A stretch of 36,968 nucleotides of DNA from Candidatus Marsarchaeota archaeon (GTDB lineage: Archaea > Micrarchaeota > Micrarchaeia > Micrarchaeales > Micrarchaeaceae), in assembly GCA_023474155.1 (NCBI GenBank), contig JAMCYJ010000023.1, positions 1 to 36,968 on the forward strand. The letters are read 5' to 3'. The notes under the pieces are model-generated. The model was not told where the DNA came from and made no database searches. It saw nothing but the letters and a program-made list of their open reading frames with translations. This document shows positions 1 through 36,968 of the stretch, piece by piece; the first letter of the stretch is position 1, and the number at the start of each line of letters is the position of its first letter. The position numbers were made by a program, and so were the translations under genes.

Positions 1-165
1 GTCATAAATCGCAAACCAATACTTGAAAAAGCTAGGGAGGGGCACTCCCGACGTAATGCCTCTGGAGGCGTAGTCCATACATTCCAAAAGGGAATGCAAA
101 CTACGCCAGTGAATCAGGAACATACTCCGCCTCGTTTCGATGCAGAGGAAGCCCGCACGCTTTAG
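1..165 (+). other. Unassigned GC-rich segment at the window edge: either the 3' end of a truncated CDS (frame 1 open to TAG at 163-165) or part of a structured RNA
   Basis: Frame +1 is open from nt 1 to TAG 163-165 (...KPILEKAREGHSRRNASGGVVHTFQKGMQTTPVNQEHTPPRFDAEEARTL*). A minus-strand frame is also open across 1-195. Five of the six Arg codons in the + frame are CGN, whereas neighbouring genes prefer AGR. Nested hairpins lie at 35-49, 67-107 (with an inner one at 80-96), 59-64/143-148 and 152-172. Confidence 0.3.
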
Positions 166-195
166 CGGCGGGAGGATGTCACACGTGTTGATTCT

Positions 196-1119
196 ATGGT
201 TGAAAAGGTTGTTATTCTCGGATCAGGCCCCGCAGGGCTCACTGCCGCGCTGTATGCCGCAAGAGACGATTTAAAGCCGATTATAATAGGCGGTTTCAAT
301 GCGGGAGGCCAGCTTATGCTGACGACAGAGGTCGAAAATTATCCAGGATTTCCAAGCGGGATCTACGGCGCGGAATTGATTGACAGCATGAGGAAGCAGG
401 CCGAAAAATTCGGGGCGGTATTCGTAAATGACGATGTTAAAGAAGTTGATTTCAATTCAAGGCCTTTCAAATTGAAGACCGCGGCCGCGAAGTTCGAGGC
501 GCATTCGGTTGTCGTCGCAACAGGCGCATCTGCCAGATGGCTCGGCATCGAGTCAGAAAAAAAATTCATCGGAAAAGGGGTCAGTTCATGCGCGACATGC
601 GACGGGGCGTTTTTTAAGAATAAAGAAGTTGCCATAGTGGGGGGCGGGGACACTGCCCTGGAGGACGCGATATTCCTCGCGAAGTTTGCCACGAAAGTGC
701 ATATAATCCACAGGAGGGACGAATTCAAGGCGAGCAGACTGGCGCAGGACAGGGCAAGGGCGAATCCGAAAATAGATTTTATCCTAAACAGCGAAGTGAC
801 AGAGATTCTGGGCAGCGGCTCGGTCACCGGTCTGAGAGTCGCGAACAACAAAACAAATGAGACGTCGGACATCAGAGTTGACGGGCTGTTTGTCGCGATA
901 GGATATAAGCCGAATACAGGTTTCTTGAAAGGGGCTCTGGATCTTGACGAACAAGGCTATATTGTCGTTTCCGATGAGGTGAAGACAAAAATCGACGGCA
1001 TTTTTGTTGCAGGCGATGTCGCAGACAAAATATACAAGCAGGCAGTCGTCGCAGCAGGCGCAGGAGCAAAGGCCGCCCTCGAAGTAAGGTTTTATCTCCA
1101 AAGAAACGACTTGATGTGA
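196..1119 (+). CDS. trxB: Thioredoxin-disulfide reductase
   Basis: 307 aa. Has the FAD Rossmann motif GSGPAG, the redox-active CATC (VSSCATCDGAFF), the NADPH site GGGDTALEDA, and C-terminal FVAGDV. ATG start. Confidence 0.95.
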   Translation: MVEKVVILGSGPAGLTAALYAARDDLKPIIIGGFNAGGQLMLTTEVENYPGFPSGIYGAELIDSMRKQAEKFGAVFVNDDVKEVDFNSRPFKLKTAAAKFEAHSVVVATGASARWLGIESEKKFIGKGVSSCATCDGAFFKNKEVAIVGGGDTALEDAIFLAKFATKVHIIHRRDEFKASRLAQDRARANPKIDFILNSEVTEILGSGSVTGLRVANNKTNETSDIRVDGLFVAIGYKPNTGFLKGALDLDEQGYIVVSDEVKTKIDGIFVAGDVADKIYKQAVVAAGAGAKAALEVRFYLQRNDLM

Positions 1120-1152
1120 TCTGCTGCAAAAAGACCAGAGCAAAAACTATTA

Positions 1153-2016
1153 ATGGAACAGTACTATAAAATTGCCCAAAATGCTCTTGATAAAATGGTT
1201 AGAGAATACAGGTTCGCGGGCGTATTTTATTCCAAAAACAAAGTAATGCTTGCGGATGCCGCAAAGAGCTTAATTGCAAATGCGATTGTTGATCCAGCAA
1301 TAAAAAGCGGATACGCTTATGTTTCCCCGCATGCAGGATACGCGTATTCCGGTTCAACAGCAGCATGCACTTACAAAGCGCTGTCGCAAAACAAGGACCT
1401 CGGCAGGATCGATACTATAATAATTGTAGGCCCTAACCATACAGGCGACGGGGAGAATATTTCAGTTTCGGCGCAGGACTGGGAAACGCCGCTTGGGGTA
1501 CTGAAAAATAACACACCCCTTTCAAGGCAGATTGCGTCCAAAGGAATAAAAGTTGATGAATCAGCGCATTTAGAGGAGCATTCTATAGAGGTCCAACTGC
1601 CATTTTTAAATGTCATCGCGCCAACAAAAAAATTCTGTTTTATTTGTATGAGGGATCAATCGGTAGAGTCCAGTGCCAAACTGTCAGATTCGATAATAGC
1701 CGCATCGAGAAAACTGAACTCGAATGCGGTCGTGATAGCGAGCTCTGATTTCGACCACTACGAACCAAGGCGCGAGGCGGCGAGGAAGGACGGGTTGCTC
1801 ATCAAGGCATTGTCTGGATTAGATTATGAAGGGTTCGACAGGCTTGCGTCCGAATTAAATGACAGCGCGTGCGGGGTCGGTCCCGTGATGACTGCGCTTT
1901 TGTTTGCAAAGTCAATGGGTGCAACAAAATCCCTGCTGCTCAGATATTCTGATTCTAGTAGTGTGACAAAAGATTATTCGAGCGTTGTCGCATATGCATC
2001 AATAGTTTTTATATAG
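1153..2016 (+). CDS. MEMO1-family protein (AmmeMemoRadiSam system protein B)
   Basis: 287 aa with the family motifs SPHAGYAYSG, VGPNHTG, EHSIEVQLPFL and SSDFDHY. Confidence 0.85.
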   Translation: MEQYYKIAQNALDKMVREYRFAGVFYSKNKVMLADAAKSLIANAIVDPAIKSGYAYVSPHAGYAYSGSTAACTYKALSQNKDLGRIDTIIIVGPNHTGDGENISVSAQDWETPLGVLKNNTPLSRQIASKGIKVDESAHLEEHSIEVQLPFLNVIAPTKKFCFICMRDQSVESSAKLSDSIIAASRKLNSNAVVIASSDFDHYEPRREAARKDGLLIKALSGLDYEGFDRLASELNDSACGVGPVMTALLFAKSMGATKSLLLRYSDSSSVTKDYSSVVAYASIVFI

Positions 2017-2084
2017 CCTAATAAATGCCTGCGATGCGTAAAAAGTTTAATATATTTCGCCTGCAATGTATTATTCGTGATTGC

Positions 2085-2234
2085 ATGGCAAAAAAACAAA
2101 AAGACGTGGTTTGCGGAATGGATGTGAATGAAAGTTCGAAGTTCAAGTCAGAGCACAACAAGCAAAAGTATTATTTCTGCAGCGAATCGTGCAAGAAGGA
2201 ATTCGACAGCAAGCCTAAGAAATACGCGCACTGA
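2085..2234 (+). CDS. YHS/TRASH-type metal-binding domain protein
   Basis: VVCGMDV...KYYFCSESCKKEF is the YHS-domain pattern. The ORF-track start at 2025 adds an unlikely N-terminus; the ATG at 2085 (MAKKQKDVVCGM) is preferred. Confidence 0.7.
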   Translation: MAKKQKDVVCGMDVNESSKFKSEHNKQKYYFCSESCKKEFDSKPKKYAH

Positions 2235-2303
2235 GCGCGCATTTCGTTTTTTATCGGATTTAAAATAAGGTTTAAAAACAATTGCATCTTATTTAATATT
2301 GCC

Positions 2304-2341
2304 TTTTATTTTATTATTTTATTTTTATTTTATTATTTTAA
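2304..2341. repeat. AT-only tandem repeat, 19-nt unit x2 (ttttattttattattttat)
   Basis: Read directly: unit 1 at 2304-2322, unit 2 at 2323-2341, 18/19 identical. Lies about 50-90 nt upstream of the polyprenyl synthase ATG. Confidence 0.8.
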
Positions 2342-2366
2342 GCATAGTTTATTTACGCATAGTTTA
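2342..2366 (+). promoter_or_regulatory. Direct 10-bp repeat gcatagttta-N5-gcatagttta upstream of the polyprenyl synthase gene
   Basis: Exact copies at 2342-2351 and 2357-2366, 27-51 nt upstream of ATG 2393. A regulatory role is inferred from position only. Confidence 0.3.
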
Positions 2367-2392
2367 GATGCGGTGTCAGGATAGCTGATAAA

Positions 2393-3409
2393 ATGAATTT
2401 CAAAGAATACGTCGAGCAGCACAGGCAAAAAGTGTACGAAAAAATCTGCAGGTATTTTCCGGACAAAGATCCTGTGGAGCACTACAGGATATCCAAGGAA
2501 TATTCCGACAGGCAGGGCAGCTACAGGAGGCCGGGGCTTCTCCTGCTTACTGGCCAGATGTTCGGGGCGGAGATCAACGACCTATTGCTTCCTGCTGCGG
2601 CGATGCAGCTTTCAGAGGACTGGATACTTACCCACGACGACATAGAGGACCATTCGAGTATGAGGCGGGGAAAGGAATCCCTGAATAAGCTCTACGGGAT
2701 GGAAGTCGCGCTGAATGCAGGCGATGCAGGCCATATAATAATGTGGAAAATGCTCAAAGACTATGTTGTCAGCAGCAGCGTAGGCTCGCGGTTGTATGAC
2801 AAGTTTTACGACATAGTTGAAAAAACAGTCGAAGGCCAGTTTCTGGACATAAATTTTATTTACAACAAAAAAACGCTGAACGGCGCCGACGAGGACCTGT
2901 ATTTCAAGATTATAAACAGCAAGACTTGCTATTATACTGTCTACGGGCCGATGCAGCTCGGTGCGATAGTCGCGGGCGCCGACGAGGAAATGCTTAGGGC
3001 GCTTGAGGACATAGGCAGGCCCGCAGGAGTTTCTTTTCAGATAGCCGACGACCTTCTCGACATGACCGCGGACGAGAAAGTATTCGGGAAGCAGAAGCAC
3101 GGGGATTTATACGAGGGAAAGATAACGCTTATAATACTGGACGCCTATAGGAAAGCGTCCCAGGAGGAAAAGGACGCGATAAACAGGATTTATGCGAAGC
3201 AAAGGGAGGAAAAGACAGAGCAGGACATAGGCTTTCTTCTGCAGATCATAGACAAGTACAGGAGCTTAGAGGCAGTAATGAAAATAGGGGAGGAATACAC
3301 TGAAAAGGCAAAGAAAAACATAGAGGAGCATTCGCGCAGTTTACCGGACAACGAATACACAAAAATACTGATGTCTGCTATAACCGAGCTTTATTCGAGA
3401 AACAAATGA
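2393..3409 (+). CDS. Polyprenyl (geranylgeranyl-type) diphosphate synthase
   Basis: 338 aa. First Asp-rich motif THDDIEDHS, second Asp-rich motif IADDLLD, and GKQKHGD in between. This is the typical trans-isoprenyl diphosphate synthase architecture. Confidence 0.9.
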   Translation: MNFKEYVEQHRQKVYEKICRYFPDKDPVEHYRISKEYSDRQGSYRRPGLLLLTGQMFGAEINDLLLPAAAMQLSEDWILTHDDIEDHSSMRRGKESLNKLYGMEVALNAGDAGHIIMWKMLKDYVVSSSVGSRLYDKFYDIVEKTVEGQFLDINFIYNKKTLNGADEDLYFKIINSKTCYYTVYGPMQLGAIVAGADEEMLRALEDIGRPAGVSFQIADDLLDMTADEKVFGKQKHGDLYEGKITLIILDAYRKASQEEKDAINRIYAKQREEKTEQDIGFLLQIIDKYRSLEAVMKIGEEYTEKAKKNIEEHSRSLPDNEYTKILMSAITELYSRNK

Positions 3410-3473
3410 CCGCGCGCAAATGCCGAGCAGATACAGGATATTTAAATGTTAAATATTTTTAATCGTTGATATT

Positions 3474-4037
3474 ATGAAACTTACATGGATGATTGGAGGC
3501 GAACAGGGAAGCGGCGTTGACACCGCATCAGGTCTATTCGGAAAGGCAGTGTCAGGGGCAGGCTATTACCTTTTCGGGAACAGGGAATACTACTCGACAA
3601 TAAAGAACAGGCACAGCTATTTCGAACTGTCGATAAGCGACAAAAAAATAAGCAGCATTTCAGAGCGCTACGATATAATAACCACTTTCGACGCAGAGAC
3701 GATATTCCAGCATTTTCAGCAGGCAAAAGCCTATTTTATATATTCCGAAACAAGTATTGGAAAAGGCATAGACGCGGCGCTTAGCCTCGAACCTGAAACC
3801 AAAAAGGAGATTATTGGCTTCATGAGCAAGCACGCCATTGAACCGACAGTGCAAGGGGTCGTCGATTATCTCAAGGCCGCGGGCATAGCCACGATACCCG
3901 TCAACTACGAGCAGATATTGAGGGAAATATCCGCAGAGCTGTCGATAAACATAACTCTTGCGGAAAAGGCACTCAACACTATAGCGGCGTCCGTTTCCTT
4001 TGCCCTGCTGGTGCGGAAAAGGCACTCAACACTATAG
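3474..4037 (+). CDS. OFOR gamma-domain fragment (upstream part of the split alpha gene)
   Basis: MKLTWMIGGEQGSGVDTASGLFGKAVSGAGYYLFGNREYYSTIKNRHSYF matches the N-terminus of Sulfolobus-type OFOR a-subunits. It ends in the out-of-frame tail VRKRHSTL*, which is encoded by repeat copy 2. Confidence 0.75.
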   Translation: MKLTWMIGGEQGSGVDTASGLFGKAVSGAGYYLFGNREYYSTIKNRHSYFELSISDKKISSISERYDIITTFDAETIFQHFQQAKAYFIYSETSIGKGIDAALSLEPETKKEIIGFMSKHAIEPTVQGVVDYLKAAGIATIPVNYEQILREISAELSINITLAEKALNTIAASVSFALLVRKRHSTL

Positions 4038-4064
4038 CGGCGTCCGTTTCCTTTGCCCTGCTGG
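3959..4064. repeat. Perfect 53-bp tandem duplication (2 copies) inside the OFOR alpha gene
   Basis: tgcggaaaaggcactcaacactatagcggcgtccgtttcctttgccctgctgg occurs at 3959-4011 and again, identically, at 4012-4064. Flanking bases do not extend the repeat. Confidence 0.97.
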
Positions 4065-4132
4065 GCCTTGATAAGCAGTACCTTGCAGATGCGATTTCGA
4101 ACACGTTCTCGAAAAAGCCCGACGCAATACCG

Positions 4133-5419
4133 ATGAATATGCTCGCCGCCGAGAAGGCATCCCTTCTCGTAAAGCCGGTGTTCAATCTCAAGCCGATCAA
4201 AAAGCAGGAAATGGTGCAGATTGACGGAAACACGGCCGCCGCGATCGGAAAAATAGCAGGAGGGATAGGATTCCAGAGCTATTATCCGATAACTCCTGCG
4301 AGCGATGAAAGCGTTTACCTTGAGGCTAACCAAATAGTCGATACAGTTGTTGACGGCGCCAAGTCCTCAAGGCCTGTGGTCGTGGTGCAGACAGAGGACG
4401 AGATTTCAGCGATAGGCATGGCGATAGGCGCGGGCCTTGCCGGCGTCAGGTCTGCAACCGCGACATCCGGGCCGGGATTCGCGCTCATGGCGGAGGCGCT
4501 CAGCTGGGCAGGCCAGACCGAAAGCCCTGTTGTTGTCACATATTATGTAAGGGGCTCGCCGTCCACTGGCCTCCCGACAAGGAGCGGCCAGTCGGACCTG
4601 AAATTCGCCGCGAACGTCGGCCACGGTGAGTTTCCGAAGATCGTGCTTGCTAGCGGCGACCACGCAGAGGTCTTCCACGACGCGATACTGGCATTCAACC
4701 TTGCGGAGGCATACCAGACGCCTGTCATACACTTAATCGAGAAGTCGATAGCAAACACTTACTCCACGCTCGACAAGGCGGAACTCGATTATTCCAAGGC
4801 AAAGATCGAGAGAGGCGCGCTAGTGCGTATGGATCCTGGCAAGGACTATAACAGGTATTCCCTTGAAAACGGGCCTGTCTCGCCCAGGTCCCCCCTTGGA
4901 TCATCAGTCGCATGGTACTCGGGCGACGAACACAGCGAGTCCGGGCACATCTCTGAAAATCCGACAAACAGGACAGCGATGTACGAGAAAAGGATGAAAA
5001 AGCTCGACCTGGCCGCCAAGGAAATCCCGCAAGATGAAAAACTGAATGTTTTCGGGGACAGCGGCGCTGAAAACGCCGTCATAACTTTCGGTTCGCCAAA
5101 GGGCGCGCTCAAAGACATTTTGGAGGACCTTTTATCAGAGGATAAAATAAAGCTGCAGGTTGTCCAAGTCAGGTTCTTTAGCCCGTTTCCTGCGGAGGAG
5201 CTGGCAAAGATACTCCAAAACAAGAAAAGGGTGATAGACGTCGAGAACAACTACACCGCGCAGCTCGGTTCGTTTGTCAGCGAGCACCTGCATATAACCC
5301 CTACTCATTTCATACTCAAGTGGAATGGCAGGCAGATGAATACGGACGAGCTTAGGGACGCGATAAAGCGCGCGGTCGGCAACGACGAGAAAAGGATAGT
5401 CCTTAACAGCGGGATGTGA
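4133..5419 (+). CDS. OFOR alpha-domain fragment (downstream part of the split alpha gene)
   Basis: 428 aa with a pyruvate/2-oxoacid:ferredoxin oxidoreductase alpha core (YPITPASDE, TSGPGFALM, FSPFP). The frame is already open from 4013 (AEKALNTIAASVSFALLGLDKQYL...). The first ATG is at 4133. Confidence 0.75.
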   Translation: MNMLAAEKASLLVKPVFNLKPIKKQEMVQIDGNTAAAIGKIAGGIGFQSYYPITPASDESVYLEANQIVDTVVDGAKSSRPVVVVQTEDEISAIGMAIGAGLAGVRSATATSGPGFALMAEALSWAGQTESPVVVTYYVRGSPSTGLPTRSGQSDLKFAANVGHGEFPKIVLASGDHAEVFHDAILAFNLAEAYQTPVIHLIEKSIANTYSTLDKAELDYSKAKIERGALVRMDPGKDYNRYSLENGPVSPRSPLGSSVAWYSGDEHSESGHISENPTNRTAMYEKRMKKLDLAAKEIPQDEKLNVFGDSGAENAVITFGSPKGALKDILEDLLSEDKIKLQVVQVRFFSPFPAEELAKILQNKKRVIDVENNYTAQLGSFVSEHLHITPTHFILKWNGRQMNTDELRDAIKRAVGNDEKRIVLNSGM

Positions 5420-5592
5420 ATATGCGGCAGAGAGCCATGCAAATGATTGAAAATTAATGCAAACCAGTGAAACCAATGGAAACGCAAATGCAGAAAAGCA
5501 GCAACGACGGACTTGTCAGGCCAAGGCATTGGAAGAGCGGTTTCAGTTTTACTTTAATAAAAATGCAGAAAATCAGCAGCAACGAAATCCGC

Positions 5593-6267
5593 ATGCCGGG
5601 GAGCGGCCATTCCGGCGATTCAAAAAACATAAAGGGCATAATATTCGACATCGGCGGCGTAATAATACACTATCCCGCGGAAGCATACTACAAGCAGCTG
5701 TCAAATAAATTCAATATCCCACTTAGCACCATAGCCGCCGCTACTGATCCTGTAAGACACGAGCTCGAGCTAGGGCGCATAAACCTGCATGAAATGCTCA
5801 GAAAGGTCTCTGCGAGCCTTAACATAAAAATCGTAGATTCGGAATTCATAAAAAGCTTCAAGGATTTTGCAAGGACAGATCATGAAATGGTACGCCTGAT
5901 AAAGAATCTGTCAGGCAACTACAACGTATACCTGCTTACAAACATCAGCAAGGCAGGATTTGCAATGTGCGACAAAGAGCTAAGGCAGAACGGATGCAGA
6001 TTCGACGGCAAGTTCGCATCGTGCTACCTTCATATGCGCAAGCCGGATCCGCGCATATACCATCACGTCCTTCGTGAAACAGGGTTAAAGCCCCAGGAGA
6101 CTATTTTCATAGACGACAAGAAAAAAAACATCGAGGCCGCATCCGCGATAGGGATGAATGGGATAGTGTTCAGCAATATGAGCCAGCTGATAGAAGACTT
6201 TAAGAAGCTCGGTATAACAATAACTGCGGATGCATGCAATGAAAAGAAAAAGAAAAAAGAAAAGTAA
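5593..6267 (+). CDS. HAD-superfamily phosphatase (YihX-like, DxG variant of motif I)
   Basis: Motif I is IIFDIGGVII. Also has LLTNISK, KPDPRIY and FIDDKKKNIEAA. The start is uncertain: in-frame ATGs at 5467, 5563 and 5593, with 5593 giving the usual short N-terminus. The C-terminus is a Lys tail (NEKKKKKEK). Confidence 0.8.
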   Translation: MPGSGHSGDSKNIKGIIFDIGGVIIHYPAEAYYKQLSNKFNIPLSTIAAATDPVRHELELGRINLHEMLRKVSASLNIKIVDSEFIKSFKDFARTDHEMVRLIKNLSGNYNVYLLTNISKAGFAMCDKELRQNGCRFDGKFASCYLHMRKPDPRIYHHVLRETGLKPQETIFIDDKKKNIEAASAIGMNGIVFSNMSQLIEDFKKLGITITADACNEKKKKKEK

Positions 6268-6312
6268 AAATAAAATAAGTAAAAGAAAAAGAAAAAATAA
6301 CCTCCTGATAAG

Positions 6313-6533
6313 ATGAATGCGAAAAACCAAAAAGAGAAACAAAAAGAAGAGCGCAAAATCTTTGAAAAAACAAAAAAAGAAAGCCAAAAACCAATGGCAA
6401 TAGTTATTGGAGATTTTCAGTTTAGCAGCTGCTGCACAGAGGAGATAAAGTCTGCACTGAGAAAACTGCAGGAATCCCCAGCGTCCAATCAGAAAGAGCA
6501 GAAGAAAACAGAAAACAGGCAGGCAAAATATTT

Positions 6534-6549
<16 letters not shown>
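6313..6549 (+). CDS. Hypothetical Lys/Glu-rich small protein (doubtful)
   Basis: A 78-aa ORF embedded in A-rich low-complexity DNA. Only the central part (MAIVIGDFQFSSCCTEEIKSALRKLQES) has ordinary composition. No recognisable motif. Confidence 0.25.
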
Positions 6550-7500
<951 letters not shown>

Positions 7501-7626
7501 TTTTTAGCGCTCATTGTAAAAATTTAAACGCGGTTGCCGCTTTCATTCAAAAATGCAAATGGACAAAAATAAACGTATAAATCCATAACCCCTATAAAAA
7601 GATTGTATAAAAATAAGGTCAATGAT

Positions 7627-8874
7627 ATGGAAGAAAAAAAGAATGTTGAGGATTTCCTAAAAAAGCTGATGGCAGGCGAATTGAAAATACACGAACTCTC
7701 GAAGTATGTTGATGAAAATACAGCTGCGGAAATCCGCAGAAGATATCTCTCAGAGAAATACAGTCTTAATAACAATAGCTTTACGCATGTTGAACGCGCA
7801 TCCATAGATATGGAGGATACTGCAAAGCGCAATATAAGCAATCTTATCGGTGCGATTCAGATACCGCTCGGATTTATCGAAATAAATATCAAAGGCCAAT
7901 ACGCGATAGGGCAGAGCGCGGTATTTTTGGCAACGACAGAAGGCAAGCTAGTAGACGGCATAGGACGGGCTGCCAAAGCGCTGCAGGAGTCAGGCATTTC
8001 AACGAGAATACTCAAAGACGAAATGACTAGAAGCGTGATTGTAAATGCCAAGACGCTGGATGATGCATATAAGATAAAGGAGTACGTGCTAAAAAATAGT
8101 GACGAGATTAAAAAGTCTTTTTCAGAGTCCAGCAAACATTTGGAATTAAAAAGCATATCGACATATGTGATAGGAAAAACAGTCTTTATAAGGTACGGTG
8201 CGACGACAGGCGCTGCGATGGGCATGAATATGATTACAATAGGCGCGCATACTGCAACGCTGAAGACGCTTGAGGATCTTAAGAAAAAAGGAATAAATGC
8301 AGACTTTTTTACAGAAAGCGGAAACATGTGCATTGACAAAAAGCCAGGGCATATAAACCAGATTTTAGGCAGAGGAATTTCAATATCTGCAGAAGCGATA
8401 ATTAAAAGGGAAACAGTTGAAAAATACTTTAAAGTGACTCCTGAGAAGATAGCGAAGATGAACTATTACAAAAATTATATAGGATCCAGCATGGGCGGCG
8501 CAATAGGGAACAACGCGCATATAGCAAATATACTTGCTGCTATTTTTATCGCGTATGGGCAGGATCTTGCGCAGATTGTTGATGGTGCAAGCGGATATGA
8601 TAATATAGAAGTAACAGACAATGGTGATTTATACATATCAATACTCCTGCCGGCACTTGAAATAGGTACTTTTGGTGGGGGTACAGTAAGGGAAACGCAA
8701 AAGGAAGTGCTTATGGCTTCAGGAGTATACGGGGATAATGACCACAAAGGAGAGACCAAGTATAAATTCGCTGAGATAATAGCAGCAGCAGTGCTGGCAG
8801 GAGAATTAAATCTCATTGCTGTTCAAGCTGCACAGGAACTGTCAAGTTCCCATGCGTCTCTAAAAAGAGGATAG
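7627..8874 (+). CDS. hmgA: Class I HMG-CoA reductase
   Basis: NLIGAIQIPLG, TTGAAMGMNM, GNMCIDKKP and GTFGGGT are class I HMGR motifs. The ORF-track start at 7603 is a TTG. The ATG at 7627 follows TATA-like tataaaaa at 7593-7600. Confidence 0.92.
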   Translation: MEEKKNVEDFLKKLMAGELKIHELSKYVDENTAAEIRRRYLSEKYSLNNNSFTHVERASIDMEDTAKRNISNLIGAIQIPLGFIEINIKGQYAIGQSAVFLATTEGKLVDGIGRAAKALQESGISTRILKDEMTRSVIVNAKTLDDAYKIKEYVLKNSDEIKKSFSESSKHLELKSISTYVIGKTVFIRYGATTGAAMGMNMITIGAHTATLKTLEDLKKKGINADFFTESGNMCIDKKPGHINQILGRGISISAEAIIKRETVEKYFKVTPEKIAKMNYYKNYIGSSMGGAIGNNAHIANILAAIFIAYGQDLAQIVDGASGYDNIEVTDNGDLYISILLPALEIGTFGGGTVRETQKEVLMASGVYGDNDHKGETKYKFAEIIAAAVLAGELNLIAVQAAQELSSSHASLKRG

Positions 8875-8880
8875 ATAATA

Positions 8881-9303
8881 ATGCAGGCAAAAGAACCAGA
8901 TAAAAAGACAATAATATGGGTCGGATCGTTTGTCAGGCGCAAAGATGGAAAATGCCTGTTTTTGAAAAGGGCAGGCAGGAGTTCGTGGGGCGCGGGCCAA
9001 TGGCAGCTTCCAGGCGGCAAGCTTGAATGGGGCGAAACTCCTGAAGAAACTCTAAAAAGAGAAATAAATGAGGAGACTAATTCAGGTATAAAAATCATGA
9101 AATTAATATACCCGCACACAGCGCAGATTGCAGCAAAAGGAATACGATATCATGTCATTGAATTGATATACGACTGCGTTTATTCAGGCAAAAAAATAAC
9201 ATTAAGCAAAGAGCATGATGATTATGCATGGCTTGACGCCAAAGAAAGTCTTAAACTAAATTTGACCCCAGAATTAAGAGAGTTAATAACTAAAATAATG
9301 TGA
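8881..9303 (+). CDS. NUDIX hydrolase
   Basis: Nudix box GKLEWGETPEETLKREINEET. 140 aa. Confidence 0.9.
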   Translation: MQAKEPDKKTIIWVGSFVRRKDGKCLFLKRAGRSSWGAGQWQLPGGKLEWGETPEETLKREINEETNSGIKIMKLIYPHTAQIAAKGIRYHVIELIYDCVYSGKKITLSKEHDDYAWLDAKESLKLNLTPELRELITKIM

Positions 9304-9306
9304 TCG

Positions 9307-9975
9307 TCATTCCTTATTTTTCCTATGCATGATATTAGGCAGTTCAGGAAGAGAATTTGGCCGTTTAGTGTTAATTTTATATTTTTTTCCGCTTATATCA
9401 AGATTACCATTAATCCAGTCATTTAAAGACTCTTGAAATAAAATTGCTGCTTGCTTATCCATGCCAAAATAGCTATATGCGCGTACAACATTTTTAGAGA
9501 CATAAAAATCCGCGCCTTCCCATGCGGAAACAAGTTCCTTTGGAAATTTTCCGCTTTTCAATGAAATATAAGCTTGGCTATCCTCATCGCCTCCCTGGCA
9601 GCAGTATTCTGTTTTTGCGCCTACATTGTTTAATTTTTTAATTGCCATAGCAATTTTTTCATCAACCTCAATAATCTTTTTGTCTATTTCTAGTTCAACT
9701 GTACCATGCCGTATATATCCTTTAAGGCCCTTCTGAAATTTCTTTCTAAACCTCTCATCAGCTAAAAATGCCCTTATGAAATTATGCATCCACTTATTGC
9801 TGAAGTCATTTACGCATAAGGAAAGGGAGTATGTTTTTTTATCCTGCTCTATTAAAAAGTATACTCCTCCTTTTTCAGGATCATCAAGGTCTCCTGTTGT
9901 AGTATAAACCTTTATGCTATAACTATTGCCTTCTTTGTCCTTTTTTATATTATCTAATATGTTTACAATACCCAT
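9307..9975 (-). CDS. Hypothetical protein (no recognised family)
   Basis: 222-aa ORF with an ATG start and ordinary composition. Contains a Cys pair in TEYCCQGGDEDSQAYISL. Lies in a low-GC segment downstream of the lyase gene. Confidence 0.6.
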   Translation of the reverse strand: MGIVNILDNIKKDKEGNSYSIKVYTTTGDLDDPEKGGVYFLIEQDKKTYSLSLCVNDFSNKWMHNFIRAFLADERFRKKFQKGLKGYIRHGTVELEIDKKIIEVDEKIAMAIKKLNNVGAKTEYCCQGGDEDSQAYISLKSGKFPKELVSAWEGADFYVSKNVVRAYSYFGMDKQAAILFQESLNDWINGNLDISGKKYKINTKRPNSLPELPNIMHRKNKE

Positions 9976-10069
9976 ATTATTGTTATGCGTAATCTCATAA
10001 TTATAACTTACTATACTGTATAAAATTTATTTTTATATTTATTGCTGCAGCTATAAACTCAACTCAGAC

Positions 10070-11485
10070 TCAGATCTGTGATTTTGGATCTAATAACTCT
10101 TTTAATTTTATAGGATCAAGTATCTTTAATTCTGTGCATACCTGCATTATGGTCTTATTTTCTTTATATGCAGTCATAACTATGTCGGATGCCTTATCAT
10201 AGCCTATATAAGGAGTTAATGAAGTTACTATTGATAGATTATTTTCAATATATTTATTAATTCTTTCAACATCAACCTTTAACTCTTTAATTGCATTTTT
10301 ACTAAAAATCTTGATGCTGTTTGATAAAATTCTTATCGAGAATAATAAATTATATGCTATAATTGGCATGTATACATTCAATTCAAGTTGCGCGCTCGAT
10401 ACTGCCTTTCTGATTATATAATTTGTGCCCTGGACCTGAAATAGAACCATATTCTGCATTTCAAGGTAAGATGGATTTATCTTGCCAGGCATTATCGATG
10501 ATCCCGGCTGGGCTGATTTTAAAATCAATTCATGAATTCCCGTTCTCGGGCCTGAAACTAGGATTACAAGGTCATTTATTATTTTGTTTAAGCCTATCGT
10601 AAAGCTGTTTATCGCATCACTTAGAATCATTTCCGCTATCCTATTTTGCGTATCCCTGAACCTGTTTTTGGAGAGCATGAATTTTTCATCTATTTTGAAT
10701 ATTTTTAATTCATTGTTTATTTGCTTTATTATATCCTGTCTATATTCCTCAGAGGCATTTAATCCAGTGCCTATTGCAGTGCCCCCTATGGGTATTTCAA
10801 GGAGATATCTCGCGGCATTCTCTATATTATCTATAAGAAAGGATATAGTTTCCGCATACCCTGAAAATTCCTGGCCAAGAGACATTGGGACAGCATCCTG
10901 TAAGTGCGTCCTGCCTATTTTTATTATGCTTGCAAAATCTTCTGCTTTATCGGATAATTCCTTTTCGAGCATCCGCAGCGCAGGAATAAGAAGCTTCTTT
11001 ATTTCAATAAATGTGCTTATCCTTATGACGCTCGGCACCGTGTCATTTGTCGACTGCGACATATTTACATGGTCATTTGGATGAATTAAACTAAAATTCC
11101 CCTTTTCGCTGCCAATGATTTCAAGCGCCCTATTCGCAACAACTTCATTTACATTCATATTTATATTTGTACCGGCCCCTGCCTGAAATATGTCTATTTT
11201 GAACTGATCAAGAAATTTGCCATCAATTATTTCGTCGCATGCAGCTACAATGGCGGCACCAATTTTTTTATCAAGCTTGCCTGCATTCATGTTTGAGATG
11301 GCTGCGCATTTTTTGACAAGAGCATAAACCTGCACGAATTCCCTCTGTATGTGTATCCCAGAAACCCTGTAGTTATTAAGTGCCCGTTCAGTTTCAACTC
11401 CATAATATACATCTGAAGGCACAATGATTTTGCCTATAATGTCTTTTTCGACAATCCCCTCATTCGGTTTTTTTGTGGTTTTCAT
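10070..11485 (-). CDS. Aspartate ammonia-lyase / class II fumarase family lyase
   Basis: Family signature GSSIMPGKINPS, plus QSTNDTVPS and N-terminal VPSDVYYGVETERALNNYRVSG. The motifs are mixed between aspartase and fumarase, so subfamily is not resolved. Start is either ATG 11485 or TTG 11497. Confidence 0.88.
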   Translation of the reverse strand: MKTTKKPNEGIVEKDIIGKIIVPSDVYYGVETERALNNYRVSGIHIQREFVQVYALVKKCAAISNMNAGKLDKKIGAAIVAACDEIIDGKFLDQFKIDIFQAGAGTNINMNVNEVVANRALEIIGSEKGNFSLIHPNDHVNMSQSTNDTVPSVIRISTFIEIKKLLIPALRMLEKELSDKAEDFASIIKIGRTHLQDAVPMSLGQEFSGYAETISFLIDNIENAARYLLEIPIGGTAIGTGLNASEEYRQDIIKQINNELKIFKIDEKFMLSKNRFRDTQNRIAEMILSDAINSFTIGLNKIINDLVILVSGPRTGIHELILKSAQPGSSIMPGKINPSYLEMQNMVLFQVQGTNYIIRKAVSSAQLELNVYMPIIAYNLLFSIRILSNSIKIFSKNAIKELKVDVERINKYIENNLSIVTSLTPYIGYDKASDIVMTAYKENKTIMQVCTELKILDPIKLKELLDPKSQI

Positions 11486-11567
11486 TCCCTCATCCAATTA
11501 TACATAAACATTAAATTTTATAAATATAATTAAATATTTACCACGCGGAATCAAATAATTATTTTAA

Positions 11568-11642
11568 GCTCTGATCGTCTAGTTCGGTCAAGGACACGGC
11601 CCTCTCACGGCCGTAACTCGGGTTCAAATCCCGATCAGAGCA
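11568..11642 (+). tRNA. tRNA-Glu (anticodon CTC)
   Basis: Hand-folded cloverleaf. Acceptor GCTCTGA/TCAGAGC. D stem GTCT/GGAC. Anticodon stem CGGCC/GGCCG with loop CTCTCAC. T arm TCGGG-TTCAAAT-CCCGA. Discriminator A. Confidence 0.9.
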
Positions 11643-11716
11643 TTTGGGAATATAGCAAACTCTTAATATTTTAATGTATAATGTATTAAAATATTATAAA
11701 AACTCAAAGGGTCAAT

Positions 11717-12490
11717 ATGAGCAAATTGCCGATAATAATAATCGCAGTTATAATAGTAATCATCATAGCAGTATTTGTAACAACCAAAAACACGCCATTA
11801 AGCTCCTTTTCTTCGAATACTCCTAAACAAACTACAACCACTTCGGCTTCGGCGCAAACAACTACTGCGGCGGCTAATGTGGTTGTGCCTGCTGCTTGCC
11901 CGAAAGTTGTAAATACCGCAGCGTATTCTCATGTGACAAATGGCGACAATTGCACGGGTTTCCTTTTAAACATCGGGAATTACAGTACATATGAGACATA
12001 TGGAAATACCTGCCCTGCAACTGTGAATATAGGCTTATACGCAGTTTATTATAATAACGCGACAGACTGTTTCCCTACGGTGAATTTAGACAAAGGCGCA
12101 GAGTATTTTAATTCCTCTAATATAACGCAAACAGGATTAAGCACAATAAGCATTACAGGTTTGAATGTCAAATACAATTATATCGGGCCGGCTACAAACA
12201 GCTCTGGCTATTCCTGTGGATTTTATAATTATTCTAATTATTACTCAATGGCTCTAACCTTGAGAGGAAACCAGCAGTTTATACTCCCTATTGATTTTTC
12301 ATCCCAAACTTGTGGGTATACTATCGGAAGCATAAAAGCGATCACTCCAGGATTTAAAGTGATATCAACAAATCCCTCGCTCCCGTTCGATATGCCTGGG
12401 CACGGCTCGCAATTACAGATACAAATAAATATATCTGTTGCAAACAATAATTATTCAGGCCCTTTGACATTGGTGATTAATGAAGCATGA
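11717..12490 (+). CDS. Membrane-anchored extracellular protein, probable glycoprotein (hypothetical)
   Basis: N-terminal TM helix LPIIIIAVIIVIIIAVFV, then a Thr/Ala-rich linker. Has eight or more N-x-S/T sequons (NCT, NYS, NAT, NSS, NIT, NIS...) and several Cys. Confidence 0.7.
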   Translation: MSKLPIIIIAVIIVIIIAVFVTTKNTPLSSFSSNTPKQTTTTSASAQTTTAAANVVVPAACPKVVNTAAYSHVTNGDNCTGFLLNIGNYSTYETYGNTCPATVNIGLYAVYYNNATDCFPTVNLDKGAEYFNSSNITQTGLSTISITGLNVKYNYIGPATNSSGYSCGFYNYSNYYSMALTLRGNQQFILPIDFSSQTCGYTIGSIKAITPGFKVISTNPSLPFDMPGHGSQLQIQINISVANNNYSGPLTLVINEA

Positions 12491-12549
12491 TTTTGTGCAT
12501 TAAATTTTAAATCTTATTAAAAAATTATTAAAAAATTAAGGATGATTTA

Positions 12550-12831
12550 TTGGAATACGTAAAGCAGGAAGAATTTAAAATTGCAAAAAATATCATTATA
12601 AACGAATTAAAAATTCTGATAGAATGCAATGAATTGCTGAAACAAACAGGCAATTCATCATTGCAAAGAATCGTATCGGAGATAAAAGAAAATAAAAAAG
12701 AATACATCCAAAGCCTGCTTAAGTTGGCAGAGCAGGCGGATATGCATTTCGATCCGGAAGAATTAAAATTAATAAGCGATATAAACGGCCTCTTTCCCAA
12801 AAAGCAAAACGAATTTACCCCTCTTTATTAA
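12550..12831 (+). CDS. Hypothetical small helical protein
   Basis: 93-aa ORF with a TTG start, preceded by aagga 8 nt upstream. Coiled-coil-like composition and no recognised motif. Confidence 0.45.
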   Translation: MEYVKQEEFKIAKNIIINELKILIECNELLKQTGNSSLQRIVSEIKENKKEYIQSLLKLAEQADMHFDPEELKLISDINGLFPKKQNEFTPLY

Positions 12832-12860
12832 TTACTGTATGTGCCAAGTAAGACGGTTAA

Positions 12861-15422
12861 ATGAACAGCAAAAATTCTGGTAAGTACAGATTAGGCGCGG
12901 GCGTTGTCCCTATCAACTACTCCTTGGCGTTTGAGCCGATTCCGAATTTCAAGTTCAAATGCGTTGAATCTATAAAAGTCGATGTGCGCGGACCGGCGGC
13001 AAATAAGATAATACTCAATGCATTCAAATTGGAAATTTCGTCAGCAGAAGTTGTTTCGAACAATATAAAATACCCTGCAAAAATAAAGTACGATGAAAAG
13101 TACGGCAGGATAATCCTGCAAACAAGCAAAAAAATCCGCGGCGCAGCGCAGATAAACATAGTATTCAACGGGGAAAATTCAGATGAACTTCGAGGATTTT
13201 ACAGAAGCAGATACTCCGCAGGCAAAAAAGAAAGCTACATCCTGACATCGCAATTCGAGCCAGACACGGCGCGCATGGCGTTCGTGTGTTTTGACCAGCC
13301 TGATCTGAAAGCGACGTTCGATGTTTCGTTCATAATAGACAAAGACCTAATGGCGATTTCCAATATGCCTGTAAAAAAAGAGAAAGTAGTAAATGGAAAA
13401 AAACATGTGGCGTTCATTACAACTCCAAAAATGAGCACGTATCTTCTTTATCTCGGAGTCGGCAGGTTCGATTTCATTGAAACGAAGTACAGAAACATAA
13501 AGATAAGGATTTTGGCAACTCCCGGCAAGAGAGAATTCCTCTATTTAGCAAGGGAATATATTATAAAAATCCTTCATTTCTATGAAAATTACTTCGGGCT
13601 TAGATATGCGCTTCCAAAGCTCGACCTCATTGCAGTCCCGGACTTTTCAGTCGGCGCGATGGAAAACTGGGGCGCAGTGGTTTTTAGGGAGACATCATTA
13701 CTCGGCAAGAAAGATTCGGCTATAGCGGTTAAGCAGAGGATAGCAGAAGTGATAGCCCATGAACTGGCGCACCAGTGGTTCGGAGATTTAGTTACAATGA
13801 AGTGGTGGGACGATTTATGGCTCAATGAAAGCTTTGCCGATTTCATGGAGACAAAGTGCCTTGACGAACTGTTTCCGGAGTGGGAGATAGGCAAGGAAAT
13901 AGTATTCAAGTTTACAACCGCATTCGGGGAAGACAGTTTTAAGGCCACGCACCCAGTGCACGTAAAGGTTAATTCATCAGAGCAGATAAATACGCTTTTT
14001 GATCCCGCAATCGCATATGCAAAAGGCGGAAGCATACTGACAATGATGGAGGACTTTGTCACAAAGCAGGTTTTTAGGGAAGGCATAAGAGAATACATGA
14101 AGAAATTTGCATATAAGAATGCGGTCGAGAGCGATTTGTGGGATTCCATAAGCAGCAGTTTCAGCAAAAGCGCCGCAGGCAAAAAGAATAAACATGACAT
14201 ATACAAAATCGCAAGTTACTGGCTCAACAACAAAGGCTACCCTATAGTGGCTGTTTCAAGGCATGGCGGAAAATTCGTACTTTCCCAAAAGCGGTTTTTC
14301 CTTGACGGTTCTGTTTCCGGAAATATCTGGCCTATTCCTATAGTATACGCAACAGAAAATGGCATTAACAGGATTATAATGGATAAAAAACAGATTGTTC
14401 TTGACGGCAGCAAATGGATAAAGCTCAATTACGGGCAAAAAAGCTATTTTAGGTCTTCGTACGATCAGGAGGATCTTGAATATCTCGGCGCGCTTTTAAA
14501 GCAGGGCAAGTTAGGCGATGTCGACGGATATGGAATCGTAAGCGATCTTGGGATTATGGCTAGGAGCGGCAAAATAAATGCGAATGTTTTTTTTAGCTTC
14601 ATTGAAAAATACTGCACAGATTTAACAGATAGATATCCTCTAAACGTGATGATTTTGTCATTGATGAATGCAATCTACAGTACGTCCTACAATTACCCCG
14701 ATACGGAGTTTTACAAGAAAGTAAAGACAGATTTCTACGGCATAAATAAAAATATGCTGGACAGGCTCGGTTTCCGCGAGTCGAAGAATGAAAGGCCTGT
14801 AATGGCGCAATTGAGGGCCCAGGTCATAAAGAACCTTGGGTGCATGAACGACAGCGTCGTCATCGGCAAGGCAAACAAGGCATTTTCAGACATCCTGCTA
14901 AATAAAAAAGTGAACGAGAACCTGAAAAGCGCGTATCTTTCGATTATCGCATTCAATGGCGACAGGCAGGCGTATAACAAGATACTAAGACTTTATAAGA
15001 CTACGCATGATCCTAATGACAAAATCAGGTTCTTGGGTGCGCTAAGCCTTTTTGCAGATCCTAAGCTGTTTCCGTCTGCCCTTGACTTCTTCTTTTCCGA
15101 TGACGTGAGGCTGCAGGATAAGATATATATCCCGGCCATTTCGGCTTCGAATCTGCTTTCGCGCGAAAACAAGGCGTATTATCTTTCATGGCTGAAGAAA
15201 AACTGGAAGGCGTTCATGAAACTATTCAATCCCCAGATAGGCAAGCTCGACACCATGATGTTCTCTGTATTTTTTGTTGATGATGCTGCGACAAGAGACT
15301 CGCTAAGAGTATTTTTTGACAGAAAAGACAACATGAGGGAGGACATAGTAAAAACGAAATACCAAGTGTTTGAAAAGATAGGCATGAATATAAGGTTCAG
15401 AAAGGCAAACAGGTTGGAATAA
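12861..15422 (+). CDS. M1-family zinc aminopeptidase (tricorn-interacting-factor F2/F3-like)
   Basis: 853 aa with the GAMENWG exopeptidase motif and the zinc site HELAHQWFG...WLNESFA. Confidence 0.93.
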   Translation: MNSKNSGKYRLGAGVVPINYSLAFEPIPNFKFKCVESIKVDVRGPAANKIILNAFKLEISSAEVVSNNIKYPAKIKYDEKYGRIILQTSKKIRGAAQINIVFNGENSDELRGFYRSRYSAGKKESYILTSQFEPDTARMAFVCFDQPDLKATFDVSFIIDKDLMAISNMPVKKEKVVNGKKHVAFITTPKMSTYLLYLGVGRFDFIETKYRNIKIRILATPGKREFLYLAREYIIKILHFYENYFGLRYALPKLDLIAVPDFSVGAMENWGAVVFRETSLLGKKDSAIAVKQRIAEVIAHELAHQWFGDLVTMKWWDDLWLNESFADFMETKCLDELFPEWEIGKEIVFKFTTAFGEDSFKATHPVHVKVNSSEQINTLFDPAIAYAKGGSILTMMEDFVTKQVFREGIREYMKKFAYKNAVESDLWDSISSSFSKSAAGKKNKHDIYKIASYWLNNKGYPIVAVSRHGGKFVLSQKRFFLDGSVSGNIWPIPIVYATENGINRIIMDKKQIVLDGSKWIKLNYGQKSYFRSSYDQEDLEYLGALLKQGKLGDVDGYGIVSDLGIMARSGKINANVFFSFIEKYCTDLTDRYPLNVMILSLMNAIYSTSYNYPDTEFYKKVKTDFYGINKNMLDRLGFRESKNERPVMAQLRAQVIKNLGCMNDSVVIGKANKAFSDILLNKKVNENLKSAYLSIIAFNGDRQAYNKILRLYKTTHDPNDKIRFLGALSLFADPKLFPSALDFFFSDDVRLQDKIYIPAISASNLLSRENKAYYLSWLKKNWKAFMKLFNPQIGKLDTMMFSVFFVDDAATRDSLRVFFDRKDNMREDIVKTKYQVFEKIGMNIRFRKANRLE

Positions 15423-15529
15423 ATACACAGGGTGCGGCCGTATGCCGGTATCCTATGTTTTTGCCGTATATGCGGCAATTAAACAAAAAATTAAAATATT
15501 ATTAGTGCTATAATATATTGGCGACAAGC

Positions 15530-16273
15530 ATGAGGCAGGCAATGGTTGAGAAGGCAATGCAGGGCAGCGCAAACGCAGGAAGTTACGAAGCAGGAAATAT
15601 AAATCTCAGCGATGCCGACGGAATCCAGGAGTTCGTGAAAAACGCGACATGGCGCGACATACTGCTCAGCCTAGTCGAAACCAATAAGCTCAATGTTTGG
15701 GATATAGACGTCGGCAGGATAATCCATTCCTATCTTGATTTCATAAAAAAACTTAAGCTGCTCGACCTCTATGTGCCGGCAAACATAATATTTGCAGCAT
15801 CCATAATGATAAGGCTGAAGAGCAGCACTATTTCATTTGAACAAATAGGCCAGGCTGCGCTTGATGCCGAGCAGGATGCAGGCATGCAGAGAATCCTGCC
15901 TGAAATCGGCGAGATTTATCCGAGGATGAGGCTGCAGCCAAACAAGAGGATAACACTTGACGACCTTTTAGGCGCGCTCAACGAGGCGATGGCGATCGAA
16001 AAAAGGCATGCCGAAAGGCCGCAGACGGAAAGGGTTCCGATAAACATAGTGTTCGACATAGGAATAGACGAAAGGATAAAGACAATATTTGACCTGATAG
16101 AGAGGAACATAGATTCAGAAAAAATGGCGAGCTTCCTGGTGCTGAAGTCCCAGTTCGGCGAGGACCCTCTACTGAACCTTTTCATCCCCCTCCTTTACCT
16201 GATGCAGAAGAATAAAATCCTGCTTTACCAGGACTTGTTTTTCGGGGACATCCTGATAAAGCTGAATAATTAG
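15530..16273 (+). CDS. scpA: Segregation and condensation protein A (kleisin)
   Basis: WDIDVGRIIHSYLDFIKKL... has a ScpA-like N-terminal pattern. Size is about 250 aa and it sits immediately upstream of scpB. Start is either ATG 15530 or TTG 15518. Confidence 0.75.
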   Translation: MRQAMVEKAMQGSANAGSYEAGNINLSDADGIQEFVKNATWRDILLSLVETNKLNVWDIDVGRIIHSYLDFIKKLKLLDLYVPANIIFAASIMIRLKSSTISFEQIGQAALDAEQDAGMQRILPEIGEIYPRMRLQPNKRITLDDLLGALNEAMAIEKRHAERPQTERVPINIVFDIGIDERIKTIFDLIERNIDSEKMASFLVLKSQFGEDPLLNLFIPLLYLMQKNKILLYQDLFFGDILIKLNN

Positions 16274-16280
16274 TGGTTGG

Positions 16281-16754
16281 ATGGCGGTGCAGGAAGGCGC
16301 GGATTACAAGAAGGAAATAGAGGCTGCCATGTTTGTTTCGAACAAGGCCATGTCCGTGCAGGAGATAGGCGAATCTCTCGGCATAAAGTCATTTTCATCG
16401 GTAAAGAGTATCATTTCCGCTCTTATTGAGGACTATAAGGCCAGGGACTCTGCCCTCGAGATCATCGAGATAAACGGGAAATACCTCCTTACAGTAAGGA
16501 AGGAATACCTTGCCAAAGTCAACAGGCTGGCAGGAACCCCCGACATCTCAAAGCCGGGGCTTAGGATACTCGCGTATATAAGCAAGAACGAGCCCGTAAT
16601 GCAGAGCAGGCTGGTAAAAATTTTCGGCACATCCGCCTATATGTACATAAAGGAGCTGCTGGAAAGCGAATTCATATCGTCTACAAGATTCAAGACTACG
16701 AAGAGCATAAAGACCGCGCCTAAATTCGCTGAATATTTCAGCCTCAATAAATGA
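16281..16754 (+). CDS. scpB: Segregation and condensation protein B
   Basis: EAAMFVSNKAMSVQEIGESLG and LRILAYISKNEPVMQSRLVKIFG match the tandem winged-helix ScpB pattern. 157 aa. Confidence 0.78.
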   Translation: MAVQEGADYKKEIEAAMFVSNKAMSVQEIGESLGIKSFSSVKSIISALIEDYKARDSALEIIEINGKYLLTVRKEYLAKVNRLAGTPDISKPGLRILAYISKNEPVMQSRLVKIFGTSAYMYIKELLESEFISSTRFKTTKSIKTAPKFAEYFSLNK

Positions 16755-16807
16755 CAATCTTTAATTATATTCGTGCTGATTAATTACAGGATTAATAAGT
16801 TGGTATT

Positions 16808-17857
16808 ATGGTTGAAATTACGAGCCAGGATGACGAGGAGCTGCTCAAGTTCATTGAAAATTCAAAGCCCAAAATATATGTTATAGGAACAGGAGGCAGC
16901 GGAAGCAATACGATAAGCAGGCTTTTCAACATAGGCGTGCAGGGATGCGATTTGGTATCCATGAACACCGATGCCGCGCATCTTGTAAAGACGAAAGCGG
17001 ACAGAAAACTTCTTCTAGGCAAAAAACTAACAAGGGGCCTCGGCGCAGGAAGCGACCTCAAGATCGGCGCGGAGGCGGCAAAGGAATCCAAGGACGAGAT
17101 AAAGCACCTTATAAACGACGCGCAGCTTGTTTTCGTGACATGCGGGCTCGGCGGAGGGACAGGCACAGGCTCGGTTTCCGTCATAGCGCACGAGGCAAAG
17201 GAGCTCGGAGCGCTGACAATAGGGATTGTGACCCTTCCTTTTTCAAGCGAAGGCGCGACGAGGATGAAAAACGCGCTCGAAGGGCTCAACAGGCTGAAAA
17301 GGGAGGTGGATACGCTTATCGTGATAAGAAACGACAAGCTTCTTTCAATCGCATCAGACCTTCCGTTAAACATGGCATTCAGGGTATCCGACGAGGTTCT
17401 CGCAAGCGCGACAAAGGGCATTGTTGAAATGGTTACGAAGCCAGGAATGGTAAACATAGATTTTGCAGATCTTACTGCGACGCTTAGGGACGCGGGCTAT
17501 GGAGTTATAGGAAACGGCGAGGGCCTTGCGACTTCAAGAGACGCGGATCATGCCCGCATCGCGCTTGAGAACGCGATAAAAAGCCCGCTGCTTGACGTCG
17601 ACCTGTCAAACGCGAAGAAAGCATTGGTCAATATTGTCGGGGGGGAAAACCTGACGCTGAGGCAGGCCGAAGCAGTATTCAAGGACATTTCAGCAAGGAT
17701 AGACCCTACTGCATTGCTCAAGTGGGGCGCGAGAATCGAGCCCGACATGCAGAAAGACCTTATTCGCGTGATGATTGTCGTGAGCGGCGTGGATTTTCCA
17801 GACTACGGCCAGCAGATAGAGCCGAATGAGGAAATAGACCTCGACGAATTAATGTAA
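16808..17857 (+). CDS. ftsZ: Cell division GTPase FtsZ
   Basis: GTGGSGSNTISRL, NTDAAHL, and the tubulin signature GLGGGTGTGSVSVIA. 349 aa. Confidence 0.95.
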   Translation: MVEITSQDDEELLKFIENSKPKIYVIGTGGSGSNTISRLFNIGVQGCDLVSMNTDAAHLVKTKADRKLLLGKKLTRGLGAGSDLKIGAEAAKESKDEIKHLINDAQLVFVTCGLGGGTGTGSVSVIAHEAKELGALTIGIVTLPFSSEGATRMKNALEGLNRLKREVDTLIVIRNDKLLSIASDLPLNMAFRVSDEVLASATKGIVEMVTKPGMVNIDFADLTATLRDAGYGVIGNGEGLATSRDADHARIALENAIKSPLLDVDLSNAKKALVNIVGGENLTLRQAEAVFKDISARIDPTALLKWGARIEPDMQKDLIRVMIVVSGVDFPDYGQQIEPNEEIDLDELM

Positions 17858-17906
17858 GCGGCCGCGGAAATTTGAGTTCTGTTCAACATGCAATTTTGAT
17901 TAGCAT

Positions 17907-20330
17907 ATGACTGATTCGTCTGTTAATAGCAGCAAGACAAGATTCGACGGCGTAGACGTAACGCGCGCCTTCAAAGAGCTCCGCACTTCGGCGCGCGGGC
18001 TGGCAGGCGCCGAGGCAGACGAAAGGATAAGGATACACGGCGGCAACGAGATACCTGAAAAAAAGAAAAATCCCGCGATAAAATTTCTGAAGAACTTCAG
18101 CGGGCCGATCCCGCTTATGCTCGAAGCGGTTATTTTAATCTCTTATTTTCTCGGCAACTTCAAGGACATGTATATTATTCTCGCCCTTCTTATTTTCAAT
18201 TCAATAGTCACGTTTATCGAGGAGCGCAAGGCAGACAATTCCCTGGAGCTGCTTAGGGACCGCCTCGCTGTCAATGCGAAAGTGCTTAGGGATGATAAAT
18301 GGTCGGTCAGGCCAGCGAGGGAATTGGTAGAGGGGGACGTAGTATCTGTAAAGACAGGGGACATAGTGCCCGCAGACCTCAAAGTCATTTCATCGCAGGA
18401 CCTGATGGCCGACGAGTCTGTGCTTACCGGTGAGACGAAAATGAAGCCGAAGCCGAAAAACAGCACCATGTATTCAGGTTCAGCAGTAAAGCAGGGCACG
18501 GGTTTATGCCTTGTCATCGGTACAGGATACAACACTTATTTTGGGCGCACGACAAAGCTCATAGAAGTTGCAAAACCCGAAATGCATCTTGAAAAAGACA
18601 TATTCAATATTGTAAAGTATATCGTTGCAATAGATTTTTTGCTTGTCGTATTTATGGCGCTATGGGCCGTTTTTGTTTTCAAATATCCTATAACAGAAAT
18701 GCTGCCTTTCAGCCTTGTGCTGCTGATCGCCTCGGTGCCTGTCGCCCTTCCCGCGGCGATAACAGTCTCGACGGCAGTTGGCACTGAACGGCTCTCAAAA
18801 AAATCAATCCTGATTACGCGCCTGCAGGCGATCGAAGAGGCGTCGGGCATAAATGTCGTGTGCTTCGACAAGACAGGCACGATAACGAAAAACGTTCTGG
18901 AGGTGAAAGAGGTATTTCCGCTCGGAAGGCACTCTGAAAAAGACGTGGTTGTAGGCGCGCTGCTCGCATCAGACAGGGACGGCAATGATCCTATAGACTC
19001 AGCAATAATATCCTATTCCGGCAAAACGCATTGCGCCGCAGGGAAATCCAAACAGATTTCATTTACTCCGTTCACTCCTGCAACAAAATACGCGAGCGCG
19101 AAAATATCGACAGGGAAGGAGACATTCACTGTAACAAAGGGGTCTATCGAAGTCCTGGCAGGTCTCAGCAGGCTTTGCAAAAAAGACATGGCCAAGCTGA
19201 TGCGGCAGGTAAAGGAATATTCAGGCAAGGAGTTTAGGACAATAGGGGTCATGAAGAAGCGCGGCAAAAATCCCGCGGAATTTCTTGGCATAATTGCGAT
19301 GTACGACGAACCGAGAAAGGACGCGGCAAGTCTTATAAAAGAACTCAGGGGCCTCGGCATATCGATAAAAATGCTGACAGGAGACGATATAGTCATAGCA
19401 AGGCAGATTGCTGGCGAGGTAGGAATAGGGGGCAATATAATTTCAGCTGGCGAATTAAAAGGCAAAAGCGTAGCCGACGTCAATGACCTTGTGGAAAATA
19501 GCGACGGGTTCGCAGGCATATATCCTGAGGACAAATTTTTGATCGTGAAGGCTTTGCAGAGCAAGGGGTACAGGGTTGCAATGACAGGCGACGGCATAAA
19601 CGACGCGCCCGCGCTGAAGCAGGCAGACATAGGCATCTGCGTCGAAAACGGGGCGGACATTGCAAAGAGCGTCGCAAGCATCGTTCTTATGAAAAACGGA
19701 ATAAACGTGATTGTCGACGCGATAAAAGAAAGCAGAAAAATATTCGAAAGAATCAGGGTTTATGCAATGTTCAAATTGATAAGGATATTCCAGCTGCTGC
19801 TCTTTATTTTTATAATATTTGTTTCGATAAAGGTCGTCCCGATAACCGCGTTGATGCTTATCTTGCTGATTTTCACGACAGACATAGCGAACATATCAAT
19901 TTCGACAGACAATGTCGCGTATTCGAAGAGCCCCGACATCTGGAACATCAAGGACCTTGTAAAATATTCGTTCAGCCTTAGCGCGGTGTTTTTCATGTTT
20001 TTGCTTGTAATGTCCTTTTTTTCAATGCCGTTTGTTACAGGAACCAAGCAATTCCAGACCTTTGTATTTCTTATGTTTGACATTACAAGCATCATGCTTC
20101 TCTACAGCATAAGATCCCAGACAAGTCTTTTTGGAAGAAGGCCGAGCAAGTATCTTGTCATTGCATCGCTAAGCGGGGCGGCATTCGGCGTAATAGCGTC
20201 TTTGTTCGGTATATTTATCCCAAAGATAGGAATATATCCCGTGCTATTGGTTTTAGGATTCAGCGCATTGTTTGTGCTGCTATTTGATGTGATCAAAATT
20301 AAGATCTACAAGCACTTGAAGATGCAGTAG
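17907..20330 (+). CDS. P-type ATPase, plasma-membrane H+-ATPase-like (P3A-type)
   Basis: Phosphorylation site CFDKTGTITKN, TGES-type TGETK, hinge MTGDGINDAPALKQADIG. The N-terminus (GLAGAEADERIRIHGGNEIPEKKKNPAIKFL) is typical of H+-ATPases. 807 aa. Confidence 0.88.
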   Translation: MTDSSVNSSKTRFDGVDVTRAFKELRTSARGLAGAEADERIRIHGGNEIPEKKKNPAIKFLKNFSGPIPLMLEAVILISYFLGNFKDMYIILALLIFNSIVTFIEERKADNSLELLRDRLAVNAKVLRDDKWSVRPARELVEGDVVSVKTGDIVPADLKVISSQDLMADESVLTGETKMKPKPKNSTMYSGSAVKQGTGLCLVIGTGYNTYFGRTTKLIEVAKPEMHLEKDIFNIVKYIVAIDFLLVVFMALWAVFVFKYPITEMLPFSLVLLIASVPVALPAAITVSTAVGTERLSKKSILITRLQAIEEASGINVVCFDKTGTITKNVLEVKEVFPLGRHSEKDVVVGALLASDRDGNDPIDSAIISYSGKTHCAAGKSKQISFTPFTPATKYASAKISTGKETFTVTKGSIEVLAGLSRLCKKDMAKLMRQVKEYSGKEFRTIGVMKKRGKNPAEFLGIIAMYDEPRKDAASLIKELRGLGISIKMLTGDDIVIARQIAGEVGIGGNIISAGELKGKSVADVNDLVENSDGFAGIYPEDKFLIVKALQSKGYRVAMTGDGINDAPALKQADIGICVENGADIAKSVASIVLMKNGINVIVDAIKESRKIFERIRVYAMFKLIRIFQLLLFIFIIFVSIKVVPITALMLILLIFTTDIANISISTDNVAYSKSPDIWNIKDLVKYSFSLSAVFFMFLLVMSFFSMPFVTGTKQFQTFVFLMFDITSIMLLYSIRSQTSLFGRRPSKYLVIASLSGAAFGVIASLFGIFIPKIGIYPVLLVLGFSALFVLLFDVIKIKIYKHLKMQ

Positions 20331-20425
20331 AGCAGCCCGCAATATTAATGGTTATTAATTTGAAATTTAATCAGATTCCTTAAATATTTAAGTTGCTTAA
20401 TAGTAATTGGGAACAAGGTGTAAAA

Positions 20426-21166
20426 ATGAAAAATTATTTGTTTCTTGCGCTATTTTTGTCTGTATTTTTGGGCATTTCCTTTGCAGCAGGCATAGGGACA
20501 TCAAAAATATCATTTTCAAATAATTCAATCAATATATCCCAGGGCAGTTCGGCGCGGGTCAATTATACTGTCGCGTTAATATCAGGCAGCAAGTGGGCCA
20601 CAAGCATGGTTTTATTGAATCAAACCCTGCTTCTGCAAAAAGGCATAAGCGCGGCAATGAGCAATCCCTCAAGTGATCCGACATTTTCAGGCATACTTAC
20701 TATAAGTGCGTCATCCGCCACTCCGCCAGGCAAATACAACCTCTCGTTTCAGGCAACAGGCGACGACCCATCGGTAAACAATTCTGTTATAATATTAAAC
20801 GTCGCTGCGCCAAGCGCATCCGCAACATCAAGCCAAATAACAAATCCCATTGTATCCTCCCAATACAACAAGCAGCCTGCTTATGCTGTAAGCCACAGCA
20901 TTGCAAATTATTTATTGTATGCATTGATGCTTGTCGTTCTAATATTGAACATCTACTTTATTGCAATAATGAAATATTTTAATGCAAAGCTAATTTTTGC
21001 AAGCGCCTTGCTTATTTTGATAGGGTCCCTTGCATGGCTTTATGGGGACATTAACGGGGGCCTTTTTTATTACATCGCCGCAGGATTTGCCGCAATAATA
21101 ATAGGAACTATTCTGTGGTTGTATGCAGACTATAAAGGCGGCGCATTCAAGAAGCGCCAGGCTTGA
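20426..21166 (+). CDS. Secreted/membrane protein with an Ig-like surface domain and C-terminal TM helices (hypothetical)
   Basis: Signal peptide MKNYLFLALFLSVFLGISFA after aaggtg. Multiple N-x-S/T sequons and a PGKYNLSFQATGDD motif. Three hydrophobic helices at the C-terminus. The ORF-track TTG at 20393 is rejected as the start. Confidence 0.7.
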   Translation: MKNYLFLALFLSVFLGISFAAGIGTSKISFSNNSINISQGSSARVNYTVALISGSKWATSMVLLNQTLLLQKGISAAMSNPSSDPTFSGILTISASSATPPGKYNLSFQATGDDPSVNNSVIILNVAAPSASATSSQITNPIVSSQYNKQPAYAVSHSIANYLLYALMLVVLILNIYFIAIMKYFNAKLIFASALLILIGSLAWLYGDINGGLFYYIAAGFAAIIIGTILWLYADYKGGAFKKRQA

Positions 21167-21237
21167 AAGATTATCGCAACTAATTTATTTATTGCCTCTT
21201 TTATTATTAAGAAGGAAGCTAAAATAATGCCGAAAGA

Positions 21238-21310
21238 GGGGTTGTATGCTAGCTTGGTAGACTGCCGGCTTCGGGAGCCGGTTACCGGAGTTCAAATCTC
21301 CGCAACCCCA
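21238..21310 (+). tRNA. tRNA-Pro (anticodon CGG) with a non-canonical D arm
   Basis: Acceptor GGGGTTG/CAACCCC pairs 7/7. Anticodon stem CCGGC/GCCGG with loop TTCGGGA. T arm CGGAG-TTCAAAT-CTCCG. In the standard register the D stem gives only G11-C24 and U13.G22; an alternative CTA/TAG 3-bp stem is possible. Confidence 0.75.
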
Positions 21311-21576
21311 TTTAATTTTGAGATTCTCCCTGTAGGTTTTTTGTATTTTAAACCTCTGATACCACCTTTCCGGTATGCAATAATGAAACGATTAACGGTG
21401 CTATAGTTTATGTGCGCATCTTTTGCAACTTCCTGTCTCGGTTTTTTACAACAGAGCAGTATACAATTGTACCTCTGCCACATTTTTGCGTCATTCTCTA
21501 CTTTGAGAAGTTTTTCTAGGATTTTTTTATCACCTTTCAGAGTGTCAATAATTCTGGTGGTCTTATAATGGCCGCC
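21292..21576 (-). mobile_element. IS630/Tc1-family transposase N-terminal HTH fragment (remnant; no DDE domain)
   Basis: The open frame reads ...LKGDKKILEKLLKVENDAKMWQRYNCILLCCKKPRQEVAKDAHINYSTVNRFIIAYRKGGIRGLKYKKPTGRISKL. This matches the characteristic IS630 N-terminal pattern (...ARIILL...IA..LGVS.STV.RW..RY..GG..GL.D.PRSGRPRKL). It stops about 95 aa in, and its last codons overlap the tRNA-Pro 3' end. Confidence 0.65.
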
Positions 21577-21614
21577 TTATAAGACTATTTGTTTGCTAAG
21601 ATTTAAGTCTTTTA

Positions 21615-21887
21615 CTATAGGACAAGCGCGACAACTGTTCCTGAAGCAGCTCCGATGGCAAACAGCACCACAAAGGCGATGGCAAGTCTTTTTGCAAATA
21701 CTATGTAATGCATGTCCCGCGTCTTTGCGCCAATAACCTCTGCTATGATTATTATCCCAGGAACTGTAATTCTTAGTGATGCAAATATTATATGGACTCT
21801 AAGCGTAAGTGCCATAAGCAGCCTGTTAAAAAATGATAATTTCCATTTAATTATTTGGCTGGCATATACGTGCCGCGCTCTGGAAAT
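21615..21887 (-). pseudogene. cydA: Cytochrome bd ubiquinol oxidase subunit I (CydA) N-terminal fragment
   Basis: ...LSFFNRLLMALTLRVHIIFASLRITVPGIIIIAEVIGAKTRDMHYIVFAKRLAIAFVVLFAIGAASGTVVALVL* resembles the first two helices of CydA. It covers about 80 of the expected ~450 aa. No cydB is present. Confidence 0.55.
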
Positions 21888-21890
21888 CTA

Positions 21891-22487
21891 TCACGGCGGC
21901 GACGCCAGATGGGCAGGAAGAGATATTGCTCCAAGCGCAAGCGCAGCAACGCCCGCAAGCGCAAGAAATATTATGAATAATGCAAATGCAAACAAGTAAG
22001 GCGATGATCTTTTGTTGAAGTCATAGACCAGTGTCGCAGGGTATGCAAAAATCCCCGCAAGGCCAAAAAACCCATAAAGTCCAAGAAGCATTTGTGGCGC
22101 CTTTGTCATGTTCAAATTGTAGCCAAATATGCCGTATAATATAATTATCACACCGAAAAGCAGAGAAAGAAATCCGATCGAATTTATCTTCTTTCCGAAA
22201 AATATAGCTATGCTTAAGCTCATCAGCAGTATCCCAAACATCATAAATGGATCGTAAAATAAGATGTTATAGCTTCCAGGGAGGCTCCACATAAGCTCCT
22301 CGGCCAATGCATTTGCAAATATAAAAAATCCGACGATGAATACTGGAATCATGCCATCTTTTATCCCTTCAAACTCTTTTTTTGCCTTGCTGAATTTAAA
22401 ATAAGCAGTTATTATTACATACAAAAGCAAAGCTGCGCTGAAAAATAAGACGAACAGTTCAAATGCCAGGTTATCTATAAATACCAT
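21891..22487 (-). CDS. Integral membrane protein (DUF981-like)
   Basis: 198 aa with about six hydrophobic helices. The SLPGSYNILFYDP motif recalls the archaeal DUF981 family; this assignment is from memory and unverified. Confidence 0.6.
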   Translation of the reverse strand: MVFIDNLAFELFVLFFSAALLLYVIITAYFKFSKAKKEFEGIKDGMIPVFIVGFFIFANALAEELMWSLPGSYNILFYDPFMMFGILLMSLSIAIFFGKKINSIGFLSLLFGVIIILYGIFGYNLNMTKAPQMLLGLYGFFGLAGIFAYPATLVYDFNKRSSPYLFAFALFIIFLALAGVAALALGAISLPAHLASPP

Positions 22488-22600
22488 GCTTTATATTTCA
22501 ATGCTTAAAAATAAAAAGCTTTATTTTTAATATTTATGCGGTTAACTATATTATTTGTATTTCAAAAATATTACGGATACGAGATTTGAGGGGTTAGTTC

Positions 22601-23371
22601 ATGAAGGAGATAAGCATTGTGCTGAAAAGGAATGATAAAAAGATTATGCAAAGGCTGCGGCAAAGCTTTAGGATTTCAAAAAAAGCAAACCTGTGCCTTG
22701 CAATTGGCGGCGACGGCACGTTCATAAAGGCCGCAACCATGCATTCCTGTCCTATACTTCCTATACGCATGACTGAAAACGGCAGCATAGGCTATTATTC
22801 CGATCTCACCACGAAAGACCTTGGCTATATAATAAAAAATATAAAAAATGACAATTTTGTTGTCCAAAATATTTCAAATAAGCTTCAGGTTGTATTCAAT
22901 AAATCTAGCTATTTTGCAATAAACGAGATAGAGCTTAAGAATGTCTCCTTGTCTGTCAACTTTGTACTGAGTAGGAGGCATGGCAAAAAAGCAGAGCGCA
23001 TATATCCTTATGTCGTGAGCGGCGACGGCATGATTGTCACAACACTGCTCGGCTCGACAGCTTATAACAGGACCGCAAAAGGCCCTATAATACTCGCGCC
23101 GAATGTCCTTTGCATAACCTTTCTCAATATCGACGGCCCGTATTCAAATCCGATAATAGTTGGCGCGGATGAAGTAATAGAAGTGAAAATTGCAAAGTAC
23201 GAGGGGATCCTTAAATATGATGGAAAAATAATCCGCACATTGCGGGAGGGCGACAAATTCCAGATAATGCTGTCAAACAAGCAGATATTGATTGCAAGAT
23301 TCAAGGAAAAGATAGAGCCGTTCCACTCAAAGCTCGACAGGCTGATAAAGGGAAAGCTCATCAATAAATAA
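22601..23371 (+). CDS. nadK: NAD+ kinase
   Basis: GGDGT motif (AIGGDGTFIKAA) and SGDGMIVTTLLGSTAYNRTAKGPI. A gagggg Shine-Dalgarno-like element lies upstream of the ATG. Confidence 0.9.
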   Translation: MKEISIVLKRNDKKIMQRLRQSFRISKKANLCLAIGGDGTFIKAATMHSCPILPIRMTENGSIGYYSDLTTKDLGYIIKNIKNDNFVVQNISNKLQVVFNKSSYFAINEIELKNVSLSVNFVLSRRHGKKAERIYPYVVSGDGMIVTTLLGSTAYNRTAKGPIILAPNVLCITFLNIDGPYSNPIIVGADEVIEVKIAKYEGILKYDGKIIRTLREGDKFQIMLSNKQILIARFKEKIEPFHSKLDRLIKGKLINK

Positions 23372-23382
23372 TATCCTGCGGT

Positions 23383-23904
23383 TTACCCATGGATAAGCTT
23401 CTTTAGTACCAATTCATATTTTTTTTGCATATATTTTGGAGGCTGCATCTCATATTTCGTGCTTTCTTTATCCCTCTCAAGGTAATAAAGGCCTTTAAGC
23501 GACGCGCCCGCGGGTTTTAGTATACCTTCCTCGTAGGGTTTATATTTTTCAATATATTCCGCAATTTCTGAAATGCTTATTTTAGCATTCTCCTCTTTAT
23601 CTGCGTTTATCTTATTGAGGCGCATTTGGGCTAAAAATCCGCCTACGGATAGCAGTACATCTTTTGTTATTGGAAATTTCACTGTGTCTTGCGTCAAACC
23701 TTGTTCATTTTTTTGCGAGCTTTCGGTGCCGCCTTTGACCTGTCTGTTGCTACTTCTGGAATTAGCAACTCTATTGCGTCTTGCCAGTCTAAACAAATCC
23801 GCTGCGTTGCTGCAGCCTCTGCGTTTCTCGTGTATCTTGTCAAAGCCATTGCTGATTTTCGTTTCATTCATAAAATTGCCCTTATATAATATTCTGCTAA
23901 GCAC
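23383..23904 (-). CDS. Hypothetical protein
   Basis: 173-aa ORF (GTG at 23904, or ATG at 23871). Basic N-terminal half. No recognised motif. Confidence 0.5.
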   Translation of the reverse strand: MLSRILYKGNFMNETKISNGFDKIHEKRRGCSNAADLFRLARRNRVANSRSSNRQVKGGTESSQKNEQGLTQDTVKFPITKDVLLSVGGFLAQMRLNKINADKEENAKISISEIAEYIEKYKPYEEGILKPAGASLKGLYYLERDKESTKYEMQPPKYMQKKYELVLKKLIHG

Positions 23905-24232
23905 GGATCTTAATTCAATAAAGTATTCCTTTTTATGATATTTATAATTTTTTATTTATGTTTTGATTTGTATTATCCCGAAATAAGTTTCTATCGGTAA
24001 AAGAATATATACGCCCGTCTGATTTTTGTCATCTACTAAAAGCATGAACTTATTGAAGTCCATGTTTAGAAATACGCCTATCCCATTGAATTTTTCCCTC
24101 AACTACTTAACCACCTCTAACAAATTATTGCATAAGTTATAAAGCAAGAAAGATAGAGGAAATGCCTTGCAGATTTAAACAATTATTGGGTAAAACTGCA
24201 GTGGAGAAAGAAGCAAATACGTAACTGGTAAT

Positions 24233-24766
24233 TTAATATTTGAGCAGCGTAAAGAAATCGTATCCTTTAAGTTTTTCTCTTCCTTTCAGCGCGCTCAATT
24301 CTATAAGTGCGCATATGCCCGCAATTTTTGCATCTAATTTTTCAAGGAGTTCTATGCTTGCTGCAAGTGTTCCGCCTGTTGCAAGCACATCGTCAATTAT
24401 CAAAACCTTGCTGTCCTTTTCGACAGCATCGCTGTGCATCTCAATTGTCTGCTTTTCAGCGTATTCAAGGCTGTAAGAAACTTCAACAGTTTTGTATGGC
24501 AGTTTTCCTTTTTTCCTTATCGGTATAAACCCTTTTTTCAGCTTGTATGCAAGCGCCGAGCCTATAATGAAGCCACGCGCATCAATCCCTGCTATATAGT
24601 CTATATCCTTTCCGTAAAGACTGACATTTATGTAGTCTATGCAAAGCGCAAACAAGTCCTTGTCCTTTAGCAACGGCGTTATGTCCCTGAACATGACCCC
24701 TTTTTTAGGGTAATTCTCTATGTCCCGTATCTTTGACCTCAGTAGTTTTTCTATATCCTCGTTCAT
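24233..24766 (-). CDS. apt: Adenine phosphoribosyltransferase
   Basis: KIRDIENYPKKGVMFRDITPLL and the PRPP-binding motif VLIIDDVLATGGTLAA. ATG 24766 is preferred over the ORF-track TTG at 24802. Confidence 0.92.
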   Translation of the reverse strand: MNEDIEKLLRSKIRDIENYPKKGVMFRDITPLLKDKDLFALCIDYINVSLYGKDIDYIAGIDARGFIIGSALAYKLKKGFIPIRKKGKLPYKTVEVSYSLEYAEKQTIEMHSDAVEKDSKVLIIDDVLATGGTLAASIELLEKLDAKIAGICALIELSALKGREKLKGYDFFTLLKY

Positions 24767-24816
24767 TTCAATGCCTTTAATTGTTAATTTCAAATCGAGC
24801 AAACTTCTCCATAGGA

Positions 24817-24969
24817 ACTTTTTTCTTGATTGAACTTCTTCCTAAGAAGCCCAAAGACTTTTTTCTTGATTGAACTTCTTCCTAAGAAGCCCAAAGACTT
24901 TTTTCTTGATTGAACTTCTTCCTAAGAAGCCCAAAGACTTTTTTCTTGATTGAACTTCTTCCTAAGAAG
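24817..24969. repeat. Perfect 40-bp tandem repeat, about 3.8 copies, each unit containing a hairpin
   Basis: The unit cttgattgaacttcttcctaagaagcccaaagactttttt occurs at 24825-24864, 24865-24904 and 24905-24944 with no mismatch. A partial copy follows at 24945-24969, and 8 nt of unit tail precede at 24817-24824. Confidence 0.97.
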
Positions 24970-24970
24970 T

Positions 24971-27220
24971 TCAGTCGCAGAGGCTGAACCCGCACTTCGG
25001 GCACGTGAAGCAGCCTTCGCCCGCGATCATTCCTGTTCCGCATTCAGGGCACTGCTTCTCGTTCGCAGCTGAAATCACGTATGTGGCCGCGTCGAAGTTG
25101 GTGATGCCCGTCTTGCCTCCATGCCTTTCTTTCAGGCTTTTCAAGGTTGTCTGGTTCTGCTCGTTTACCATGTTAAGCACCTGATTTGATTTGCTTTGGT
25201 CCCTGTATACTGTTATGCCTTTGCACCCGAGTTCATATGCGAGTTTGTACGCGTTTTCAATGTCCTGGGGGGTTGCGCGGCTCGGGAAATTTATCGTTTT
25301 TGAAACCGCATTGTCAACATGCCTCTGGAATGCGGCCTGCATTTTTACATGCCACTCCGGCGCGATGTCGTGCGCGGTCACGAAAAGCTTTCTTATTTTT
25401 TCAGGAATCTCATTGACATCCTGTATCGATATTTTCCCTGCAAGTTTCTTCATGAGGTCGTCCGAGTAAAAATTATTCTCAAGCGCGTATCTCTCGAATT
25501 CGTTATTGACTTCTATAAGATTCGAGCCGAGCGACTCCGCGACGTTCCTTAAGTAGACTACGGAGAATATAGGCTCTATGCCCTGCGATACCCCGTTCGA
25601 GATTATGCTTATCGTCCCTGTCGGCGCTATTGTTGTGACTGTGGAGTTCCTGAGAGGCTTATATCCTAGCTTGTGCCATATGCTGTTTTTGAATTCGGGG
25701 AACGCCCCGCGCTCCTCCGCAAGCTCGTGGCTCATCTGGCGCGCGTTGTTAGTTATGAATGACATCACATTCTCGGCAAGCGCAAGCGCCTCGTTGCTGT
25801 CGTATCTTATGCCAAGCTTTATCAGCATGTCTGCCCAGCCCATGACGCCTATGCCTATCCTCCTTATAGAGCGAGTCATCTCCTCTATTTCTTTGATGGG
25901 ATACGTGTTTGCGTCAATTACGTCGTCGAGGAACCTTATTCCCAGACGCGTAATGCGTCTCAGCTCGTCCCAGTCCACCTCGAAATGGCTGTTCATGGGC
26001 TTTAGCATATTCGCAAGGTTTATCGAGCCTAGGTTGCAGGAGTCGTACGCATACAGCGGCTGCTCGCCGCACGGATTGGTAGATTCAATAGGCCCGAGCC
26101 TAGGCACAGGGTTTGAATAGCTCGAGTTTATCCTGTCTATAAACACCAGGCCGGGGTCGCCGGTCTTCCATGCCATCGTCACGACGAGGTTCCAGACCGC
26201 CCTTGCATTGAGTTTGCCGACCGCCTTGCCGTTTCTCGGATTTATTAAGTCGTACTGCCTGTTTGCGCTGAGCGCGTTCATGAATTCCTTTGTCACGGCG
26301 ATAGAGAGATTGAAGTTCCTGAGCGTGTTTTCATTCTCCTTTGCCACAATGAAGTTGAGTATATCCGGGTGGTCTATGCGGAGTATTCCCATGTTGGCGC
26401 CCCTGCGCTTTCCGCCTTGTTTGATCTGCTCTGTCGCGGAATCAAATATCTTCATGAATGAGATCGGGCCAGAAGCAACGCCGCCGGTCGTATTCACGGT
26501 GTCGTTTGACGGTCTGAGCCTTGAAAATGAGAATCCTGTGCCTCCCCCGCTTTTATGCACTACCGCGGCGTACTTGACCGCATCAAATATCCCGTTTATC
26601 GAGTCTGCAATAGGGATTACAAAGCACGCGCTCAGCTGGCCAAGTTTCGTACCCGCGTTCATCAATGTCGGCGAATTTGGCATGAACTTGAAACTTGTCA
26701 TTGCGCTGTAGAATTCCCTTGAGATCTCCATTATCTGTTTATCCTCTTTGCCGTACTTCTTTTCGACTCCTGCAATCGAGTTTGAAACCCTCTCGAACAG
26801 CTGCTTCGGTGTTTCTATGATCTTGCCGTTTTCATTTTTAAGCAGGTATCTTGCAGAAAGTATTATAAGCGAGTTGATAGGCAGCTTCAGATCGTCAGAA
26901 ATTCCAAGTGAAGCCTTGAAGATCCTGACTTGCGCGTGTTTGTGCCTGTAGAGTATATATGCCTTTGCTACATTGGCGTCCTCCTCCATGAGCTCCTTTT
27001 CCACAAGGTCTTGGATCTCTTCAACATGAATCTCCTCTACTTTTAGCTTATTTATTGTTCCGGCGACTTTTTTTGCGATCGTCCCCGCAGCCATTTCATT
27101 TTTTTCTTCAGGGCTTTTTATATAAACATTAGAAAATGCGCGCATCACTGCATTCTTGATTTTGTTCTCATCAAAAGGCACCCGTTGCCCGTCTCTCTTA
27201 ATAACATTCCTGATACCCAT
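24971..27220 (-). CDS. nrdJ: Class II (adenosylcobalamin-dependent) ribonucleoside-triphosphate/diphosphate reductase with ATP-cone and C-terminal zinc ribbon
   Basis: ATP-cone VIKRDGQRVPFDENKI, active-site TNPCGEQPL, and C-terminal CPECG...CFTCPKCG. Candidate starts are ATG 27220, GTG 27229 and TTG 27232. Confidence 0.93.
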   Translation of the reverse strand: MGIRNVIKRDGQRVPFDENKIKNAVMRAFSNVYIKSPEEKNEMAAGTIAKKVAGTINKLKVEEIHVEEIQDLVEKELMEEDANVAKAYILYRHKHAQVRIFKASLGISDDLKLPINSLIILSARYLLKNENGKIIETPKQLFERVSNSIAGVEKKYGKEDKQIMEISREFYSAMTSFKFMPNSPTLMNAGTKLGQLSACFVIPIADSINGIFDAVKYAAVVHKSGGGTGFSFSRLRPSNDTVNTTGGVASGPISFMKIFDSATEQIKQGGKRRGANMGILRIDHPDILNFIVAKENENTLRNFNLSIAVTKEFMNALSANRQYDLINPRNGKAVGKLNARAVWNLVVTMAWKTGDPGLVFIDRINSSYSNPVPRLGPIESTNPCGEQPLYAYDSCNLGSINLANMLKPMNSHFEVDWDELRRITRLGIRFLDDVIDANTYPIKEIEEMTRSIRRIGIGVMGWADMLIKLGIRYDSNEALALAENVMSFITNNARQMSHELAEERGAFPEFKNSIWHKLGYKPLRNSTVTTIAPTGTISIISNGVSQGIEPIFSVVYLRNVAESLGSNLIEVNNEFERYALENNFYSDDLMKKLAGKISIQDVNEIPEKIRKLFVTAHDIAPEWHVKMQAAFQRHVDNAVSKTINFPSRATPQDIENAYKLAYELGCKGITVYRDQSKSNQVLNMVNEQNQTTLKSLKERHGGKTGITNFDAATYVISAANEKQCPECGTGMIAGEGCFTCPKCGFSLCD

Positions 27221-27372
27221 GCCATGCACCAAAAAAAAGTTGCAAGATTAATTGGCAAATACAATTTAAATAAATATTGCTTAAAAATTAAATACAAAAA
27301 TGGCCATCTGCCTCATGCTATATTTTTAAGCATTGACTTTGATAGGCATGGCGCGGCAATCCATAACAGTGC

Positions 27373-27663
27373 TCATAAATATTGCCTTAATTTATGCTTA
27401 TATCTAAATGAAAAATCAGCAATTTGTTTCATAATCCTTTTATAATTGGAGAAAACTATAAGCGCGGTGAACAGTATGATTGTGATAATTACCTCTATCG
27501 TGAGGGAATCATTGAAAAGCCCCAAAAATTGGCTCAGGTTATCTTTCTTCAATGACATTATAGTCAAAAATGCAATACTGCAGTCAAGGCCGAGAGACGA
27601 ATACGCAAGGACCTCAAGGGCTTTCTTCATCTTCTTTATATTCTGCATTTCATTGTACAGCAT
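27373..27663 (-). CDS. Hypothetical small membrane protein (doubtful)
   Basis: About 96-aa ORF with one C-terminal hydrophobic helix (IEVIITIILFTALIVF). AT-rich, with no motif. Confidence 0.3.
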   Translation of the reverse strand: MLYNEMQNIKKMKKALEVLAYSSLGLDCSIAFLTIMSLKKDNLSQFLGLFNDSLTIEVIITIILFTALIVFSNYKRIMKQIADFSFRYKHKLRQYL

Positions 27664-27829
27664 GCAACGCACCAACAAAAATTAGTAGTCTTATAAAAAG
27701 AGGCTTAAAAATCTATGCCCTATCCTGCAATTAGCGGACTTTTGGTTATTCCGTAAAAATCCGATTAAGTATAAGGCCCTATCATCAAACAAAGGTAGGG
27801 CCAAACTCTCCGAATCTCTTTATCTCTTA

Positions 27830-28060
27830 TTACAGCTCTTCTTCTGCCTTTAATTCTGCGTCCTCTATTTTTCTGATTTGTATTTCTTTTTCGTCGGAGT
27901 TTGTCTTTTCGGCTATTTTCTGCAGTGCTGCCTTGTAAACCTCTGCGGGCTTTTTCCCTCTTGCGTCAAGCTCGACCGGCTGGCGAAACACCACATCTTG
28001 TGCCTCCTTAGGGAGTTCTCTAGCCCTTGAGACAAAGGAAACGATTTTTTTTGTCATCAT
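27830..28060 (-). CDS. Hypothetical small protein with an acidic C-terminal tail
   Basis: 76 aa from the ATG at 28060, which is directly preceded by ggtgag (Shine-Dalgarno-like). Sequence MMTKKIVSFVSRARELPKEAQDVV...AELKAEEEL. The ORF-track TTG at 28087 is rejected as the start. Confidence 0.5.
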   Translation of the reverse strand: MMTKKIVSFVSRARELPKEAQDVVFRQPVELDARGKKPAEVYKAALQKIAEKTNSDEKEIQIRKIEDAELKAEEEL

Positions 28061-28199
28061 CTCACCAATTAATAATTGGTGGGGCAAGTAATATACGGGT
28101 TTTCTTTATATCCTGCCATTTGTGGAACTTTGGCAGGCAGAGCATTAAAGCCGCTGCCGTTGCTTCGCGGCTGTACCTGCAAAGCTTTCTGATACCTGT

Positions 28200-28724
28200 T
28201 TATCTAATGCCTAAATGTTCAAAAAAGTTAATCATGGGCTCATCGATTCCAGCAGCATTTTTCATTGTGACTATATTGCCTGCGATTTCGATATCCCTGT
28301 CGCTTGCAGCCCCGCGGAAAAGCAGCACAAAATTCTTCAGCTCGTTGTCGTTGTCAGGCACGGAGATCTTTTTGTTTTTTATAATGTTTGCTTTTGCAAG
28401 TATTTTTACTGAATTTCCTATGGCGATTATGTATTTATCCGCATTGTTGAACTTCAGCATAAGGTCAAGAAGCGGGCGGAACTCGTATAGCTTGTAAATC
28501 TCCAGCCCCGCGCCATCGCTTATAAAAATCCCGTCAAAGTCCAAAGGATTTATAAGATTGGCATTTATATCGGGTTTGTAAACCGCGCCATGCGCCCCAA
28601 CGCATTCCTTCGTGCTGTAGCTTGTTATTTTTGAGTCTATGTCAAACTTGTCTAAAAATAGTTTAAGCATTGAAACCGTTTCATCCTTAAACTCGTTCGG
28701 CGCAATAAAAATCAAAAATTTCAT
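28200..28724 (-). CDS. DJ-1/PfpI-family-like protein lacking the nucleophile Cys
   Basis: Overall DJ-1/PfpI layout (KFLIFIAPNEFKDETV..., DFDGIFISDGAG, KYIIAIGNSVKILAKANIIKNKKIS). The conserved AIC(H)G elbow reads AIGNS. Confidence 0.5.
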   Translation of the reverse strand: MKFLIFIAPNEFKDETVSMLKLFLDKFDIDSKITSYSTKECVGAHGAVYKPDINANLINPLDFDGIFISDGAGLEIYKLYEFRPLLDLMLKFNNADKYIIAIGNSVKILAKANIIKNKKISVPDNDNELKNFVLLFRGAASDRDIEIAGNIVTMKNAAGIDEPMINFFEHLGIR

Positions 28725-28806
28725 AGTATCCTCTTATTCGTTATCCTTATTAATGGCGGTCTAATTTTATACCTTGTTTTATTTTATGCATTTAAATTAT
28801 AAAAAC

Positions 28807-29193
28807 CTATTGCTTCCTCACAGTCGGAAATTCCAAATCGAGGTCCTCCTCGCTATCGCTTTCTGACCACGCCTTAATGTACAGCGCAAGATTTTTCAAC
28901 GGCTTTGAAAATCTGTCAGTAAGCTCGTATCCCATATCCTCGTGTTTGAGAAGCCCTATCTGTACAGCATAGTCCAAATATCTTTTTGCAGTCGTCTTTG
29001 GCAAAAACCTGACTTCATTAAGCCTAAGCTTTTTTGATTTCTTGACCTCTACCATCAATTTGGAGAATCTATACGCCTCAAGCTCGTTTTCGAATAGCAC
29101 ATTTGCAATATCCTTTATCCTCGGCTTTTTTATCCTTTCCTTTATCGGTGCATCCTCAAATTCCCAGTATTTGATGTTCATTGCCTCATCCAT
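28807..29193 (-). CDS. Hypothetical protein, possible winged-helix DNA-binding protein
   Basis: 128 aa. TTAKRYLDYAVQIGLLKHEDMGYELT looks like a wHTH recognition helix plus wing. The C-terminus is acidic. Confidence 0.5.
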   Translation of the reverse strand: MDEAMNIKYWEFEDAPIKERIKKPRIKDIANVLFENELEAYRFSKLMVEVKKSKKLRLNEVRFLPKTTAKRYLDYAVQIGLLKHEDMGYELTDRFSKPLKNLALYIKAWSESDSEEDLDLEFPTVRKQ

Positions 29194-29260
29194 TTAATTT
29201 TTCCTGCCTGCCTCAGGTATTTATTAGCGAATAATCTTTAAAAACATATCTCTTTCTGCA

Positions 29261-30358
29261 TTATTCTTTGATAAATGTCACAATGTCGCCATTGTCAAGC
29301 TTATGGTCAGTTCCTACTCTTTGATTCGCAAACTTTGCGCTTTTACCAGTCACATAGGCACATCTAAGATCATTAAATACATCGCTATGTATTTTTTTTG
29401 CGATCTCCCCAACCGTCACTCCTTTTTTGGCGATTAAAGGATTCAATTCATCGGTGCCTTTCGGCCTAAGGTAAACGTTTATAAGATTCAGATTTTCATA
29501 CAGCTCCCGTTTCAGCGCTTCTGTATTTGTTTTTTCGACTGTGCTGACAGGTACGACCTTTATGCCGTACTTCTTTGCAATTTCCCTACCTATCTGATCA
29601 TAGTTCTTTTTTAAATCTATTTTGTTGAGTATGACTATCGCATTTATGTAAAAGGCCTTTTTCGCGATATTCGCAATAAATTCATTTTCGTCGACATCGT
29701 CCATTATTGAAACACTTGCATTCTGCATCCCGAAATCAGACAGTATCATTTTGATTGTTTCGGAGCCCATGCTTGATTTGTTCGCGTGGATAATGATCCC
29801 GTTCGAATCAGTTTTTATTATCTTCAGGTCAGGCTTTTTTTTATTTATATATATGTCAAGCCCCCTCAGCTCCGTGATGAGTATGTCAAGGCTGCTTATG
29901 TTACACACGTCAACTACAAATGCGATTAAGTCAACTATTTTCAGCGCGGCTATCACCGCCCTGCCGTTTCCAACCCCTAAGTGCGCGCCTTCTATAAGCC
30001 CAGGCGTATCTATTATCTGGATCTTGGCATTATTGAAATTAAGCACACCTTGGATAATCCTTGTCGTTGTGAATGCGTAATGTGCTGTTTTCGATATGAC
30101 ATTTGTGATCAGGTTTATTAGCGAGGATTTTCCGACAGACGGAAATCCAACAAGACCAACTGTTGCATCTCCATGCTTCTTGACAAAAAAACCAGTGCCC
30201 TTTATTTTTTTATTGGATTCTATTATTTCCTTTTTTATTCCTGAAATCTTCGCTCTGAGGATGCTGAGATGCTTGTTTGTCGCTTTGTTGTACTTTGTCT
30301 TTTTGTACTCCTGTTTCAGCTCTTCAAGCTTTCCTGTCAGATAATCTTTCTGGCCCAT
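29261..30358 (-). CDS. Developmentally regulated GTP-binding protein (DRG) with TGS domain
   Basis: G1 GFPSVGKSSLIN, YAFTT, G3 DTPGLIEGA, G4 NKID, and a C-terminal TGS-like region (...LDNGDIVTFI). Confidence 0.92.
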   Translation of the reverse strand: MGQKDYLTGKLEELKQEYKKTKYNKATNKHLSILRAKISGIKKEIIESNKKIKGTGFFVKKHGDATVGLVGFPSVGKSSLINLITNVISKTAHYAFTTTRIIQGVLNFNNAKIQIIDTPGLIEGAHLGVGNGRAVIAALKIVDLIAFVVDVCNISSLDILITELRGLDIYINKKKPDLKIIKTDSNGIIIHANKSSMGSETIKMILSDFGMQNASVSIMDDVDENEFIANIAKKAFYINAIVILNKIDLKKNYDQIGREIAKKYGIKVVPVSTVEKTNTEALKRELYENLNLINVYLRPKGTDELNPLIAKKGVTVGEIAKKIHSDVFNDLRCAYVTGKSAKFANQRVGTDHKLDNGDIVTFIKE

Positions 30359-30461
30359 TAAATCATTTAGAGAAATAAAAAGCGTATATTTTAATTCAAT
30401 TAAATATCAAATCTATTTAAATATATTTAGTGATAAACTTAATTAATATATAGTGAATAAA

Positions 30462-30527
30462 ATGGCATCAAAAAAGAAAAAAGCTGCTCCAAAGAAGAAA
30501 GCAGCTAAGGGAAAAAAGAAAAAGTAA
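30462..30527 (+). CDS. Candidate 21-codon poly-lysine micro-ORF (MASKKKKAAPKKKAAKGKKKK)
   Basis: ATG 30462 to TAA 30525-30527. It sits alone on the + strand between two minus-strand genes. An AT-rich TATA-like tract lies at 30416-30452 upstream. A perfect 7-bp hairpin (30545-30562) plus T-runs lie downstream. Confidence 0.35.
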   Translation: MASKKKKAAPKKKAAKGKKKK

Positions 30528-30544
30528 AGAATGGAAAACTTTAA

Positions 30545-30590
30545 GAATGATTGATATCATTCGGCTTCTCCTTTGTTTTTATTTTATATA
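30545..30590 (+). terminator. Hairpin gaatgat-tgat-atcattc followed by T-rich runs
   Basis: Perfect 7-bp stem at 30545-30562, followed by ctcctttgtttttatttta. Lies 18 nt after the micro-ORF stop. Confidence 0.35.
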
Positions 30591-30612
30591 TATGTTTTTA
30601 TCTGGTTGAATT

Positions 30613-30954
30613 TCAAACCTTTAAAAATATAAGGATCCTCTTTATTCCATTTCCAAATTTATATCCCATAATTTTTTTTGATCCGACTACCCTATGGCAC
30701 GGAATGATTACCGGCAGAGGGTTTTTGTTTAAGGCGTTGCCAACGGTCCGCTGGCCGTTTATGCAGCCAATTCTTTTTGCCAATTGCGAGTAAGATGCCG
30801 TATCCCTACGTCTCATTTTGGCGGTTTCAATCAGCACGCTCTTTTCAAATTCTGTCAGGCTAAATAAATTCAGTGCAAATGAAACCAGTCCTAACTTTAA
30901 TACCTGTATTTTATTTGAAATAGTCAAGCACAATGCCAAAAATATCACACACAT
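30613..30954 (-). CDS. ogt: Methylated-DNA-protein-cysteine methyltransferase, C-terminal (catalytic) domain only
   Basis: TEFEKSVLIETAK...ASYSQLAKRIG...RTVGNALNKNPLPVIIPCHRVVGS contains the PCHRV active site. There is no canonical N-terminal domain. All plausible starts (30925-30954) overlap the upstream gene's 3' end. Confidence 0.8.
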   Translation of the reverse strand: MCVIFLALCLTISNKIQVLKLGLVSFALNLFSLTEFEKSVLIETAKMRRRDTASYSQLAKRIGCINGQRTVGNALNKNPLPVIIPCHRVVGSKKIMGYKFGNGIKRILIFLKV

Positions 30955-32431
30955 TTATTTTGTCAATGTTTACGGCCAGGTCTTTTTTGCTACCATTATT
31001 TATCATTCCGAATATCCCATATAGCGTATGGTCGCCGTATTTTGCAGGCTCGGGCTTCATGAAAATATTTCCTTTGGAATAGTTGAATATGTCTATAGTG
31101 TAATTGTCCCTTGCACTTATTATTAGATCAGGCGCAATAAAAAGCCTGGTTTTTTTGTAATAACTATCCCCATCAACAATATCAACAATCACTTTTTTGC
31201 CGGCCATGTCCTTCAGTTTGCCCAATTTGGCGATCATATCCTGTTTCAGCTTATGTTTTTCGCTTTCACTTTTTACGGAGGGATTTGAAAACCTCTTGTC
31301 ATTGATCCATATCACGCTAACAGGAAAATTTGATACTGACGCAAATGCCTTTGTCCGTTCCATAGCAAAGTCAAAATCGTGGATTCTTGTATAATTGCCT
31401 CCAGACACGCCTGCAAGCACATTCCCTACGATGTTCGAAATGATCCTTTTGCTGTATTTCGGCATTTTATCATATATCTTCCTTGCTTTACTTTTCAGAA
31501 TTTTTTCCCTGAGCTCGTATTTCGCTGTTTTAAGGCCCCTATCCTTTTCCTGTCCTTCGGTCTTTATAACCCCCTTCTTAAGCACGGCATAATTGTTGTT
31601 TATCAGCCATGAATTGAGCAAAAACTTGTTGTATATCGGCTGCGCGCCGTGGTCCGAGATAAGAATTATCGCGGCATCCTCGTCCTTTGAAAATTCTATT
31701 ATCCATTCTATAAAGTCAGATATCTCCTTGTAGAGAGGCGCAGCATACTCATCCCATTTTGGGTTATTGAGCGAAAAATGCTGGAGTCTATCAGTCTCTG
31801 CAAAATATATAAAGCTTAATTGGTATCCATTCTTCTTAATGAGATACTTTGAAAGCTCTGCCCTTGCGCGTATGCTTTTCGTGTATTCTGCAGATGCTTC
31901 CTTAAGTGTTATTTTTCCTGATTTTATGTCAGGCTCAATATCAGGCTCCCCAGAAAACTTGAATTTTTTAGCGGCATTCTTAAGTTCTACGGAGCTATAT
32001 TTTGGCGGAAGCGGGAATCCGCTGATCATATCGACGTTTTTCTCTTTTGATGTGCGTATTACCATTGCAGGCGTTATTACAAGGCTTTTTAGCCCTCTCT
32101 TTGAAATTACATCCCAAAATGGCGGCGTTTTTTCCGCGTCAAAGTAGATAAGCTGCTTCGTGTAATCCCTGTCCATGTAGAAGAAATCAAGCGATCCATG
32201 CTCGCCGGGTTCAAGTCCAGTGTATATGCTCGGGCATGCGGTCCCTGTCATCGGAGGGAGAGTTGACAGAAATTTGGTCAGTATTCCTTGTTTTCTGAAT
32301 TCTTCAAATCCTTTCATCCTGTATTTTTTTATAAAAATATCTATCATCCATAGCGGGGCTGCGTCTATGCCTATAATATACAGTTTTTTTTCAGACTTTT
32401 TGTTATTTACATATTTTTCTTTAATTTTCAT
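30911..32431 (-). CDS. Alkaline-phosphatase-superfamily protein (type I phosphodiesterase / nucleotide pyrophosphatase family)
   Basis: 506 aa with YIIGIDAAP, LPPMTGTACPSIYTGLEPGEHG (Thr nucleophile region) and ILISDHG. Confidence 0.82.
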   Translation of the reverse strand: MKIKEKYVNNKKSEKKLYIIGIDAAPLWMIDIFIKKYRMKGFEEFRKQGILTKFLSTLPPMTGTACPSIYTGLEPGEHGSLDFFYMDRDYTKQLIYFDAEKTPPFWDVISKRGLKSLVITPAMVIRTSKEKNVDMISGFPLPPKYSSVELKNAAKKFKFSGEPDIEPDIKSGKITLKEASAEYTKSIRARAELSKYLIKKNGYQLSFIYFAETDRLQHFSLNNPKWDEYAAPLYKEISDFIEWIIEFSKDEDAAIILISDHGAQPIYNKFLLNSWLINNNYAVLKKGVIKTEGQEKDRGLKTAKYELREKILKSKARKIYDKMPKYSKRIISNIVGNVLAGVSGGNYTRIHDFDFAMERTKAFASVSNFPVSVIWINDKRFSNPSVKSESEKHKLKQDMIAKLGKLKDMAGKKVIVDIVDGDSYYKKTRLFIAPDLIISARDNYTIDIFNYSKGNIFMKPEPAKYGDHTLYGIFGMINNGSKKDLAVNIDKINVCDIFGIVLDYFK

Positions 32432-32494
32432 GCAATCCTTTAGTTGTATATAAAATTATTATTTAATTTTAAAATTTAAATATGGTACTGAAAT

Positions 32495-32740
32495 TTACTT
32501 TTTTGCAAAAAAGAAAAATACAATCGCGATTATGAACAGAATGATGCCAAGCGCTATTGCGATGCTTGTCGCGGGCCCTGAATTTCCAAAAATTATGGGT
32601 ATTGGTCCGACCATTATGACTCCCCCGAATTGGGTATTGCTGTTCTGTTTAGCGGTAGTATTCAATACAGAATATAAGAATATAAGGATAATGCCGAGAA
32701 ACAGCAGCACAGTGCCGGTTACAAATAAAAAGGAATACAT
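32495..32740 (-). CDS. Small membrane protein (DUF131-like)
   Basis: 81 aa with two TM helices flanking GGVIMVGPIPIIFGNSG. I recall this as the archaeal DUF131/TIGR00304 motif; unverified. Confidence 0.65.
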   Translation of the reverse strand: MYSFLFVTGTVLLFLGIILIFLYSVLNTTAKQNSNTQFGGVIMVGPIPIIFGNSGPATSIAIALGIILFIIAIVFFFFAKK

Positions 32741-32747
32741 TCAATCA

Positions 32748-33911
32748 TTATTTTGCCGCAGAAACTATTTTTATAATATCTCTGTCTTTGAGCGTATAGG
32801 TTTTTGAAATTTTTATCTTTGTCCTGGCATTTATCGCGTATAGCATTCTGTTCGCCAATTCAGTATGTATCTTGGCCGCAAGATCCTGCGCAGTAGCCCC
32901 GTCGTTTATCAGGATTGCATCAGGCAGCACATTGCCAAAATGGTCTGTAAACTTGTTTTCGTCCTCTACAGGATATACGACAATGTTATTCAGTATCCTG
33001 AATGCGAGGTCATTGATTAGTTTCTGTACATTAGACTTTTTGGAATCTAAAAATGATTTCATCATGTTTAGCGCGTCATTCTGCTCTTTGGATATGCCGC
33101 TATTTACAATGTCGAACGAGTTTCCGCTGTATGTGATTATGCCCTGCCTTTCAGCCTTTCTGAGCGCAAGCTCTATAGCTGCAGAGCACTCAAAAACATT
33201 CGCCTCCCCAAATTCCTCTTTCAGCTCATTTATGTTCTTTTCAATATTCGCATTTTTAACATCGCATTTATTCGCAGCTATGACTATCGGCTTGGAAATT
33301 TTCAGAATAGTCCCTGCAAACTTGTATGCTTCCTCATTGCTCCAGTCAAATTTCCGCGACAGCGAATTTGATTCTATTACGTTGTTCGCAGCATCTTTTG
33401 GTATGCCAAAGCCCGCAATAAGTTCATAGAATGCATCGGAGTTGCCTTTATACGATTTTTTGTGTTTTATTATTATATCTCCTAACCATTTTACAACCTC
33501 GTTTACTATAATACGGGCGTCCTTTGCAGGGCTGTAGTTTTTATCTGTGAAATTGCCATCTGAATCTGTTTTGCCGCTGGCATCCACGACAAGTATGAAT
33601 CCATCGCAGTTTATAAGATCGTTGAGAAACTGGTTTCCCATACCCTTTCCTTCATTAGCACCCTCTACAAGGCCAGCAACATCTATAACGTTTATCGGAA
33701 TATAGCGTATTCCGTTTTTGCATAGCGAGTTTCTTGCATTGCATTTGATGCCGATCTCCCTTTCAGCGCATTCCTCCGTGACATATGCCACTCCTTTGTT
33801 CGGGTCTATTGTCGTGAAAGGGTAATTCGCAATTTTTACCTCATTCAGCGTCAATGCTGAAAACAGGCTGCTTTTGCCTTTATTCGGTGCGCCTATAATT
33901 CCAATTAGCAC
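32748..33911 (-). CDS. ychF: Obg-like ATPase/GTPase of the YchF/OLA1 type with C-terminal TGS domain
   Basis: P-loop GIIGAPNKGKSSLFSALT, ANYPFTTIDPNKGV, DVAGLVEGA, and a TGS-like end. GTG 33911 is preferred over the ORF-track TTG at 33947. Confidence 0.88.
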   Translation of the reverse strand: MLIGIIGAPNKGKSSLFSALTLNEVKIANYPFTTIDPNKGVAYVTEECAEREIGIKCNARNSLCKNGIRYIPINVIDVAGLVEGANEGKGMGNQFLNDLINCDGFILVVDASGKTDSDGNFTDKNYSPAKDARIIVNEVVKWLGDIIIKHKKSYKGNSDAFYELIAGFGIPKDAANNVIESNSLSRKFDWSNEEAYKFAGTILKISKPIVIAANKCDVKNANIEKNINELKEEFGEANVFECSAAIELALRKAERQGIITYSGNSFDIVNSGISKEQNDALNMMKSFLDSKKSNVQKLINDLAFRILNNIVVYPVEDENKFTDHFGNVLPDAILINDGATAQDLAAKIHTELANRMLYAINARTKIKISKTYTLKDRDIIKIVSAAK

Positions 33912-34013
33912 ATAATCACAAATTATAAAATTAATAAAATTATACAAGTATAAAAAGGAAATAATTAAATTATAATAACTCAGAAAACAATATAAAAACC
34001 ATTAATAAAATAA

Positions 34014-34100
34014 GCAGAGGTGGCAGAGCCTGGTCAAATGCGATGGGTTCAGGGCCCATTTCCTTTAGTGGATGCGTGAGTTCGAATCTCATCCTCTGCA
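34014..34100 (+). tRNA. tRNA-Leu (anticodon CAG), class II with long variable arm
   Basis: Acceptor GCAGAGG/CCTCTGC. D stem GCAG/ATGC with G13.A22. Anticodon stem ATGGG/CCCAT with loop TTCAGGG. Long variable arm. T arm GTGAG-TTCGAAT-CTCAT. Followed by ttttt. Confidence 0.9.
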
Positions 34101-34200
34101 TTTTTCTTTATTTTTATCCTTTTTCTGTCTTATTTTGCAAAGCAGACGCCTTCATGCATTGCCTATCCGAATTAACCCTGCAAATTTATCTAATTAGAAT

Positions 34201-34272
34201 CGCCCTGACCGGGATTCGAACCCGGGTCGCAACCGTGACAGGGTCGTATGCTAACCACTACACTATCAGGAC
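34201..34272 (-). tRNA. tRNA-Asp (anticodon GTC)
   Basis: The reverse complement folds as follows. Acceptor GTCCTGA/TCAGGGC (one G.U). Anticodon stem CGACC/GGTTG with loop CTGTCAC. T arm CCGGG-TTCGAAT-CCCGG. Confidence 0.88.
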
Positions 34273-34370
34273 AGCCGAAAATGAATTCTATTATTTAGAC
34301 ATTAAATATTTATCCCTCAATATTATTAAATATTAATATTTAATGCAGCCTTTATCTTTAACTATGTATA

Positions 34371-34386
34371 CCGCCCACGAGGGCGG
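34371..34386 (-). terminator. GC hairpin ccgccc-acga-gggcgg downstream of the 34420-35574 gene
   Basis: Perfect 6-bp GC stem in an otherwise AT-rich spacer, 34 nt past the stop codon of the minus-strand gene. A terminator or stability role is inferred only. Confidence 0.3.
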
Positions 34387-34419
34387 GGTAGTTCAGTCCT
34401 GAAAATATTTTTCAAGGCA

Positions 34420-35574
34420 TTATAAGAGTATAAGAGGAATCTCCATCTCCTCCTTGTTAAGTCCTCCATGATGCCCAAGAATATTTATTTTATTTTTTGG
34501 CTCTGAAAATGAAAAGAACATACCTCCATCACTGCGTTTTGGTATTGCAATATGCGTGCCAAATCTATTTCTGATACTGTCCTGCACACTGCTTTTGCCG
34601 AAAAGTCCTTGTTTTATTGCTTCGTCTGATTTTATAAGGAGATAGTCTGCATATTTTTTCTCAAAAAGTGCCTCAAACTTCTCAAACATGCCCGGCATGA
34701 TGCTCATGAACATTGCGCGCGATCCCCATGGCGGCATCGATGCGTACCTCATTAGATTAGAATTTGGTTTTACCCATAAGATATTCTTTTTTGAGAGCGA
34801 AACTTGGCCGTGATCCGCTGTTATTACTACTAAATAGCCCAGCTTTTCAGCTTCAGCAATAACGCCCTGAAGATCCCTTAGCGCAAGCCTTGTCAATTCA
34901 AGCGTTTCATACGAATTCGCATATACATGCTGGGTATGGTCTACAATATCAGTATAAGCATAAATAAATTCAGACTTATTCCGCATTAATTTTTTTATCT
35001 GTATTATCATATCCTGTAATGAAATGAATGCCTTGCTGTTTATTTTATTTACAACTGTTGTATTTTGATTCTTTTTCCAGACTGCCTCAGGCGTGACTAT
35101 AAAGAACTTTTTATAGTTCTTAGATAGCTTATAAATATTGTTCGGAGCCGGAAACAATTCTGAAAATGCGCCTTTCTTTTTGATATCAGACTCCTTCGGC
35201 CACCAAGGGGTATCGAATACATTAACATAAGTGCCCCTTTCCTTAACAGGAATCCTACCAGATATTATGCCATGTTCTGCAATGCTGACCCCGCTTTCTA
35301 GGCTGGCTATGACGCAGGGAGTAAAAGACGGGAAAATAGAGCTTATCTTCCTTATTTCCGCATCCCTGAGCATGCCCTGTATAATCCTATCTGAATCTGC
35401 TATCTTGTTCAGGAGCTTAAAGCCCAAAGCATCGATCAAAATAAACAGGATTTTGTCTTTTTTTGAAAATATCCCCTTTTTGTTTGCCATTTCATTGACT
35501 AAGCTCAGATTGCTGTTTTTGTAATCCGGAAAAGCCAAGCCACTATCTTCTATTTCTTTTTTTAATGAATTCAT
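34420..35574 (-). CDS. Alkaline-phosphatase-superfamily protein (second, divergent phosphodiesterase/pyrophosphatase-like paralog)
   Basis: 384 aa with LFILIDALG, FPSFTPCVIASLESGVSIAEHGI and VVITADHGQ. Confidence 0.78.
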   Translation of the reverse strand: MNSLKKEIEDSGLAFPDYKNSNLSLVNEMANKKGIFSKKDKILFILIDALGFKLLNKIADSDRIIQGMLRDAEIRKISSIFPSFTPCVIASLESGVSIAEHGIISGRIPVKERGTYVNVFDTPWWPKESDIKKKGAFSELFPAPNNIYKLSKNYKKFFIVTPEAVWKKNQNTTVVNKINSKAFISLQDMIIQIKKLMRNKSEFIYAYTDIVDHTQHVYANSYETLELTRLALRDLQGVIAEAEKLGYLVVITADHGQVSLSKKNILWVKPNSNLMRYASMPPWGSRAMFMSIMPGMFEKFEALFEKKYADYLLIKSDEAIKQGLFGKSSVQDSIRNRFGTHIAIPKRSDGGMFFSFSEPKNKINILGHHGGLNKEEMEIPLILL

Positions 35575-35916
35575 TTCAGCACTTTATCTACTGTATATTT
35601 TGCTTAAGCATTATAAAATTAGACTTAGTATTTACTACAAGGAAAAAATAAATAATATCTCTTTATTGATTATATAAGATAAGGTTAATGCTATGTTTGT
35701 TTAAACTAAAAGTATTGAGCAATTCATGCATTCCTTCTGTAGATAAGAAAAATAGAGGAAATACCAAAGGGCGCAGCGCAAGCGATCACTTAAATTTAAT
35801 CGGAAAAGACTTAAAAACGTTTCTTAAAATTACATTTACATTGCTTTGCAAAGAAAAAGACTCATACCCATTCCATTTTATGGCAAATTATTTAAATTTA
35901 TAGCTGCAAATAATAA

Positions 35917-36032
35917 TGTCAAACGGTAATAGAGATAAGGAAACGCCCGATCCCATTCCGAACTCGGAAGCTAAGCTTATTTTCGATACGTGTGTACTGC
36001 TTTAGAGCGGGAAATCGTGTTGCTGTTTGGCA
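35917..36032 (+). rRNA. rrf: 5S ribosomal RNA (stand-alone)
   Basis: The core cccgatcccattccgaactcggaagctaag matches the universal 5S loop B / helix III region. The terminal helix tgtcaaacgg/ctgtttggca has 10 bp with 2 G.U. About 116 nt. Confidence 0.88.
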
Positions 36033-36087
36033 TTATATTTAATCTCATTCTATTCATTTTAGCGCAGTGCTTGAAATTAGGAGTAAT

Positions 36088-36837
36088 ATGATAAATATCA
36101 AAATAAATGAGGGTTTTGTTAAAACACCTTATGGGAAAATATATTTTAAGCTCAAACCTGCGCAGAATGCAGTGCAGGATGCAAGATATAAGCTTCTATT
36201 GATTCATGGACTTGGGGGAACCTCGAATACGTTTAAAAAACTTATCAATGAACTGCCTGATGATATGGAAGTATGTGCGCTTGACCTGCTAGGACACGGG
36301 AAATCAGATAAGCCAAATATAAAGTATAGCATTGGCCTGCAGGCTGAAATTCTGCACTATTTCCTCACAGCACTGAAATATTCTAACTTTTATATTTATG
36401 GCCATTCCTATGGGGCACATGTCGCAATGAGATATGCCCTTTACTATGGTACAAAAAAAGCGAATGGATTTATAATCGAAGATTCGCCGATATTAAAAAC
36501 CTATTTCAGGAACCTGTCAAAAAACAAGAAACTTATAAATAAGATAGTGAAAACTGCATTAACTTCAAAGTCAAGCAAAAAGCAGATAGTGCTCAACAGC
36601 CTTGATGACATAATAGAAGACGGGCTGGCGGACATCTTTTTTATAGACAAGCCTATCCTTATAATATGGGGAGAAAAGGATGAAATAACAAAGATAGAGT
36701 TTGCATATAAACTTAGGACCAAATCTAAAAATGTGCTGTTCCGAGTAATAAAGAATGCGCATCATATTCCGCACTATTCCAACCCTATGGAATTGAGTGA
36801 CCTGCTTTTAAAGTTTATAGGGTACAATCATAATTAA
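36088..36837 (+). CDS. Alpha/beta-fold hydrolase
   Basis: LIHGLGG oxyanion region, nucleophile elbow GHSYGA, and a C-terminal His (NAHHIPH). The ATG at 36088 is preceded by taggag. The ORF-track GTG at 36067 is rejected as the start. Confidence 0.85.
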   Translation: MINIKINEGFVKTPYGKIYFKLKPAQNAVQDARYKLLLIHGLGGTSNTFKKLINELPDDMEVCALDLLGHGKSDKPNIKYSIGLQAEILHYFLTALKYSNFYIYGHSYGAHVAMRYALYYGTKKANGFIIEDSPILKTYFRNLSKNKKLINKIVKTALTSKSSKKQIVLNSLDDIIEDGLADIFFIDKPILIIWGEKDEITKIEFAYKLRTKSKNVLFRVIKNAHHIPHYSNPMELSDLLLKFIGYNHN

Positions 36838-36846
36838 GAGAATTTT

Positions 36847-36968
36847 ATGCTAGCATGCTTATTCAGCGGTGGAAAGGATTCGACGCTTGCCTTGCATAAA
36901 GTATATGAAACAGGTAAGAAAACAGATTTACTTATAACTATGAAGCCTAAGAATGATTTCAGTTACAT
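36847..36968 (+). CDS. PP-loop ATPase of the Dph6 / MJ0570 family (diphthine-ammonia ligase-like), N-terminal partial
   Basis: MLACLFSGGKDSTLALHKVYETGKKTDLLITM... contains the SGGKDS PP-loop in the family-typical position. The ORF runs off the window end. Confidence 0.7.
   Translation, partial: MLACLFSGGKDSTLALHKVYETGKKTDLLITMKPKNDFSY

Follow-up and report, generated by a model that had tools for sequence, protein, structure and literature searches.

The gene for the a-subunit of a 2-oxoacid:ferredoxin oxidoreductase (OFOR) is intact in the archaeal population represented by the 36,968-base stretch of DNA analyzed here (the window), and the perfect 53-bp tandem duplication that breaks this gene into two open reading frames is private to this record. 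We consider the duplication to be probably an assembly or joining artefact: it has the anatomy of a known local assembly error, and nothing here is new biology. It matters chiefly as a warning about the quality of the record: annotation should treat the OFOR a-subunit gene as intact, and pyruvate/2-oxoglutarate:ferredoxin oxidoreductase should not be counted as lost or split when the metabolism of the lineage is reconstructed.

By direct string comparison, window positions 3959-4011 and 4012-4064 carry identical 53-mers, and TRF describes the same interval (3959-4064) as an array of period 53 with 2.0 copies, 100% matches and no indels, so that the perfect 53-bp tandem duplication named in the initial annotation holds up under both approaches. 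By chance alone, a sequence of 36,968 bases would be expected to contain ~2e-27 such exact 53-nt tandem pairs. Identity between the copies ends exactly at both unit borders and not one base further: on the 5′ side, copy 1 is preceded by …AACTCT as compared with the …GCTGG that closes the unit, and on the 3′ side, copy 2 is followed by GCCTTG as compared with the TGCGGA that opens it. The borders of the repeat therefore show no microhomology. The two copies meet at …CCCTGCTGG/TGCGGAAAAGG… (…GCTGG/TGCGG…), a junction also written as CCTTTGCCCTGCTGG/TGCGGAAAAGGCACT, and the corresponding single-unit context reads AACATAACTCT/TGCGG…GCTGG/GCCTTGATAAG, with single-copy junctions …AACTCT/TGCGG… and …GCTGG/GCCTTG….

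We found no further copy of any 12-mer or longer word from the duplicated region elsewhere in the window, and the DNA of this region folds into no structure beyond that of shuffled sequences (z = 0.87); a hairpin- or repeat-driven mechanism is thus not indicated. The duplication site carries neither an N run nor any other scaffold mark. An exact 44-nt piece of the unit had no match in genome_contigs or in JGI metagenome_contigs.

The consequences for the reading frames follow from where the first copy ends, namely 179 codons plus 1 nt into the ORF (coordinates of all features are collected in the table below). The upstream product, ORF1, consists of the 179 native N-terminal residues of domain III followed by eight out-of-frame residues (VRKRHSTL) and a stop codon, exactly the frameshifted ending that had been described initially, and is gamma-like, matching positions 2-138 of the 173 in the Pfam POR (PF01558) profile. 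The downstream product, ORF2, contains the tail of domain III, domain I (POR_N, with the YPITP motif) and domain II (PFOR_II). Its frame is open from 3842, but the first ATG, GTG or TTG occurs only at 4133, and since codons 180-202 of the repaired gene lie 5′ of this start codon, the corresponding residues would be in neither product. Deleting one copy yields a single ORF of 630 codons, the product length that had been predicted for this repair.

Neither ORF1 nor ORF2 had an identical product in exact-product look-ups. A protein search with ORF1 returned only two distant short proteins, and among its 278 candidates there was no second VRKRHSTL tail, which is weak negative evidence. One further protein (P0132) resembled a free-standing gamma subunit but, being encoded on a contig of only 946 bp, is probably a fragment.

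Features of the interrupted OFOR a-subunit gene and its partner gene, in window coordinates
Feature	Position	Strand	Description
ORF1	3474-4037	+	187 aa, ending ...SFALLVRKRHSTL and stop
Copy 1 of 53-bp unit	3959-4011	+	Native-frame residues ~163-179 (AEKALNTIAASVSFALL) plus first base of codon 180
Copy 2 (extra copy) of 53-bp unit	4012-4064	+	Causes +2 frameshift; absent from contigs L006 and L069 and from all relatives
Codons 180-202 of repaired gene	4065-4132	+	GLDKQYLADAISNTFSKKPDAIP; in ORF2 frame, upstream of any start codon
ORF2	4133-5419	+	428 aa; ATG at 4133 is Met203 of repaired protein
OFOR b-subunit, intact	6601-7500	+	TPP_enzyme_C and PFO_beta_C; Cys at 13, 16, 47 and 196

With one copy removed, the gene encodes a typical a-subunit of the two-subunit OFOR type, in which a gamma-like domain III is joined to alpha domains I-II. 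Enzymes of this family carry out CoA-dependent oxidative decarboxylation of 2-oxoacids with ferredoxin as the acceptor, which is the putative activity here. Pfam places POR at residues 12-211 of the repaired protein, POR_N (PF01855) at 241-487 and PFOR_II (PF17147) at 514-608. The domain order III-I-II within one polypeptide is found in the one-copy sequence and in the single-copy contig L069 (see below), and not in the window as written, where it is divided between two ORFs.

The repaired product also aligns over residues 1-629 with the a-subunits of StOFOR1 and StOFOR2 from Sulfolobus (Sulfurisphaera) tokodaii (PDB 5b48 and 5b46; PMC5020499), with query residues 1-629 matching 1-626 of chain 5b48_A (E 1.1e-211) and 2-629 matching 3-627 of chain 5b46_A (E 2.1e-209), at ~51-52% identity (BLASTP, P0050 and P0066) and with no gap across the repaired junction. 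StOFOR1 carries Thr256a within YPITP and the substrate-carboxylate-binding Arg344a (PMC5020499), and the repaired protein has YPITP at 253-257 and PTR, with the catalytic Arg, at 350-352, aligned to these StOFOR1 motifs. The initial annotation had recognized a two-subunit archaeal OFOR a-subunit of about 630 aa and had proposed aligning the repaired ORF to fused a-subunits; the Pfam domains agree with that identification, and the alignment is colinear from end to end. The S. tokodaii enzymes differ from the present case in having an uninterrupted gene and a Sulfolobale host, whereas here a 53-bp duplication interrupts the gene and the host is an uncultured archaeon labelled Marsarchaeota or Micrarchaeota.

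The position of the break does not correspond to the domain junction at which the initial annotation had placed it. In the S. tokodaii structure, domain III spans residues 1a-228a, domain I 228a-500a and domain II 500a-627/628a (Yan et al. 2016, PMC5020499). Because the alignment with StOFOR1 is ungapped up to the break and domain III ends at 228, the break, which follows residue 179, lies inside domain III (1-228), 49 residues from its end, as is also reflected in the incomplete POR match of ORF1. It cuts through an LLGL motif (178-181), in a neighborhood where a 35-sequence alignment shows G180, L186 and F194 to be invariant and L179 and L181 to be nearly so. We further used the AlphaFold model of a 90%-identical ortholog with the same numbering (mean pLDDT 88.7). 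In this model the break coincides with the predicted end of a helix at 160-179, and the predicted domain III helices 183-193 and 200-212, followed by a linker, all lie downstream of it, with the first predicted strand of domain I beginning at 229.

The decisive evidence on the state of the gene in the source population comes from Logan contigs derived from two different sequencing runs, which we located via exact-product look-ups of neighboring genes. Contig L006 (SRR10276728, 4417 bp) matches window positions 153-4011 at 99.92% and 4012-4622 at 100%, and the same 53 bases of this contig (3807-3859) match both window copies, corresponding to one copy within an uninterrupted ORF. Contig L069 (SRR10244963, 3036 bp) likewise carries a single copy and agrees with the window at 99.8-99.96% over 3476-4011 and 4012-6564; its product of 629 residues equals the repaired protein except for I138V. 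Neither contig contains the 40-mer that spans the junction between the copies. Because Logan assembles its contigs with k=31, less than the 53-bp unit, a duplication present at appreciable frequency would make a cycle in the graph and break the contig at the unit; L006 and L069 instead both pass straight through the site. That both contigs are single-copy and run through the site establishes the intact gene as the normal state of the population.

The two Logan runs agree with each other, and not with the window, at two positions: 3885 (A vs. G, the I138V difference) and 4942 (C vs. A). At the remaining variable sites, the window agrees with either one run or the other. These private alleles suggest that the window probably stems from a third sample or from a different strain mixture. 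Literature searches on SRR10244963, SRR10276728 and ERZ27233565 found nothing.

Comparison with more distant relatives gave a uniform picture. The nearest cluster comprises 12 proteins, one of which NCBI names Candidatus Marsarchaeota; all are 630 aa long and share ~90-91% identity with the repaired protein. The best-matching GTDB and JGI loci are colinear with it over residues 1-630, and homologs among the matches listed at E≤1e-50 are fused proteins of 618-642 aa. At the DNA level, four related loci (L001-L004) align with a clean 53-nt gap opposite one copy, and in relatives at 68-91% identity the site holds normal coding sequence, present once. The initial annotation had named orthologs naturally split at another position as a point against fission; we found no split ortholog, all relatives being fused at about 618-642 aa. 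Relative to the L001 ortholog, dN/dS is 0.042 over the whole gene, 0.059 for codons 1-179, 0.034 for codons 180-202 and 0.036 for codons 203-630. No part of the gene thus appears to be under relaxed constraint, including the stretch that a split would discard, and such strong purifying selection on every part implies that any disruption is either very recent or not biological.

The public labels of the near relatives conflict (L008-L011, P0121), with Candidatus Marsarchaeota given in one NCBI protein record and Candidatus Micrarchaeota in several MAG titles; related GTDB genomes are likewise labelled Micrarchaeota. In a separate lineage at ~48% identity, an OFOR a-subunit gene (L147 4001-5098; GCA_041748595.1, JBGTCZ010000096.1) has an in-frame TAA after residue 158 (…ADAYK, stop, PLSVVERAKN…), and its cluster mates from JGI, ENA and Logan assemblies stop at 138 aa (…YLEKRE). 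This looks like a paralog that is decaying, or being split, reproducibly in nature.

As to how the extra copy entered the record, it most probably arose in silico rather than in the cell. For example, two pieces overlapping by 53 bases may have been placed end to end with the overlap left untrimmed, and the candidate steps at which this may have happened during sequence building are joining, gap-closing, merging or polishing. Overlap-length tandem duplications from abutted contigs are a known class of local assembly error, and an untrimmed overlap gives exact copies without microhomology, which slippage between short direct repeats usually would not. The present case resembles such errors in that the repeat is exact, is limited to two copies, lacks microhomology, has a length in the k-mer range and sits in an otherwise perfect conserved gene, and in that the duplicate is missing from the independent assemblies L006 and L069, whose flanks are 99.8-100% identical to the window. 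It differs from them in lacking the scaffold marks looked for above and in its length, as 53 is, to our knowledge, no default k, k-1 or k+1 of metaSPAdes, MEGAHIT or IDBA-UD. Moreover, every k-mer of a pure de Bruijn contig, including those at a junction, has to come from the reads, and an artefact would therefore need a post-graph step such as scaffolding, gap closing, merging or polishing. The artefact reading, one of those offered in the initial annotation, stays viable.

Several observations count against an artefact and speak for a real, very recent tandem duplication in the source strain or sample, which would have created a fresh a-subunit pseudogene that is not fixed in the wider population. 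The private SNPs at 3885 and 4942 mean that the window can represent a distinct strain, and a real allele could dominate in a third sample; a de Bruijn contig built with k>53 would report a read-supported duplication faithfully, and 53 is not known to match any common default k. The window also holds a second perfect tandem array (24817-24969), which raises the possibility that this genome has genuine repeats of this kind, and the reproducible truncation of OFOR a-subunit paralogs in several assemblies of an unrelated lineage indicates that natural loss of such genes happens. Identical copies, together with two gene halves that are otherwise undamaged, fit a very young event, and the gene could revert to its intact form by recombination or slippage between them. 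Set against this are the single copy in two independent assemblies of a population ~99.9% identical to the window, the lack of microhomology at the borders, the lack of any second OFOR visible in the 37-kb window that might compensate, and a dN/dS of ~0.04 with the gene intact in every relative, which makes a disrupting allele at consensus frequency unlikely a priori. On balance, we regard a real young duplication as possible but somewhat doubtful. Should reads confirm the duplication, the locus would offer a minor example of a core-metabolism gene in an uncultured archaeon carrying a very young loss-of-function allele that could potentially revert. The initial annotation had paired recent inactivation with phase variation, and only the former stays viable. 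A contingency locus that turns the enzyme on and off by repeat copy number would draw on the fact that gain or loss of 53 bp shifts the frame and is reversible in principle, but it is scarcely credible here: only one- and two-copy states are seen, the two-copy state in this record alone, relatives are single-copy without copy-number variation, and the unit is a long, non-repetitive coding sequence, unique in the window, in a region that folds no better than shuffled sequence.

A different biological reading takes the duplication as gene fission, in which a gamma-like polypeptide and a separate alpha polypeptide, translated anew from the ATG at 4133, would together form a working enzyme like the four-subunit OFORs. 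Four-subunit OFORs with a separate gamma subunit do exist, and the present locus resembles them in that ORF1 is gamma-like (POR) and ORF2 has the alpha domains (POR_N and PFOR_II); from Met203 onward ORF2 holds domains I and II complete, and its start is near those of stand-alone alpha subunits, with PDB chains 1yd7_A and 8ys5_A aligning from query residue ~210-227. We nonetheless judge fission to be very unlikely. Natural gamma subunits contain a complete POR domain. In ORF1, by contrast, the final ~35 positions of the profile are missing and the eight out-of-frame residues take their place, the break being inside domain III and splitting the LLGL motif. The 23 residues that would be lost between the two products (180-202) include three invariant ones (G180, L186 and F194) along with all of predicted helix 183-193, and their codons are constrained like the rest of the gene. 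Signals for initiation at 4133 are likewise missing: the AT content of the 50 nt upstream is 50%, the level of the coding background (48%), compared with 73% on average for the 37 other putative gene starts, many of which show AT-rich, TATA-like leaders, and no SD-like motif occurs within 18 nt of this ATG. No relative is split at this site, and among the tested neighbors (2393-8874) there is no gene for a delta subunit (2x[4Fe-4S] ferredoxin). The locus thus shows neither a complete gamma with a split at the III/I border, nor an independently initiated alpha, nor a delta gene, and the suggestion of the initial annotation that re-initiation could still give a working enzyme finds no support, given the loss of conserved residues, the missing start signals and the fused state of relatives. 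With a break in the interior of a domain and conserved residues lost, even a real duplication would be no evidence for subunit fission. That the duplication is real, that both ORFs are expressed and that a young split inside domain III still gives an active or partly active OFOR is, taken together, highly improbable; if true, the expressed split would show how multi-subunit and fused OFOR architectures interconvert.

Beyond the interrupted gene, the locus is that of an ordinary two-subunit enzyme. The b-subunit gene is intact, and the four cysteines of its product are candidate ligands of a single [4Fe-4S] cluster, matching the partner (domain VI) of a two-subunit OFOR; no Fer4 domain was found in the a-subunit, the b-subunit or the neighboring products, in keeping with the lack of an intramolecular ferredoxin domain V in this enzyme type. 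The gene order (polyprenyl synthase, OFOR a, HAD hydrolase, small ORF, OFOR b, HMG-CoA reductase) recurs in relatives at 90% and 74% protein identity, where the a-subunit genes have 630 and 632 codons. Among the ~38 ORFs in the window no further split gene is evident, and each of ten large ORFs scanned matches its Pfam family essentially end to end, which suggests that the record is otherwise base-accurate and the duplication its lone defect.

The spacer between the a and b genes (window 5467-6549) encodes the HAD-family hydrolase and the small Lys-rich ORF, the latter of 78 aa here and 54-73 aa in relatives, and corresponding spacers are found in relatives at 74-90% identity (L001 11962-12865; L002 8011-9021; L003 4321-5331). 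In S. tokodaii the a and b locus tags are close together (STK_23000 and STK_22980), whereas the HAD and Lys-rich ORFs intervene here. Just 5′ of the b-subunit gene lie two A-rich low-complexity tracts (6242-6297 and 6533-6589), the second of which contains a perfect 19-bp unit repeated 2.5 times (6536-6583), and three Logan contigs (L069, L070 and L005) all start or stop at these tracts.

The second perfect array, at 24817-24969, consists of a 40-bp unit (ACTTTTTTCTTGATTGAACTTCTTCCTAAGAAGCCCAAAG) repeated 3.8 times at 100% identity and containing a CTTCTT/AAGAAG palindrome. It lies in the spacer between the start of an adenine phosphoribosyltransferase-like gene (24233-24802, minus strand) and the stop of a class II-like ribonucleotide reductase gene (24971-27232, minus strand), and could be either a real VNTR or a mis-counted graph loop; the sole neighboring Logan contig, L072, ends at 23998, short of the array. 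The window additionally encodes FtsZ (16808-17857), HMG-CoA reductase and a GGPP-type polyprenyl synthase, as well as a 5S rRNA (35919-36031) and four tRNAs.

Follow-up and report, generated by a model that had tools for sequence, protein, structure and literature searches.

A probable selfish hairpin module, amplified in tandem at the nrdJ stop codon of a Micrarchaeota archaeon

Introduction

Why should almost four perfect copies of a 40-nt hairpin unit stand in a row between two genes of nucleotide metabolism? The window analysed here, a 36,968-nt stretch of a Candidatus Marsarchaeota archaeon, carries on its minus strand a 749-residue open reading frame (24971..27220) which we assign as an nrdJ-type class II ribonucleotide reductase because it contains ATP-cone, RNR lgN and RNR barrel domains; its C-terminus has a CxxC...CxxC motif. 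The only exact match to this NrdJ is a 3-kb Logan contig, which ends at the repeat. Downstream of nrdJ on the same strand, as in every relative examined, is a phosphoribosyltransferase (PRTase, 'apt') of 177 residues (24233..24766), for which the exact protein is not on record. With the apt start at 24766, the spacer between the two genes is 204 nt long, and it is this spacer that holds the array.

A preliminary description of this DNA favoured an RNA-level structure in the sense transcript, in effect a locus-specific intercistronic regulator. We argue instead that the array probably consists of selfish repeats, having grown in place from a small hairpin module located at the nrdJ stop codon, and that its hairpin is likely to belong to a family dispersed through the genome of this Micrarchaeota species and those of many other DPANN-type archaea.

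The array and its hairpins

The array lies at 24817..24973 on the minus strand and comprises 3.8 copies of a 40-nt unit (sense strand GCTTCTTAGGAAGAAGTTCAATCAAGAAAAAAGTCTTTGG) with no mismatches. For the window as a whole, TRF returns 24817-24969 with period 40, 3.8 copies, 100% matches, no indels and a score of 306, bearing out the perfect repeat first described. The full 40-mer occurs three times, at 24825-24864, 24865-24904 and 24905-24944. Allowing three mismatches brings up no further copy in the window, and none of 100 shuffled controls contains a match. This is head-to-tail repetition, above chance, of a unit within the 10-100-bp range, as in a minisatellite or tandem repeat. The units adjoin directly and have no spacers, so this is not a CRISPR array. 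It does not fill the whole intergenic spacer, as had been thought, since 24767..24816 on the minus strand, adjoining apt, is unique sequence. Part of this segment (24774-24792, TGAAATTAACAATTAAAGG) is identical in relatives with 92% NrdJ identity, and probably represents the promoter or 5' region of apt. The array itself is intergenic and outside any tRNA gene, and the earlier view of the region as non-coding is supported.

Unit 1 opens, on the sense strand, with the nrdJ stop codon. The hairpin that it forms, H1 (24951..24973, minus strand), is a perfect 10+3+10 palindrome, UGAACUUCUU-AGG-AAGAAGUUCA, which reads TGAACTTCTT-CCT-AAGAAGTTCA on the plus strand, and the stop UGA (24971-24973) makes up its outer three pairs, just as the preliminary description had it. 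The internal units carry H2 (24910..24934) and H3 (24870..24894), and the last unit H4 (24830..24854), all on the minus strand and all with the same sequence, UUGGGCUUCUU-AGG-AAGAAGUUCAA, which pairs over 11 bp including two G.U pairs; H4 is followed by AATCAAGAAAAAAG and then by unique sequence. The fold, computed on the identical unit 24865-24904, gives -10.3 kcal/mol for the sense RNA (11 bp including the two G.U pairs, z -3.3) and -4.9 kcal/mol for the plus-strand RNA (z -0.5). Hairpins of the H2 type are thus predicted in gene-sense RNA only, and the strand asymmetry noted earlier holds when both strands are folded. As DNA, the internal units are palindromes of 6+3+6 only.

Could these hairpins be a regulatory RNA array specific to this locus, with the four sense hairpins selected as a stabiliser, processing site, attenuator or protein platform that sets the nrdJ:apt ratio? 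Strong hairpins confined to the sense RNA, where G.U pairs rescue the stem, are what such a device would show. The perfect identity of the units is compatible with selection on RNA, the site lies between two co-oriented nucleotide-metabolism genes that are syntenic in relatives, and a hairpin adjoins the nrdJ stop in two lineages. Against this, no Rfam family matches the array: at gathering thresholds the window yields the 5S rRNA and four tRNAs and nothing else, and the best hits within the array are chance-level miRNA models scoring 15-19 bits against thresholds of 68-97. Further objections come from other genomes and other loci, and are taken up below.

The plus strand invites a different reading, in which the units are terminators or insulators against antisense transcription. 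Oligo-T is an archaeal termination signal; CTTTTTTCTT occurs four times on the plus strand, giving a T6 for each unit, and the tail ATCAAAA of the wider hairpin family is TTTTGAT on the opposite strand. However, in each unit the A6 follows the stem on the sense strand, whereas on the plus strand the T6 lies 9 nt past a weak stem, and a simple terminator scan of both strands, for a G+C-rich stem with a T-run directly after it, finds no site in the array, the plus-strand hairpin-plus-T6 suggested at first included. No converging plus-strand gene is present at the site, and the family module also occurs in tRNA introns and within ORFs, where termination would be harmful in either orientation. We regard this reading as very unlikely.

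Read support and copy number

Tandem repeats are handled badly in short-read assemblies, and another part of this window gives cause for care: a 53-bp tandem duplication is unsupported by contigs from two runs. Is the array then an assembly artefact, one true unit expanded by the assembler? The reads speak clearly against it. Four independent metagenome runs that sample this population contain k-mers across the unit junction, which answers the worry that reads might show a single unit. In each run a cyclic unitig of 67-70 nt spans the junction; its depth is 1.6-3.3 times that of the flanks, where 3.0 is expected for the copy number in the window, and k-mers common to all four units are deeper still than the junction k-mers. 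An artefact of this kind is scarcely credible. The depths fit about 3-4 copies of the unit, and the spread of ratios across the four runs leaves room for copy-number heterogeneity within the population. The exact copy number is uncertain because the window assembly contains that read-unsupported tandem duplication.

History of the array in relatives

Relatives with NrdJ identities of 92%, 80% and 75% keep the nrdJ-apt gene order and have no array, their spacers being 80, 95 and 22 nt long, respectively. Contigs of relatives in three runs have 30-31 nt in place of 24793-24948. When 120 nt (3 x 40) are removed from the spacer of the window, the remainder aligns end to end with the spacer of relatives, with matches in 67 of 92 aligned columns. 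Relatives therefore hold the equivalent of one unit, a difference in copy number of the kind that marks minisatellites, and because the collapsed spacer aligns with that of array-less relatives the array must have grown where it now stands, and only in this lineage. The recent expansion proposed in the preliminary description is upheld, since none of the relatives examined has the array and the ancestral spacer reappears once it is collapsed. No duplication flanking the array, such as a target-site duplication, is found on comparison of the spacers.

The relative with 80% NrdJ identity likewise has a module-like hairpin adjoining its nrdJ stop. The ancestor probably already had one such hairpin directly 3' of nrdJ, and a 40-nt segment comprising hairpin, tail and 5 nt would have been duplicated three more times in this lineage. 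Either slippage during replication or unequal recombination could have done this, perhaps set off by the resemblance between the segments AGGAAGAAGTT and TGGAGAAGTT. Zero divergence between the units implies that the duplication is very recent, or that the units are being homogenised. Taken by itself, the array is a recent and probably neutral expansion.

These comparisons also bear on a DNA-level role, with the units as protein-binding sites, of an iteron-like or ORB-like kind or as operators for a dimeric protein that regulates nrdJ or apt. Palindromic 23-mers spaced regularly at 40 bp, about four helical turns, would suit such proteins. Yet the relatives manage without the array, the internal units are the short 6+3+6 palindromes described above, and neither an orc1/cdc6 gene nor an AT-rich unwinding element is found beside the array. 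The compensatory variation of the family stem, moreover, points to pairing and not to base-specific reading of DNA. This role appears highly improbable.

Dispersal of the hairpin core in the same species

If the array grew in place, where did its founding hairpin come from? The exact 24-nt core of the unit has one match among GTDB species representatives, at another locus of this species (L002), and none in JGI metagenomes; the hairpin-plus-tail pattern of the array has no match in IMG/VR. At L002:2000-2060, 30 nt identical to the array core (L002:2000-2029) run directly into GAAACTTTTAAGAAAAGTTTCATCAAAAG, a sister hairpin of the form GAAACTTTT-N3-AAAAGTTTC-ATCAAAA. The L002 locus is recovered at about 98% identity from the same four runs, with a depth that follows that of the window. 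K-mers of the hairpin core reach 5-25 times single-copy depth, with varied flanks, a figure that may include other community members, and the palindrome forms another array in these unitig graphs, with a period of 32 nt. According to the preliminary description, scattered copies would point away from a locus-specific regulator and towards a REP/MITE-like element. The search gives a split answer: positive for the hairpin-plus-linker core, through L002, k-mer depth and the sister module, and negative for the full 40-mer.

A third module locus of this species, besides the window and L002:2000-2060, is at L002:2919; the sequence of this species that was covered comes to 37 kb + 8 kb. Here the tRNA-Ala(UGC) gene (L002:2880-2984) has a 31-nt intron at position 37/38 (Rfam 55 bits; ARAGORN; fold), nearly all of which is the 28-nt sister module. 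Removal of the intron restores the cloverleaf, which identifies the sister module, though not the array, as a predicted tRNA intron. From inspection of the sequence, the intron tail CAAA could pair with the UUUG of the anticodon loop, leaving 3-nt bulges.

The array might still be a neutral minisatellite, grown by slippage from ordinary local sequence, with its likeness to other hairpins a coincidence. The collapsed spacer is homologous to that of relatives, the 40-mer itself is unique, and covariance-model support for family membership (given below) is weak. But an exact identity of 30 nt with L002:2000-2029 is unexpected by chance in a genome of ~1 Mb, the L002 copy adjoins a canonical module, the depth of palindrome k-mers far exceeds single copy, and the 32-nt-period array repeats the same palindrome elsewhere in the same samples. 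We consider coincidence distinctly unlikely.

A module family in other archaea

We define the module family as GAAACTTTT-N3-AAAAGTTTC-ATCAAAA, 28 nt in all; in the module an A/T-rich stem of 9-10 bp encloses a purine-rich loop of 3 nt and is followed by an A-rich tail, A(A)TCAA(G/A)A. The pattern, with 23 specified bases, is found in at least 120 metagenome contigs and 6 IMG/VR contigs, and the two bases that follow it, which lie outside the search, are AA in 125 of 125. A structural rule (9-bp stem, TT/AA beside a 3-4-nt loop, 3' tail with CAA(A/G) within 3 nt) is satisfied by all four array units. Relaxed scanning of 646 kb recovers 204 modules, compared with 7-12 in shuffled sequence, and these include compensatory stem variants.

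Does the hairpin of the window belong to this family? Its sequence (GAACTTCTT...) is a diverged variant of the module. A covariance model built from diverse variants in other organisms only (R2) has its best match in the whole window at 24939-24977 on the minus strand, which contains H1, with 21.7 bits and E about 0.12 on a rough calibration; internal units score 14.4 bits, with E about 3. A stricter model, R1, whose seeds were 125 exact matches, finds no array unit and is too sequence-specific to judge membership. Covariation statistics on alignment A4 are circular, the seeds having been picked for pairing, and are excluded as evidence. What appears to tie the array to the family is mainly shared architecture, the identical linker and adjacency in L002.

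The settings in which modules occur are diverse. Sister modules lie within the introns of many further tRNA genes, at canonical as well as non-canonical sites; 12 metagenome copies lie inside tRNAs predicted by ARAGORN, 11 of them in the tRNA sense, and near-identical module introns occur in different tRNAs. Others lie between the genes for S12 and S7, L13 and S9, and PIN and RpoE. In one P-type ATPase a sister module is a 12-residue in-frame insertion, LRKVSSKNDEGK, that is absent from 8 homologues, and further copies are inside the DEAD domain of an Lhr helicase and inside a Fic domain. The Pfam domains of all three proteins continue in frame on both sides of the module, so that sister modules, though not the copies in the window, behave like RPE insertions. 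Comparison of filled and empty ATPase sites reveals no flanking target-site duplication, which argues against a MITE; the left arm of the module overlaps a pre-existing GA(R)AAA(Y)T. In groundwater runs a sister module is about 100 times as deep as its host gene.

Tandem arrays also recur in the family, with 39 nt x 3.6 at 99% identity, 39 x 2.9, 50 x 2.6 and 33 x 3.0, and tandem growth is a habit of the module family. Relative to co-directional pairs of protein genes, 18 modules are in sense and 9 in antisense orientation, which is not significant (p = 0.12). We found no description of the module in the searchable literature on the motif, on DPANN tRNA-intron hairpins or on DPANN palindromic repeats.

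Several other identities for the module were considered and rejected. An archaeal promoter (BRE/TATA) is at odds with a central loop that varies freely (GGG, GCG, ACG), with stems that covary, and with copies in tRNA introns and ORFs. A box C/D or hammerhead RNA, suggested by the antisense UGAUGA...GAAAC, would need a D box and a stem II, both absent, and would be in the wrong orientation in tRNAs. Modules do not split genes as mRNA-type introns, the flanking ORFs being distinct and complete in the S12/S7, L13/S9 and PIN/RpoE cases.

Discussion

The evidence from relatives and from other loci weakens the case for a purpose-built regulator between nrdJ and apt. The array is missing in every relative despite the conserved gene order, its core recurs at unrelated loci and in a tRNA intron, and equivalent arrays stand in unrelated contexts in other organisms. 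A regulator acting as sense RNA also draws little help from the 18:9 orientation of the family. We therefore judge a locus-specific regulatory array to be unlikely on balance.

Our best reading is that the module resembles the REP/BIME and RPE elements and that the array arose from one copy, probably by slippage. We favour mobility over convergence because identical 28-nt cores occur in unrelated flanks and because the module is present in some and absent from other orthologous genes. On the other side, no transposase, target-site duplication or further sign of mobility was identified. Four stem-loops, each of about -10 to -12 kcal/mol, are predicted in the nrdJ or nrdJ-apt transcript, with the stop codon in the first. 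They might retard 3'-to-5' decay or weaken the coupling of the two cistrons, as bacterial REP/BIME clusters do; nothing suggests that the array has been selected for either role.

A more adventurous reading, which seems to us unlikely, is that the module is an undescribed DPANN mobile hairpin that serves at the same time as a minimal BHB-type tRNA intron, with transcribed copies recognised by a conserved RNA-level factor. That factor might be the splicing endonuclease, given broad specificity, or some other protein that binds hairpins. Whether between the genes of an operon, within ORFs or between nrdJ and apt, copies would then be excised from, or bound on, their transcripts, and the four units in the window would be an RNA processing or protection cassette and not inert DNA.

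The wider interest lies in a tiny hairpin module that is conserved at the nucleotide level in unrelated contexts on many DPANN-type archaeal contigs. There are practical consequences as well: the module breaks short-read assemblies, unitigs stopping at every copy here, and in DPANN MAGs it leads to inflated or split ORF calls.

Comparison with known systems

How does selfish amplification of a dispersed module compare with repeats already described? VNTRs and organelle hairpin repeats share with the array head-to-tail units of tens of bp with perfect identity, presence or absence among close relatives and a probable origin by slippage, and a hairpin unit that is also scattered through the genome. 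Ordinary VNTRs, however, have no family core conserved over many organisms.

Archaeal BHB tRNA introns, including the transposed families of Thermoproteales, resemble the sister module, which is roughly the whole tRNA-Ala(UGC) intron; the near-identical introns in different tRNAs imply spread. The units in the window, in contrast, are outside tRNA, as most family copies are outside RNA genes, and no BHB (two 3-nt bulges, 4 bp apart) is evident from folding in or between them. If the family is mobile, it would bear on the means by which tRNA introns at non-canonical positions have spread in archaea.

The likeness to REP/BIME elements appears to extend to dispersed palindromes of 20-40 nt, typically just 3' of stop codons or between operon genes, often clustered, and to stem-loops in mRNA, which in bacteria can stabilise upstream cistrons. 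The differences are in the details. The module starts with (T)GAAC or GAAAC and lacks the GTAG/CGTC tetranucleotide, so it does not have the head of a REP; the conserved single-stranded part is instead the 3' tail ATCAAAA. Its stem is A/T-rich where that of REP is G/C-rich, the array units are in direct tandem whereas the orientation alternates in BIMEs, and the host is archaeal, with copies also within tRNA genes and ORFs. No RAYT-like transposase is known to accompany the module.

With the RPEs of Rickettsia the module shares the character of a selfish palindromic repeat in a reduced, symbiont-type genome, inserted in frame into protein genes and read through, and found also in RNA genes and spacers. 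RPEs are 100-150 bp long, compared with 28-40 nt for the module, belong to another phylum and domain and have no sequence relation to it, and the copies in the window are intergenic and not coding. Should the family prove mobile, REP/BIME and the Rickettsia RPE would have an archaeal counterpart in another genome-reduced symbiont group.

Results

The array lies at 24817-24969, in the spacer between nrdJ and apt, and its period of 40, 3.8 copies, 100% matches and lack of indels (Tandem Repeats Finder score 306) agree with the preliminary description. The 40-mer CTTGATTGAACTTCTTCCTAAGAAGCCCAAAGACTTTTTT is complete at 24825, 24865 and 24905; allowing up to three mismatches reveals no further copy among the window's 36,968 bases, and 100 dinucleotide-preserving shuffles yielded no match at all. 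The unit adjoining nrdJ forms, as described, the perfect palindrome TGAACTTCTT-CCT-AAGAAGTTCA (24951-24973), whose final three bases are the nrdJ stop codon. Domain content also upholds the naming of the flanking genes, both on the minus strand. The upstream gene, nrdJ (24971-27220), encodes ATP-cone, RNR all-alpha and RNR barrel domains and a product ending in ...CPKCGFSLCD before the stop; the downstream phosphoribosyltransferase (PRTase) gene, apt, has its likely ATG at 24766-24764, giving a spacer of 204 nt. Contrary to the earlier claim, part of this spacer, 24767-24816, is unique sequence outside the array. The array is indeed non-coding, an in-frame TAG being reached three codons past the nrdJ stop. 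A CRISPR array is ruled out because the units have no spacers between them; the array matches no Rfam family, and its fold contains no obvious bulge-helix-bulge (BHB) substrate. The nrdJ region (25001-27000) has ∼50% G+C, compared with 36-40% in its neighbourhood; this and other G+C-rich islands (4001-5000, 17001-18000) may be no more than conserved coding sequence within an AT-rich genome.

Is the array a product of assembly? Seven public runs contain the region, four of them mine-tailings metagenomes with essentially the same strain. In these four, k=31 unitigs end 30 bases inside the repeat from both sides, and a distinct unitig of 67-70 nt crosses the unit-to-unit junction at 1.6-3.3 times the depth of the flanks (3.0 expected at the window's copy number); k-mers common to all four units are deeper still. 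The array is thus genuine, with certainly at least two tandem units and likely about three to four, the exact count being uncertain. Caution over copy number is warranted because elsewhere in the window a 53-bp sequence stands twice in perfect tandem (3959-4064) without support from the reads: Logan contigs from two of the four runs, X1 and X2, cross the site with a single copy, and those of a third, X4, break at the repeat edges. The duplication interrupts a gene resembling 2-oxoacid:ferredoxin oxidoreductase, leaving the ORFs 3474-4037 (POR domain) and 4133-5419 (POR_N, PFOR_II), and deleting one copy restores a single ORF of 630 aa; either the assembly is wrong here or the population includes a rare allele with a frameshift.

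The closest NrdJ proteins (up to 92% identity) are found in MAGs that carry the label Micrarchaeota, Micrarchaeia or 'Marsarchaeota', and the sole genome match to the unit core is a Candidatus Micrarchaeota MAG. The order nrdJ-PRTase is kept in relatives with 92%, 80% and 75% identical NrdJ, and the array is absent from their spacers of 80, 95 and 22 nt, respectively. In relatives' contigs from three further runs, 30-31 unrelated-looking bases stand in place of 24793-24948. When exactly 3 x 40 nt are removed, the window's spacer aligns end to end with that of the 92% relatives (67 of 92 columns match), and TGAAATTAACAATTAAAGG, just upstream of apt, is identical in both. The recent expansion proposed earlier is therefore borne out: the array is an in-place amplification of pre-existing local sequence, in this lineage only. 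The spacer of the 80% relative (L010:5263-5357) carries two hairpins: AACTCTTT-AAAA-AAGAGCTT, which directly follows the nrdJ stop, and TTTGCAAACT-TTTC-AGTTTGCAAA, whose 10-bp stem is perfect; different species thus share a hairpin immediately behind nrdJ, with differing stem sequences. Intein/homing-endonuclease domains (PF14528, PF14890) occur in several Micrarchaeota-type NrdJ homologues of 1065-1150 aa (P0062, P0080, P0081, P0090, P0101, P0103, P0109 and P0110); the window's NrdJ has no such domains.

Folding an internal unit as either RNA strand confirmed the asymmetry proposed for the hairpin. In the gene-sense RNA the stem has 11 bp, two of them G.U pairs (-10.3 kcal/mol, z = -3.3 against shuffles), compared with -4.9 kcal/mol (z = -0.5) for the plus strand. 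On either strand the entire array region is more stably folded than its shuffles, but through pairing between different units, as any tandem palindrome would. The suggestion that the plus strand carries terminators found no support, an intrinsic-terminator scan of the array being negative on both strands.

Scattered copies had been named as the sign of a REP/MITE-like element, and this applies to the hairpin core but not to the full 40-mer, which occurs in the window only within the array. A genome scan led to a second locus, L002, where AACTTCTTAGGAAGAAGTTCAATCAAGAAA, identical to the window over 30 nt, sits downstream of a beta-CASP nuclease gene and leads directly into another hairpin, GAAACTTTTAAGAAAAGTTTCATCAAAAG. 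In the same four runs L002 is present at ∼98% identity and its depth follows that of the window, placing both in one population. Summed contig depth climbs to 5-25 times single copy over the hairpins, where loose ends run into many different flanks. The same unitig graphs (X1-X4, around window 24942-24973) also contain a 32-nt-period array of the perfect palindrome, sense TGAACTTCTTAGGAAGAAGTTCAATCAAGAAG, which in one run continues into a GAAACTTT-type hairpin.

This second L002 hairpin represents a sister module of 28 nt with an ATCAAAA tail, and a third copy, at L002:2919, is found within a tRNA-Ala(UGC) gene (L002:2880-2984, Micrarchaeota FK4.bin48, JAJYYU010000001.1; Rfam tRNA model 2881-2983, 55 bits). 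ARAGORN in intron mode predicts a 31-nt intron, aaGAAACTTTTAGAAAAAGTTTCATCAAAAc, at position 37/38, and this is almost entirely module. The cloverleaf persists in the fold of the precursor, where the module caps a lengthened anticodon arm; in our reading, the intron tail CAAA, complementary to the anticodon-loop UUUG, would form the central helix of a BHB. The module is absent from the window's stand-alone 5S rRNA gene (35919-36031) and its intron-less tRNA genes Glu-CUC (11568-11642), Pro-CGG (21238-21310), Leu-CAG (34014-34100) and Asp-GUC (34200-34273). Elsewhere in the window, A-rich low-complexity tracts (6242-6297, 6533-6589; AAAAGA and TAAAAAA periodicities) sit around the end of ORF 5467-6267 and ahead of ORF 6601-7500.

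The pattern GAAACTTTTNNNAAAAGTTTCATCAA (23 specified bases) occurs in at least 120 metagenome contigs and 6 IMG/VR contigs, with fewer than one chance match expected by a rough estimate for AT-rich DNA and a database of that size. Among the matches listed, flanks are unrelated, the loop varies, and the two bases past the searched pattern are AA in all 125 distinct copies. When the fetched loci (646 kb) were scanned with a relaxed structural pattern, 204 modules were found, against 7-12 in block-shuffled controls, and stem variants retain pairing (for example CAAACTTTT/AAAAGTTTG, GAACCTTTT/AAAAGGTTC, GGACTTCTT/AAGAAGTCC). Neighbouring L31e and RpoE genes confirm that the hosts are archaeal. In groundwater runs module depth is ∼100 times that of the host gene. 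Twelve of the listed copies lie within ARAGORN-predicted intron-bearing tRNAs, 11 in the tRNA sense, and by eye many more occupy non-canonical tRNA intron positions. Others fall exactly between S12/S7, L13/S9 and PIN protein/RpoE. The module starts within 4 nt of the upstream stop codon in 15 of the 46 copies with a same-strand upstream gene, as in the window.

Several copies are in frame within real genes, and in a P-type ATPase, an Lhr helicase and a Fic protein the domain matches run on both sides of the module. The ATPase copy (L058:1345-1384, in the N-domain/P-domain loop, from a Nanoarchaeota/Woesearchaeota-type organism) is a 12-residue insertion, LRKVSSKNDEGK, missing in eight homologues, seven of them 72-73% identical; the homologues (P0121-P0133) that bear names are from Nanoarchaeota, Woesearchaeota and Aenigmarchaeota MAGs. 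The empty site in orthologues, GAA AAA TTA | AAT GAA AAA, implies that the hairpin's left arm overlaps sequence already present, GA(R)AAA(Y)T, and no target-site duplication was seen at this one filled/empty pair. Arrays built on the module occur in 9 of 126 loci among the matches listed (for example 39 nt x 3.6 at 99% identity, 39 x 2.9, 50 x 2.6 and 33 x 3.0); tandem growth is a family trait, and the window's 40 nt x 3.8 fits it.

Discussion

Does the window's hairpin belong to this family? Both have GAA...TTC ends, an A(A)TCAA tail and a stem of 9-10 bp in which TT/AA borders a purine-rich loop of 3 nt; a window-type hairpin adjoins a canonical module in L002, and intermediates occur in other organisms. 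A covariance model, R2, built from 27 members, none from the window's species, has its best match in the whole window at the nrdJ-proximal unit (21.7 bits, E ∼0.12 by rough calibration), which aligns as the consensus plus one extra compensated base pair, then AUCAA. Scores are 14.4 bits for internal units and 18.3 bits for the hairpin next to the stop codon of nrdJ in the 80% relative. We regard membership as likely, though not proven.

Amplification in place, dispersal of the core, presence or absence of the sister module among orthologous genes and recurrence of arrays across the family are established. We infer that the module family is mobile, selfish DNA, and slippage or unequal exchange would have given rise to the array. 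With respect to co-directional protein genes, modules are oriented only 18:9 (p = 0.12), so outside tRNAs we make no claim of a general constraint at the RNA level.

No paper on the motif, or on a DPANN hairpin repeat of this kind, was found in a literature search covering part of the journals. The module differs from REP/BIME elements, whose GTAG head it lacks, and its size is wrong for a Rickettsia RPE. The array follows as an ordinary outcome of this element, and its four stem-loops on RNA may behave like REP/BIME clusters. We regard the element as intermediate in kind between REP/BIME, the Rickettsia RPEs and the transposed tRNA-intron families of Thermoproteales.
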